The notes beneath the pieces were generated by a model that was given only the letters and a program-made list of their open reading frames with translations, was not told where the DNA came from and did no database searches. A stretch of DNA of 64,000 nt, taken from the NCBI GenBank assembly GCA_965249275.1, contig CBDFLQ010000006.1, forward strand, positions 800,001 to 864,000, in the 5' to 3' direction. The DNA comes from Dehalococcoidia bacterium. Its GTDB lineage: Bacteria; Chloroflexota; Dehalococcoidia; Plut-88900. The translations under genes and the position numbers were made by a program. Of this stretch, positions 1-64,000 are shown piece after piece (positions within the stretch are counted from its first letter, which is position 1; every line of letters starts with the position of its first letter).

Positions 1-807
1 ATCGAGGTCACCGAGGCCGGAGGGCCGCTCATGGCGCGGGCCATCATGACCACCGACACCCACCCCAAGGAGATAGCCGTCTCCTTCGACGCGGGGGGCG
101 GGAGTCGGGCGGTTGTGGGTGGGATAGCCAAGGGCGCGGGGATGGTGCACCCAGACATGGCGACTATGCTCTCCTTCATTGCGACAGATGCCGCGGTCGA
201 ACCTGCATTCCTCCAGCAGTGCCTGCAAAATGCTGTAGACGACTCCTTCAATATGATAAGCATCGACGGAGACACCAGTACCAGCGACACCGTCGCCATC
301 CTGGCCAACGGGCTGGCAGGGAATGCGCCTATCTCGGGAGACGGGGCCGGGGGGGAGGCCTTTTCGAAGGCGCTGAAACAGATCTGCACCTTCCTAGCCA
401 AGCAGATAGCTCGGGACGGTGAGGGTGCCACTAAGCTAATCGAAATCATCATCGAAAAGGCACGCTCGCAGGAGGAGGCTCGGAACGCGGCCCGAATCAT
501 ATCGACCTCCATGCTGGTGAAGAGCGCAATACACGGGAACGACCCCAACTGGGGTCGGCTCATGGCGGCGCTGGGACGAACGGGCGCCTATATCGAAGAG
601 TCCAAGACAGACCTCTTCATCAATGATATTTTCATGCTCAACAACGGCACCCCCGTCCCCTATTACGAAGACGCGGTCTCCCGTTCACTGGACCAGGAAG
701 AGGTCTCGATCAAGCTGGTCCTGAATGTTGGGGAAGCGTCGGCGACGGCGTGGACGTGCGATCTCTCCGAGGAATACGTCACCTTCAACAGCGAGTACAC
801 GACCTAG
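1..807 (+). CDS. argJ: Ornithine acetyltransferase/N-acetylglutamate synthase ArgJ (5' end outside window)
   Basis: Frame open from base 1; motifs AIMTTDT, KGAGMVHPDMATML (autoproteolytic Thr), DGDTSTSD, DGEGATK, DPNWGR, CDLSEEYV. Confidence 0.96.
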   Translation: MEVTEAGGPLMARAIMTTDTHPKEIAVSFDAGGGSRAVVGGIAKGAGMVHPDMATMLSFIATDAAVEPAFLQQCLQNAVDDSFNMISIDGDTSTSDTVAILANGLAGNAPISGDGAGGEAFSKALKQICTFLAKQIARDGEGATKLIEIIIEKARSQEEARNAARIISTSMLVKSAIHGNDPNWGRLMAALGRTGAYIEESKTDLFINDIFMLNNGTPVPYYEDAVSRSLDQEEVSIKLVLNVGEASATAWTCDLSEEYVTFNSEYTT

Positions 808-819
808 GCCCGGGACAAG

Positions 820-1611
820 GTGAAGGGGATGCGTCAGGCAGTAGTCAAGATAGGGGGAGGGGCCCTCGGCGCGTCCGACACCCTATTCTCAGACCTGGCT
901 GCCCTACAGCGCGACGGAGCTGAGATTATCGTCGTTCACGGCGGCGGTAACGTTGTGTCAGACTGGCAGCGGCGTCATGGGGTCGAGGCGCGATTCGTTC
1001 GCGGTCTGCGGGTCACCGACGGTCCAGCACTTGAAGTCGCCACGGCCGTCCTCGCAGGTCTTGTAAACAAGGAACTGGTCGCCTCGATAGCCGGGTGCGG
1101 GGGTCGAGCCGTGGGTCTGAGTGGCGTGGACGGAGGAATAATCCAGGCGGAGGTGCAGGACTCGGAGCTGGGGTATGTGGGTCGGGTCACGGGGGTGGAC
1201 CCCATGCCCTTAGAGGCCCTTGTTAAGAGCGGTTTTCTCCCAGTCCTGTCGCCCATAGCCTCCCAACGGCGAAACGGCAGCGCAGACTGGAGGGGCATCC
1301 TGAACGTCAACGCCGACACCGTGGCCGGCGCCCTCGCCTCCGAAATCCATGCCTCCACCCTTGTCTTTCTTACCGACGTGGAAGGGATTTTGGACGAGAC
1401 CGGCACCTGTGCATCCTCCCTTTCGAGAGACGATGTCCAGAACATGATCGAATCCGGAGTCATCAACTCGGGTATGATTCCCAAAGCCGAGGCGTGCCTA
1501 AAGGCGTCAAAAGCGTCGGTAAGGGCGGTGATAACTGACGGGCGCAGACCGCACGCCCTATTGGACGCAGTGGAAGGTCGGGGGCCGGGGACGTGGTTTG
1601 GTGGAGGATAG
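820..1611 (+). CDS. argB: Acetylglutamate kinase
   Basis: VVKIGG, VVHGGG, GLRVTD, LNVNAD, LTDVEG, GMIPK motifs; arg cluster. Confidence 0.95.
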   Translation: MKGMRQAVVKIGGGALGASDTLFSDLAALQRDGAEIIVVHGGGNVVSDWQRRHGVEARFVRGLRVTDGPALEVATAVLAGLVNKELVASIAGCGGRAVGLSGVDGGIIQAEVQDSELGYVGRVTGVDPMPLEALVKSGFLPVLSPIASQRRNGSADWRGILNVNADTVAGALASEIHASTLVFLTDVEGILDETGTCASSLSRDDVQNMIESGVINSGMIPKAEACLKASKASVRAVITDGRRPHALLDAVEGRGPGTWFGGG

Positions 1612-1673
1612 TTAGCTGACATTAGTAAGGAAAAAGGAACACCCTCACTCGCCTCAGCGAGTCTTCGACCCTA

Positions 1674-1699
1674 GCCCTCTCCCATCAAGGGAGAGGGGA
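1674..1699. repeat. REP-like palindrome CCCTCTCCC-ATCAA-GGGAGAGGG
   Basis: 9-bp perfect inverted repeat in the argB-argD spacer; the same 26 bp is reconstructed at the IS481 empty site (36901-36912 + 38185-38198). Confidence 0.8.
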
Positions 1700-1835
1700 T
1701 AGGAAACCTCCACCCACGGGGCCCATTGGCAATATCGTGGAAAGCGAAGCATAAGCGGGCCGCCTGCATGCGCCTTAGATCCCTCGCGTGGCCTCGGGAT
1801 GACAATGCTATCGGGTCTTTAGAAAGGAAAACAAT

Positions 1836-3026
1836 ATGGTGAACTGGCAAGAGCTGGAAGCCAAGTATTTTATGAGCACGGGCCGCCGACAGCCCTTGAC
1901 CCTGGTCAGGGGCGAGGGCGTCAGGGTCTGGGATGAAGACGAGAAGGAGTACCTGGACTTCGTGGGCGGGATCGCGGTCACGGGGCTGGGGCACTGCCAC
2001 CCTGTACTGGTCGAGGCGCTGCAGAAGCAGAGCCAGACTCTCTGGCACGTCTCCAACCTTTATTACACGGTGCCCCAGGTAAAGTTGGCCCAGCTCCTGG
2101 TCGAAAACTCCTGCTGCGACGAAGTGTTCTTCCAAAACAGCGGAGCGGAAGCCAACGAAGCGGCCATAAAACTCGCCCGAAAGCACGGCAAGGTCAACCT
2201 GAACGGGGCCTACGAGGTCATTTCGGCGATGAACTCGTTCCACGGGCGCACGTTCGCCATGGTCGCAGCCACGGGCCAGCCCGACCACCAGGCCACCTTC
2301 ACCCCCCTCCCCCAGGGCTTCAGCAACGTCCCATTTGACGACATTGAGGCCATCATATCCGCCACATCCGAGAGCACGTGCGCAGTGATGCTGGAACCCA
2401 TCCAAGGCGAGGGCGGCGTTAATGTCCCCTCCCGCGAGTATCTCCAGCAGGTCCGGGACTGGTGCGACCAGCGGAACCTGCTCCTTATCTTCGACGAGGT
2501 CCAGACGGGTATCGGGAGGACGGGCAACCTGTTCGCCTACGAGCATTTCGGCGTAGAGCCCGACGTGATTACCCTGGCCAAGGCCCTCGGCGGGGGGTTC
2601 CCCATAGGCGCAGTCATGGCCAAGAAGGCGGCGTCCGTATTTGAACCCGGCGACCACGGCTCCACCTTCAGCGGAAACCCCTTGGGCACCGCCGTCGGCG
2701 CAGCAAACATGCGCTACATCCTGGAGAACGACGTTGTTGGCAATGCCCAAAGGGTCGGAGAGCGGCTACGGGCCGGCCTTGAAGGACTGACCGGCAAGCA
2801 CGACCTGGCCGTCGGGGTGCGGGGCGTCGGGCTGCTCCTGGCTCTTGCCCTGAGCGAAAATGTCTCGGGCGCCCTGGTCAATGAGTGCCGCGAACGCGGC
2901 CTGTTAGTGAACCCCGTAAAGCCCAATGCGCTCCGACTCATCCCGCCCCTGATTCTCTCCGATGATGAGGCGGACAAGGCAATCGAAATACTGGATGCGG
3001 CCCTCGGGGCCGTGGCTCAAGCCTAG
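1836..3026 (+). CDS. argD: Acetylornithine aminotransferase (class III PLP)
   Basis: NSGAEANE, SFHGRT, EPIQGEGG, FDEVQTG, TLAKALGGG; arg cluster. Confidence 0.93.
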   Translation: MVNWQELEAKYFMSTGRRQPLTLVRGEGVRVWDEDEKEYLDFVGGIAVTGLGHCHPVLVEALQKQSQTLWHVSNLYYTVPQVKLAQLLVENSCCDEVFFQNSGAEANEAAIKLARKHGKVNLNGAYEVISAMNSFHGRTFAMVAATGQPDHQATFTPLPQGFSNVPFDDIEAIISATSESTCAVMLEPIQGEGGVNVPSREYLQQVRDWCDQRNLLLIFDEVQTGIGRTGNLFAYEHFGVEPDVITLAKALGGGFPIGAVMAKKAASVFEPGDHGSTFSGNPLGTAVGAANMRYILENDVVGNAQRVGERLRAGLEGLTGKHDLAVGVRGVGLLLALALSENVSGALVNECRERGLLVNPVKPNALRLIPPLILSDDEADKAIEILDAALGAVAQA

Positions 3027-3043
3027 ACTTACAGAGGAATAAC

Positions 3044-4282
3044 GTGACCCAAAAGATCGTCCTTGCATATAGCGGAGGGCTCGATACCTCCGTAGCCATC
3101 AAATGGCTTTCCGACCGCTACAACGCCGAGATCGTGACCCTTACCGTAGACGTGGGCGGCGAGATAGACCTGGAAAAGGTGCGTCAGCGGGCCTTGGGCA
3201 CGGGGGCCGTCCAGGCCGAGGTACTCAACGCCCGGGAAGACTTCGTAAAGTTCTTCGTTTGGCCCGCCCTGCAGGCTGGCGCCGTTTACGAAGGCAAATA
3301 CCCCCTGGCCACCGCCCTCGCCCGACCTCTCATGGCCAAACTCCTCGTGGACGTGGCCCTGGAGACGGGCGCGTATGCCGTCGCCCACGGCTGTACCGGC
3401 AAAGGGAACGACCAAGTCCGGTTCGACGTGAGCGTCGGGGCCCTTGCGCCTGGGTTGGAGATTATTGCACCCGCCCGCGAGTGGGGCATGACCCGGGAGC
3501 AGGAGATCGACTACGCAAAGGAGCACAGCATCCCCGTGCCCCTCACCAAGGCCAATCCCTACTCCATCGATGAGAACTTGTGGGGTCGGAGCATCGAGAC
3601 AGGGGTGTTGGAAGACCCGTGGGTCGAACCACCGGAGGACGTTTACCAGTGGACCGTATCCTCAGCTAACGCACCTGACGAACCGGAATACCACGAGATC
3701 GAATTCGAGACGGGTATTCCAGTTCGGCTGGATGGTCGGGACATCGGTGGTGTGGAGCTGATCGACATACTGAACAAGGCCGCCGGGGCCCACGGGGTGG
3801 GTCGAATAGACCACGTGGAGAACCGGTTGGTCGGCATTAAGTCTCGGGAGATATATGAGGCACCCGCGGGCATAGTCCTCACCGCCGCGCACCGGGCCCT
3901 TGAAGACATGACCCTCAGCAAGGAGCAGGCCCGGTTCAAGGAGAGGGTGGCCCAGGAATACGCCGACCTGATCTACAACGGCCTCTGGTTCACCGCCCAC
4001 CACCAGGACCTAGCCTCCTACGTGCAGAGCACCCAGCGCCACGTCACCGGCACGATAAGGGTGAAGTTGCACAAGGGCCAGTGCACGGTGGTCGGGCGTA
4101 AGGCTCCGCAGGCACTTTACCAGTTCGAGCTAGCGACCTACGACCAGGGAGACACCTTCGACCAGAGCGCGTCAAAGGGATTCATAGACATCTTTGGACT
4201 GCCGGTCAGGACCCAGGCCCGAATCCAGCTGCTGGAACAGCCGGGCGGGGCCCTCGGGATCACAGGGCCGGCCGCCGACTAG
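3044..4282 (+). CDS. argG: Argininosuccinate synthase
   Basis: LAYSGGLDTS, HGCTGKGNDQVRF, YSIDENLWGRS, ENRLVGIKSREIYE. Confidence 0.98.
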   Translation: MTQKIVLAYSGGLDTSVAIKWLSDRYNAEIVTLTVDVGGEIDLEKVRQRALGTGAVQAEVLNAREDFVKFFVWPALQAGAVYEGKYPLATALARPLMAKLLVDVALETGAYAVAHGCTGKGNDQVRFDVSVGALAPGLEIIAPAREWGMTREQEIDYAKEHSIPVPLTKANPYSIDENLWGRSIETGVLEDPWVEPPEDVYQWTVSSANAPDEPEYHEIEFETGIPVRLDGRDIGGVELIDILNKAAGAHGVGRIDHVENRLVGIKSREIYEAPAGIVLTAAHRALEDMTLSKEQARFKERVAQEYADLIYNGLWFTAHHQDLASYVQSTQRHVTGTIRVKLHKGQCTVVGRKAPQALYQFELATYDQGDTFDQSASKGFIDIFGLPVRTQARIQLLEQPGGALGITGPAAD

Positions 4283-4326
4283 CCGACAATCGAAGCCACG
4301 ACCACATAGACCTCAGGGAGGACCGG

Positions 4327-5484
4327 ATGAGCATTGTCCTAACGGAAGAGCAGAAGCAGATGGTCTCGACCATCCGGGAGTTCGTCAATCGGGACGTGAA
4401 GCCCTACGTCTCCGAGCTTGAGCACGCCGACGAGTATCCCCACGAGATGGTGGAGAAGATGAAGGAGATGGGCCTGTTCGGGGCCGTGGTTCCGAGGGAG
4501 TATGGGGGCCTGGGGCTCGACAATGTCACCTTCGCCCTCATCATCGAAGAGCTTTGCAAGGGTTGGATGAGTCTCAGCGGCACCATCGGCAGCCACTCCA
4601 TAATGACCTACGCCATCGTCAAGTTCGGTACGGAGGAGCAGAAGCAGCGCTTTCTGCCCCAAATCGTCACGGGCGAAAAGCGCGGAGGCATCGGGCTCAC
4701 CGAGCCGGGCGGCGGCAGCGACCTCCAGTCAATCCAGACCATGGCTGTGAAAGATGGCGATGATTATGTTATCAACGGCTCCAAGATGTTCGTCACCAAC
4801 GGCATCCAAGGCAACACCTTCGCTCTGCTGACCAAGACGGACCCCGAAGCCAACCCGACCTACCGAGGCATAAGCCTCTTCATCATCGAAAAAGGCGGCG
4901 AAGGCTTCACTGTCGGCAAGAAGATCAAGAAGCTCGGGTATCGGGGCATCGACACTACGGAGTTCGCCTTCGACGACTTCCGCGTGCCGATAACCAACCT
5001 CCTGGGCGAGGTGGAGGGGCAGGGGTTCAAACACATCATGTCGGGGTTGGAGGGTGGTAGGGTGAACATCGCGGCCCGGGCCGTGGGTGTCGCCCAAGCC
5101 GCGTTCGACGCCGCCATAACTTACGCCCAGCAGAGGGTGACCTTTGGGAAGCCTATCGCCGAGCACCAGGCCATCCAGCTAAAACTCGCCGATATGGCTA
5201 CAAAGATAGAGGCAGCCCGCCTCCTAACCCTGTCCGCCGCAGCCAAGAAGGACCGGGGCGAGAGGTCGGACCTGGAGGCCGGCATGGCCAAGCTATTCGC
5301 CAGCGAGACCGCCCACGAGGTCACCATGGAGGCCATGCGTATTCACGGCGGCTATGGCTACACAGAGGAATTCCCTGTCGAGCGCTACTTCCGGGACGCG
5401 CCCCTCATGATGATCGGCGAGGGAACCAACGAAATCCAGAAGCTGGTTATCGCACGTAACCTGCTCAAGAAGCACCAGATATAA
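4327..5484 (+). CDS. Acyl-CoA dehydrogenase
   Basis: LTEPGGGSD, NGSKMFVTN, R-x-TFGKPI, IHGGYGY, IGEGTNEIQ. Confidence 0.95.
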   Translation: MSIVLTEEQKQMVSTIREFVNRDVKPYVSELEHADEYPHEMVEKMKEMGLFGAVVPREYGGLGLDNVTFALIIEELCKGWMSLSGTIGSHSIMTYAIVKFGTEEQKQRFLPQIVTGEKRGGIGLTEPGGGSDLQSIQTMAVKDGDDYVINGSKMFVTNGIQGNTFALLTKTDPEANPTYRGISLFIIEKGGEGFTVGKKIKKLGYRGIDTTEFAFDDFRVPITNLLGEVEGQGFKHIMSGLEGGRVNIAARAVGVAQAAFDAAITYAQQRVTFGKPIAEHQAIQLKLADMATKIEAARLLTLSAAAKKDRGERSDLEAGMAKLFASETAHEVTMEAMRIHGGYGYTEEFPVERYFRDAPLMMIGEGTNEIQKLVIARNLLKKHQI

Positions 5485-5515
5485 CGAACCGAGACCCTAC
5501 CAACAGGAGCGAATT

Positions 5516-5995
5516 ATGGACCACGACGGACGAGAAGCCTTCGGGAGCTGGTACGACGACTACACGGTCGGGGACATCTACAAGCACTGGCCCGGCCGCA
5601 CAGTCAACGAGTACGACGACACCCTTTTCAGCATGATCACGATGAACCATGCTCCCCTTCACATCGACGAACACTACATGAGTGGGAGCCAGTTCGGGCA
5701 GAGGCTGGTGAACGGGCTATTCGTCATCAGCCTGGTCGTTGGCATGACGGTCAGGGAGATCAGCGGCAAGGCCATCGCAAACCTCGAATATGAGACCATC
5801 AAGCACCTGGGCCCGACCTTCCACGGCGACACCATCTACGCCGAGACTGAGATCCTGGAGAAGCGGGAGTCGAAGAGCAAGAATGATCGCGGCATCTTGT
5901 ACGTCGAGACCCGGGCGTGGAATCAAAGAGATGAGACGATTCTCACGCTGCGGCGTCGGGTGATGATTCCGAAGCGGGGGAACGGGGCGGGATAG
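5516..5995 (+). CDS. MaoC-family (hot-dog) dehydratase
   Basis: MNHAPLHID, FGQRLVNG, PTFHGDTI motifs. Confidence 0.9.
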   Translation: MDHDGREAFGSWYDDYTVGDIYKHWPGRTVNEYDDTLFSMITMNHAPLHIDEHYMSGSQFGQRLVNGLFVISLVVGMTVREISGKAIANLEYETIKHLGPTFHGDTIYAETEILEKRESKSKNDRGILYVETRAWNQRDETILTLRRRVMIPKRGNGAG

Positions 5996-6048
5996 CGGGA
6001 GATGTTAAACTTGGTTGTGGACCAAGAAAGCCGACTGGGAGGAGTAAT

Positions 6049-6171
6049 ATGGCAGAAGAAAAGAAGAAACCTACTATAGCTCCTCAGCGCAGGGCTTTCG
6101 AGCCAACGTTGCCTGATCCAGGAATGGCCGTCAGGGATGCCAAGATTCCGAAAAAGGGACGCGGTAAATGA
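6049..6171 (+). CDS. 40-aa Lys/Pro-rich small protein (MAEEKKKPTIAPQRRAFEPTLPDPGMAVRDAKIPKKGRGK)
   Basis: Below the ORF-track cutoff; ATG at 6049 preceded by a strong SD (GGGAGGAG), TGA at 6169-6171. Confidence 0.55.
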   Translation: MAEEKKKPTIAPQRRAFEPTLPDPGMAVRDAKIPKKGRGK

Positions 6172-6204
6172 CTATCGGATCATGTGCGTAGTCCCGTCCC
6201 GTAT

Positions 6205-6717
6205 TCAACCCAATACGAACAGCAACGTAGCCCACACACCTATCAAAAGTATCTCGGTTGCTGCTGAGAAGATCGTGATTCTTAGCCACCTGGCCTTGGC
6301 ATAGTAGGTGTCCATGTTTTCGATCCACCACTCCCCCATCCAATACAAAAGATTTTCATTGGCCTCGATAACATCCCTATCTACGTAGAACTCCGATATA
6401 GACGTCGGACTGGGGCCCACCTTATATGATGCCGGATCGAAGGCAATAACGAATGCGACGGTGGTTATCAAGAAGCTAGCGCTCGCCAAACTGAGTAGAA
6501 CGGTCAATGGAACGGTCCAAGCTTCCAGCGAGCTTGCCATGTTGGTAGCCCCGAGGGGAATGGCAATCCCGATTGCGAGTGCAGATACAGTAAAGACCCC
6601 CAGAGCCTTAGTGCCTATGGCCTCTATCCGCGTAATCACAAAATCGTTGCTGTCCTTGGCCATTCCAACCCAGGGTCGAATAGGGTCTTCCTGAGAATAA
6701 TTCAACTGAGTCACCAC
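6205..6717 (-). CDS. 3-TM membrane protein resembling the Pycsar transmembrane effector (PycTM/DUF5706) architecture
   Basis: TKA before TM1, TM2 ending in P, cytoplasmic loop, N...K-x-R-W-L before TM3; visibly lower GC than flanks. Confidence 0.55.
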   Translation of the reverse strand: MVTQLNYSQEDPIRPWVGMAKDSNDFVITRIEAIGTKALGVFTVSALAIGIAIPLGATNMASSLEAWTVPLTVLLSLASASFLITTVAFVIAFDPASYKVGPSPTSISEFYVDRDVIEANENLLYWMGEWWIENMDTYYAKARWLRITIFSAATEILLIGVWATLLFVLG

Positions 6718-6795
6718 CTATTTGTCCTATATCATCGCACGCTGTCAATGTAGTGTTTAATTGTAGGTCTTTCAAGCATTCCACTCCTTATTAAC

Positions 6796-8148
6796 GTGTC
6801 CACTCCTCATCCATATACCACATCCATATCATTTGACAGACGGCTTTATAAGCACGATATCGCCGGGTCAAAGGCGCATGCGCGGATGCTTGGGCGGCAG
6901 GGGATTGTTCCTGAGTCGGAGGTCGAGGCTATATGCAAGGGTCTCGACGTCATTGAGCGGGAGATCGAGGCCGGGGCTTTTCCATTTCGGGAAGAGCTGG
7001 AAGACATTCACATGAACGTCGAGACCCGTCTCGCCGAGCTCATCGGGGAACCGGCTGGAAGGCTTCACACTGCACGTTCCCGTAACGACCAAGTTGCACT
7101 GGACGTACGCCTGTTTCTGAGGGAAGCCATCGAAGACGCCATAGTGGGTCTTCGCTCGTTTCAGAACGCTCTTCTTTCGCAAGCAGAGGCCAACGCCGAC
7201 GCGATCATGCCCGGCTACACGCACCTGCAGCGCGCCCAGCCCGTTCTTGTTGCTCATCACCTGCTCGCCTACTTTGAGATGGCGCAGCGAGACATTGCAC
7301 GATTCAAGGACTGCCGCCGACGCGCGAACGTACTGCCCCTGGGGGCAGGGGCGCTGGCGGGCGTCACGTACCCGATCGACCGTGAGTTCGTGGCAGAGGA
7401 GTTGGGGTTCGATGGGGTGGCACGAAACAGCATGGACGCCGTCTCCGACCGGGACTTCCTCGTGGAGTTCCATGCATCGGCGGCCATTGCTATGATGCAC
7501 CTCTCCCGCCTGGCCGAGGAGATGATAATCTGGACCTCCGAAGAGTTCGGGTTCGCCTCGCTTGCCCCCGAATACACGACGGGCAGCAGCATAATGCCCC
7601 AGAAGCGCAACCCGGACGTGGCCGAGCTTGGCCGGGGAAAGACAGGTCGGGTCTACGGCAACCTGGTGGCCCTGCTCACTACCCTCAAGGCCCTGCCGCT
7701 CGCCTACAATAAGGACATGCAAGAGGACAAGGAGGGCCTGTTCGACACCGTGGATACCCTCAACGCTACCCTCGCCGCATTCGCAGGAATGGTGGAGACC
7801 ATGACCATCAACCGAGAGAGGACGCTGAGGGCTGCGGAGGCCGGTGTTTATTCAGGCATACTAGCCACGGACCTTGCGGACTACCTCGTGGCAAAGGGGT
7901 TGCCTTTCCGGGAGGCACACGGAGCTACCAAATCTCTTGTCATCTATGCCGCCGAGAAGAGCACGGCCCTCAACGAGCTGAGCCTGGAGGAATACCGGCG
8001 TTTCTCTTCACTATTCGATAAGGATGTCTTCGCCATTACCGTGGAATCGTCCCTAGCGGCTCGGGCCAGCCAGGGGGGCACAGCGCCCGAGAGGGTTAAG
8101 GAAGCGTTATCACAAGCCCGAGAGATGTTGAGGTCTGAAAGTGCCTGA
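6796..8148 (+). CDS. argH: Argininosuccinate lyase
   Basis: [42 protein letters not shown]. Confidence 0.98.
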
Positions 8149-8818
8149 TTCCTCCGAGATAAAAATCTCACCTTCGATTCTATCTGCAGATTTTGGGCGT
8201 CTCGGTGAGCAGGTTGCCGAGGCCTCGGAGTCGGGGGCCGACTACATCCACGTCGACATCATGGACGGCCACTTCGTCCCCAATCTCACGATTGGGCCGA
8301 TCATCGTATCGGGGATTCGGCCATGGACCGAACTGCCCCTGGACGTTCATCTGATGATAGAGGAACCGGACAGGCTGATTCCAGACTTCGCCAAGGCGGG
8401 CGCAAACATACTTACCGTCCATCCGGAGGCGTGTCGACACCTCCACCGGGTTATCTACCAGATCAAGGACCTGGGCGTGAAGGCAGGGATATCGCTCAAT
8501 CCCGGGACTCCCGCTTCCGTGCTTGAACCCGTGATATCCGACGTTGACCTAGTTTTGGTGATGACTGTAAACCCGGGATTCGGGGGGCAGAAGTACATTC
8601 ACAGCGTGACGAGCAAGATCGCCAAGGTGCGGCAGATGCTGGATGAGGCGGGGTCGGGGGCGGAGTTGGAGGTGGACGGGGGAATTAATGCAGAGACGGC
8701 GTCGAAAGCCGTGGAGGCAGGGGCGAGGGTACTGGTGGCCGGGTCGGCGGTGTTCAACGATCGGGACACGGTGGCCGGGTCAATTGCCAGAATTCGGGAG
8801 AGCCTCGGGCAGGCTTAG
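8141..8818 (+). CDS. rpe: Ribulose-phosphate 3-epimerase
   Basis: [44 protein letters not shown]. Confidence 0.97.
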
Positions 8819-8823
8819 GCTGC

Positions 8824-10335
8824 CTAGTTTAGCAATTCGTCGATTATCGGACCGAGCTGTCCAGCGGTCAGCGATCCAATCCGCTTGATTGACTGTCCAC
8901 CACTACTAATGATGAAGGCGGGCTGAGTGAAGATGCCGTTGGCTTGCGCGGCGGCTCGGTCTTCTTCCAAGAATTTCTGGTACCTCTGCTCTTCCATGCA
9001 AGCGGTAAATTGGGGCACGTTCAGACCCAGAGTCTGTGCCAAGCTGATCTGGCCTTGGACGCTCCCGGAGCCGCTTCGAATTCGGGCGTCATGAAACTCC
9101 CAGAACTTATCTTGCTCACCGGCGCACTCCGTTCCCAGAGACATGATTCTCGAGGCGGGACCGAAAGTGGTCCGGTGGCGGAGCACCAGCTTTACCTGAC
9201 CTTGGTCTATGTATTGTCGCTTTATCTCCTGGGCCGGTCCAAGGGCCCAATTCCTGCAAACGCCTCATTGAAAGTCGCTGAATTCCTCCAGCGTTACGGG
9301 TGCGTCCAGGGACCCGAGAATGTTCCATGGCCGTCCGGAGGGTAAAGGCTCAGGGGTGGGAATTGGGGTTGGGATAGGAGTTGGCGTAGCAGTTGGGACG
9401 GGGGTTGGAGAGGGAGTCGGGACTGGAGTTGATGAGGCGGAGGGGACTGAGGTAGGAGTTGGGGCGGGTGACGTAGCGATGGGCGTAGGCACAGGCATGG
9501 GGGCGGGGGTCGATGTCGGGACAGGGATTGCAGTAGGTGTTGGGGTTGGTGCAGGAGTCGGTACAGGCGTAGCCAGCAACTCATCAATTACTGCGGATAT
9601 TTCTTCGAAGGAGGGTGATCCGTCGTATTTTGTTCCAGTTTGGTTGGGGTCGGTGGACAGGACGAAGATGGTGGGTGTGACCGAGACTTCGTTCCGCAGG
9701 GCCAGATTTATGTCTCTTTGAATGACGCCGTCGTAGGTTCTGGCTTCCATGCAAGCCGAGAATCGGCCCGTGTCCAGGCCAAGGTCTTCGGCGAACCCTT
9801 CGAGTCTTTCCACCCCTCTGCCGCCCTCGCCCTGTTTTTCGTAAAGAGTGTCATGGTACTGCCAGAAAGAGCCCTGTTCTCCCGCACACTCGGTGGCGTG
9901 GGCCGCCAAGTATGAATCATCGTTGATGTGAGGGAAATGGAAGTAGTTCAGGTTCACCAGCCCGGTTTCGACGTATACCTTCTTTACTTCGAGGGCCGCA
10001 CCACGGGCCCAATGCTTGCAACCGGGTCAGAGGAAGTCGCCGAAATCGGCTATGGACACGGAGGCATCCGACGAGCCAAGGACATTCCAGTCCCGGGTCG
10101 TTGGGGGTGCGTCCTGCGTGGAGTCGGGTGGAGGGGTGTCGGTGGGAGGAGCGTCGGAGGAGGCCGAAGTCGATGGAGGGACGAGGGTGTTAGTGGGGAC
10201 CGGCGCGCCGGTAGATGTAGGATCAACTATCTCAGGGTCTGACGAACAGGCCCATGAAACTATAGCAAGGGTAGTTATACAAAATAGGAGGATGCCGAGT
10301 CGGGTGAATGTCAGGCGTCGGGGGAGAATGGACAT
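8824..10335 (-). CDS. Candidate di-selenoprotein: lipoprotein with two DsbA/thioredoxin-fold domains (DFL-U-PGC and DFQ-U-GVC) joined by a Pro/Thr linker
   Basis: ORFs 10027..10374, 9265..9957 and 8824..9186 share one frame and are separated only by TGA at 10027-10029 and 9265-9267, each at the first position of CxxC. Readthrough gives ...[36 protein letters not shown] and ...[34 protein letters not shown]. Signal peptide ends SWAC; alternative GTG start at 10374. Confidence 0.88.
9230..9249 (-). promoter_or_regulatory. Putative SECIS hairpin for UGA at 9265-9267
   Basis: mRNA UGGGCC-CUUGGACC-GGCCCA starting +16 after the UGA. Confidence 0.7.
9993..10010 (-). promoter_or_regulatory. Putative SECIS hairpin for UGA at 10027-10029
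   Basis: mRNA GGGCC-CGUGGUGC-GGCCC starting +17 after the UGA. Confidence 0.65.
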
Positions 10336-10373
10336 TTGAGAAGACCCGTGTCCCAGCATTGGCGCTCGGGCCA

Positions 10374-11132
10374 CTAGTACGCGGAGCCCAGATATTCGTC
10401 TATGACTGCGGAAACCACGTCGAAGGCGCGTGCCCCGACGAACTTGGTCATCTGATCGCTGCTCAGGATGAAGATAGTTGGCTGCGTGGTTACGCCATCC
10501 TCTCGAGCCTGAGCCAAGTCCCCGTCGACAATGTGCTCATAGGTCTCGTTTTCCATGCAGGCGGTGAACTTGGGAATGTCCAAGCCGATGGTATTGGCAC
10601 GAGCTATTTGCCCCTGGACGCCTATCTCCCTGGTCCGCTCCTGGAATATCGCGTCGTGATATTTCCAGAATTCACCCTGCTCACCCGCACACTCGGTGCC
10701 TTGAGCCATCAGGCGCGATTCGGGACCCAGGACGGCGTAATGGCGGTATTCCACCTTGACCCTGCCGTCGTCCACGTAGGTCGATTTGATCTCCTGGGCC
10801 GTTCCAAGGGCCCAGCGCCTACAGCCGGGTCATTGGAAGTCACTATAGTCCAAGACGGTGACCGACGCGTCCGCCGAGCCGAGGACATTCCATCCCCTGC
10901 CATCAGGGTCAAGGGTGATCACCGATAAGGCAGTCGGTGTGGCAGCGGGCTGGGCCGTGGGGTCAGGGTCGGCATCCGGTGCGGTAGTAGCAGACGGGGC
11001 CTGGGTGGCAGTGGGGTCGGGAGAATCGGTTGATCCGCCACAGGCCCAAGCAGCCCCAGCGACAAGCGCGCAGAGGAGCAACACCACAGCGGGCGCAACC
11101 GTGCGTCGGCGGAGGAGGGCAGACAAAGTCAA
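10374..11132 (-). CDS. Candidate selenoprotein: DsbA/thioredoxin-fold lipoprotein (DFQ-U-PGC)
   Basis: ORFs 10830..11132 and 10374..10775 share one frame; readthrough of TGA 10830-10832 gives LGSADASVTVLDYSDFQ*PGCRRWALGTAQEIKSTYVDDGRVKVEYRH; ECAGEQ-x2-FW and TQP cis-Pro loop; signal peptide with RRR ending AWAC. Confidence 0.88.
10794..10815 (-). promoter_or_regulatory. Putative SECIS hairpin for UGA at 10830-10832
   Basis: mRNA CUGGGCC-CUUGGAAC-GGCCCAG, perfect 7-bp stem starting +15 after the UGA. Confidence 0.72.
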
Positions 11133-11314
11133 GATGCTTGCTTGTACTGGGTCCTGAGGCAGCGGGTGCAGACCTTCATCCGCTGCCGCTTGCCATTTAT
11201 CATCAGCCGCACGGGGTGAACGTTCGGCCTGTACATCCGGGGCGTGTGCCTTTTGGAGTGGCTTACGTTCCTGCCGAAGCGGGGAATCTTGTTACATATT
11301 TCGCACTTCGCCAA
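11129..11314 (-). CDS. rpmB: 50S ribosomal protein L28 (Zn-ribbon type)
   Basis: AKCEICNK...GRNVSHSKRHT...PNV...VCTRCLRT; probable TTG start at 11314. Confidence 0.95.
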   Translation of the reverse strand: MAKCEICNKIPRFGRNVSHSKRHTPRMYRPNVHPVRLMINGKRQRMKVCTRCLRTQYKQAS

Positions 11315-11360
11315 TTTAATCGCCTTTAGTGTAGAATCAGTATCCAAGACGTTAGCATAA

Positions 11361-13052
11361 ATGCCCCAACTTTACAATCTGAAACCCCTTGCCCGAGCAC
11401 AGATGACCTCCTCCAAGAAGACCAAGAGCGCCCGCCGAGACTCCTGCGTAGATGACGCATCCCCACTCCTCAGGATGTTTGATGCCGCAACCCGCTGGCT
11501 TGAGGCTAACGCGCCTTACGTCGACTCCCTGAACGTCTTTCCAGTCCCCGACGGCGATACAGGCATCAACATGCTCTTTACCCTTCGCGCAGCCTACAAG
11601 GCCGCCAAGGAATGCCCCGACCCCACCCTCGGCCCTCAGGCCCGCGCCCTAGCCTGGGGCGCCCTTATGGAGGCCCGGGGCAACAGCGGGGTTATATTGT
11701 CACAGATTCTCCGAGGATTCGCCGATGGGGTCGACGGGGCCAGTGAGCTGGACGGGCCGACTCTTGCCCGCAGCTTGGCGTTGGCAACCGAGTCCGCGTA
11801 CAAGGGTGTCGAGAGCCCGGTCGAGGGGACGATGTTGACGGTTATCAAGGATACGGCTCGGGCAGCGGAGACCGCGGCCAACGCGGGCAGTAATCTCGAA
11901 GACGTGCTAGGCGACGCAGTCCGGGAGGCCGAGGCATCCGTTCTGCGCACCCCCGACCTCCTTCCCGTACTCAAGGAGGCGGATGTCGTCGATGCCGGCG
12001 GCCAAGGCGTGTTCCTCATCCTGGAAGGAGCATTGAAAGGCCTCACCAACCAACCCCTGGGGGAAGCACCCGCTGCACTGGATGGAGATGCAATTGCCAG
12101 GGTGTCTGTGGTGGGGAGCAGTGAATCCACTGACCAAGTCTACGGCAACTGCACACAGTTCATTATCCGGGGCCAGGGGCTGGACTCGGCGCAAATCAGG
12201 GCGGCGGTCGGCAGGGCCGGCCAGTCGACCGTGGTGGTGGGAGAAAAGGAGCTGGTCCGCGTCCACACACACAGCTTCGCCCCAGATGAGGTTGTAGAGC
12301 TGTGCATGGCCTTCGGGGAGGTGTCCCAGGTCAGCGTTCAGGACATGGACGAGCAGCACGCCGATTGGCTTCGGGCCCCTTCAAGGGAGAGGGCCCCGGC
12401 CATTGGAATCGTTGCCGTAGTGCCTGGGCCCGGGATTGAGGAAGTATTTTCCAGCCTGGGCGTTGGGGCCTTTGTGCCAGGCGGGCAATCGATGAACCCG
12501 AGTGTCGGGCAGATCCTTGAGGCAGTCGAGTCTCTATCTGCTGAGTCGGTCATAGTGCTGCCCAACAACAAGAATGTAGTCCTCACCGCCCGCAAGGCCG
12601 CAGAGGTGTCCTCCAAGCAGGTTAAGGTAGTACCCACAACCAACGTGCCTCAGGGAGTCGCGGGGGTCCTAGCGTTCAACCTGACCGAGCCTTTGGATAA
12701 CAACGTGGAGTCGATGCAGCAGGCGCTGGACGGTGTATACTCGCTGGAGATCTCCAGTGCCGTAAGGTCCACCTCCGTAGACGGAATCCCCGTCCGCAAG
12801 GGAGACGCAATCGGCATCCTTGACGGGGAACTGACCGCAGCGTGCCCCGAACCGGAAGACGTGGTCCGCAAGCTTGCGCCGAGGTTAGAGTCGAGGGAAC
12901 TTTCCCTGGCCACCGTATACTACGGTGAAGGCGTTACGGAAGACCAACAGACGCGGCTAATTAAGGCCTTCGAAGAGGCCGCATCTTTCCTGGAAGTGGA
13001 AATGATCCATGGGGGGCAACCCCACTACCAATTCATTGTTTCGCTGGAATAG
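11361..13052 (+). CDS. DAK2-domain fatty acid kinase subunit A (FakA/YloV-like)
   Basis: LNVFPVPDGDTGINM, ARGNSGVILSQ, GGQSMNPS, GGQPHY; start uncertain; divergent from rpmB. Confidence 0.92.
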   Translation: MPQLYNLKPLARAQMTSSKKTKSARRDSCVDDASPLLRMFDAATRWLEANAPYVDSLNVFPVPDGDTGINMLFTLRAAYKAAKECPDPTLGPQARALAWGALMEARGNSGVILSQILRGFADGVDGASELDGPTLARSLALATESAYKGVESPVEGTMLTVIKDTARAAETAANAGSNLEDVLGDAVREAEASVLRTPDLLPVLKEADVVDAGGQGVFLILEGALKGLTNQPLGEAPAALDGDAIARVSVVGSSESTDQVYGNCTQFIIRGQGLDSAQIRAAVGRAGQSTVVVGEKELVRVHTHSFAPDEVVELCMAFGEVSQVSVQDMDEQHADWLRAPSRERAPAIGIVAVVPGPGIEEVFSSLGVGAFVPGGQSMNPSVGQILEAVESLSAESVIVLPNNKNVVLTARKAAEVSSKQVKVVPTTNVPQGVAGVLAFNLTEPLDNNVESMQQALDGVYSLEISSAVRSTSVDGIPVRKGDAIGILDGELTAACPEPEDVVRKLAPRLESRELSLATVYYGEGVTEDQQTRLIKAFEEAASFLEVEMIHGGQPHYQFIVSLE

Positions 13053-13105
13053 CAGGGGAAGCGAGGCTTTCCCTTGGTTCCAATAAATCAAGGGCAGGGT
13101 AGAAA

Positions 13106-13960
13106 ATGAGCGTAAGAGTCGTTACCGACAGCACCTCCGACCTCCCGCCCGAGATCTGCCGGGAATTGGACATCACCGTCGTGCCCCTGACCGTTAATTT
13201 CGGCGATACGGGGTACAGGGACGGAGTCGACCTGAGCACTGACGAGTTCTACAAAAAGCTCATAGCATCAGACAAGCTGCCAACTACTTCCCAGCCCTCC
13301 GCAGGCGCTTTCGCCGAGGCCTACAAGGAAGTGGCGAAAGACACCGATGAGATACTCTCGATCCATATCTCCGGCAAGCTGAGCCAGACCTACAACTCGG
13401 CCCGGTTGGCTGCGTCTGAGATGGATGGGAGTTGCAATATTCAGGTTGTGGACTCTCTACAGGTGTCCATGGGCCTGGGATGCATAGCCATGGCAGCCGC
13501 CCGGGCCGCGAGGGACGGCGCTTCCATGGAAGACCTGCAACAGCTGGTGTCCAAGATGATGCCGGAGACCCGTACCTTCGCCCTTCTTGAGACTTTAGAG
13601 TACTTGGCGAAGGGTGGCAGGATCGGCAAGGTGCAGGCTTATCTCGGAAACTCTCTCCGACCCCTCGCCATCTTCAAAGTCATACCCATCGTAGAGGTCA
13701 GAGGCGGAGAGGTCCACCCACTCACCCGCGTCCGCACCCGGCAAAAGGGGCTCGACCGGCTCATCACTGAAGCCAGTAGTGCGTCCGACATTACAATGGC
13801 GGGAGTTGCCTACAGCACCAACCGCCAGGAAGCCGAGTCCGTATTGGAGAGCCTGCGACCTCTCGTAAGCCCCGACAACCTCGTTCTCTCCCGATTCGGC
13901 CCGGTCCTCGGCACTCACATTGGGCCCGGTGCGCTGGGCCTGGTATTCACCACGGGCTAG
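13106..13960 (+). CDS. DegV family fatty acid-binding protein (FakB-like)
   Basis: VVTDSTSDL, PTTSQPS, LEYLAKGGRIG, GTHIGPGALG. Confidence 0.93.
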   Translation: MSVRVVTDSTSDLPPEICRELDITVVPLTVNFGDTGYRDGVDLSTDEFYKKLIASDKLPTTSQPSAGAFAEAYKEVAKDTDEILSIHISGKLSQTYNSARLAASEMDGSCNIQVVDSLQVSMGLGCIAMAAARAARDGASMEDLQQLVSKMMPETRTFALLETLEYLAKGGRIGKVQAYLGNSLRPLAIFKVIPIVEVRGGEVHPLTRVRTRQKGLDRLITEASSASDITMAGVAYSTNRQEAESVLESLRPLVSPDNLVLSRFGPVLGTHIGPGALGLVFTTG

Positions 13961-13990
13961 AGAGGTCCTTGACGGCGCAATAGCCGGACC

Positions 13991-16426
13991 ATGCAGCAAG
14001 GACTGGAGACCCTGAAGAAGGTATTGGCATTGGAGCGCCAACGCGGCTTCACCGATAAAGCCGTTGTCGGTGGGCTGGACGCCTTCCTGGACAAGTGGCG
14101 GGTAGACAGTCCGGAGGAATTCTCTCTACCCAACAGCTACGAGCACCTGGAACCGTCGGAGCGCAAGCGTTGGATAGAGGCGACCCTGGCAAAATTATCG
14201 GGATCCCCCACACCGCCCCCGGAACGGCCACCAATCAAGACCAGGGCTAAAACTCCTGCAGCCAAAGCCAAGTCCAGTCAACCAAAGCCAGCTCTCAAAG
14301 AGGAGTCTCCGCAACTCGGCTCTCCGATAACCGCACTCAAGGGAGTCCAGGACGCGACCGCCAAGAGGTTCGCGAAGCTGGGAGTGACGACGGTCAGGGA
14401 CCTTATCTACCACTTCCCCAACCGGCACCTGGACTTCCGCACCACCAGCCCCATTGCCAACCTGGTCCCGGGCGAAGACCAGACGGCCACGGGATTCATT
14501 TGGGAGGCTTCTCTGGTCAGGCTCGGGCCCCGGGCCCAGGGAACCGAGGTGATCATCGGGGACGACACCGGCAACATCAAGGCCGTCTGGTTCAACAACA
14601 CCTGGTTGGCCCGATCCCTGAAACCGAACCAGCGCATCGCAGTTGGGGGCAAGGTGAAGGTATTCCGAGGCCGGAAGGTCTTCGAGAACCCTGAGCATGA
14701 AATAATTTCGGAGAATAACCGCACTCATACGGGCCGCATGGTGCCCATCTACCCGCTCACCGACGGCCTTTACCAAAGGTCCGTCCGAAACCTTGTCCGC
14801 CGAGCCCTCGATTTTACCCTGCGCAAGGCGTCCGAAGTCCTGCATGAGGACCTCATACGCCGCCGAGACTTACTCGGCATTCGAGAGGCGATAGCCCAGG
14901 CCCACTACCCCGACGACGAAGAGTCAAAGGAGACGGCGCGTACACGCCTCGCCTTCGACGAGCTCTTCCTCATTCAGCTGCGCGTCCTGGCAAAAAAGCG
15001 AGATTGGCAACTCGGCCAAGAGGCCAGACCGATTCCCATAAACTCCGCCCTTACCCAAAGCTTCGTGGATTCCCTGCCATTCCCTCTGACCAAGGCCCAG
15101 TCAAGCGCCCTGGAGCAGGTCACCGGGGACATGCAAGGCCCCCGGCCCATGGCCCGTCTTCTGCAGGGTGACGTCGGGAGCGGGAAGACCGTTGTAGCTA
15201 CGGGCGCATTGCTACAGGCCGTGGCCAACGGGGCCCAGGGTGCGATCATGGTCCCCACGGAGATACTCGCAGAGCAGCACTTCCGCACCATTTGCGGGCT
15301 GCTGGGTAAGGAGCCGGGTCTCGGGTGGGGAAACGAAGTGGTCCAGTCCTTTGACTCGTTTTTCGATAGGCCAATCAGAGTCGGGCTTCTCATCGGGGAC
15401 ATCAGGCAAGGAGCCAAGCGGGAAGTGCACAGGATGATCGAGGAGGGCCACATAGACATAGTGGTCGGGACTCAGGCCCTGATCCAGAAGAGGGTCGAGT
15501 TTAGGGACCTGGCCCTCATCGTCGTCGACGAGCAGCACCGATTCGGGGTAATGCAACGCGCCGCCCTCCGACAGAAGGGCGCGAGCCCTCACCTCCTGGT
15601 CATGACTGCCACTCCCATCCCCCGCACCCTCGCGCTAACCCTATACGGCGATCTCGACCTGACTATACTCGACGAGATGCCCCCCGGCAGGCTCCCGATA
15701 GAGACCAAATGGGTCAAGCCCCACCAGAGGAACCTAGCTTACGACTTTGTGAGGCAGCAGGTGCAGAAGGGACGGCAGGCGTTTGTCATCTGTCCATTGG
15801 TCGAGGAGTCGGAGGCGCTCCAGACCCGCGCCGCGACCAAGGAGTACGAGTGGCTGTCCGAGGACGTATTTCGGGAACTTCGCCTTGGATTGCTTCACGG
15901 CCGCATGAACCCAGCCGACAAGGACGAGGTCATGGATTCTTTTCGTCGGGGTGAACTGGACATACTTGTCTCGACTGCCGTTGTAGAGGTCGGGATCGAC
16001 GTGCCGAATGCCTCGGTGATGATGATAGAGGGCGCTGAACGTTTCGGATTGTCCCAGTTGCACCAGTTCCGGGGCCGCGTAGGTCGGGGCCCCGACCAGA
16101 GCTATTGCCTGCTCCTGTCCGATCAGCCTTCTGAAGAGGCCCGAGAGCGTCTCGATCTTATGACCAGGACCCTCGATGGCTTCGTGCTTGCCGAGGAGGA
16201 CCTCCGCCTGCGGGGCCCAGGCGAGTTCTTCGGCACGCGTCAAAGCGGCCTCCCCGATCTCCGCATGGCCCGCTTGAGCGACACCGCTCTACTGGAGATG
16301 GCCAGGCTGGAAGCCGAGCAGGCTATGGGTCGGGACCCGTACCTGGAGCTGCCCGAGCACAAGACGCTGGCGGCCGAACTGGAGCGGCTCGGGCCTACGT
16401 GGGCCATTGGCGGGACCGAGGCTTAG
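13991..16426 (+). CDS. recG: ATP-dependent DNA helicase RecG
   Basis: LLQGDVGSGKT, DEQHRFG, MTATPIPRTL, QLHQFRGRVGRG, RGPGEFFGTRQSG. Confidence 0.97.
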   Translation: MQQGLETLKKVLALERQRGFTDKAVVGGLDAFLDKWRVDSPEEFSLPNSYEHLEPSERKRWIEATLAKLSGSPTPPPERPPIKTRAKTPAAKAKSSQPKPALKEESPQLGSPITALKGVQDATAKRFAKLGVTTVRDLIYHFPNRHLDFRTTSPIANLVPGEDQTATGFIWEASLVRLGPRAQGTEVIIGDDTGNIKAVWFNNTWLARSLKPNQRIAVGGKVKVFRGRKVFENPEHEIISENNRTHTGRMVPIYPLTDGLYQRSVRNLVRRALDFTLRKASEVLHEDLIRRRDLLGIREAIAQAHYPDDEESKETARTRLAFDELFLIQLRVLAKKRDWQLGQEARPIPINSALTQSFVDSLPFPLTKAQSSALEQVTGDMQGPRPMARLLQGDVGSGKTVVATGALLQAVANGAQGAIMVPTEILAEQHFRTICGLLGKEPGLGWGNEVVQSFDSFFDRPIRVGLLIGDIRQGAKREVHRMIEEGHIDIVVGTQALIQKRVEFRDLALIVVDEQHRFGVMQRAALRQKGASPHLLVMTATPIPRTLALTLYGDLDLTILDEMPPGRLPIETKWVKPHQRNLAYDFVRQQVQKGRQAFVICPLVEESEALQTRAATKEYEWLSEDVFRELRLGLLHGRMNPADKDEVMDSFRRGELDILVSTAVVEVGIDVPNASVMMIEGAERFGLSQLHQFRGRVGRGPDQSYCLLLSDQPSEEARERLDLMTRTLDGFVLAEEDLRLRGPGEFFGTRQSGLPDLRMARLSDTALLEMARLEAEQAMGRDPYLELPEHKTLAAELERLGPTWAIGGTEA

Positions 16427-16464
16427 GGTATAATCTCGGTTTCCTAGCAGCAGAGGCGGCTCGA

Positions 16465-18126
16465 ATGACTATCAGAGACAAAATAGACGCGATGATCAGA
16501 AAGGCCTCCCAGAAGGCCCAGGACAAGGGTGTCCTGCCCCAGATCATACTCCCGGAAACTGTCGTTGAAAGACCCCAAAAGCCAGAGCACGGCGACTATG
16601 CCGTCACTGCTCCACTGAAGCTGGCACGGGGTGCGGGCATGAGCCCGCTGGTTATCGCACAGCACCTCCTAGACAATCTCGATTCCTCGGAGGAGATAGA
16701 GAGCGTGACCCTGGCCCGGCCGGGATTCATCAACTTTCTGCTGAAAGCAAACTGGCTGAAGGCCCAGATCGACGCCATAGTCGAAGCTGGGGACTCATAC
16801 GGGAACATTGACGCAGGGCGAGGGGCCCGGGTGCAGGTGGAGTACGTCAGCGTCAATCCCACGGGACCGCTTCACGTGGGGCACGGGCGGGGGGCGGTGC
16901 TCGGGAGTGCGCTTGCCCGAATACTGCAGGCCGCCGGCAGCTCTGTCGAGCAGGAATACTACATCAACGACGCCGGCACCCAGATGACCCTCTTCTACCG
17001 CTCCCTCTATGCCCGCTACCTCCAGGAGTTCGGCCTTGAAGCAGAAATGCCCTCGGGCGGATACGTTGGCGCATACGTCATAGATCTCGCCAAGGAATTG
17101 ATTTCCGAAGAAGGCGACAAGTTCCGCAACATGGACGAGGCGGACGCCGTACGGGAGTTGGGAGTGCTGGGCCTGCGGAAGATGCTGGACTCCATACGGA
17201 CGGACCTTGAAGAAGTCGGGGTCCACCACGACGTCTGGTTTAGCGAGCAGAGCCTCTTCGACTCGGGGCGGTACGGAGAAACGATGGAAAAGCTCGCCTC
17301 CGCAGGCCATACCCGGGACAAGGATGGCGCAACGTGGTTCGTCTCCACCGCTCTCGGCGAGGACAAGGACAACGTTCTCGTCCGGGGAAGCGGCAACCCG
17401 ACCTACTTCGCCTCCGACATCGCCTACCACTACGACAAGTTTGTCACCAGGGGTTTCGACCGTGTGATAAACGTCTGGGGCGCTGACCACCAGGGCCATA
17501 TCTCTCGGATGAAGGCTGCCGTCGGGGCCTTGGGGGTCGACCCTTCGCATCTGGACATTCTCGTGTCTCAGATGGTCAGCCTGAAACGCGGCGGCCAAGT
17601 CGACAAGGTGTCCAAGCGCGGGGGTAATATCGTCACGCTGCGAGAGGTGGTGGAGGAAGTCGGTGCAGACCCATGCCGATTCTTCTTCCTCTCCCGCTCC
17701 CCCGACAGCCAGATGGAGTTCGATCTGGAACTTGCGAAAAGCCAGTCGATCGATAATCCTGCCTACTACCTTCAGTACGCCCACGCCCGTATGTGCAGCA
17801 TCCTTCGCATTGCCGATGAGCGGGGCATCAACTTTTCGGAAGCGGATGTCACGCTGCTGGGCGAAGATTCGGAGATGATGCTGATCAGGCAGATGCTCAA
17901 GCTCCCCGAAACGGTGGAGCTAATAGCCAAGACGCTGGAGCCCCAGCACCTGCCTCACTACTCCCAGGACCTGGCTGCCCTATTCCATTCCTTCTACGAA
18001 AAGTGCCGTGTCCTCGGCGAGGATCTCCCGCTTTCTCAGGCTCGGCTCAAGCTGGTTTCCGCCTCCCGGACCGTTCTGGCTCGGTGCCTGGACCTGATGG
18101 GAATGTCGGCGCCCGAGCAGATGTAG
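16465..18126 (+). CDS. argS: Arginine--tRNA ligase
   Basis: SVNPTGPLHVGHGRG, WGADHQG, SKRGG, YLQYAHAR, APEQM C-terminus; ATG at 16465 downstream of TATAAT (16429-16434). Confidence 0.97.
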   Translation: MTIRDKIDAMIRKASQKAQDKGVLPQIILPETVVERPQKPEHGDYAVTAPLKLARGAGMSPLVIAQHLLDNLDSSEEIESVTLARPGFINFLLKANWLKAQIDAIVEAGDSYGNIDAGRGARVQVEYVSVNPTGPLHVGHGRGAVLGSALARILQAAGSSVEQEYYINDAGTQMTLFYRSLYARYLQEFGLEAEMPSGGYVGAYVIDLAKELISEEGDKFRNMDEADAVRELGVLGLRKMLDSIRTDLEEVGVHHDVWFSEQSLFDSGRYGETMEKLASAGHTRDKDGATWFVSTALGEDKDNVLVRGSGNPTYFASDIAYHYDKFVTRGFDRVINVWGADHQGHISRMKAAVGALGVDPSHLDILVSQMVSLKRGGQVDKVSKRGGNIVTLREVVEEVGADPCRFFFLSRSPDSQMEFDLELAKSQSIDNPAYYLQYAHARMCSILRIADERGINFSEADVTLLGEDSEMMLIRQMLKLPETVELIAKTLEPQHLPHYSQDLAALFHSFYEKCRVLGEDLPLSQARLKLVSASRTVLARCLDLMGMSAPEQM

Positions 18127-18202
18127 TTCCGAGGGAGTGGGGGAGTTGGGGGCAAGGACTCCATAGACCTGTAGGCAGGCAAGCGGTTGCCGGAAAGACG
18201 AG

Positions 18203-20997
18203 ATGATGGAGAGTGGAAGGTTGGGATTCTGGCCCCGCATTGTATGGAGTGGATCGGCAGTTTTGCTTGTCTTGGCTTTGATATGGGCTTGCGCTCCATC
18301 GCAAGGCACGCCAACCCCGGACTCAACTCCAACGGCGACTACAGTAGCACCGCCAGCTACTGAGATAGTGCCACCGACCGAAGACCCAACGCCGACATCG
18401 GAAGCCAGCCTGACACCTGAGGCGTCTCCGGTGTTGGAGGTTACGCCTGTGCCGATTCCCACAAGCACCGCTGTTCCTACTCCTGCCCCAACAGCTACTC
18501 CGGCGCCAATACCTACACCTACCCCCATTCCTACACCTGTCCCACCTTGCAACCCGGCACAGGTAACAATAGCAGACCCGCATCCGTATAAAGAAATCGG
18601 CCTAGCCTCATTATGGGATCGATTTCCCTGGGCATATTGTGAACTTGTCAAAAGGCCATGGATATCGGAAGGGGGAGACGACCCAAATCACGTTGAACTC
18701 TCAGTATTGCGTTACCTGAGCCAGATGAGGATACCGGATGAGACTACTGCATTTGCATTAATACGCCTCCCGTTTCTGGACACCATTGAGTGGGTGATCA
18801 TGAAACCATGCAGTTCATGGCCGACCTCTCCCATACCGACCCGGATGGCTTAGCGCAACTCCTAACGCACGAATCACTTACATCCGGCGATAACAGCCCG
18901 ATACAGCTAATATATTTGGATGCAAAGCACCCAGATGCCGCAGCGGAAATCGCTGCCCAAGGCTGGGTCAAAGATGGGCTCTATAAGCATGAGTACGAGA
19001 CCCTGACACTTCTACAAGAAGCGGCCATTGGGTCAAACAAGTTCTTCAGATACCTGATGGACAGCGGTCCAAGCTGGATACCTCTGGGAACAGGGGTTGA
19101 TCAGTCAGCGCTTGAGACATTGGTGGCCTGGAGTCTTTGGGATGAAGATACGGTGATTCGCCTGGCTTCCATGCCTTTCTTGGAGACCATTGAATTTGTG
19201 GACGCAGAGGCTGTGCACCGCCTACGGGAGCTAGCGGAGAACAATCCTGATGGTCTACGGAACGTCCTGTCTCACCCAATCTTTGCTGATGGCATCAGAG
19301 ATGAGCTTGCGGTCCAAGTATCACTACTGTACCTGGAACAGACCAACCACGAATTAGCTGCCGCCATAAATGAGCTCCCGTGGATCCAAGACGGCATCAC
19401 TTATGTCCCGCCTCGGGACTGGAGCAACATCAATCCAGATCCGACAGAACATGAAACTACAAATATTCTTGATTTTATCGAAATGGGCATTCAGACCCCG
19501 GATTTCCTCCTAGATCTAACATCCAAGTCCTGGGTTAGAGACGGGCTGAGCGGTGCGGATACAAGCGTAATCAGCCCATTGTTCAATCTCGCAATTAGCG
19601 ATCCCCAAGTAGCAGCTGAGCTGCTGAGAATGCCGTTTCTGGATAGGATAAATCCACAGGACTCAGAAGTGCTATGGACACTGGCCATGCTGACAGAGAA
19701 TAGCTGGGTCCCTCTACAGGAGTTTCTGTCAAATCCGTTACTGGCGGGAGGAATTTCAAACGACAATATTTCCATAGTACAGCTACTTGAAGTAGAGATC
19801 CGGGAGCCCGAGAGATACGCCTCAATAGAAGGTCTGTCCTGGATTCAGGACGGTATTGACGTGTCGGAGGCATACGCGGTTACCGTATTGACCGAGCTGG
19901 CCCTGGATACGGATGCCGTATTCACGGCAGTAATGGAGAAAAACTGGGTAAGGAACGGGCTTACCCGAGAAGAGGCAACAGCGATTTTCCACCTGATAAC
20001 CATGTCAGGGCTATCATGGGGCGAACAGGACGTAGACACCACGCTGAGAATCATAGCCATGCCGTTTCTGAATACCTTTGAACCGGTGGATGCTGCAGCC
20101 GTGGATGGGTTAGCAAGGCTACACCACAATGGTGACGGGGATTATTTACACCAGGTATTGAACCACCCTTCTTTGAGAGACGGCATTGATGATGCAGACA
20201 CTCTGATAGTTGCGGTCCTACCTCATGTTGTAGAAAGAGTGCCAAAAAAGCTGAATATACTGCTGGACCCCGGACAGATTTATCGGCAAGAACGCAAGAT
20301 AATGCTTCCGCTAGCCGGTGAAATAACCGTCGCAACTATCCACACAGTTCCCGGAACATTCAGCACAATGGACATACTGGAAGAAATCGTCCGCCAATAT
20401 GAGGTTTTCATGAACGTGGCCTACCCCAGCAACGTGGCGGCTATAGTTGTTGTAGATTTGGGGGGCCCGAGGGGTGGAGGTGGCCCTAGCGGTATCATTA
20501 CTCTCCACCCGGGTTCTGAAGAGGACGTGGAGCTTATTGCCCATGAGGCTACCCGTACCTATTGGAACTTTTATCCGCCCTGGATTCGAGAAGGCGCAGC
20601 CGAGTTCATGGCGAAAATAGTGATTGGGCAGCTTGACGAAGCACCAGCTTCACCGAGTGAGACGGGATGTAGCCTGGCCAAAACTCTGGGAGAACTAGAC
20701 CAATTAACGTACGGACCAGGCCTTGATGAAGATGCGGTTTGGTGGTCGGGGTGCAGTTACACGATGGGCTTGGGGTTGTATGCGGACTTGTACAACAGCC
20801 TGGGCGATGAAGAGTTCCGGAGAGGATTCGGCGGGCTGTACCTAAAGATGCGGAATGAAGAACACAATGATGAGTGCTTCGGAGTCGAAAGAGGTCTTTG
20901 CTATGCGCGAAAGGCCTTCGTTGAGGATGCCTCACCCGGGTTTGCCGATACCGCCGGAGGGGTTATAGATCGGTGGTACTACGGGGAGTCGCAATGA
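18203..20997 (+). pseudogene. Large Pro/Thr-stalked lipoprotein with helical repeats and a C-terminal gluzincin-like domain, split by a one-base frameshift
   Basis: 18203..18853 and 18790..20997 join as LPFLDTIEW|GDHETMQF if one G is added to GGG at 18792-18794, matching the paralog's LPFLDTIDWGDSNTMRF; HExxH appears as HEATR. Confidence 0.7.
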
Positions 20998-21118
20998 CCC
21001 CATCCCTGTCCCCAGGCACATGTGCTCTCACCCCGTCTCTGTGACCTTTGGTTAGTTGGCGTTTACGAAGAATTGCATAGAAACTTAGGCGATAGGCAAT
21101 TGCCTGAAAGGTTGGTCG

Positions 21119-22597
21119 TTGGAGAGCGAGGGGCCGGGACTAGTAGGCAGAAGGCTAAGGTTAGCCGTTTTGTCCGTATCAACTCTAGCCTTGGTTTGGG
21201 CCTGTGGATTGGCACCAGTGACCCCCGCCCCCGACCCAACGCCGGCCAATGTAGGCCTGTCGCCCATACCCACCGGCACCCCGATACCGACTGTGCCGGT
21301 GGCGTCCACCCAGATTGTAATTGCAGCGACGCCAATGGCCACGGGTACCAGCGTGCCAGTTCCTGACCTTGAGTTCCCATGCGCTTTGGATGAAGCCTCC
21401 ATGAATGACCCGCATAAAGGTCACTCTCTAATGAGGCTAGCCGAGTCTCACCCCGATATCTACTGCGAGGTGGCCAAGAGACCGTGGCTCCGGGACCCGG
21501 ACAACGATCCTCATCAAGTAGAGCCGGTTGTCTTGCACTTACTTGCCGAGCTGGCCACCAAGAACCCGGCTTCCACCTTGAAAGTAGCTAAATTGCCGTT
21601 TCTGGATACCATCGACTGGGGCGATTCAAATACGATGCGTTTCCTAACCGAGTTGTATGAAAGCGACCGGGAAGGATTTCATCTACTGATATCCAACAAG
21701 TCTGCTACGACCGGGAATCCTGAGAAGCCATTTCCGCTCATATATCTGGAGCTGGGTGATCCAGACTCAGCCGCCGAAATTGCCGCGCTGGACTGGGTTC
21801 AAGACGGCCTGCACTTTCAAGAACACAGGGCCGTGACGATACTTCAAGAATTGGCAGGCGTTTCCAGGAAAACATTCAGGCTCCTGCTGGAGTCGAATTG
21901 GCCTCGGCAGCCCGTGAAGGGGGGCGTAGAAATCCTAGCCTTTGAAGTCCTGGTAGATATGGCCCCCATAGATGAAGATGCCGTAATCCAAATTGCCGAT
22001 ATGCCTTTCCTGGGTACCGTCGAGTACATTGACTGGCAAGTGGTGACTCGTTTGCACGAGCTAGGCCTGGAGAATCCCGACGCGCTGGACCGTATTCTGC
22101 GAGATTCCACTACCAGAGGCGGAATAACCGATGAGCAAGTCTTCGACATCTTGTTCCTGTACCTGGAACAGGACGCCCCGGCTGCCGCGGAAACGATTCG
22201 GAGCCTCCCATGGGTGCAGGACGGCATAACCTACGTGCCTCCACAAGATATTGTCAACCCGGACGCACCTCCAAGGGAGTTGGAACCATATTTCGTCATG
22301 AATATGGTCAATTTCGCCGCCGCCAGTCCTGACTTCCTCTTCGAGTTCGCCGAGAAACCCTGGGTGCAAGACGGGCCTGATCGAATCGAAAGAAGCATCG
22401 TGTATAACTTTCGCTACTTCGTGCCCAGGGACCCCCAAAAAGCGCTACGCGTGCTGCAATTGCCGCTTCTGGAAACCATAGAGGAAGGCGACGCATTTTA
22501 CGTGGAATCGTTGGCTGATCTGGCAAGAAAGAACAAGGCAGGTTTCGAAGAGGCTATGGCCAGGCTGGCTGAAAGTGGCAGCGCTTCAGACAACTAG
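21119..22597 (+). CDS. Pro/Thr-stalked lipoprotein with helical repeats; shorter tandem paralog of 18203-20997
   Basis: LVWAC lipobox; shared YCExxKRPW, LPFLxTI, LPWxQDGITYVPP and PDFL motifs. Confidence 0.8.
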   Translation: MESEGPGLVGRRLRLAVLSVSTLALVWACGLAPVTPAPDPTPANVGLSPIPTGTPIPTVPVASTQIVIAATPMATGTSVPVPDLEFPCALDEASMNDPHKGHSLMRLAESHPDIYCEVAKRPWLRDPDNDPHQVEPVVLHLLAELATKNPASTLKVAKLPFLDTIDWGDSNTMRFLTELYESDREGFHLLISNKSATTGNPEKPFPLIYLELGDPDSAAEIAALDWVQDGLHFQEHRAVTILQELAGVSRKTFRLLLESNWPRQPVKGGVEILAFEVLVDMAPIDEDAVIQIADMPFLGTVEYIDWQVVTRLHELGLENPDALDRILRDSTTRGGITDEQVFDILFLYLEQDAPAAAETIRSLPWVQDGITYVPPQDIVNPDAPPRELEPYFVMNMVNFAAASPDFLFEFAEKPWVQDGPDRIERSIVYNFRYFVPRDPQKALRVLQLPLLETIEEGDAFYVESLADLARKNKAGFEEAMARLAESGSASDN

Positions 22598-22626
22598 AGA
22601 GCCGTTATACCAGGCATCGCTGCTTC

Positions 22627-23130
22627 CTACCCCAATCCCGACTTATATCTCGGGATCATGCAGGTGTAGAGCTGGCTGGCGGTTTTTAGGTGGTCGGCGA
22701 GCTCTTTTTTAAGGGGCCTGACCTGGGCCGGGACTCCGGCTACGAAGGAGTAGGGAGGGACACGGGCGCCTTCTTTCACCACCGCCCCCGCAGCGACCAG
22801 GCAGAACTCTCCGATCTCGGAGTCGGCGAGAAGGGTGGCGTTGATGCCTATCAGGGAATGGTGGCCGATCTTTCTCGCTTCAACAACCGCCGCGTGCCCG
22901 ATGGTTACGTCCTCCCCGATATCGACTCCCCCGGTGTGGATGACCACGTTATCCTGCACGTTGCTGCGGTTGCCTATTCTGGTTGTGCCATGGTCGGCGC
23001 GGATGACTGCGCCCGGTAGGATCATGCACTCCTCGCCCACCTCCACGTCGCCTATGAGGACCGCATCCTGGTCAACGTAGGCGGAGGGGTGGATGCGGGG
23101 CGTCTTGCCCTCGAATGAGCGGATTGACAT
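22627..23130 (-). CDS. Gamma-carbonic anhydrase family (hexapeptide repeat) protein
   Basis: IRAD, SNVQDNVVIH, VTIGH, GVPA. Confidence 0.88.
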   Translation of the reverse strand: MSIRSFEGKTPRIHPSAYVDQDAVLIGDVEVGEECMILPGAVIRADHGTTRIGNRSNVQDNVVIHTGGVDIGEDVTIGHAAVVEARKIGHHSLIGINATLLADSEIGEFCLVAAGAVVKEGARVPPYSFVAGVPAQVRPLKKELADHLKTASQLYTCMIPRYKSGLG

Positions 23131-23255
23131 CTTGTTTCACTCCTAAAGACGCGGAACGGGGATGAGTTGGCGGCCGGGGGACAACCGTGTGAAATTTACC
23201 ACAGGTATGCTAAACTGCAACCGCTCCCAACCCCCCGACTCCACCCACGAAACTC

Positions 23256-24254
23256 ATGCTCAACGGCAAAAAAGGCAGAGTATTTTCCGGTGCCCGACCC
23301 ACGGGTCGGCAGCACCTCGGCAACTACCTCGGCGCAATCCAGAACTACGTCGCCCTTCAGGACGACTACGACTGTATTTACTGCGCCGTCGACATTCACG
23401 CCCTCACTACCCTGGAGAACACCTCCCAGATGCAGGACAACATCAAGGAGATGCTCCTGGACTGGCTGGCCGCAGGCCTCGACCCCGACAAGTCCATCCT
23501 CTTCGTCCAGTCCCACGTCCCGGAAGTCCTCGTCCTGCACACCCTCCTCAGCATGGTCACGCCCCACGGGTGGCTGACCCGGGTCCCGACCTTCAAGGAG
23601 ATGGCCCGCAATCAGCCGGACAACGTTAACTATGGCCTTGTCGGCTATCCCGTCTTGATGACCGCCGACATCGTGATGTACAAGGCCGACACCGTCCCCG
23701 TCGGGGAGGACCAAGTCGCTCATTTAGAGCTCGCCCGCGAGATAGTGAGGCGGTTCAACAATATTTTTGGTCCCACCTTCCCGGAACCCCAGCCAAAGTT
23801 CACCGAGGCCCCCCTCATTGTCGGGCTGGACGGCAGTCACAAGATGAGCAAGAGCCTCGGGAACCACGTCGAGCTCGCCGCGTCGCCGGACGAAACCCGG
23901 AAGAAGGTCATGGGCGCTGTAACCGACCCCCAACGCATGCGCAAGACCGACCCTGGACGCCCAGAGGTCTGCAATGTCTTCTCTCTACACAAGCAGTTCA
24001 ACCCCGACAAAATCGAAGATATAGCCGAGCAGTGCCGCACCGCCCAGCGCGGCTGCGTCGACTGCAAGCGTATGCTGGCCGATGGCATAAACGATGCCCT
24101 GAAACCGTTCCGAGAGCGCAGACGTCAGCTTGCTGAGAAGCCCGCCTACCTTAGAGAGGTCCTTGATGATGGCGCCCGCAGGGCAAGCGTCATTGCCCGC
24201 GAGACCCTGGAAGAGGTCAAGGAAAAGATGGGCCTCAAGGCCAAGGCCTGGTGA
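23256..24254 (+). CDS. trpS: Tryptophan--tRNA ligase
   Basis: SGARPTG-x2-HLGNYLG, YPVLMTADI, VPVGEDQ, KMSKS. Confidence 0.97.
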   Translation: MLNGKKGRVFSGARPTGRQHLGNYLGAIQNYVALQDDYDCIYCAVDIHALTTLENTSQMQDNIKEMLLDWLAAGLDPDKSILFVQSHVPEVLVLHTLLSMVTPHGWLTRVPTFKEMARNQPDNVNYGLVGYPVLMTADIVMYKADTVPVGEDQVAHLELAREIVRRFNNIFGPTFPEPQPKFTEAPLIVGLDGSHKMSKSLGNHVELAASPDETRKKVMGAVTDPQRMRKTDPGRPEVCNVFSLHKQFNPDKIEDIAEQCRTAQRGCVDCKRMLADGINDALKPFRERRRQLAEKPAYLREVLDDGARRASVIARETLEEVKEKMGLKAKAW

Positions 24255-25072
24255 GCGAAGTCCCCATATCCGCAACCGGCAAGACCGCCGAGCAGGTAGC
24301 CCGAGAAGCGGTCGCCCTCGCAAGCCGCATCCTCGTCAGAGGCTTCCGAAGGCAGAAGAAGGTCTACTTCAAGGGCCGCGGCAATGTGGTAACCGACACC
24401 GACTATCGCGCTGAGGCACGTGTCATATACCACCTCCAACGGGAGTTCCCCGACTTCTCCATCCTATCCGAAGAAAAGGGCGCTATCGAGGGAACTGGAG
24501 GCTACACCTGGATAATAGATCCCCTGGACGGCAGCCGTAACTTCGCCTCGGAGAACCCACACTTTGCCGTAAACCTCGGCCTAGCCTACGAGGGTGACAT
24601 GCTCCTAGCCTTCACGTTAGATCCACTGCGTAAGGAGCTTTTTCACGCCATCAAGGGCGGCGGTGCATTCCTGAACAGGGCACCCATATCCGTGTCCCGA
24701 CAAGAGAACATCGCCGCCTCAATACTCGCCACCGACATGGGTTACGACGAGGAGATGGCCCGCCGAGGCCTTGAGATGCTAGCTAATCTCTGGCCCGGGA
24801 TGCAGACCGTTCGGATAATGGGGTCGGCGGCGCTGGGTTTGGCTTGGGCCGCTTGCGGCAGGGTGGACCTCTACTTTCATCATGCCCTGGCCCCCTGGGA
24901 CGTGATGTGCGGCCTGCTCCTGGTACGGGAGGCCGGGGGAGTCATCACCTCGGGATCAGGCGGGCATGCAGACTTTCACAAGCCGAGCATCATAGCCACC
25001 AACGCTCAGATCCATGCCGAGTTTCTGGAACGGACTGAAGGCTCGGCGTGGCGGGCCCACGTCACGGGCTAG
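24251..25072 (+). CDS. Inositol monophosphatase family protein
   Basis: LSEE, WIIDPLDGSRNF, GSAAL, PWD, EAGG. Confidence 0.92.
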   Translation: MSEVPISATGKTAEQVAREAVALASRILVRGFRRQKKVYFKGRGNVVTDTDYRAEARVIYHLQREFPDFSILSEEKGAIEGTGGYTWIIDPLDGSRNFASENPHFAVNLGLAYEGDMLLAFTLDPLRKELFHAIKGGGAFLNRAPISVSRQENIAASILATDMGYDEEMARRGLEMLANLWPGMQTVRIMGSAALGLAWAACGRVDLYFHHALAPWDVMCGLLLVREAGGVITSGSGGHADFHKPSIIATNAQIHAEFLERTEGSAWRAHVTG

Positions 25073-25171
25073 ACCCCGAGCAGCGCAAAGTCCCCACCGC
25101 GGGAGCCTCCTCCTCTTGTGTCGGCCAAAGAGCTCGGGATACCATTTGCCCCGACCTGACGGGAGCAACCT

Positions 25172-25876
25172 TTGAAGATAGCAGTTGTCCTGACACTAGC
25201 AGCGGTCTTCCTTGCCTTGGTGTCGGCCTGCACATCCACCTCCTCCACACCATTGACGGCTTCCTCGGTCCCGACTCCTGAGCCTACGCATCTCCCCGCC
25301 TCCCCTACGCAAACCGCACCACTCCAGCCATCGCCCACCCTTCCGCCCACTTCCGCCACTCCCTTCATAACGCCTACATCTCCCCCAACTCCCACACCTT
25401 TGCCCCCCAGAGTCCCGACTGCCACGCCTCAAACGACCCCTACACAGCCGGCCCCAACCCCAACTCCTCTCTACACAACGCCGACCGTGGTCATAGGTCC
25501 CGTGGCGTTCCCGGTGGAAGTGGCCGTGACCCCTGAGCAGCGCCGACAGGGGCTCTCGGGCAGGCCTGCTCTGACCTCACGGACTGGGATGCTCTTCGTA
25601 TTCGAATCGCCGATGCCACTGCAGTTCTGGATGAAGCGGATGCAATTCCCGCTGGATTTCGTGTGGATCGGGGCAGATTGCACGATAGGTGAAATCACCC
25701 GAGACGTCCCGCCCCCTCCCCCTGGCACCGAGGACTCAGACCTTGCGCGCATAAGCCCTCAAGATGACATGCAATACGTGCTGGAAATCAACGCCGGCGA
25801 GGCGTCAGGACAAGGCCTCGAGCCTGGCCAGTCGGTGGTTTTCGCGGGGTCTATTGCCGGGCGGTTCGAGTGCTAG
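25172..25876 (+). CDS. DUF192-domain lipoprotein with Pro/Thr stalk
   Basis: VSAC lipobox; VEVA..R..GL, GMLFVF, FWMK, PLD, YVLEINAG. Confidence 0.88.
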   Translation: MKIAVVLTLAAVFLALVSACTSTSSTPLTASSVPTPEPTHLPASPTQTAPLQPSPTLPPTSATPFITPTSPPTPTPLPPRVPTATPQTTPTQPAPTPTPLYTTPTVVIGPVAFPVEVAVTPEQRRQGLSGRPALTSRTGMLFVFESPMPLQFWMKRMQFPLDFVWIGADCTIGEITRDVPPPPPGTEDSDLARISPQDDMQYVLEINAGEASGQGLEPGQSVVFAGSIAGRFEC

Positions 25877-26039
25877 GCGACTCGAACTACTGAGCAACCG
25901 CGCCATGTTGCCAAAGGTGAAAGCGCTAAGTTAGGATAATCATCGCCTTTGGGGGAGAAGGCGACCACCGTTTGACTCGTCAGGCTCCGAAGCGCACTCT
26001 TGGGCCCGGTGCATCCGGCCCACACAACTGAGGTAGCAA

Positions 26040-27488
26040 ATGGGACTACGTACAGGTGAAGAATACCGGGAATCGATAAGGGACGGGCGCGAGGTCTACT
26101 ACGACGGCGAGTTGGTAAAGGACATAACTGTCCACCCCGCTTTCAAGCCTATCATCGACGTCCGCTCGCGGATGTACGACATGCAGAACGAGGCGGCCTT
26201 CGAGGAGGCCACCACTTTCGATTTCAACGGCGAGCCGGCAGCCCGTTCATTGAAACCACCCACTTCCGTCGACGACCTGGCCGCCCAGAGACGCTACGTA
26301 GAGACTGTCCTCACCGAGATTGGCGGGATAGTCGAGCGAGTCGGGGACGACACTGCGGGTGAGCTTTGGTCGATGTACGATGCCCGGGAGACGCTGCGCA
26401 AGTTCAACCCCATGTTCGCAGAGAACGTTGAGCGGCACGTTAACCGGCTCCAGGAACTGGACCTGTTCCACGTGAGCGGCAACACCGACCCCAAGGGAGA
26501 CCGCAGCCGTCCACCGCAGGAACAGGACCCCGACATGCTCCTGCATGTCGTCGATGAGACCGACAAGGGGATAATCGTGCGGGGCGCGAAGTACGAAACC
26601 GCCGCCTGCTATGCGAACCAGGGTTTCGTAAAACCGACCATCGCTCAATGGGGGGAAGGGCTGAAGGACTACGCTGTCGGTTTCATCACGGATATGAACA
26701 GCCCGGGGCTCAAGCTGATATGCCGCACGGGGTTTGCGGTCGGCAAGGACCCCAAGGACTATCCGATATCAACCCGTTTCGACGAGATCGACACGCTGCT
26801 AATATTCGACAACGTTCTCGTGCCTTGGGAGAACGTGCTGTTTTGCCGGGAACCCCAGGCCGCCGCCTACATCCGGGGCACGTTACACCGGTACGTAGTT
26901 TTTCCATTCGTCCTAAGGACGCTGTTCAGGGCTGACTACCTGCTGGGAACAGCCTTTCTCAACATCGAGCAGACCGGTCTGCAAAACGTACCCCAGGTGC
27001 GGGAAAAGCTGACGCAATTAATGTGCTACCGGGAGACCATCAACGCCCACCTTCACGCTGCAGTCCACTGCGCGGAGCCGAGCCCCGGCGGTCTTACCAT
27101 GCCCAACCAGGCCATCATCTACGCAGGCCGTATCTACGCATCCAGCAACCTGCCGGCCATGGTGGGCATAGTAAGGGAGCTGGCAGGAGGTCAGCTGGAG
27201 CTCACTCCCGACACAGCCGCATGGAAGAATCCCGAGATCCGCAAATACCTCGAAAAATACTATTCTGTCGGAGACTGGAGCATGGAGGACCGCATAAAAC
27301 TCCTCCACTTCACCCGTGACATGGTCGACTCCTCGATGGCAGGGCACAAGCTGGCCTTCCAACTATTCGCACAGAGTCCTCCCTACGCCAACCTCCTCGC
27401 CCTTTATTTCAACTTCGATCCAACGCCGATGAAAAAGCTGGTCAGGAAGGCCGCCGACCTCTCCCATGAGGTAATGAAGGAGAAGTAG
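26040..27488 (+). CDS. 4-hydroxyphenylacetate 3-hydroxylase-family (group D) flavin monooxygenase, oxygenase component
   Basis: RTGEEYRESIRDGREVYYDGE, DPKGDRS, GIIVRGAK, RFDEIDTLLIFDNVLVPWE. Confidence 0.88.
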   Translation: MGLRTGEEYRESIRDGREVYYDGELVKDITVHPAFKPIIDVRSRMYDMQNEAAFEEATTFDFNGEPAARSLKPPTSVDDLAAQRRYVETVLTEIGGIVERVGDDTAGELWSMYDARETLRKFNPMFAENVERHVNRLQELDLFHVSGNTDPKGDRSRPPQEQDPDMLLHVVDETDKGIIVRGAKYETAACYANQGFVKPTIAQWGEGLKDYAVGFITDMNSPGLKLICRTGFAVGKDPKDYPISTRFDEIDTLLIFDNVLVPWENVLFCREPQAAAYIRGTLHRYVVFPFVLRTLFRADYLLGTAFLNIEQTGLQNVPQVREKLTQLMCYRETINAHLHAAVHCAEPSPGGLTMPNQAIIYAGRIYASSNLPAMVGIVRELAGGQLELTPDTAAWKNPEIRKYLEKYYSVGDWSMEDRIKLLHFTRDMVDSSMAGHKLAFQLFAQSPPYANLLALYFNFDPTPMKKLVRKAADLSHEVMKEK

Positions 27489-27522
27489 GCCCGGACCCTT
27501 ACCGCAACAAAAGGAGAACACG

Positions 27523-28194
27523 ATGACTTTCTCATTAGTGGGACACTGCAAGAGGACCGGTATGGTCGGGATGGCCGTATCCACCAGCAGCATCTGCGTC
27601 GGGGCCCGCTGCGTATGGGTTGAGACGGGAGTCGGAGCGGTGGCATCGCAGAACCTCACTGACCCGCGGCTCGGGAAGCTGGGTCTGGACCTGCTCCGCC
27701 GAGGCTACTCCGCCAAGGCTGTAGTGGACGAGCTGATCAAGGCTGGGGCCTACCCTCAGTACCGGCAGATCGGCGTCGTAGACATCGTCGGGGGCACGGC
27801 TGCGCACACGGGCAGTCAAGTCTATATGGAGAACAACGAATATCTGGGAGACGGTGTGGTTGCAGTCGGGAACCTGCTTTTCTCTGAGGCCGTGGCCGTT
27901 GCTATTGGGAAGGGATTTGAGGCCGATCCGGACCTCCACCTGGCGGAACGGCTGGTGAGGGCGTTGGAGGCGGGCAAGGCTGCTGGCGGGGAGGTTGGGA
28001 AGAATGAGCACTCCGCGGCACTGGTCGTACATCATAGGTATCCGTTCCCTGTCATTGATCTCCGAGTCGACTGGCATGATGCGCCCATCACGGAACTGCG
28101 TCGGCTCTGGGGCCTTTACGAGCCACAGATGAACGATTTCATCGACAGGGCTATCAACCCCGATGTTGCCGCCCCCCACCTCACAGGCCCCTAA
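27523..28194 (+). CDS. DUF1028 family (Ntn-hydrolase-like) protein
   Basis: MTFSLV N-terminus, GVGAVASQ, RQIGVVD, GNLL, AGGE, SAAL, DLRVD. Confidence 0.9.
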   Translation: MTFSLVGHCKRTGMVGMAVSTSSICVGARCVWVETGVGAVASQNLTDPRLGKLGLDLLRRGYSAKAVVDELIKAGAYPQYRQIGVVDIVGGTAAHTGSQVYMENNEYLGDGVVAVGNLLFSEAVAVAIGKGFEADPDLHLAERLVRALEAGKAAGGEVGKNEHSAALVVHHRYPFPVIDLRVDWHDAPITELRRLWGLYEPQMNDFIDRAINPDVAAPHLTGP

Positions 28195-28216
28195 GCCTTA
28201 GAGGAGGCATTCTCAC

Positions 28217-46924: not shown

Positions 46925-47992
46925 TCACCCCTGAGTCCCGAGGTCGACGAGGTGTAGGGGTGTTTGGCCTCGGGCGAGCATGTCGACGTTCTCCATACCT
47001 ACCTTGAGGAAGTTTTCAAGGGTCTCGGGGTTGTAGGCGGCACGGTCGCCGGTCATGACAACGTTGTCCAGCTTGTGGATGCCCATGCGGGAGACAATTG
47101 GATTTGCGACGCCCCAGTGGATGAAAGGCACGGCATCCGAGGAGTCGGGCATCATATCGTAGTCCCACCACACGTCTGCTCCAAAGCCTGCGATCCAGTT
47201 CTCGGTCAGGGCCCTGTAGAGGGCCTCTTCGTCGACGATGCGGGCCCGGGCGACGTTGACGAGATAAGCCGTTGGTTTCATGGATTTCAGGGCGGCCTCA
47301 CCGATAAGCTTGTCTGTGGCGGGCATCCAAGGGATGCAAAGCTCGACGAAGTCCGATTCTTCCAGCACGCGGGAGAGGTCTTCGGGGCCGCCCAAGAAGT
47401 CGAGCCCCAGCTCTTCGACGAGGTCGGGGGCCGGGGTCCGCTTGGTAGCGAGAATACGCATCCCGAAGGCGCCGGCCCTCCGCGCGAGTTCCACCCCGAT
47501 AGCGCCCAAGCCAACGATTCCCATAGTCTTGCCAGCCAGCTCGCAGCCCATGGTATCTCGGGTGTAGGGGTACCAGGAGCCTTGGGCAATGGCTCGGTGG
47601 GCGGGGAGGACCCGCTTGGCCAGGGCCATTGTCTGTGCGAAAGCCATCTCCGCCACGGCTACAGCGTTGGCCCCGGCTATGTTGCCAAGCAATATGTTCC
47701 GTGCTCTCAGGGTGTTGAACGAGAAACCGAGGTCAGCACCGACTATCGAGCGGTGGGTTACGCCGGAGTGGAGCACCTGTACCAGCTGCACATTAGGGGC
47801 TTGTTCGATCATCTGCTCCGGTATGTATCCGCCGACGATGGCATCGGCGTCGGGGGCCACGGCTAGCAGGTCCTGGATATGGTAGGACTTTGGCGAAAGT
47901 ATCCGGCAAACATCGGAAACATAGCCCTGGAGTTTTCGCAGTTCGTCTTGGTTAACAGGCCAGGACAGCGCTATATTGAACATGTTAGACAA
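46925..47992 (-). CDS. D-2-hydroxyacid dehydrogenase family protein with atypical catalytic residues
   Basis: AVAE, GIVGLGAIG, LVNVAR, GADVWW; the TPH position reads TGD. Confidence 0.85.
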   Translation of the reverse strand: MSNMFNIALSWPVNQDELRKLQGYVSDVCRILSPKSYHIQDLLAVAPDADAIVGGYIPEQMIEQAPNVQLVQVLHSGVTHRSIVGADLGFSFNTLRARNILLGNIAGANAVAVAEMAFAQTMALAKRVLPAHRAIAQGSWYPYTRDTMGCELAGKTMGIVGLGAIGVELARRAGAFGMRILATKRTPAPDLVEELGLDFLGGPEDLSRVLEESDFVELCIPWMPATDKLIGEAALKSMKPTAYLVNVARARIVDEEALYRALTENWIAGFGADVWWDYDMMPDSSDAVPFIHWGVANPIVSRMGIHKLDNVVMTGDRAAYNPETLENFLKVGMENVDMLARGQTPLHLVDLGTQG

Positions 47993-48216
47993 ACCTCCCC
48001 GAAATCATTGGAACGCCGCCGACCAGACAGTCCCACAGTATCATCACGCCACAACATAGTCACAGTAGAGGCATTAGTCCAGTTATTGTCTGACAGTCCT
48101 AAAGAGCGGAGCATCACTGACGGGCATTTCGTTGACTAGTCGCGAACCGCGCCATACCATTGGGCAATTGAGGCCGGGGTTAAGGTCACGCAGGTCCATC
48201 AGATGGGAGGAAGTCC

Positions 48217-49554
48217 ATGGCGAGCGTACTCGAGCGGTTGGAGAGTAGGACGCGGAAATCCCAGGAGGTGTTCAAGAGCACCCGGGAGGTCGTGGCGCAG
48301 GAGGTGGTGGGGACAGTCGACATGCCCTATCCCCTTTATATCAAGGATGCGAAGGGCTCCCGGATCACCGACGTCGACGGGAACGAGTACATTGACATGA
48401 CGATGGGGTTCGGGCCTCACATCCTGGGCCACGCCCCCGACGTAGTTGTGGAAGCGGTGACCGAGGCCGTGGCTCGGGGGCTGCAGTTCGGGCTTCACAA
48501 CCCGTACCAGGAGCCATTGGCGTCGCTAATGGTGGAGGCAGCGCCCTGTGCCGACAAGGTAGTCTTCACCAACTCCGGCACCGAGGCCACCATGTACGGC
48601 GTCCGCGTCGCGAGGTCTTTTACAGGCAAGAACAAGATTGGCATGTTCGACGGCGGCTATCACGGGGCGCATGACCAAGTGCTGGCCGGGGCTCGGCGTG
48701 AAAGCCCTCGCAACCGGCCCATAGCTCGGGGGTTGGGCGGGGGGATTCCCCTACAAACCACGGAGAACGTCATCCTGCTTCCCTACCGGGAGGATGAGGC
48801 ATTCGAGATTATCCGTGAGCACAAGGACGAGCTTGCAGTAGTGATGATCGAGGGTGTGCAGAGCTCCAACCCGAGGCTGGACCACGGAGACTTCCTTAGA
48901 CAATTGCAGCAGGTCTGCCGCGAATGCGAAGTCCTCTTCCTAATCGATGAGGTCATCACCGGGTTCAGGCTGGGGTACGGAGGCGCTCAGGAGTATTTCG
49001 ACGTCGTGCCGGACCTGGCGGCTTACGGAAAGATAATAGGGGGTGGGACGCCTATCGGCGCGCTGGCGGGGTCGGAGGAAATCATGCGGGTGTTCTCGGC
49101 GTCCCGGGAAGGGGACAAGTCCGGGCCTCGGCGGATCTTCTCCGGAGGGACCTTCAGCGGCAACCCCATCAGCATGATCGCCGGTCACGCCGCCGTGAAC
49201 CACCTGAAGAATCACCCAGAGCTGTATTCACAGCTTGAGGAGCGCGGGGCTCGGCTTTCCGAGGAGATCAACTCCTTCTGCATGGCCGAGGAGCTGCCCG
49301 TCCAGATGATGAGCGCCCAGTCCTTGTTCTATCTGCGCTTCCAAAGATCCCCGATAAACAGCTCCCGGGACATCGATTCTTCCCTGCATGACGCGGAGAT
49401 CCAGTTCTACCTCCACCTTTTGGACCGGGGAGTCATCGTGCCGGGGATACACCTGGGATTCACTTCCACAGCGCACAGTGATGAGGACGTGGACACGATA
49501 GTGGATGCGATGAAGGAGTCGCTAAAAGATGTACGCAAAATGGGGATGATGTAG
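48217..49554 (+). CDS. Glutamate-1-semialdehyde aminomutase-like class III aminotransferase
   Basis: DVDGNEYID, NSGTEAT, GGYHG, DEVITGFR, YGKIIGGG, GGTFSGNP. Confidence 0.88.
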   Translation: MASVLERLESRTRKSQEVFKSTREVVAQEVVGTVDMPYPLYIKDAKGSRITDVDGNEYIDMTMGFGPHILGHAPDVVVEAVTEAVARGLQFGLHNPYQEPLASLMVEAAPCADKVVFTNSGTEATMYGVRVARSFTGKNKIGMFDGGYHGAHDQVLAGARRESPRNRPIARGLGGGIPLQTTENVILLPYREDEAFEIIREHKDELAVVMIEGVQSSNPRLDHGDFLRQLQQVCRECEVLFLIDEVITGFRLGYGGAQEYFDVVPDLAAYGKIIGGGTPIGALAGSEEIMRVFSASREGDKSGPRRIFSGGTFSGNPISMIAGHAAVNHLKNHPELYSQLEERGARLSEEINSFCMAEELPVQMMSAQSLFYLRFQRSPINSSRDIDSSLHDAEIQFYLHLLDRGVIVPGIHLGFTSTAHSDEDVDTIVDAMKESLKDVRKMGMM

Positions 49555-49583
49555 CCCAACCCGTAAAGCAGGAGACTAGAGTT

Positions 49584-50798
49584 TTGAGCCCTAAACCTTT
49601 AGAAGGTGTCAAAGTCGTAGAAGTATCCAACTGGGTGTCGGGCCCGACCTGCGGCGTTATGCTGGCCGATTACGGGGCCGAGGTAATCAAGGTTGAACAT
49701 CTGCAGTCGGGTGGCGACCCGACAAGGGGCTGGATACCCAACATCGACCCTACGCCCGACCTGGTCAACTACGTCTTCGAGCAGATCAACCGGGGTAAGC
49801 GCAGCCTCGCGCTGGATCTCGGTTCCGAAAAGGGAAAGGAGATATTCGCGAGGCTTATCAAGGACACGGACGTAATGGTTACCAACTTGCGGGTCGGGAC
49901 AGCGGAGTCTCTCGGCATCGACTACGAGAGTTTAAGTGCGATCAATCCTGCTCTCGTCTACGGGAGGCTCACCGCCTATGGAATAGATGGGCCTGACAAA
50001 GACCGTCCCGGTTACGACATGCTGAGCTACTGGGCGCGTTCCGGCTTAATGTCGGCGATCAGTCCGGTGGAAGGGCCGCCTGTCGACCTACCATGTTCAC
50101 TAGGAGACGTAAACACCGGAACTTTCCTTTTCGGGGCCATAATGATGGCGCTTTACACGCGGGAGCGGACGGGCAAAGGGGCCGTGGTTGATACCTCCCT
50201 ATACAACGCCGGCATCTGGGGCAGCGCGGAGTCAATCTGGTCTATGCTGATCTCCGGCAGGCCTCTAAAGTCCCTTGCCGAATTCATTAGCATCAACCCA
50301 CTGGTCAAGTACTACCAGTGTGGCGACGGCAAATGGGCCCAACTGTGCCTGCTCCAGAGCGACCGAGCGTGGCTCCCCTTCTGCGCCGCCATTGCAAGAC
50401 CCGACCTAGCGGAAGAGGCTAAGTATGGGTCGCTCCAAGACAGGGCAGTCCACAGCGAGGAACTCACGGCCATCCTGAAGGCGCACTTCAAAACCCAACC
50501 GCGGGACCACTGGGCCGCACGGCTGGACAAGGCGGGCTTGCCGTGGGAGCCTATTTCCAGCATTGATGAAGTTGGGGTGAGTCCTCAGCTGGAGGCTACG
50601 GGTTCGATTGTAGAGGTGGAGCACCCGCAGCACGGCTCCCTCAAAGAGCTGGCCTCCCCCTTCCGCATTGGCAACGAGAGCTTTGCTTCAAATGTCTCGG
50701 CCCCTGAGTTCGGCGGGTCCACCAGGAACGTGCTGCTGGAACTGGGGTACACCTGGGAGGAGATTGTCGGGCTTAAGGAGTCGGGCGTGGTGATCTAG
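49584..50798 (+). CDS. CaiB/BaiF family III CoA-transferase
   Basis: PLEGVKVVE, LADYGAEVIKVE, NRGKRS, RPGYD, LGD (catalytic Asp), APEFG. Confidence 0.93.
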   Translation: MSPKPLEGVKVVEVSNWVSGPTCGVMLADYGAEVIKVEHLQSGGDPTRGWIPNIDPTPDLVNYVFEQINRGKRSLALDLGSEKGKEIFARLIKDTDVMVTNLRVGTAESLGIDYESLSAINPALVYGRLTAYGIDGPDKDRPGYDMLSYWARSGLMSAISPVEGPPVDLPCSLGDVNTGTFLFGAIMMALYTRERTGKGAVVDTSLYNAGIWGSAESIWSMLISGRPLKSLAEFISINPLVKYYQCGDGKWAQLCLLQSDRAWLPFCAAIARPDLAEEAKYGSLQDRAVHSEELTAILKAHFKTQPRDHWAARLDKAGLPWEPISSIDEVGVSPQLEATGSIVEVEHPQHGSLKELASPFRIGNESFASNVSAPEFGGSTRNVLLELGYTWEEIVGLKESGVVI

Positions 50799-50814
50799 GG
50801 CGGAATACCCGCAC

Positions 50815-50853
50815 AATAAAAAGCGTCGGCGCGGTGCGCCGACGCTTTTATTT
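50815..50853. terminator. Bidirectional intrinsic terminator between convergent genes
   Basis: AAAAGCGTCGGCGC-GGT-GCGCCGACGCTTTT with A- and T-rich tails. Confidence 0.9.
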
Positions 50854-50876
50854 GCAATCTATTTCTTGATGAGGGT

Positions 50877-51527
50877 CTAGGGGCTGGGGCTGAACTTGGG
50901 GTATTTGTCCGTAGCAAAAGCGAGGTAGAGGTTCACCCGCGTCCCCCAGCGCATATACCCCTCTGCGAACCTGAAAACCGACTCAGGGAACCTGCCAGTG
51001 AACAGGATTATGAACCACACAACAAACAGGGCGATCATCAAGGCGATGCCGTAGAAGAAAAGGATGATCCCGTGGGGTATGCTCACGTAGAGCCAACCCA
51101 ACAATAGCTTGAGTACGGCGTGGGGCCTGGACAAGGTCTCCGGGTACTCTACTCTGAAGATCACCGGGTCGTCGGGCTCCTCCTCGAAGGAGAATGGCGG
51201 GTATTTATCCACCATGAAGTTGCCCATAAACGGGCCGGCGTAAGCCATAACCCTCAGGTTCCACCGTTGGTACGCGACGACGAAGTCGAATAGGCTCTTC
51301 GGGTATCGGCCCGTGAATAGGATAACCACGAAGGCTGCCAGGGAGACCACCCAGGCTGCGATGCCCAACGCCCATAACATGACCCCATGAGGGATGCCCA
51401 CGTAAATAAAGCCAAAGAATGTCTTCAGTAGAAGGTGCAGCCGGGACAGCTTCTCGGGGCGCTGAACGCTGACCACTATTGGGGCCGAGGGTTCCCCTGC
51501 CATCTCCTGGGCTTGTGCAATCGCCAT
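50877..51527 (-). CDS. DUF4389 membrane protein (duplicated domain)
   Basis: Two copies of LSR...IPH...ILFTGR[YF]P..[LV]F.F...RW..RV..Y...DKYP. Confidence 0.88.
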   Translation of the reverse strand: MAIAQAQEMAGEPSAPIVVSVQRPEKLSRLHLLLKTFFGFIYVGIPHGVMLWALGIAAWVVSLAAFVVILFTGRYPKSLFDFVVAYQRWNLRVMAYAGPFMGNFMVDKYPPFSFEEEPDDPVIFRVEYPETLSRPHAVLKLLLGWLYVSIPHGIILFFYGIALMIALFVVWFIILFTGRFPESVFRFAEGYMRWGTRVNLYLAFATDKYPKFSPSP

Positions 51528-51598
51528 ATACCCACCTCTTTCCCTTATAAGGGTCGGTGAAACGGCCTGTGAAACATGCTATCAGATTGCGGGACCCG

Positions 51599-52792
51599 TC
51601 ACCCGGCCCCCGACCCTGCGCTGAACATAGCGAAGGAGCTTGTGAAACCGTGCAAGAACGTCGATCCGCCCACCTGTCCGATCTCTCCGTTGCAGAAGAA
51701 CCCGGCCAGCGGCGCACGGGAAATGCGATTCAGGAAGATGTCGCTGTCGTGGTTGGGCCGCCCGAACAGGTGCTCGCCCCTACCTAGGCAGGAGAACAGC
51801 AGCGCACCGGACGTGCCTGAAGAGTCGTTGTCTTCCACGTAGCGATCCATCACGGCTTCCAAGTCTTGCCTTGCCGTCTCGGCGTCCCGAACGTGGAACT
51901 GCACGACCTGTCCCTCGCTCAGCATCTCCCCTATGACCAGGGCACCCGTTTCCTGGTGCAGACCCATCACGTTGCGGATCAGGAAGTCGCCGGGCCTGAA
52001 CTGGTCCTTGAGAGGGTCCATCACAACGCCCAGGTGCAGCGCTGAATTTATCAGTCTTCTGTCGTGGCTGTCCGACTCATTGAAGACCTTGCGAAGGGCT
52101 TCCATCGGGCTCTGTCCGTCCAGCTCAACCAGCAGGTTCCCCTGACACTTGGTAATCACGCCCGACCGCCCGATGGGTCGGCACCCCTGCGCGACAATCG
52201 TGTCCACTTTCACATTCCCGTACATCGCCATCCCCACCGCTCCCGAGTGAAAGACGTCCTTGCCAAGGAACAGGGCATTGGCCCCAGCGCTCATGCCTCC
52301 GCTGGCCAATCCGCCTATCTTCACACCTTCATTGAATGCGAAGTCCAGCCCGGCGACCAGGCTATCGGCGTGGATGGTGAACGGGTCCGGCAGGACTACG
52401 AAGTGAGGCTTTTGGTCGGCATTGACGCCTACTATCTGCTCCCAGGACGCCGGTCCATCGTCGGGAGTCGGCAAGTCGGCATCCTCAACGTGGAAGAAGT
52501 TCAGGTGCACGTCCGGCAGGATAGCGCCGGTGATGGAGACCGCCGCCCGGTTCTCGACCTCCTTGCCCTCCCCGATGACGCCTCCGCCCGAGCAGCCGAT
52601 CAGGTTCTCGACAGGGCTGATGTCGGCGATTATGTCCGGGACTTGATCGTATTCAGCACGGTGTGTGTTGGAAACGAAGACCATAAGGAGGTCCGGCGTC
52701 CCTCCGTCGAGGTCCGCCTTAACGCGCTCGGCCGCCTCCTGCACCGCTGCCTTCAAAGTATGCTGCTCTGATATGGCTGATGCCCATTTCAT
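51599..52792 (-). CDS. FIST-domain protein
   Basis: IGCSGGGVIG, GGLASG, VAQGCRPIG, QFHVRD, FSCLGRG, GFFCNGEIG. Confidence 0.93.
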   Translation of the reverse strand: MKWASAISEQHTLKAAVQEAAERVKADLDGGTPDLLMVFVSNTHRAEYDQVPDIIADISPVENLIGCSGGGVIGEGKEVENRAAVSITGAILPDVHLNFFHVEDADLPTPDDGPASWEQIVGVNADQKPHFVVLPDPFTIHADSLVAGLDFAFNEGVKIGGLASGGMSAGANALFLGKDVFHSGAVGMAMYGNVKVDTIVAQGCRPIGRSGVITKCQGNLLVELDGQSPMEALRKVFNESDSHDRRLINSALHLGVVMDPLKDQFRPGDFLIRNVMGLHQETGALVIGEMLSEGQVVQFHVRDAETARQDLEAVMDRYVEDNDSSGTSGALLFSCLGRGEHLFGRPNHDSDIFLNRISRAPLAGFFCNGEIGQVGGSTFLHGFTSSFAMFSAGSGAG

Positions 52793-52901
52793 AGTCCCAC
52801 CCCACCCTAAGAATATTGCTTATATTATTATACATCCCCTCCGCCGCCTTACTGTTATACAATGCCCGAACGCTTAACCCATAAGACAGGATGCATAGCC
52901 C

Positions 52902-53465
52902 ATGCCCATCTACGAACTGGACGGCAAACGTCCGACCATTGCCCGATCCGCTTACATCCACCCGACCGCCGTAATCATCGGCGACGTCACGATTGGCGAG
53001 AACTGCTGGATCGGGCCGAACGCCACGATACGAGGTGACGACCACAGCATCAGAATCGAGGACGGGTCGGACGTGCAGGACAACTGCGTGATCCACGGCG
53101 AGACGGTGCTCGGGCCCAAATGCCGCATGGGGCACGGAGCGGTAGTCCACGGCTCGGTTTTGGGAGAGGGGGTCCTAGTGGCAATGAACGCCGTAGTCCT
53201 TGACGGGGTACGTCTCGGGGACGGGGTGGTGGTGGCAGCGGGCTCGGTGGTGGCTCCCAAGGCAGAGGTGGCGGCGCGGAAGGTGGTGATGGGAGTTCCG
53301 GGTGCGGTTGTCGGCGACCTGCCTGTGGGTATGCAGAGAGCCGGCGAAGACGAAGACTACGTTTCAGCTATCCCCATGTATCGGGACCGTCAAATCGAGG
53401 TTTCAATCGAAGAATGCAGAGACCCGTCCAAGGAGGCCGCTCTTGACCGCTCAACCCGAGAATAA
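52902..53465 (+). CDS. Gamma-carbonic anhydrase family protein
   Basis: IRGD, VQDNCVIH, MGHGAVVHG, GVPG. Confidence 0.9.
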   Translation: MPIYELDGKRPTIARSAYIHPTAVIIGDVTIGENCWIGPNATIRGDDHSIRIEDGSDVQDNCVIHGETVLGPKCRMGHGAVVHGSVLGEGVLVAMNAVVLDGVRLGDGVVVAAGSVVAPKAEVAARKVVMGVPGAVVGDLPVGMQRAGEDEDYVSAIPMYRDRQIEVSIEECRDPSKEAALDRSTRE

Positions 53466-53607
53466 CGAAATCCAGGCTCGAGTCAGCCTGGCCATGAAAG
53501 AGGCCCTGGACGCCTGCCCCTCACCAAGACTCGCGCCCTTCACGCCTGCACAGATGGCATTCCTGGAGCGGGTTCTGGCGTCGGCGCTGACCTTCTCGGC
53601 ATCTTAA
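53443..53607 (+). CDS. Possible 54-aa small protein
   Basis: AAGGAGG SD followed by TTG at 53443; MTAQPENNEIQARVSLAMKEAL... Confidence 0.35.
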   Translation: MTAQPENNEIQARVSLAMKEALDACPSPRLAPFTPAQMAFLERVLASALTFSAS

Positions 53608-53687
53608 GCAAAACCTCGTCCAATTGGCAGGGCCAAAATGACGAGGATAATTTCTAATTCTGCGGCGAGATCAGATACGCCTTCGCG

Positions 53688-54056
53688 CTAGTGAATGCCT
53701 ACCAGATAGAGCTCGGGAGACGGGATTAGTCTGTGGTGCGTTGTGTCGGCGATCAGGCCGAGACTCTGAAGGGACACCACCCCGAGAAGGTACAAGTCTT
53801 CGGGCCCAAATATCACGGGGCTAGTCCGCTCCCGACCTTCATACTTGAACCGTGCCTCTCCCAAGCCGTAAGCCTGCCGACTTCCGTCGGCCAGGGTGAA
53901 CGTCATGTCCTCCAAGGGAGACAGACCTAGCTGTTCCTTCAGCAAAGAGGACGGCAGCATAGAGTAGGTAGCGCCAGTATCAACAATCGGCTCTACTTCG
54001 ACGAATACTCTATCCGTCGGGTTTCCTACCTCGATAGCCGCGCGAAAAAGTTCCAT
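53688..54056 (-). CDS. Clan AA (retropepsin-like) single-domain aspartic protease
   Basis: IVDTGATYS, TLADG, LLGVVSLQSLG; ATG at 54056. Confidence 0.85.
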   Translation of the reverse strand: MELFRAAIEVGNPTDRVFVEVEPIVDTGATYSMLPSSLLKEQLGLSPLEDMTFTLADGSRQAYGLGEARFKYEGRERTSPVIFGPEDLYLLGVVSLQSLGLIADTTHHRLIPSPELYLVGIH

Positions 54057-54113
54057 GTACGCTCCTGACTTCCGATTATGAACCCGCAAGGCTAGGTACG
54101 CTATACTACCCTC

Positions 54114-54635
54114 ATGCATCACGCACCCATCAAACTCCTTCACTTCTCCGACACCCATGTCCGTGAGAAGGACGAGCTCCACCCCATCGTCAAGGAAGCC
54201 CTCAAGGAAGCCGACTGGGTCATTCACACCGGCGATTTTACGGGACCCACGCTAGTCCACCAGCTGATAGAAGACCACCCCAAGTTTGTCGGCGTATTCG
54301 GGAACACGGACAAGGACGAGACCCGGCGGATTCTCCCCGACAAGCAGTTCTTCGCCATCGGGCAGTGGAGGTTCGGCATCATTCACCCCTGGTGGGGCAT
54401 GGAACCCGACGGGATAGAGGACCGCATTCTGCAAGAGCTGGGCGCCCAGGACGTCATCCTCTACGGGCACACGCACGAACGTGTCGAACACTACGTCGGC
54501 GATACGCTTATCGTGAATCCTGGCCCCGGTTACCCGGACTTCATGATGCCGGGCTCGGTGGCCATGCTGACCCTTCACCCGACCTCCATAGACGTTGAAT
54601 TCCGAATTTTTGAAAGGCCTTCCAGAAGGGCGTAA
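54114..54635 (+). CDS. YfcE-like metallophosphoesterase
   Basis: FSDTH, IHTGD, FGNTD, YGHTH, VNPG. Confidence 0.9.
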   Translation: MHHAPIKLLHFSDTHVREKDELHPIVKEALKEADWVIHTGDFTGPTLVHQLIEDHPKFVGVFGNTDKDETRRILPDKQFFAIGQWRFGIIHPWWGMEPDGIEDRILQELGAQDVILYGHTHERVEHYVGDTLIVNPGPGYPDFMMPGSVAMLTLHPTSIDVEFRIFERPSRRA

Positions 54636-54660
54636 CGCCATTAAGAGAGGCCCGTCTTCC

Positions 54661-54689
54661 TTGCCCACTCATACACCCCCATATATAAT
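54661..54689 (+). promoter_or_regulatory. sigma70-type promoter for the N-methylglutamate cluster
   Basis: TTGCCC-17 bp-TATAAT. Confidence 0.6.
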
Positions 54690-54767
54690 GGTTCGGCTGT
54701 CAGGATGGTGTTGCTCACAACTATGTAACCCAAATTCCTTTGACATGATCTCTGGGAGAGTAAAGAG

Positions 54768-55682
54768 ATGTGCGGCATAAGCGGAATAATGCATAAGCAT
54801 GCGGGGGCCGCCGCCCTCGCTCCCATAGGCGAAGAACTCGTCCGTATGCTGGATGCCATGAAGCACCGGGGAATCGACTCCACGGGCATCACCGTGGCCG
54901 GGGAAGACTCCAATTCCGACTTCATTGTCAGGGTCTGGTCCGATCCCGACGCCGACTACCGGGGCCGCTTCAGGGCCGTCGAAGAGGCGGTGGTTGCCAA
55001 AGGCGGGGTTGTAAAGAACCGTCAGTCGACGGACGAATTTCTACGCCTCAACGTCAACTATGAAGGTGACCTCAACTCCCTCGCGGCCTCGTTATACGAG
55101 CTGCCCGGCGTGACTATCCACAGCATCGGCCAGAACTCCGAGGTCGTGAAGGACGTGGGCACGGGCGTGGAACTCGACGACAAGCACGGCATTGGCACTA
55201 TGAAAGGGACGCACGGCATCGGGCACGTGCGCCTGGCCACCGAGAGCCGGGTCGACATCACCCACTCCCACCCCTTCTGGGCCTACCCCTTCCCTGACGT
55301 TACCGTCGTACACAACGGCCAGCTGACCAACTATCACAAGATGAAGCGCAAGTACGAGGACGAAGGTCATCGCTTCCAGACCGGGAATGACTCCGAGCTC
55401 ATCGCCGTCTACCTGGCCGAAAAGCTTGCCCGCGGCGCGGCCCTCGAAGACGCCCTCTACGCCTCACTGGATGATCTGGACGGTTCATTCACCTACCTGG
55501 TCTCTACCGATCAGGGCATGGGCTCCGCCAAGGACTCCCTCGCGCTCAAGCCTCTGGTCCTCATGGAGACCGACGACGTGGTAGCCCTCGCCTCCGAGGA
55601 AGTCGCCCTCCGCTCCGTATTCGACGAGGAGATAGAGCGGGTCGAGCCCCAGCAGAGCGAGGTCATGACTTGGTTGATATAA
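54768..55682 (+). CDS. Class II glutamine amidotransferase-like protein, N-methylglutamate synthase subunit A (MgsA/GlxB-like)
   Basis: N-terminal MCGI, HRG.DSTG, GHVRLATES, HPF, VHNGQL, NDSE; cluster context. Confidence 0.88.
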   Translation: MCGISGIMHKHAGAAALAPIGEELVRMLDAMKHRGIDSTGITVAGEDSNSDFIVRVWSDPDADYRGRFRAVEEAVVAKGGVVKNRQSTDEFLRLNVNYEGDLNSLAASLYELPGVTIHSIGQNSEVVKDVGTGVELDDKHGIGTMKGTHGIGHVRLATESRVDITHSHPFWAYPFPDVTVVHNGQLTNYHKMKRKYEDEGHRFQTGNDSELIAVYLAEKLARGAALEDALYASLDDLDGSFTYLVSTDQGMGSAKDSLALKPLVLMETDDVVALASEEVALRSVFDEEIERVEPQQSEVMTWLI

Positions 55683-56353
55683 ACGCCAGGGACATGACCA
55701 TCCGGGAGATCAACACCCGGGTCAAGGAGCTGGTGAACGCGGGGGAAGAGGTACGGATTATCGATCCCCAGGCGCGGCACAACCTGGTTATCGGGGTGCT
55801 GAAGGAATGCAAGATAACAGTCGAGGGAAGTGTCGGGTACCTGTGCGCCAGCCTTCTGGACGGTCCTGACGTTATCATCAACGGCAACGCCGGATGGGCC
55901 TTGGGCGAGAACATGATGAGTGGCCGCATAACCTTGACCCGCAGTGCGGGCGCATCCGTTGCCGCAACCCTCAGGGGCGGGCAACTGTTCGTCGGCGGGG
56001 ACGCCGGGGCACGGGCGGGCATCTCCATGAAGGGCGGCGATCTTATAATACGCGGCAACGCTGGATTCCTAACCGGCTATATGATGCAGAAGGGCCGCAT
56101 TATCATCTGCGGCGATGTCGGAGACGCGGTCGGGGACTCTATGTACGAAGGCGAGATATATGTCGCCGGGAACATTGGCTCGCTCGGGAGCGACGCCAAG
56201 GAGGAGACTGCCTCCGAGGACGAGTTGCTGCAGATATGGGAAAAGCTCGAGAGCTTTGGCATAACCGAACGCTTCCAGTTCAAGAAGGTGGTCTCCGCCA
56301 AGAAGCTCTACCACTTCGATGCGCTTGAGCGCTTTGAAAAGAGGGTGGTGTAG
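55670..56353 (+). CDS. GXGXG-domain protein, N-methylglutamate synthase subunit B (MgsB/GlxC-like)
   Basis: GNAGWALGENMMSG, GDAGARAGISMKGG, GDSMYEG repeats. Confidence 0.88.
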   Translation: MVDINARDMTIREINTRVKELVNAGEEVRIIDPQARHNLVIGVLKECKITVEGSVGYLCASLLDGPDVIINGNAGWALGENMMSGRITLTRSAGASVAATLRGGQLFVGGDAGARAGISMKGGDLIIRGNAGFLTGYMMQKGRIIICGDVGDAVGDSMYEGEIYVAGNIGSLGSDAKEETASEDELLQIWEKLESFGITERFQFKKVVSAKKLYHFDALERFEKRVV

Positions 56354-56363
56354 GTAGCCCGCT

Positions 56364-57668
56364 ATGGTAATGAACAGCAGCCAGGTCTTTACTCCCTGGA
56401 TCATGGACGACATTCACGCAAAGGCCGACCTTGGACGCTACCGCATCCGCGGCTTCTCTTCCTTTCAGAAAGTGACCCACTTCGACGATCTGACCTTCCT
56501 CTCCACGGGCCTCACCCGAATCCCGCTGGAAGGCTATAAGGAGAAGTGCAGCACCCGCACGGTGATTGGAGAAGGTAACGCCAAGAACCCGCTGGTACTG
56601 GAAACTCCCATATACATCACCGGCATGAGCTACGGCGCTCTTTCCAGGAACGCCAAGGTATCTCTCGGGAAGGGGGCCTCGGAGGTGGGCACCGCCACCT
56701 GCACGGGCGACGGCGGCATGCTCATGGCCGAGCGGGAAGCCTCCGACAAGCTCATATATCAGATTCTGCCCAGCCGCTACGGCGTGAACCCTCACCACAT
56801 CATGATGGCCGACGCCATTGAAATCTGCGTAGGGCAGGGCGCGAAGCCCGGCACCGGTGGCATGCTCATGGGCGTCAAGGTGCTGGACCACATCGCCGAG
56901 ATGCGGGACCTGCCCACGGGTATCGACCAGCGCAGTCCCACTCGACACCCCGACTGGCTCGGGCCGGACGACCTTCCCATCAAGATAGAACAGTTAAGGG
57001 AAGCCACGGACTGGCGTGTTCCCATCAGCGTCAAACTGGGGGCCTGCCGGGTCAAGGACGACGTTAAGCTGGCCGCCAAGGCCGGCGCTGACGCCATAGT
57101 CATTGACAGCATGTTAGCTGGCACGGGCGCTTCCTCCGAAATCTTCCTCGATCACTCAGGCATTCCCACCGTACCAGCCATTGTCCTCGCCCGCGAGGCG
57201 CTGCGGGAGATCGGGATGTACGGGAAGGTGACCCTCATAGCCTCGGGAGGAATCAGGAGCGGGGTGGACGTGGCCAAGGCCCTGGCCCTCGGCGCCGACG
57301 CCGTAGCCATTGGCATCGCCGCTCTCATCGCCCTTAATTGCAACCGGGACATACCCGAAGCCAACTTCGAAGAAGAGGTCGGGGTTCCGGCTGGGATGTG
57401 CCATCACTGTCAGACGGGTAAGTGCCCTGTAGGCATTGCGACCCAGGACCCGGAGCTTGAGAAGAGGCTCGACCCAGAAGAGGGCGGCGCACGCGTCGCT
57501 AACTTCCTCAATGCCATGACGATGGAGCTGGCACTCATTACCCGGTCCCTCGGCAAGAGTGATGTTCACAGTCTCGAGCCCGAGGACTTGGCCGCCCTCA
57601 CCATCGAGGCCTCCGCCATGGCCCGCATCCCGCTGGTAGGCACCGACAAGGTGTTCGGGTTTGACTAG
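56364..57668 (+). CDS. FMN-binding glutamate synthase family protein, N-methylglutamate synthase subunit C (MgsC/GlxD-like)
   Basis: GMSYGALS, GQGAKPGTGG, RHPDWLGPDDL, SGGIRSG, CHHCQTGKCPVGIATQDP. Confidence 0.9.
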   Translation: MVMNSSQVFTPWIMDDIHAKADLGRYRIRGFSSFQKVTHFDDLTFLSTGLTRIPLEGYKEKCSTRTVIGEGNAKNPLVLETPIYITGMSYGALSRNAKVSLGKGASEVGTATCTGDGGMLMAEREASDKLIYQILPSRYGVNPHHIMMADAIEICVGQGAKPGTGGMLMGVKVLDHIAEMRDLPTGIDQRSPTRHPDWLGPDDLPIKIEQLREATDWRVPISVKLGACRVKDDVKLAAKAGADAIVIDSMLAGTGASSEIFLDHSGIPTVPAIVLAREALREIGMYGKVTLIASGGIRSGVDVAKALALGADAVAIGIAALIALNCNRDIPEANFEEEVGVPAGMCHHCQTGKCPVGIATQDPELEKRLDPEEGGARVANFLNAMTMELALITRSLGKSDVHSLEPEDLAALTIEASAMARIPLVGTDKVFGFD

Positions 57669-57718
57669 CCGCCCGGACACATCTCTCGAACAGGCTAGAG
57701 CCTCAACCGGAGCAGAGC

Positions 57719-59077
57719 ATGGCCAATAGAGAGCAGATACGGGAGCGGATGACCCGGGACGGGATCAAGTACATCCTCACCCAGTTCGTCGACATTCATG
57801 GGGCCGCCAAGGTCAAGCTCGTTCCCGCTTCCACCTTCGACAACGTTGTCGACGATGGCGCGGGCTTCGCCGGGGGGTCGCTCCACGGCATGGGCCAGGG
57901 CCCCAACGCCCACGACATGGCCGCCCGTATCGACGTGGACTCCTACACTCGCCTTCCCTGGGACCCCGAGACCGCACGCTTCGCTTCCGATCTGTTCGTA
58001 GACGGCGAGCCTCATCCCTACTGCCCTCGGCAGCACATGAAGAAGGTGCTCGGAGAGTTCCGGGACCAGGGTTTCGTATTTAACGTCGGCATTGAGCCAG
58101 AGCACTTTCTTGTCAATCGGAAAAAGAACGGCAAGATTACGATTTTCGACCCTGATGACGTCGACAATCTCGAAAAGCCGTGTTACGACTACAAGGGCAT
58201 TTCCGGCGTCATCGGCTATCTGAAGGAGATGACCGACGGCCTGAACGGCCTCGGGTGGGGGGTATACCAGTCCGACCACGAGGACGGCAGCGGCCAGTAC
58301 GAGATCAACTTCGATTATTCCGACGCCCTCACCACCGCCGACCGCTACACCTTCTTCAAGATGATGACCAGCCAGGTGGCCCGAAAGCATGGTGCAATCG
58401 CCACCCACATGGCCAAGCCCTTCGGGGACAGGACCGGCAGCGGAGGCCACATTCACTTCCACGTAGCCGACGCCAAGACTGGGGAGAACGTCTTGATAGA
58501 CAACTCCGACCCCCAGGGTCTAGGGCTGTCCAAGATGGCCTACCATTTCATCGGTGGAATTCTGAAGCACGCACCCGCCCTCTGCGCCATCAACTCGCCG
58601 ACGGTTAACTGCTACAAGCGGCTGCAGATGGGCGCCGCACTTACCGGTTCACGCTCCGGGTTCACGTGGACGCCCGCCTTTATCTCTTACGGCGACAACA
58701 ACCGGACGCAGATGATCCGGACCGCGGGCCCCGGTCACCTGGAGGACCGGACGATGTCCTCGGGGTGCAACCCCTATCTCGCCTTCTCAGCCTACGTCCT
58801 GGCAGGCATGGATGGAGTCAAGAACGAGATGGATCCCGGCGCTGCGAACTTCGAAAACACCTACGCCCTCGGTATGGAGGAGATCAACAGGCGCGGCATC
58901 CGGGTCCTCCCACAGAGTCTCCCCGAGGCCCTCAACGAGTTGAAAAACGACCAGGTCGTGCAGGAGGCCCTGGGGCCCATCTACGACGAGTTTATGAAGG
59001 TGAAAGAGGCAGAGTGGGCCGACTATCACCGGCAGGTGAGTCAATGGGAGGTGGACCGGTACCTCACCATGTTCTAG
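57719..59077 (+). CDS. Glutamine synthetase-like gamma-glutamylmethylamide synthetase (GmaS/GlnT-like)
   Basis: QFVDIHG..KVKLVP, GAGFAG, YQSDHEDGSGQYEIN, HMAKPF, SGFTWTP..ISYGDNNRT; follows mgsABC. Confidence 0.88.
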   Translation: MANREQIRERMTRDGIKYILTQFVDIHGAAKVKLVPASTFDNVVDDGAGFAGGSLHGMGQGPNAHDMAARIDVDSYTRLPWDPETARFASDLFVDGEPHPYCPRQHMKKVLGEFRDQGFVFNVGIEPEHFLVNRKKNGKITIFDPDDVDNLEKPCYDYKGISGVIGYLKEMTDGLNGLGWGVYQSDHEDGSGQYEINFDYSDALTTADRYTFFKMMTSQVARKHGAIATHMAKPFGDRTGSGGHIHFHVADAKTGENVLIDNSDPQGLGLSKMAYHFIGGILKHAPALCAINSPTVNCYKRLQMGAALTGSRSGFTWTPAFISYGDNNRTQMIRTAGPGHLEDRTMSSGCNPYLAFSAYVLAGMDGVKNEMDPGAANFENTYALGMEEINRRGIRVLPQSLPEALNELKNDQVVQEALGPIYDEFMKVKEAEWADYHRQVSQWEVDRYLTMF

Positions 59078-59172
59078 GGGCCCCGGTCAATCTGGTCTTT
59101 TGCGTTCCAAGTCATTCAAACTCGAGTTCTCCAACCCCCGCCACATGAGCCCGCGACTCCTGGCATAGTGCC

Positions 59173-59457
59173 ATGTCCTTCCTTCTAAGCTGCCCGAACT
59201 GCGGCCCCAGGTCTGTCAACGACTTCCGTTTCGGCGGCGAGGTCTCAACCCGCCCCTCCCCCGGCGACCCGGAGGAGACTTGGTCTGCCTATTTTTACCT
59301 GAGCAAGAATGTTGCCGGTCTTCAGCAGGAGTGGTGGTATCACAAGTACGGCTGCCGCCGCTGGTTCCATGCCCAGCGCAACACCTTGAACAACCGGGTA
59401 TCGGCCACCTACTGGCCGGGGCAGGGCCCGAATCAACCTGCAGGGAATGAGGGCTGA
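59173..59457 (+). CDS. Sarcosine oxidase delta-like subunit (MgdB/SoxD-like)
   Basis: CPNCGPR...F.FGGE...YFY...N..G...EWWYH..GCRRWF...RNT. Confidence 0.9.
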   Translation: MSFLLSCPNCGPRSVNDFRFGGEVSTRPSPGDPEETWSAYFYLSKNVAGLQQEWWYHKYGCRRWFHAQRNTLNNRVSATYWPGQGPNQPAGNEG

Positions 59458-62389
59458 GTTGAGGCAACGCAGGCTCCCAGCCCACCCCTCCCAGATCATC
59501 GACCGCTCGCGCTCCATCTATTTCAACTACGAAGGCAAGCGGATACTCGCCTATCCCGGTGACACCGTTGCCTCGGCGCTCTACGCGTCCGGCATAGATA
59601 TCTTCAGCCGCAGCTTCAAATACCACCGGCCCAGGGGACTACTCTGCGTGTCGGGCCGATGCCCGAACTGCATGATGAACGTGGACGGCGCTCCTAACAT
59701 CCGCGCCTGCGCTTGTGCCGCAGCCGACGGCATGGATGTAGCGGGGCAGAACGCCTGGCCTTCCGTCGAGAACGACGCCCTTTCCGCCTTGCAGTACTTC
59801 GACAGGTTTATGCCAGTCGGTTTCTACTACAAGACCCTGATTCGACCCAAAGCCGCATGGCATCTCGCAGAGCCGGTGATCAGGCGCGTAGCCGGGCTCG
59901 GGACCGTGGACACAAGCCGTATACCGGACACCGAGTATGAGCACGTCAACGCCTATACCGACGTTGCGGTGATAGGTGGAGGGCCCGCCGGATTGAGCGC
60001 GGCTCTTGCCGCCGCGGAAGCCGGAGCCCGGGTCACGCTGGTCGATGATCAGCCGTCCCTCGGGGGGCACCTGCGTTACAACATCCTGCCCTCTCCCCAG
60101 ATGGGAGAAGGCCAGGGTGATTCTCCTGTCCTCGGTTATGAACTCGCCAGACGCCTCGCCGAATCCGTCCACGCATCTACCCGAATCCAAGTCCTATCCG
60201 ACGCCTCCGCAATGGCCGTCTACCAAGGCAACATGGTCACGGTCCATCAGCGCGAGCGCATAGTAAAGCTGAGAGCGGGCCAGGTGGTAGTAGCTGCCGG
60301 GGCCCAGGAATCGCCTGCCGTCTTCCCCAACAACGATCTTCCCGGAATTATGCTAAGCAGCGGCGCACTGCGTCTGGCCAATCTGTACGGCGTGAGCCCC
60401 GGGGCCCGGGGTGTGATCGTCACGGACAGCGACGAAGGTCTAAGAGTTGCCGTTCAATTGACGGACGCGGGCGTAAATGTAAGCGCCGTCGTCGATTACC
60501 GGCCCCGCCGCGATACACCCCTAGCGAGGGACCTCCGGAAGCGAGGTGTCGGTCTGCTCAACGGATGGAAAGTGGTAAAGGCGGAGGGCGTAAGAAAGAT
60601 AGAGGCAGTGCTTCTGGAAAGCAACGCTGGGGGCGGCGAACATCGTCTTGAGTGCGGTTTCCTCTGCCTGGCTCCCAACCCCGACCCCGTCACCGCTCTC
60701 CTTTCTCACGCCGACGCCAAACTCACCTACGACGAGGCCCTCGGCGCGTCCGTTCCTGCGCATCTGCCTGACTCCATATATTCCGCCGGTGACGTAACAG
60801 GCATCCATGACGCCGAAATCAATATGCTGCAGGGTCGGGTTACAGGACTCGAGACTGCGTCGGCATCCGGTGCAGGCGACACAGACTCGGAGGCTCTTTC
60901 GAGCCTAAAGGCCGACCTTGATCGCCGCGAAAAGGCCTATCGGGACGAGCTATCATCCGCCTCACCCCGCATCACGGGAGAAGTCTCCGGCAAGAAGTCT
61001 GCCCGAGCCAAGAAATTTGTTTGCATATGTGAAGACGTGACGGAGAAGGACGTTCGGCAAGCCATAGACGAGGGCTTCGCCGACGTCCAGTCGCTCAAGC
61101 GCTACAGCACCGTGTCGATGGGGCCCTGCCAGGGGAAGATGTGCCACAAGAGCTACACCAAGGTCATCTCCCAAGCCACGGGGCGCACCCTCGACGCCGT
61201 AGGTGGGACGACCTCTCGGCCTCCCTTCCGACCCACACCCCTCGGCGCAATAGCCGGGCCGGGGCACATGCCCTTCAGGATGACCCCCATCCACTACGCT
61301 CACGTCAGGGCCGGTGGAAAGATCGCCGAGGTCGGGCAGTGGAAGAGACCCCACTCCTACGGTGATCCCGCCGAAGAGATAGAGGCTGTTAGGAACCGCG
61401 TCGGCATCATCGACGTTAGCACCCTTGGCAAGCTGGACGTAGTCGGCAAGGACGCACCGGCACTACTCGACCGTATCTACACTCACTATTTCTCCAACCT
61501 GAGGGTCGGGCGGATCCGGTATGGAATTATCTGCTCAGACAGCGGAATCATAATGGACGACGGCACCGTCACGCGGCTCTCCGACGACCACTATTACGTC
61601 ACCACCGGCACAGGCAACATCGACCTTATCGAGGAGTGGTTCAGGTGGTGGCTGGTGGGCACGGATATGTGTGCCCACGTCGCCAACGTGACCCCGGGAT
61701 TTGCCGCAGTGAACGTCGCCGGGCCCCGGGCCCGAGACACCCTGCAAAAGCTCACCGATGTTGATCTGTCCAAGGACAAGTTTCGATACATGCGCAGCGC
61801 CAGGGGCCAGGTGGCCGGGGTGCCGTCCCTTCTCCTTCGCGTCGGGTTCGTCGGGGAGGCGGGTTGGGAGCTTCACTTCCCCGCCGAGGCCGGTGAGCAC
61901 GTCTGGGAAGCGCTGCTGGAAGCCGGGGAGGAGTTCGGCATCTTGCCCTTCGGGGTCGAGGCCCAGCGCGTCCTCCGGCTGGAGAAGAAACACCTGATAC
62001 CCGGTCAGGACACCGACGTCATGTCCAACCCGCTTGAAGCCGACATGGCGTGGGCCGTCAAGTTCGAAAAGGAAGATTTCATAGGCCGCGAGGCTCTCAA
62101 GCAGGTCTCCGAACGCGGTTACCGCAACCGGATGGTCGGGTTCGTAATGGAAAACGGAGCGGTGGCCGAAGACGGGAGCCCCGTCCTCGAGCACGGGTGG
62201 CCTGTGGGCAAGGTAACAAGCTCCCGGTTCAGCCCGTCCATCGGCAAGGGATTCGGGCTGGCTTGGGTCCCCGACCGACTCGCCGCGGAGGGTCAGCGAA
62301 TCGAGATTCGGGTGCCGGGCGGAGTCGCCTACGCCCGGGTCCGCCATGCCCCCGTCTACGATCCCGAAGGCGTACACCTGAGGGAGTAA
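59447..62389 (+). CDS. Sarcosine oxidase alpha-like subunit (MgdC/SoxA-like): Fe-S, NAD/FAD and GcvT domains
   Basis: GDTVASAL, SRSFKYHRPRG, CVSGRCPNC, GGGPAGL, CICEDVT...GPCQGKMC, DVSTLGK, LRLEK, YDPEG. Confidence 0.92.
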   Translation: MRAELRQRRLPAHPSQIIDRSRSIYFNYEGKRILAYPGDTVASALYASGIDIFSRSFKYHRPRGLLCVSGRCPNCMMNVDGAPNIRACACAAADGMDVAGQNAWPSVENDALSALQYFDRFMPVGFYYKTLIRPKAAWHLAEPVIRRVAGLGTVDTSRIPDTEYEHVNAYTDVAVIGGGPAGLSAALAAAEAGARVTLVDDQPSLGGHLRYNILPSPQMGEGQGDSPVLGYELARRLAESVHASTRIQVLSDASAMAVYQGNMVTVHQRERIVKLRAGQVVVAAGAQESPAVFPNNDLPGIMLSSGALRLANLYGVSPGARGVIVTDSDEGLRVAVQLTDAGVNVSAVVDYRPRRDTPLARDLRKRGVGLLNGWKVVKAEGVRKIEAVLLESNAGGGEHRLECGFLCLAPNPDPVTALLSHADAKLTYDEALGASVPAHLPDSIYSAGDVTGIHDAEINMLQGRVTGLETASASGAGDTDSEALSSLKADLDRREKAYRDELSSASPRITGEVSGKKSARAKKFVCICEDVTEKDVRQAIDEGFADVQSLKRYSTVSMGPCQGKMCHKSYTKVISQATGRTLDAVGGTTSRPPFRPTPLGAIAGPGHMPFRMTPIHYAHVRAGGKIAEVGQWKRPHSYGDPAEEIEAVRNRVGIIDVSTLGKLDVVGKDAPALLDRIYTHYFSNLRVGRIRYGIICSDSGIIMDDGTVTRLSDDHYYVTTGTGNIDLIEEWFRWWLVGTDMCAHVANVTPGFAAVNVAGPRARDTLQKLTDVDLSKDKFRYMRSARGQVAGVPSLLLRVGFVGEAGWELHFPAEAGEHVWEALLEAGEEFGILPFGVEAQRVLRLEKKHLIPGQDTDVMSNPLEADMAWAVKFEKEDFIGREALKQVSERGYRNRMVGFVMENGAVAEDGSPVLEHGWPVGKVTSSRFSPSIGKGFGLAWVPDRLAAEGQRIEIRVPGGVAYARVRHAPVYDPEGVHLRE

Positions 62390-62399
62390 GGCGACTTTT

Positions 62400-63143
62400 A
62401 TGGATTTAACCACGGCAGCGCTCGCCAAGCTCACCGCGATGCACGGGGCCCATCAACAGTTGGGCGCCGAGTTCCTCTACAGGGACGGCTGGAAGCTGCC
62501 CTCTCACTACTCCTCCAGCGACGAAGAGGTGTCCCGGGCCATCAACGGCGGCGGCATCTTCGATATCAGCCCGATAGGCAAACTATCATTCCAAGGCGCA
62601 GACGTGCTGGCCGAGTTGCCCCGCGCCCTCGCCTTCCCGGAGTCCCTCACCGTTGGCAGAGCCATAAGATGTCCGAGCCCAACGGCCAGCGAGGACAGCC
62701 GGGAGTCGGTCACCGTAGCGGCACTCACCTACGACGAGGCCCTGGTGCTCACGTCTCCCGGGTCACGGGACTCCATCGGCGAGGCCCTCGAAGAGGCGCT
62801 TGCAGGATGCGCCCACATGATCGACCTGACCTCTGCGTGGGCGGGGATCGGGGTCATGGGGCCTCGCAGCCGGGACGCCCTTGCAAAGCTCGTCGAGCTG
62901 GACCTGGACCCCGACAGGTTCCTCGATGGCGCATGCGCGCAAGCCAAGACAGCCGAGGTCCACTCTCTCCTTGTTCGCGGAGACGTCTCGGGGCACTACG
63001 CCTGCCAAATGTACGTTACCCGTGACTACGGAGAATACGTGTGGGACGCCCTTGTTCACGCGAGTAAGGGAGTCGGCGTGTCACCCATCGGAATCGAGGC
63101 CTTTGAGCAGATTTCCTCGGACAACCCAGGAATACCCTGGTAA
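62400..63143 (+). CDS. Sarcosine oxidase gamma/GcvT-like subunit (MgdD/SoxG-like)
   Basis: DISPIGKL, DLTSAWAGI...GP.SRDAL, RDYGEYVWDAL. Confidence 0.8.
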   Translation: MDLTTAALAKLTAMHGAHQQLGAEFLYRDGWKLPSHYSSSDEEVSRAINGGGIFDISPIGKLSFQGADVLAELPRALAFPESLTVGRAIRCPSPTASEDSRESVTVAALTYDEALVLTSPGSRDSIGEALEEALAGCAHMIDLTSAWAGIGVMGPRSRDALAKLVELDLDPDRFLDGACAQAKTAEVHSLLVRGDVSGHYACQMYVTRDYGEYVWDALVHASKGVGVSPIGIEAFEQISSDNPGIPW

Positions 63144-63156
63144 CGGAATTGAGAAT

Positions 63157-64000
63157 ATGGACCCACTGAAATTTTTACAGGAAAATCCGACACCCTCAGA
63201 GATCCCCTTCCCCGAGGCCGAGTTCCAGGGCCGCATTGCCAAGGTGCGCGCCCTGATGGCCGACGCGGGAATCGAGGCGCTCCTCGTCACCCATCTGCCC
63301 AACCTCTACTATCTCACGGGTTATAACACCATCATCCCCAACCGCTACGCCTGTCTCATCCTCCCAATAGAGGGCTCGCCGACGATTCACATTGCGGACG
63401 TAGAGCTTGGCGCAGTGTTCGCCACCGGCTGGATCCGAGACGTCGAACTCTATCACTATTACGACGCCGCCCGAGCCATGGACCTCCTCAGCGGCATTCT
63501 GAAGGACAAGGGCCTTGATTCTAAGGCCATCGGCGTCGAGACTGGGGTGTCGGGGCTGCACGTCAACCAGCACCGACGCCTCACCGAGACACTTCCCAAC
63601 GCCTCATTCATCGACGCCTCCCGGCTCGTCTACGAGGTCCGCAAGACAAAGTCTGCGGCGGAGATAGAGTACATGCGGGAGGCTGGGCGGCTCACCGTCC
63701 TGGGCGTCGAAGCTGCGATGGCCGAGATCGCCCCCGGCAAAACGGACAACGACCTCTCCGCCGCCTGCCACGAGGCCATGATCCGCGCCGGAAGCGAGTA
63801 TTTCACCAAGTGGCAGAACATCATGACCGGCCACCGCACCGGCTTTCACCACTCCTTCCATGCCCGGTTCCCCATTGCGCCCGGAGACCTGGTCTACATG
63901 GAGCTCGGAGCGTCCTACAAACGCTATGACACTCTGATGATGCGCACCGCATCGCTCGGACCGCCGGACGACCTGACCCTAAGAATGACCGACGCCATGC
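63157..64000 (+). CDS. M24 family creatinase/ectoine-hydrolase-like amidohydrolase (runs off window)
   Basis: Missing from the ORF track because it has no stop in the window; MDPLKF...PFPEAEFQGRI..VR..M, NLYYLTGY, RKTKSAAEIEYMR.AG, ELGASYKRY...MMRT. Confidence 0.85.
   Translation, partial: MDPLKFLQENPTPSEIPFPEAEFQGRIAKVRALMADAGIEALLVTHLPNLYYLTGYNTIIPNRYACLILPIEGSPTIHIADVELGAVFATGWIRDVELYHYYDAARAMDLLSGILKDKGLDSKAIGVETGVSGLHVNQHRRLTETLPNASFIDASRLVYEVRKTKSAAEIEYMREAGRLTVLGVEAAMAEIAPGKTDNDLSAACHEAMIRAGSEYFTKWQNIMTGHRTGFHHSFHARFPIAPGDLVYMELGASYKRYDTLMMRTASLGPPDDLTLRMTDAM

Follow-up and report, generated by a model that had tools for sequence, protein, structure and literature searches.

The question raised by this locus is whether a run of broken reading frames, found in a 64,000-nucleotide stretch of DNA from an uncultured Dehalococcoidia bacterium (hereafter the window), represents decayed genes or intact ones read in an unusual manner. 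Under translation table 11 the minus strand yields five open reading frame fragments, of 100 (10830..11132), 133 (10374..10775), 115 (10027..10374), 230 (9265..9957) and 120 (8824..9186) amino acids. When TGA is read as selenocysteine (Sec, U), these merge into two genes, A and B, whose frames contain no stop other than three TGA codons, and each of the three falls on the first Cys position of a D-F-x-C-x-x-C thioredoxin-fold site. The original prediction had joined the fragments by read-through of the codons at 10830–10832, 10027–10029 and 9265–9267 and had matched them to that Cys; the frames, the coordinates and the contexts (DFQ-U-PGC, DFL-U-PGC and DFQ-U-GVC) all hold. The evidence presented below indicates that the locus very probably owes its appearance to programmed recoding of UGA as Sec, in thiol-disulfide oxidoreductases predicted to be exported and lipid-anchored.

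Gene A (10374..11132, minus strand; 253 codons) encodes a predicted single-domain DsbA/BdbD-like selenolipoprotein precursor of 252 residues, running from a TTG start at 11132 to a TAG stop at 10374–10376, with its Sec codon, U101, at 10830..10832 (minus strand). Gene B (8824..10374, minus strand; 517 codons) encodes a predicted two-domain precursor of the same kind. Its ORF opens at a GTG at 10374 and closes with a TAG at 8824–8826, although judging from the N-termini of its orthologues the likely start is the ATG at 10335, which would give a product of 503 residues. The Sec codons of its first (B1) and second (B2) domains are at 10027..10029 and 9265..9267, respectively (both on the minus strand; U116 and U370 of the ORF), and the two catalytic domains are joined by a Pro/Thr-rich linker with approximate limits at 9340..9570 (minus strand). 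Similar linkers are also seen in a Cys-containing paralogue and in two database proteins, P0003 and P0006. Directly upstream of gene A lies rpmB, which encodes ribosomal protein L28 (11129..11347, minus strand; Pfam Ribosomal_L28, 6.8e-20); the TGA that ends it shares bases with the TTG from which gene A starts, and the same L28 C-terminus precedes gene A in three relatives (G001, G002 and G003).

Both products begin with a putative lipoprotein signal peptide, as judged by eye and with a regular-expression motif. In gene A (11040..11132, minus strand) a basic n-region (RRR) and a hydrophobic core lead to a lipobox-like A-W-A-C, whose Cys31 is encoded at 11040–11042 within the motif A-W-A-C-G-G-S; a pattern search recovered [A/I/V]-A-C-G-G-S in eight of the nine genus orthologues, the one at L050 being without a match. 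The candidate signal of gene B (10246..10335, minus strand), which ends in VSWA-C, places the lipobox Cys at 10246–10248 in S-W-A-C-S-S, a motif that was read by eye and lies outside the search pattern, and the orthologues in G006 and G008 carry A-W-A-C-S-S. Lgt was found in the genome, and lipidation of both proteins is predicted. The mature lipoproteins would reside at the outside of the cytoplasmic membrane, where Pro/Thr-rich tethers would carry their three exported DsbA/BdbD-fold domains.

If the TGAs were true stops in decayed or split pseudogenes, or sequencing or assembly errors for TGC or TGT, the fragmentation under table 11 would be explained directly, and the lack of a tRNA-Sec gene in this assembly (see below) would fit as well. 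The comparative data speak strongly against this. Gene A with its one TGA and gene B with its two are kept in all eight other genomes of the genus (9/9 in total, independently assembled), among which protein identity to gene B is 56–94%, and D-[FY]-x-U-x-x-C is present in 27 of 27 orthologous domains; the recurrence of the same three TGAs in all eight congeners, a check that the original prediction had proposed, excludes chance. U is likewise present in two genera of the same family (G010 and G011). Selection downstream of every TGA is strongly purifying, with dN/dS over codons +1 to +60 of 0.125 for A, 0.063 for B1 and 0.131 for B2 (mean dS 0.97–1.25), and splitting at the CxxC motif would leave the thioredoxin fold non-functional. 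Furthermore, the sequences of the nine genomes form one monophyletic group each for A, B1 and B2 (bootstrap 99–100%), so three lineages would have kept Sec from a time before the genus diverged. The motif-filtered site scan took in 17 loci, with no passing site at L053, L054, L056, L057 and L058.

The proposed pairing of UGA with Cys in related proteins was also observed: the U of gene A pairs with the first Cys of the CPSC site of BdbD (3eu3, phmmer alignment), with T-Q-P opposite the A-T-P proline loop, and U pairs with Cys in a paralogue of the same genome (C5:155718-156464, DFQ-C-PAC) and in G017 (DFL-C-PHC). The whole stretch is covered by contigs of three further sequencing runs, and the TGA codons differ in none of the 40 differences listed (of 179). 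In otherwise open frames, the retained TGAs and the purifying selection downstream of them effectively refute the pseudogene or error explanation. The RNA-library evidence consists of just two short contigs of a close relative, one (X18 record 10) spanning 10679–10883, including the TGA at 10830–10832, at a depth of 3.46, and the other (record 9) spanning 10447–10644; these attest presence in an RNA library, short of proof of transcription, and the parts that lack RNA cover carry no weight either way.

Close inspection of the sequence past each TGA reveals a short G+C-rich hairpin within the coding region. In gene A (10794..10815, minus strand) a 7-bp stem, CUGGGCC/GGCCCAG, begins 17 nt past the U of the UGA and closes an 8-nt loop, CUUGGAAC; in B1 (9993..10010, minus strand) a 5-bp stem, GGGCC/GGCCC, carries the 8-nt loop CGUGGUGC; and in B2 (9229..9250, minus strand) a 7-bp stem with one G-U pair, UUGGGCC/GGCCCAG, carries the 8-nt loop CUUGGACC. 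We compared 45 Sec-type sites (41 distinct) with 24 Cys-type sites, collected with a loosened filter because a stricter one lost many B2 sites, and scored uninterrupted hairpins of -6 kcal/mol or better with the loop center 25.5–31.5 nt after the codon. Such a hairpin was present in 35 of the 41 distinct Sec forms and in 2 of the 24 Cys forms, a contrast whose p-value overstates the case, since the position window was picked after viewing the Sec forms and the sequences are related; control windows showed no excess (Sec versus Cys, 9/41 versus 9/24 and 1/41 versus 3/24). Three lineage-specific stems (CUGGGCC.., GCGGCUCA-GGU-UGAGCCGC and CGCCCU..), with GG/GU-containing loops, occupy the same place, and synonymous difference is only 0–0.08 at the stem codons (+7, +8 and +10 to +13), compared with 0.44 at the loop codon (+9) and ~0.4–0.5 elsewhere. 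The minimum free energy (MFE) z-scores of the three 57-nt hairpin stretches were not significant (-0.79, +0.74 and -1.51), and whole-window MFE failed to split Sec from Cys forms (p = 0.26). Covariation among 27 genus sequences was at background (89.4% paired versus 89.3% in shuffles, with a single double change), and an Rfam scan of 8700–11300 with E up to 10 gave just four matches, all at chance level and none to a SECIS family.

These features are consistent with a mechanism in which SelB and Sec-tRNA(Sec) would read each UGA, directed by the hairpin ~17–19 nt downstream as a bacterial SECIS element, and Sec would substitute for the N-terminal active-site cysteine of each domain, with two insertions per polypeptide in the case of gene B. 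The argument that three independent nonsense mutations are implausible and that recoding is programmed is thus strengthened by the retention of TGA in every orthologous domain, by purifying selection and by a hairpin linked to the TGA forms.

A further check concerned the Sec machinery itself. Profile searches of the genome recovered SelA (452.6 bits), SelB (369.4 bits, positions 2–580 of 581) and SelD (388.7 bits), each above its curated cut-off, and SelD has an in-frame TGA of its own in CAG-U-ASK. The tRNA-Sec gene is absent from this assembly: ARAGORN listed none among 44 tRNAs, blastn-short and nhmmer searches with the congener tRNA-Sec found nothing, and in the 60 kb surrounding selA and selD an Rfam scan detected no tRNA-Sec, its matches being a T-box, one tRNA and a tRNA-Ala hit by the tmRNA model. 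Several candidates were rejected. The top match to Rfam RF01852 (48.1 bits) is tRNA-Ser(UGA), lowered ARAGORN thresholds produced hundreds of false 'tRNA-SeC' calls, and a recurring 85-nt call of this type falls within an IS element of ~1.06 kb that carries a transposase-like ORF of 329 aa, and is not a tRNA. On the other hand, tRNA-Sec is present in all eight congeners (65.8–67.3 bits), and ARAGORN calls tRNA-SeC in all five whose tRNA region was retrieved. We infer, rather than demonstrate, that the gene is missing because the assembly is gap-ridden: it is 87% complete, its 2.90 Mb compare with 3.15–3.43 Mb in the closest relatives, and the 20 kb around the tRNA-Sec of G002 and G005 have no counterpart in it (G000). 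The expectation of a Sec apparatus was therefore borne out for selA, selB and selD in this genome, and for tRNA-Sec in its relatives.

Two other ways of reading through UGA have to be weighed. In-frame TGAs are frequent enough to suggest a reassigned code in which all UGA is read as Trp, Gly or Cys: besides the three at the locus and the one in selD, they occur, one per frame, in 6 of the 11 AhpC-TSA ORFs above the cut-off. However, among stop-to-stop frames TGA terminates 355 of the 1331 that reach 350 codons genome-wide and 14 of the 50 that reach 250 codons in the window. The code has accordingly not been reassigned, in line with what had been argued from the window itself; rpmB, as noted, also stops at TGA. 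Nine of the ten in-frame TGAs lie at or beside a redox-site or SelD motif, including five of the six in AhpC-TSA ORFs (e.g., [T/S]-x-x-U or U-x-x-C), the exception being the sixth of these, GGGN-U. A multitude of conserved genes with homologues extending past TGA at non-redox positions was not seen, and no UCA-anticodon tRNA besides tRNA-Sec was found in the congeners or here, and we regard reassignment as very improbable.

Alternatively, UGA could be recoded mostly as something other than Sec, through near-cognate read-through or Cys carried on tRNA-Sec, or termination could dominate. Insertion of Sec is generally an inefficient process, and two such events would be needed for gene B. This scenario is nevertheless hard to reconcile with the full selA, selB and selD set, which, with the TGA of selD, implies a working Sec pathway, or with hairpins that are specific to TGA forms and sit at SECIS distance. 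TGA has also been retained over the long term although TGC and TGT are one change away and a Cys paralogue exists. We consider it improbable, and programmed insertion of Sec is the reading adopted in what follows.

The fold of the recoded products is of the DsbA/BdbD type. Pfam Thioredoxin_4 (PF13462, gathering cut-off 23.2 bits) spans each TGA, scoring 89.7 bits (3.1e-25) in A and 158.8 bits (1.8e-46) in two stretches in B. The AF2 model of gene A (pLDDT 83.7, pTM 0.81) has U26 between a strand (16–22) and a helix (27–45), followed by a helical insert (62–136) and by P143 before another strand (144–149), and its top Foldseek matches are Pseudomonas aeruginosa DsbA2, Corynebacterium diphtheriae DsbA/TsdA and BdbD (TM 0.69–0.76, E ~1e-10). 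Together with the aligned proline loop, this agrees with the initial description of the sequence past the TGA as DsbA/BdbD-like. Two extra conserved cysteines (in ECAGEQ and F-T-A-C-M) might form a disulfide, which is only a guess.

With respect to function, the U-x-x-C selenenylsulfide/selenol-thiol couple would be expected to perform thiol-disulfide exchange on exported proteins. DsbB (PF02600) and VKOR (PF07884) were found in none of the nine genus genomes (six of them single-contig, 87–93% complete by markers), and CcdA (DsbD_TM) is present and adjoins lgt. For these reasons we lean slightly toward a CcdA-fed reductase/isomerase or a cysteine-protecting role, with roughly an even chance of being correct. 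The same lack of DsbB and VKOR would also suit DsbA/BdbD-type oxidases that add disulfides to exported proteins and are re-oxidized by O2, quinones or small oxidants, and the closest solved structures are indeed oxidases or DsbA-class proteins. Conversely, CcdA is the usual feeder of reducing pathways, the accessible portions of the reviews mostly treat U-x-x-C thioredoxin-fold selenoproteins as reductive or antioxidant, and the DsbB/VKOR absence comes from genomes of the completeness given above; an oxidase role is conceivable, if somewhat doubtful. A bolder and rather unlikely idea is that Sec may enable oxidative folding or isomerization outside the cell free of DsbB and VKOR, with the selenenylsulfide re-formed by O2 or small oxidants and the two-Sec tandem serving as a linked 'dimer' in the manner of DsbC/DsbG. 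If true, this would constitute a selenium-dependent, partner-free extracytoplasmic folding system that has expanded in Dehalococcoidia. Judged from titles, literature searches found nothing on Sec-DsbA in oxidative folding and nothing relevant on sponge or Chloroflexi selenoproteins, and 'Rcas_1661' returned no papers.

Beyond A and B, the genome has no match to PF10262 (SelW-like) and three matches to PF02627 (CMD), none with a TGA, and the locus brings three putative exported Sec sites together with a Sec-type SelD and the six TGA-bearing peroxiredoxin-family ORFs. TGA-bearing domains of the Thioredoxin_4 (seleno)lipoprotein family occur in 17 of 121 sampled Dehalococcoidia genomes, with up to six per genome and with as many as five lying side by side, which suggests that this class has a considerable extracytoplasmic selenoproteome. 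As had been anticipated, standard annotation breaks these genes apart: gene callers split A and B into five fragments, and a search of 5.8 billion predicted proteins yielded no full-length gene B product, so the proteins of this lineage are systematically mis-called. The gene B search returned eight proteins only, with Pro/Thr-rich words crowding the candidates, and is a poor guide to the spread of the family; the best match of the same architecture is a three-domain Cys form with 27% identity.

How do these proteins relate to known systems? A and B are members of the known UxxC Thioredoxin_4 selenoprotein family, and both the family and the selenium-rich lineage had been described before. The recoding that was originally predicted stands, but its implied newness does not: the accessible parts of the literature list a 'DsbG-like' selenoprotein family since the mid-2000s, Dehalococcoidia metagenome-assembled genomes with 46–49 selenoproteins are already on record, and published supplementary tables (BSepDB, reviews) may already list A and B or two-Sec forms. 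Our findings overturn no current knowledge. Less ordinary are a tandem polypeptide with two Sec residues and the lack of both DsbB and VKOR in each of the nine genus genomes, which together make a reasonable test case for the benefit of selenium to a DsbA-fold enzyme.

The best NCBIfam match of both genes is NF041057, the 'Rcas_1661 family thioredoxin-like (seleno)lipoprotein', at 147.2 bits for gene A and 249.9 bits for gene B as the sum of two stretches, single domains scoring 108–139. Gene A and the single domains lie under the equivalog cut-off of 190, which gene B exceeds only as that sum and which none of the 121 Dehalococcoidia genomes reached in a six-frame search; this suggests a subfamily that is sister to the curated equivalog and distinct from it. 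Proteins of the NF041057 type, named 'DsbG-like' UxxC selenoproteins in the review sections available, share with A and B the PF13462 domain, U-x-x-C as active site, an N-terminus of lipoprotein type and the Chloroflexota setting, whereas gene B joins two Sec domains in one chain and the available review tables give '1' Sec. The label 'DsbA-like' of the original prediction is accordingly right for the fold and wrong for the literature family of that name (COG2761/PF01323). The latter, a UxxC family predicted in the accessible parts of Sargasso Sea and bacterial surveys from Sec/Cys pairing and a SECIS with conserved loop guanosines past the UGA, resembles A and B in its U-x-x-C and in belonging to the DsbA superfamily, but its Pfam family is a different one: the two genes reach just 30.9 and 50.0 bits with PF01323, compared with 89.7 and 158.8 bits with PF13462, and FrnE-type structures, on the 'DsbA-like' side, rank lower in the Foldseek search.

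Among solved structures, Bacillus subtilis BdbD (3eu3/3eu4) is the best sequence match (8.5e-14). BdbD, C. diphtheriae DsbA/TsdA and MdbA have in common with our proteins the fold (TM 0.74–0.76), the helical insert, an active site at a helix N-terminus and the proline loop; BdbD and these Gram-positive DsbA-like oxidases are Cys-x-x-Cys enzymes, and BdbD partners the DsbB homologue BdbC, whereas A and B have Sec in place of the first Cys and the search for DsbB and VKOR found neither. Escherichia coli DsbG and DsbC are thioredoxin-fold proteins that work outside the cytoplasm; each functional unit contains two catalytic domains, and a membrane protein of the DsbD type maintains them in the reduced state. 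The resemblance to DsbG is weaker, both in sequence (16.3 and 22.2 bits with NF008657, whose cut-off is 124) and in structure (TMq 0.53–0.57). Unlike DsbG and DsbC, A and B have no N-terminal dimerization domain, their N-termini consisting of a signal peptide and a Pro/Thr linker, and the two domains of gene B are covalently joined by such a linker. Architectural parallels are the Cys-type multi-domain proteins P0003 (three CPxC domains) and P0007, which have the same lipoprotein-like N-terminus, tandem Thioredoxin_4 domains and Pro/Thr linkers, but in which every active site is Cys-x-x-Cys.

Read with table 11, the minus strand from 11132 to 8824 yields five ORF fragments, which merge into two frames without further stops once TGA is translated as selenocysteine (U). 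Gene A (11132–10374, minus strand, 253 codons) contains a single such codon, U101, at 10830–10832 in the context DFQ-U-PGC, while gene B (10374–8824, minus strand, 517 codons) contains two, U116 at 10027–10029 (DFL-U-PGC) and U370 at 9265–9267 (DFQ-U-GVC). The original prediction had collapsed the five fragments into two genes in just this way, and its frames, coordinates and contexts proved right in all details that could be checked; it had also placed each TGA at the first cysteine of a thioredoxin-fold active site, and the U of gene A indeed pairs with the first cysteine of CPSC in BdbD. The Pfam Thioredoxin_4 match (PF13462) crosses every TGA, scoring 89.7 bits for gene A and 158.8 bits over two stretches for gene B, with lower scores for DSBA (PF01323; 30.9 and 50.0 bits, respectively). 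Contigs from three sequencing runs span the entire stretch, with none of the 40 listed difference rows (of 179) on a TGA codon. In a metatranscriptome labelled sponge metagenome, two short contigs align with gene A at 90–99% identity, one of them crossing its TGA. These metatranscriptome and run contigs lend the locus weak support.

A protein search covering 31 related genomes recovered the locus in all eight congeners, and a scan of the fetched loci showed that each of the nine genomes of the genus has a single TGA in gene A and two in gene B. All 27 genus sites fit D-[FY]-x-U-x-x-C (17 loci were scanned for the motif, five without a site passing the filter being left out). Two other genera of the same family read DFQ-U-PHC, and a more distant genome has cysteine instead of U (DFL-C-PHC). 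Over codons +1 to +60 past the TGA, dN/dS is 0.125 for the gene A domain and 0.063 and 0.131 for the first and second domains of gene B (dS ~1), and each of the three domains forms a clade over the nine genomes with 99–100% support. The genome also encodes a Cys-type paralogue (DFQ-C-PAC; contig C5, 155718–156464; locus L079, with orthologues at L080–L083), a putative lipoprotein with the same Pro/Thr tether and domain layout as genes A and B. The clade of this paralogue falls among the Sec clades in a tree rooted at its midpoint only, which hints at a Sec-to-Cys conversion.

The genome encodes SelA, full-length SelB and SelD, all scoring above curated cut-offs. The selD ORF (contig C2, 14217–15140, outside the window) has its own in-frame TGA in CAG-U-ASK, and its product is therefore a Sec-type selenophosphate synthetase; we take this U to be the known Sec/Cys position of SelD. 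A T-box leader (116.8 bits, above the gathering score; L024:7657–7882) shares contig C2 with selD. Of the Sec machinery that the original prediction proposed to look for, selA, selB and selD were thus found, but tRNA-Sec is absent from the assembly (seven contigs, 87% complete, 2.90 Mb). We read this as an assembly gap, because tRNA-Sec is present in 8/8 congeners (65.8–67.3 bits; called by ARAGORN as tRNA-SeC with anticodon TCA in 5/5 congener regions fetched) and the 20 kb flanking it in the two closest relatives likewise have no counterpart in the assembly. A whole-genome ARAGORN run returned 44 tRNAs, with tRNA-Asn, tRNA-Ile(GAU) and tRNA-Sec all missing, which fits an incomplete assembly. 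A low-threshold tRNA-SeC call of 85 nt was rejected as a piece of a ~1.06-kb insertion-sequence-like repeat. This repeat (C7:346772–347828; 97–100% identity) has at least ten more copies, at C3:7843, at C6:1, 56205, 65033, 281650 and 524490, and at C7:168697, 452090 and 999572, plus two at 90% identity, all of them outside the window. It contains a 329-residue transposase-like ORF, judged by eye to be of the integrase-core type. Near the tRNA-Sec of one close relative, stretches of ~250–850 bases (L087:300–1290) match ~60 places in the genome under study at 70–88% identity, suggesting that these genomes contain a large repeat scattered over many sites, or a large gene family.

Of 1331 frames that are 350 codons or longer, 355 end in TGA, in agreement with the earlier view that the genetic code is not globally reassigned. 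Together with conservation in 9/9 genomes, purifying selection and the presence of selA, selB and selD, this upholds the proposal of programmed UGA recoding, and the three homologous sites very probably are genuine cases of recoding to Sec. In addition, six of the 11 above-cut-off AhpC-TSA ORFs have one in-frame TGA each (C5:502612–502980, 503285–503647 and 59594–59875; C6:934032–934409 and 87679–88035; C7:1025641–1026021; all outside the window), five in contexts such as FTVG-U, FTGG-U, FSVL-U, W-U-PYC and C-U-VNC and the sixth in GGGN-U. These peroxiredoxin-family ORFs, two of which adjoin each other, are probably additional selenoproteins.

Past each UGA, a G+C-rich stem of 5–7 bp with an 8-nt loop starts after 17–19 nt (CUUGGAAC, CGUGGUGC or CUUGGACC). 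Standard tests do not support this hairpin: folding z-scores at the three sites are −0.79, +0.74 and −1.51, folding energy taken over the full segment fails to distinguish Sec from Cys forms (p = 0.26), and covariation over 27 genus sequences equals that of shuffles, since the pairs, 89.4% of them formed, are almost invariant. Support comes from three other observations, namely synonymous constraint, lineage-specific hairpins at equal distance and a contrast between Sec and Cys forms. Synonymous differences are 0–0.08 at stem codons +7, +8 and +10 to +13, against 0.44 at loop codon +9 and ~0.4–0.5 in the surrounding codons. Other Dehalococcoidia lineages have a different hairpin at the same distance, GCGGCUCA-GGU/GGC-UGAGCCGC over codons F-A-A-Q-V-E-P-R, or CGCCCU-CGGGCC-AGGGCG. 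GG or GU is present in the loops of the hairpins. Finally, 45 Sec-type sites (41 distinct) were compared with 24 of the Cys type: a hairpin without interruption, at −6 kcal/mol or lower and with its loop centre 25.5–31.5 nt past the codon, is present in 35/41 Sec forms and 2/24 Cys forms. The nominal p-value of this difference is no probability, as the position range was picked after viewing the Sec forms and the sequences share ancestry. In the six weak Sec cases the stems are interrupted, and flanking control windows showed no excess of hairpins in Sec forms.

At the N-terminus of both proteins, basic residues precede a hydrophobic segment and a lipobox-like motif (...GAAWA-C-GGS in gene A; ...VSWA-C-SSD in gene B, an S-W-A-C variant recognised by eye), followed by a Pro/Thr-rich tether. 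The lipobox pattern matched the gene A orthologues of 8/9 genomes in the genus and those of both other genera of the family, and among gene B orthologues in G006 and G008 only; its placement makes ATG 10335 the likely start of gene B, whose two catalytic domains are separated by a ~75-residue Pro/Thr linker. Among solved structures, B. subtilis BdbD is closest in sequence (8.5e-14), with T-Q-P of gene A opposite the A-T-P loop. When the gene A domain was modelled with AlphaFold2 on an alignment of 18 rows (pLDDT 83.7, pTM 0.81), U26 was placed at the N-terminus of helix 27–45, a five-helix insert at 62–136 and P143 before strand 144–149. The best Foldseek matches of this model are P. aeruginosa DsbA2, C. 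diphtheriae DsbA/TsdA and BdbD (E ~1e-10, TMq 0.69–0.76), whereas DsbG fits more poorly (TMq 0.53–0.57). The alignment shows no variation at two extra cysteines, one in ECAGEQ and one in F-[TS]-x-C, and our guess is that they form a structural disulfide.

From the predicted fold and export signals, it follows that these proteins would carry out thiol-disulfide exchange outside the membrane. DsbB (PF02600) and VKOR (PF07884) were both looked for in the nine genomes of the genus, six of them single contigs, and neither turned up. The genome contains ccdA (DsbD_TM), adjoining lgt (prolipoprotein diacylglyceryl transferase; L084; C7:582338–585844). These findings fit proteins that are kept reduced by CcdA and act as isomerases, as reductases or in protecting cysteines, and we lean slightly towards this role; they equally allow partner-free oxidases in which small oxidants would regenerate the selenenylsulfide. 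A second DsbD_TM match on small contig C4 (8584–9090) has an identical score, and part of C7 may therefore be repeated in C4.

The best NCBIfam match is NF041057, 'Rcas_1661 family thioredoxin-like (seleno)lipoprotein' (cut-off 190; gene A, 147.2 bits; gene B, 249.9 bits summed over two stretches). Reviews call this kind of UxxC selenoprotein 'DsbG-like', and the table of a 2026 review equates that family with NF041057 and lists one Sec; the 'DsbA-like' family of the Sargasso Sea study corresponds to COG2761/PF01323 with UxxC, a bacterial survey counts DsbA-like (4) and DsbG-like (2) selenoproteins, and the BSepDB paper lists 49 and 46 selenoproteins for two MAGs of Dehalococcoidia. Among 121 sampled genomes of the class, 50 contain an NF041057-like domain (E ≤ 1e-15) and none reaches the family cut-off; 41 of 94 such matches, in 17 genomes, have one in-frame TGA (counted by hand), with up to five TGA-bearing domains side by side, as in G069, and the U-x-x-C position was confirmed at 16 sites outside the genus. 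Another Dehalococcoidia family has arrays of 2–5 adjoining Sec-type domains (L088, G069:C15:36800–42200; L089, G110:C1:771700–776000; L090; L091), each with the conserved GCGGCUCA-GGU-UGAGCCGC hairpin as far from the UGA as in the genus; L089 has two U sites in a single 1127-codon frame without TAA or TAG. A two-Sec fusion was not found in the review tables examined. At a locus that is ordinary in kind, two features are of moderate interest: the chain with two Sec sites and the oxidase partner that is missing. Tandem Cys-type homologues exist (e.g., the database protein P0003, with three CPxC domains), whereas the sites of gene B are Sec. Given these tandem Cys forms, the match to a known family and the TGA-bearing relatives, genes A and B belong to a known kind of selenoprotein, as added members and perhaps a sister subfamily.

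Follow-up and report, generated by a model that had tools for sequence, protein, structure and literature searches.

Probable SECIS hairpins downstream of three in-frame UGA codons in DsbA-like genes of a Dehalococcoidia bacterium

Two adjoining DsbA-like genes with in-frame TGA codons

The minus strand of a 64-kb stretch of Dehalococcoidia DNA (hereafter, the window) carries two adjoining genes for DsbA-like proteins, here called A and B, whose reading frames are interrupted by three TGA codons:

Gene A, 10374..11132, minus strand: DsbA-like (Thioredoxin_4) protein of 252 aa with one domain, translated with TGA read as selenocysteine (U)
Gene B, 8824..10374, minus strand: protein of at most 516 aa with two Thioredoxin_4/DSBA domains and two Sec codons, as judged from its translation
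In-frame TGA of gene A (U101), 10830..10832, minus strand: at the position where homologues have the first Cys of CxxC
In-frame TGA of gene B (U116), 10027..10029, minus strand: within the motif F-L-U-P-G-C
In-frame TGA of gene B (U370), 9265..9267, minus strand: within the motif F-Q-U-G-V-C

The gene A codon lies in F-Q-U-P-G-C, and the redox motifs over the three domains read UPGC, UPGC, and UGVC. As is visible in the translations, both proteins begin with a hydrophobic signal, which ends in A-W-A-C in protein A (lipoprotein-like) and in S-W-A-C in protein B, while a Pro/Thr-rich stretch (about 9340–9573) links the two domains of the latter. Gene B starts either with the GTG at 10374 or, more plausibly, with an ATG 13 codons further in.

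Both proteins passed the Pfam gathering thresholds for PF13462 (89.7 bits and E=3.1e-25 for A, 158.8 bits and E=1.8e-46 over two stretches for B; threshold 23.2 bits) and for PF01323 (30.9 bits and E=2.9e-07 for A, 50.0 bits for B; threshold 25.6 bits). The best NCBIfam match for each was NF041057 (Rcas_1661 family thioredoxin-like (seleno)lipoprotein), a Chloroflexota-associated family with which they share a lipoprotein-like signal and a thioredoxin-like domain carrying Sec or Cys, and whose 'Rcas' locus tag we take to denote an origin in Roseiflexus. Since protein A scored 147.2 bits—under the curated cut-off of 190—and protein B exceeded this value (249.9 bits) only as the sum of its two domains, we regard the two as relatives of NF041057 rather than clear equivalogs. 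DsbA-like selenoproteins with a UxxC motif were already reported in 2005 in the Sargasso Sea selenoproteome (PMC1088965), and the selenoprotein family table of PMC13188914 lists a 'DsbA-like protein form 1' (PF01323) with one Sec. As described in these two sources, the known proteins resemble A and B in their PF01323/PF13462 fold, their UxxC motif, and a predicted SECIS element 3′ of the UGA; what differs is the tandem arrangement of gene B, with two domains and two Sec codons, next to the one-domain paralogue gene A. The selenoprotein family is thus already known and curated (NF041057; the 2005 report), and genes A and B are added members.

A contig search gave 523 confirmed loci, of which we used the best 80 for comparison with homologues. 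Together with the window these contain 103 domains; the Sec column holds TGC or TGT in 78 of them, TGA in 21, and another codon in four. Each window TGA stands where the CxxC redox motif of a Thioredoxin_4/DSBA domain has its first Cys, and the frames remain open for 146–253 codons on either side of that TGA. The three sites hence combine a conserved catalytic Cys column with an open frame both upstream and downstream—the Sec/Cys pair by which a selenoprotein gene is recognized.

A shared hairpin at a fixed offset from the UGA

Behind each of the three TGA codons, the coding sequence can form a short GC-rich stem-loop:

Hairpin A, 10794..10815 (5-bp core 10796–10813), minus strand: CUGGGCC-CUUGGAAC-GGCCCAG, 7 bp, 8-nt loop, −13.1 kcal/mol
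Hairpin B1, 9993..10010, minus strand: GGGCC-CGUGGUGC-GGCCC, 5 bp, 8-nt loop, −8.9 kcal/mol, the weakest of the three
Hairpin B2, 9229..9250 (core 9231–9248), minus strand: UUGGGCC-CUUGGACC-GGCCCAG, 7 bp including one G.U pair, 8-nt loop, −11.1 kcal/mol

An initial sequence-only reading of this DNA had claimed that the same GGGCC-N8-GGCCC hairpin follows all three UGAs at the same offset, and this was borne out: the pattern TGA-N16-GGGCC-N8-GGCCC occurs exactly three times in the 64-kb window, always on the minus strand (9231–9267, 9993–10029, and 10796–10832), with 0.01 matches expected from dinucleotide shuffles and none of 100 shuffles yielding three. The loops CUUGGACC, CGUGGUGC, and CUUGGAAC are as that reading had written them, and every codon it had listed is found: GCC for Ala two times at each site and, in addition, ACG for Thr, GCG for Ala, and CCG for Pro. 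Without the TGA, GGGCC-N8-GGCCC has a fourth copy at 32793–32810, where neither strand carries a TGA at the right distance. Since a hairpin of comparable strength and position follows 51 of all 1807 TGA trinucleotides in the window (2.8%), the hairpin alone is not rare; what is rare is an identical sequence at an identical offset. Moreover, the three copies are paralogues according to the tree and therefore do not represent three independent events. Hairpin B1 is present in the minimum free energy (MFE) structure of its 53-nt context and missing from that of its 66-nt context.

We compared the hairpins with the consensus bacterial SECIS (bSECIS) model of Zhang and Gladyshev (2005), which, as summarized in the Fig. 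2A legend of PMC13188914, allows a loop of 3–9 nt, a stem of 4–16 bp, 16–37 nt between UGA and loop, and a folding energy of −7.5 kcal/mol or lower, and wants a G among the first two loop positions. All three lie in the coding region directly 3′ of the in-frame UGA, with 16 nt between TGA and core stem. Their 8-nt loops, their stems of 7, 5, and 7 bp (A, B1, and B2, respectively), their UGA-to-loop distance of 21 nt (the 16-nt spacer plus a 5-nt arm), and the above energies of the isolated hairpins fall within these limits. As to the G, B1 has it (CGUGGUGC; C-G-U-G...), whereas A and B2 as drawn do not (CUUGGAAC and CUUGGACC; CUUGG...): their loops open with C and U and place G-G at positions 4–5, although non-canonical pairing inside these loops could alter that outcome. 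The exact GC palindrome common to the three stems is a further departure from the consensus. In E. coli fdhF, SelB binds the apical part of a SECIS hairpin that follows the UGA, on its 3′ side, at a set distance; the mechanism proposed below is the same, while stem sequence, loop size, and the positions of G and U in the loop differ. At its gathering thresholds, Rfam returned three tRNAs from the window and no match to a SECIS family.

Across three other Dehalococcoidia genomes, in which the proteins are 73–75% identical, all nine corresponding TGA sites are kept. Eight of the nine show the exact pattern; at the ninth, a C-to-U change retains a G.U pair. The three domain types form three clades of four with support of 97–99, having split before these species diverged, and protein path lengths between the paralogues amount to 1.2–1.5 changes per site. 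Despite this divergence, the 5-bp core is the same in all 12 sites save for the one G.U. Where the amino acid is invariant in the four genomes, the codon itself is unchanged in 19 of 24 cases at codons +4 to +13, compared with 97 of 294 elsewhere (Fisher p=1.2e-5); synonymous conservation is likewise elevated upstream of the UGA (16/26 over codons −10 to −1) as well as further downstream (10/20 over codons +14 to +23), so the constraint is not confined to the hairpin. Counting the U of the UGA as 1, U27 of the loop falls on the third position of codons that are rare in the window genes, Leu CTT (14% of its family) and Arg CGT (9%). Within the Dehalococcoidia set, we found no compensatory double changes—four of the seven pairs are invariant and three vary on one side only—and an RNAalifold covariation term of −0.08. 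The three stems are alike through common descent of the domains combined with purifying selection, not through a lineage-wide sequence rule.

Evidence on a role in selenocysteine insertion

In the window and the best 80 of the 523 loci, a stem-loop of −5 kcal/mol or lower is present at 17 of 21 Sec sites versus 2 of 78 Cys sites. Position U27 carries T in 18 of the 19 distinct Sec contexts of this set versus 8 of 78 Cys contexts, and G28 is G in all 19 versus 33 of 78. In Sec-type homologues from Anaerolineae, other stems occupy this offset. In other Sec lineages, loci L015 and L060 carry ACGUC-CGUGA-GACGU at their first site and GUCGCC-CGUGA-GGUGAU at their second, with one G-C pair exchanged for A-U between the two loci through two synonymous changes. 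The expectation that the hairpin should decay in Cys homologues held as far as this comparison was run, given the 2 of 78 Cys sites above and the loss of the hairpin in L005, the only Cys member within the Sec clade among the best 80 of 523 loci—albeit one with no more than about 40% identity and a long branch in the tree.

The nine conserved sites, the suppressed synonymous change, the Anaerolineae hairpins, and the contrast between Sec and Cys homologues thus lend good support to the SECIS reading, and we consider it highly probable that the three hairpins are bacterial SECIS elements of DsbA-like selenoprotein genes. Here, UGA replaces the N-terminal Cys of CxxC, with the hairpin placed in the coding sequence 16 nt after it. 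SelB together with Sec-tRNA(Sec) is predicted to bind the apical part of the hairpin, probably including the invariant U27–G28; selenocysteine would in this way be brought to the A site, at the UGA. The predicted products are secreted or lipid-anchored thiol-disulfide oxidoreductases with UxxC active sites, one in the protein from gene A and two in that from gene B. Given that the 64-kb window contains neither a tRNA-Sec (searched with ARAGORN) nor selA, selB, or selD, we infer the Sec trait of the organism; BSepDB, as reported in PMC13326102, includes Dehalococcoidia MAGs with 46–49 selenoproteins.

A palindrome of this kind might also arise simply because a conserved helix peptide (W-A-x-G-x-A-Q/L) is encoded in GC-rich codons and was inherited by three paralogous domains, with no role as a recoding signal. 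Several of our results sit well with such a by-product: GCC already makes up 55% of Ala codons, and in synonymous resampling with the codon usage of the window the best hairpin had a median of −5.0 to −9.1 kcal/mol, with 88, 660, and 947 of 5000 draws (1.8%, 13%, and 19% for A, B1, and B2) at least as stable as the observed one. Folding energies were no better than those of dinucleotide shuffles (z-scores of −1.0 to +0.95), compensatory changes are lacking in the clade, and the closest Cys orthologue in the protein comparison (P0003, 230 aa with DFQ-C-PSC-RRWALGTAQE, 67% identical) has kept the same peptide, W-A-L-G-T-A-Q-E, its locus, like that of P0007, lying outside the 80 compared above. 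The earlier statement that the stem needs specific synonymous choices must therefore be qualified, for the codons are indeed present, but peptide and GC-rich usage already favor a hairpin; of the checks suggested along with it, RNA folding gave no signal in the z-scores, and counting of covariation within the clade gave none either. Against a by-product, however, speak the suppression of synonymous change exactly at the hairpin, the rare CTT and CGT codons fixed so as to keep U27, the same-offset hairpins of Sec homologues with the unrelated peptides Y-V-R-E-T-F and V-A-R-E-V-I, and the vanished hairpin of L005 in the same clade. We hence deem this explanation very unlikely, and the RNA-level selection that the sequence-only reading had proposed is upheld by the Sec/Cys pair, the nine conserved sites, the suppressed synonymous change, and the rare codons that fix U27.

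To the idea that the TGAs are genuine stops—be it in split genes or pseudogenes, through assembly errors, or with TGA reassigned genome-wide—and the hairpins irrelevant, we assign a practically negligible probability. It is true that public gene calls for the relatives end at the TGA (P0004–P0007 with 142 aa, P0009 and P0010 with 231–236 aa), yet stops at these positions would cut the domains through their active site, and the nine sites kept in three further genomes are confined to the column of the catalytic Cys. TGA is the normal terminator of other window genes (for example 18790–20997 and 31287–32054), which argues that the codon is not reassigned genome-wide. A search with the full two-domain protein returned only Cys-type multidomain or single-domain proteins and no annotated full-length relative with two Sec codons; because gene callers stop at TGA, this says little. 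With the hairpins read as SECIS elements, the 142-aa and ~230-aa fragments annotated in relatives are products of gene callers cutting at UGA, and three Sec sites in two redox proteins, predicted to be exported, have consequently gone unannotated. With the correct reading, the selenoproteome of a lineage of Dehalococcoidia, a class in which some genomes are reportedly very rich in Sec (PMC13326102), would gain a tandem DsbA-like protein with two Sec residues. It would also provide a clean example of an RNA signal that limits codon and amino-acid choice within a coding region, and would leave the known picture of bacterial Sec insertion unchanged.

Reach of the motif beyond genes A and B

The sequence-only reading had also presented the hairpin as a usable motif for finding more selenoproteins, a proposal that gained no support. 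Anaerolineae homologues have other stems; a covariance model (R1) run over 742 kb recovered nothing beyond the 12 sites used to train it, with the next best hit at E=0.47, and missed even the Anaerolineae Sec sites; and the window holds no further credible selenoprotein gene, given that among its 130 TGAs flanked on both sides by 40 or more open codons, none but the three described above lies in frame in a real gene. The motif is therefore shown only for the paralogous A/B family. Rejected candidates in the window were 63606 and 54671 (both minus strand), with a Gly/Val/Arg-rich, antisense-like translation, and 20995, 32052, and 59146, which are ordinary stops followed by in-frame neighbors.

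A relaxed motif (TGA, 12–18 nt, a stem of at least 5 bp, and a loop starting with C[GU]UG, plus an open-frame filter) retrieved 17 true sites along with two false ones in 0.48 Mb of Chloroflexota DNA and two in 1.0 Mb of other DNA, both strands included. The sole new open-frame match in the Chloroflexota loci, in L026 at 7710, gave an Arg/Ala/Gly/Pro-rich junk translation. The 16-nt spacer and a loop start of C-(G/U)-U-G recur at 16 of 18 aligned Chloroflexota Sec sites (the L001 duplicate excluded). One might conclude that GGGCC-N8-GGCCC at +17, or its relaxed form, marks the selenoprotein genes of this Dehalococcoidia lineage in general and can serve for their detection. All positives, however, belong to one protein family, none of the Anaerolineae Sec homologues has the exact stem, R1 did not reach beyond its training set, and the read-through candidates in L026 and the window—64 kb of a 3.43-Mb chromosome—translate to sequence that does not resemble protein; such a general signature thus appears improbable to us.

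We also entertain, as a tentative and rather unlikely proposition, that the SelB of Chloroflexota reads a distinct SECIS format, in which a fixed 16-nt spacer leads to a short C-G-closed stem with a loop that begins C-(G/U)-U-G, and U27–G28 is essential rather than a G at either of the two initial loop positions. If true, bSECISearch would class such elements as non-canonical, and a phylum-specific model could reveal more selenoprotein genes in the Sec-rich Dehalococcoidia. Among the aligned Sec sites, the exceptions to this combination of spacer and loop are L051, with a spacer of 12 nt, and L025, which folds differently.

Hairpins downstream of three in-frame UGA codons

The three hairpins are real and, judging from sequence comparison, very probably function as SECIS elements. 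They sit in three predicted Sec-encoding domains of two putatively exported DsbA-like oxidoreductase genes. Elements of this kind, and the selenoprotein family itself, are already known; the modest novelties are the tandem two-Sec architecture and a loop with G at positions 4–5.

Genes of the locus
10374–11132, minus strand: gene A, 252 aa when TGA is translated as Sec
8824–10374 (with an alternative ATG start 13 codons inside), minus strand: gene B, up to 516 aa
11129–11347, minus strand: L28-like ORF, identified by eye from sequence

Gene A encodes a hydrophobic N-terminus ending in A-W-A-C, a Pro/Thr/Ala-rich spacer and a single Thioredoxin_4/DSBA domain, in which F-Q-U-P-G-C is the redox motif if TGA is taken as Sec (U). 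Gene B begins with a similar signal (ending in S-W-A-C) and contains two Thioredoxin_4/DSBA domains separated by a Pro/Thr-rich linker, with the motifs F-L-U-P-G-C and F-Q-U-G-V-C. In both signal peptides (B, 10335–10374; A, 11040–11132; minus strand), each ending in W-A-C, Arg-Arg precedes the hydrophobic core (P-R-R-L-T-F in B, L-R-R-R-T-V in A); these features hint that the proteins are exported as lipoproteins or through a twin-arginine-like pathway. The pair is surrounded by housekeeping genes (argJBDGH, rpe, yloV/fakA, degV, recG, argS), and the window has a GC content of 59%. On the plus strand, 36999–38126 encodes an IS481-family transposase (NF033577, 276 bits), ~1 kb downstream of a tRNA-Gly.

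The pattern TGA-N16-GGGCC-N8-GGCCC occurs exactly three times in the window, always on the minus strand (9231–9267, 9993–10029 and 10796–10832), against 0.01 matches expected from shuffles of the window. The sequence-only reading had described this hairpin as a candidate lineage SECIS, and its description proved accurate in every detail, with pattern, offset and loops (CUUGGACC, CGUGGUGC and CUUGGAAC) re-found at all three sites. Stems measure 7 bp at site A (gene A) and at B2, and 5 bp at B1 (both gene B), with isolated-hairpin energies of −13.1 (A), −8.9 (B1) and −11.1 (B2) kcal/mol. Folding energies in 53-nt context were not better than those of dinucleotide shuffles at the three sites (z −1.0 to +0.95), the B1 hairpin was missing from the MFE structure of its 66-nt context, and 51 of the window's 1807 TGA trinucleotides (2.8%) are followed, within the same range of positions, by a hairpin just as good. 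The beyond-chance signal comes from conservation, not thermodynamics. Taken alone, the palindrome occurs once more, as a fourth copy at 32793–32810, near the end of a PHP-family phosphatase ORF (32058–32891) that overlaps a fabZ ORF (32758–33336); no TGA lies at SECIS distance from it on either strand.

Hairpins at Sec- and Cys-encoding homologues

A profile search of six-frame translations, covering the window and the best 80 of 523 confirmed loci, yielded 103 homologous domains with TGC/TGT (78), TGA (21) or another codon (4) in the Sec column; three of the 21 TGA sites come from a 99% identical locus that represents the window's organism itself. The gene pair also occurs in three further Dehalococcoidia genomes (73–75% protein identity), where each of the nine TGAs is retained. 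The exact pattern recurs at eight of these nine sites, while the ninth has GGCUC in the stem and retains a G.U pair; at one site, a flanking CAG became CGG, turning U-A into U.G. In a maximum-likelihood tree, the 12 Dehalococcoidia Sec domains and one Cys domain form a single clade (support 98), within which the A, B1 and B2 domains fall into separate clades of four (support 97–99). Given these clades and paralogue path lengths of 1.2–1.5 changes per site, the domain triplication is old; the core stem is nevertheless the same in all three.

More distant Sec homologues carry hairpins of different sequence. Two Anaerolineae loci (L015 and L060), separated from the Dehalococcoidia clade by a well-supported branch, have two TGA domains each and encode unrelated peptides after the UGA (Y-V-R-E-T-F, V-A-R-E-V-I), with hairpins (ACGUC-CGUGA-GACGU, GUCGCC-CGUGA-GGUGAU) that begin just as far from the UGA. 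Between them, two synonymous substitutions convert the second hairpin's outer pair from G-C to A-U, the sole compensatory event found. At the homologous locus L051, a hairpin (GCCUA-CGUGC-UAGGC) lies four nt nearer the UGA; at L025, a longer stem incorporates the UGA, and A-C-U-G-G is unpaired at the same distance from it. A third tandem domain at both Anaerolineae loci (L015:6186, L060:6177) has Asp or Ser at the first redox position, lacks the CxxC motif and is degenerate and probably non-catalytic.

If the hairpin serves Sec insertion, it should decay in Cys-encoding homologues, and so far as the DNA compared allows, this expectation was borne out: in the window plus best 80 of 523 loci, a hairpin of ≤ −5 kcal/mol is present at 17/21 Sec versus 2/78 Cys sites (≤ −4 kcal/mol: 20/21 versus 11/78). 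At L005 (W-A-R-G-P-G-L), the only Cys domain to fall inside the Sec clade, the stem is gone; with just ~40% identity and a long branch, this is one weak data point. The closest Cys orthologue (67% identical, compared as protein) retains W-A-L-G-T-A-Q-E, which weakens the argument for RNA-level selection. The two strong Cys-site hairpins, both in Gemmatimonadota (L033:5052, −10.5 kcal/mol, 8 bp; L071:5052, −6.7 kcal/mol, 7 bp), have 5-nt loops and start 14–15 nt after the Cys codon, where Sec homologues carry their SECIS; they could be fossil elements left by a Sec-to-Cys change, or chance.

Probable constraint at the RNA level

To score synonymous change, only codons encoding the same amino acid in the window and the three further Dehalococcoidia genomes were counted.

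Codons identical in four genomes, by position relative to U
−24 to −11: 6/24 (25%)
−10 to −1: 16/26 (62%)
+1 to +3: 0/5
+4 to +13 (hairpin zone): 19/24 (79%)
+14 to +23: 10/20 (50%)
beyond +23, three bins: 25%, 26%, 33%
all outside +4 to +13: 97/294 (33%)

Constraint is maximal at the hairpin (Fisher p=1.2e-5 versus the remaining codons), yet extends past it. Both flanks, −10 to −1 and +14 to +23, are also constrained against the 25–33% background (8824–11132, minus strand). RNAalifold found no conserved pairing in these flanks outside the hairpin; UGA context, a ribosome or SelB footprint, or translation-speed effects are possible sources.

The loop bases point the same way. U27 (counting from the U of UGA) occupies the third position of its codon, either Leu CTT or Arg CGT, which make up 14% of Leu and 9% of Arg codons in window genes; this base is T in 18/19 distinct Sec versus 8/78 Cys contexts, and position 28 is G in 19/19 versus 33/78. 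The proposal that the stem depends on specific synonymous choices held only in part: most Ala codons (55%) are GCC in any case, a hairpin is favoured by the peptide W-A-x-G-x-A-Q itself, and synonymous resampling with window codon usage gave hairpins at least as stable in 88 (A), 660 (B1) and 947 (B2) of 5000 draws. Covariation, sought across the Dehalococcoidia homologues, did not materialize: four of seven pairs are invariant, three vary on one side and none shows a compensatory change, and RNAalifold on 93-nt segments predicted only the 5-bp hairpin (covariation term −0.08).

Public gene A relatives add two observations. Four truncated gene calls (P0004–P0007) all start M-A-Q-E and therefore use NTG in place of the Thr/Ala/Pro codon, the final G of which is the first base of the 3′ arm; judging from these protein calls, that G may be retained despite a change of residue. 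A fifth call (P0008, 8385-bp contig) is out of frame across the hairpin and returns to the gene A frame at T-A-Q-E, which would fit the SECIS loop or its surroundings being one base longer or shorter, through a sequencing error or as a variant with a 9-nt loop.

Relation to known elements and scope of the motif

As given in the Fig. 2 legend of PMC13188914, the consensus bSECIS model has a 3–9-nt loop, a 4–16-bp stem, G within the first two loop positions, a UGA-to-loop distance of 16–37 nt and an MFE ≤ −7.5 kcal/mol. All three sites fall within the size, distance and energy limits, but as drawn A and B2 break the G rule. The best match of both proteins is NCBIfam NF041057, 'Rcas_1661 family thioredoxin-like (seleno)lipoprotein' (gene B 249.9 bits, gene A 147.2; cut-off 190); no paper turned up in a full-text literature search for 'Rcas_1661'. 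A 2005 Sargasso Sea study described DsbA-like selenoproteins with a UxxC motif and SECIS predictions (PMC1088965). Of 9 papers that mention selenoproteins together with Dehalococcoidia, BSepDB alone has either word in its title; it lists Dehalococcoidia MAGs with 46–49 selenoproteins and gives 87.4% of SECIS elements as canonical (PMC13326102).

A lineage-wide search motif, which the sequence-only reading proposed, stays conjectural. A covariance model built from the 12 Dehalococcoidia Sec sites recovered all of them (E ≤ 2.1e-11) in 742 kb that included the whole window, and no others (next match, E=0.47). The window holds no other credible selenoprotein gene; a candidate at the homologous locus L026 was likewise rejected as not credible. 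Recurrent across Chloroflexota Sec homologues, within this one family, are the 16-nt spacer and the loop start C-(G/U)-U-G.
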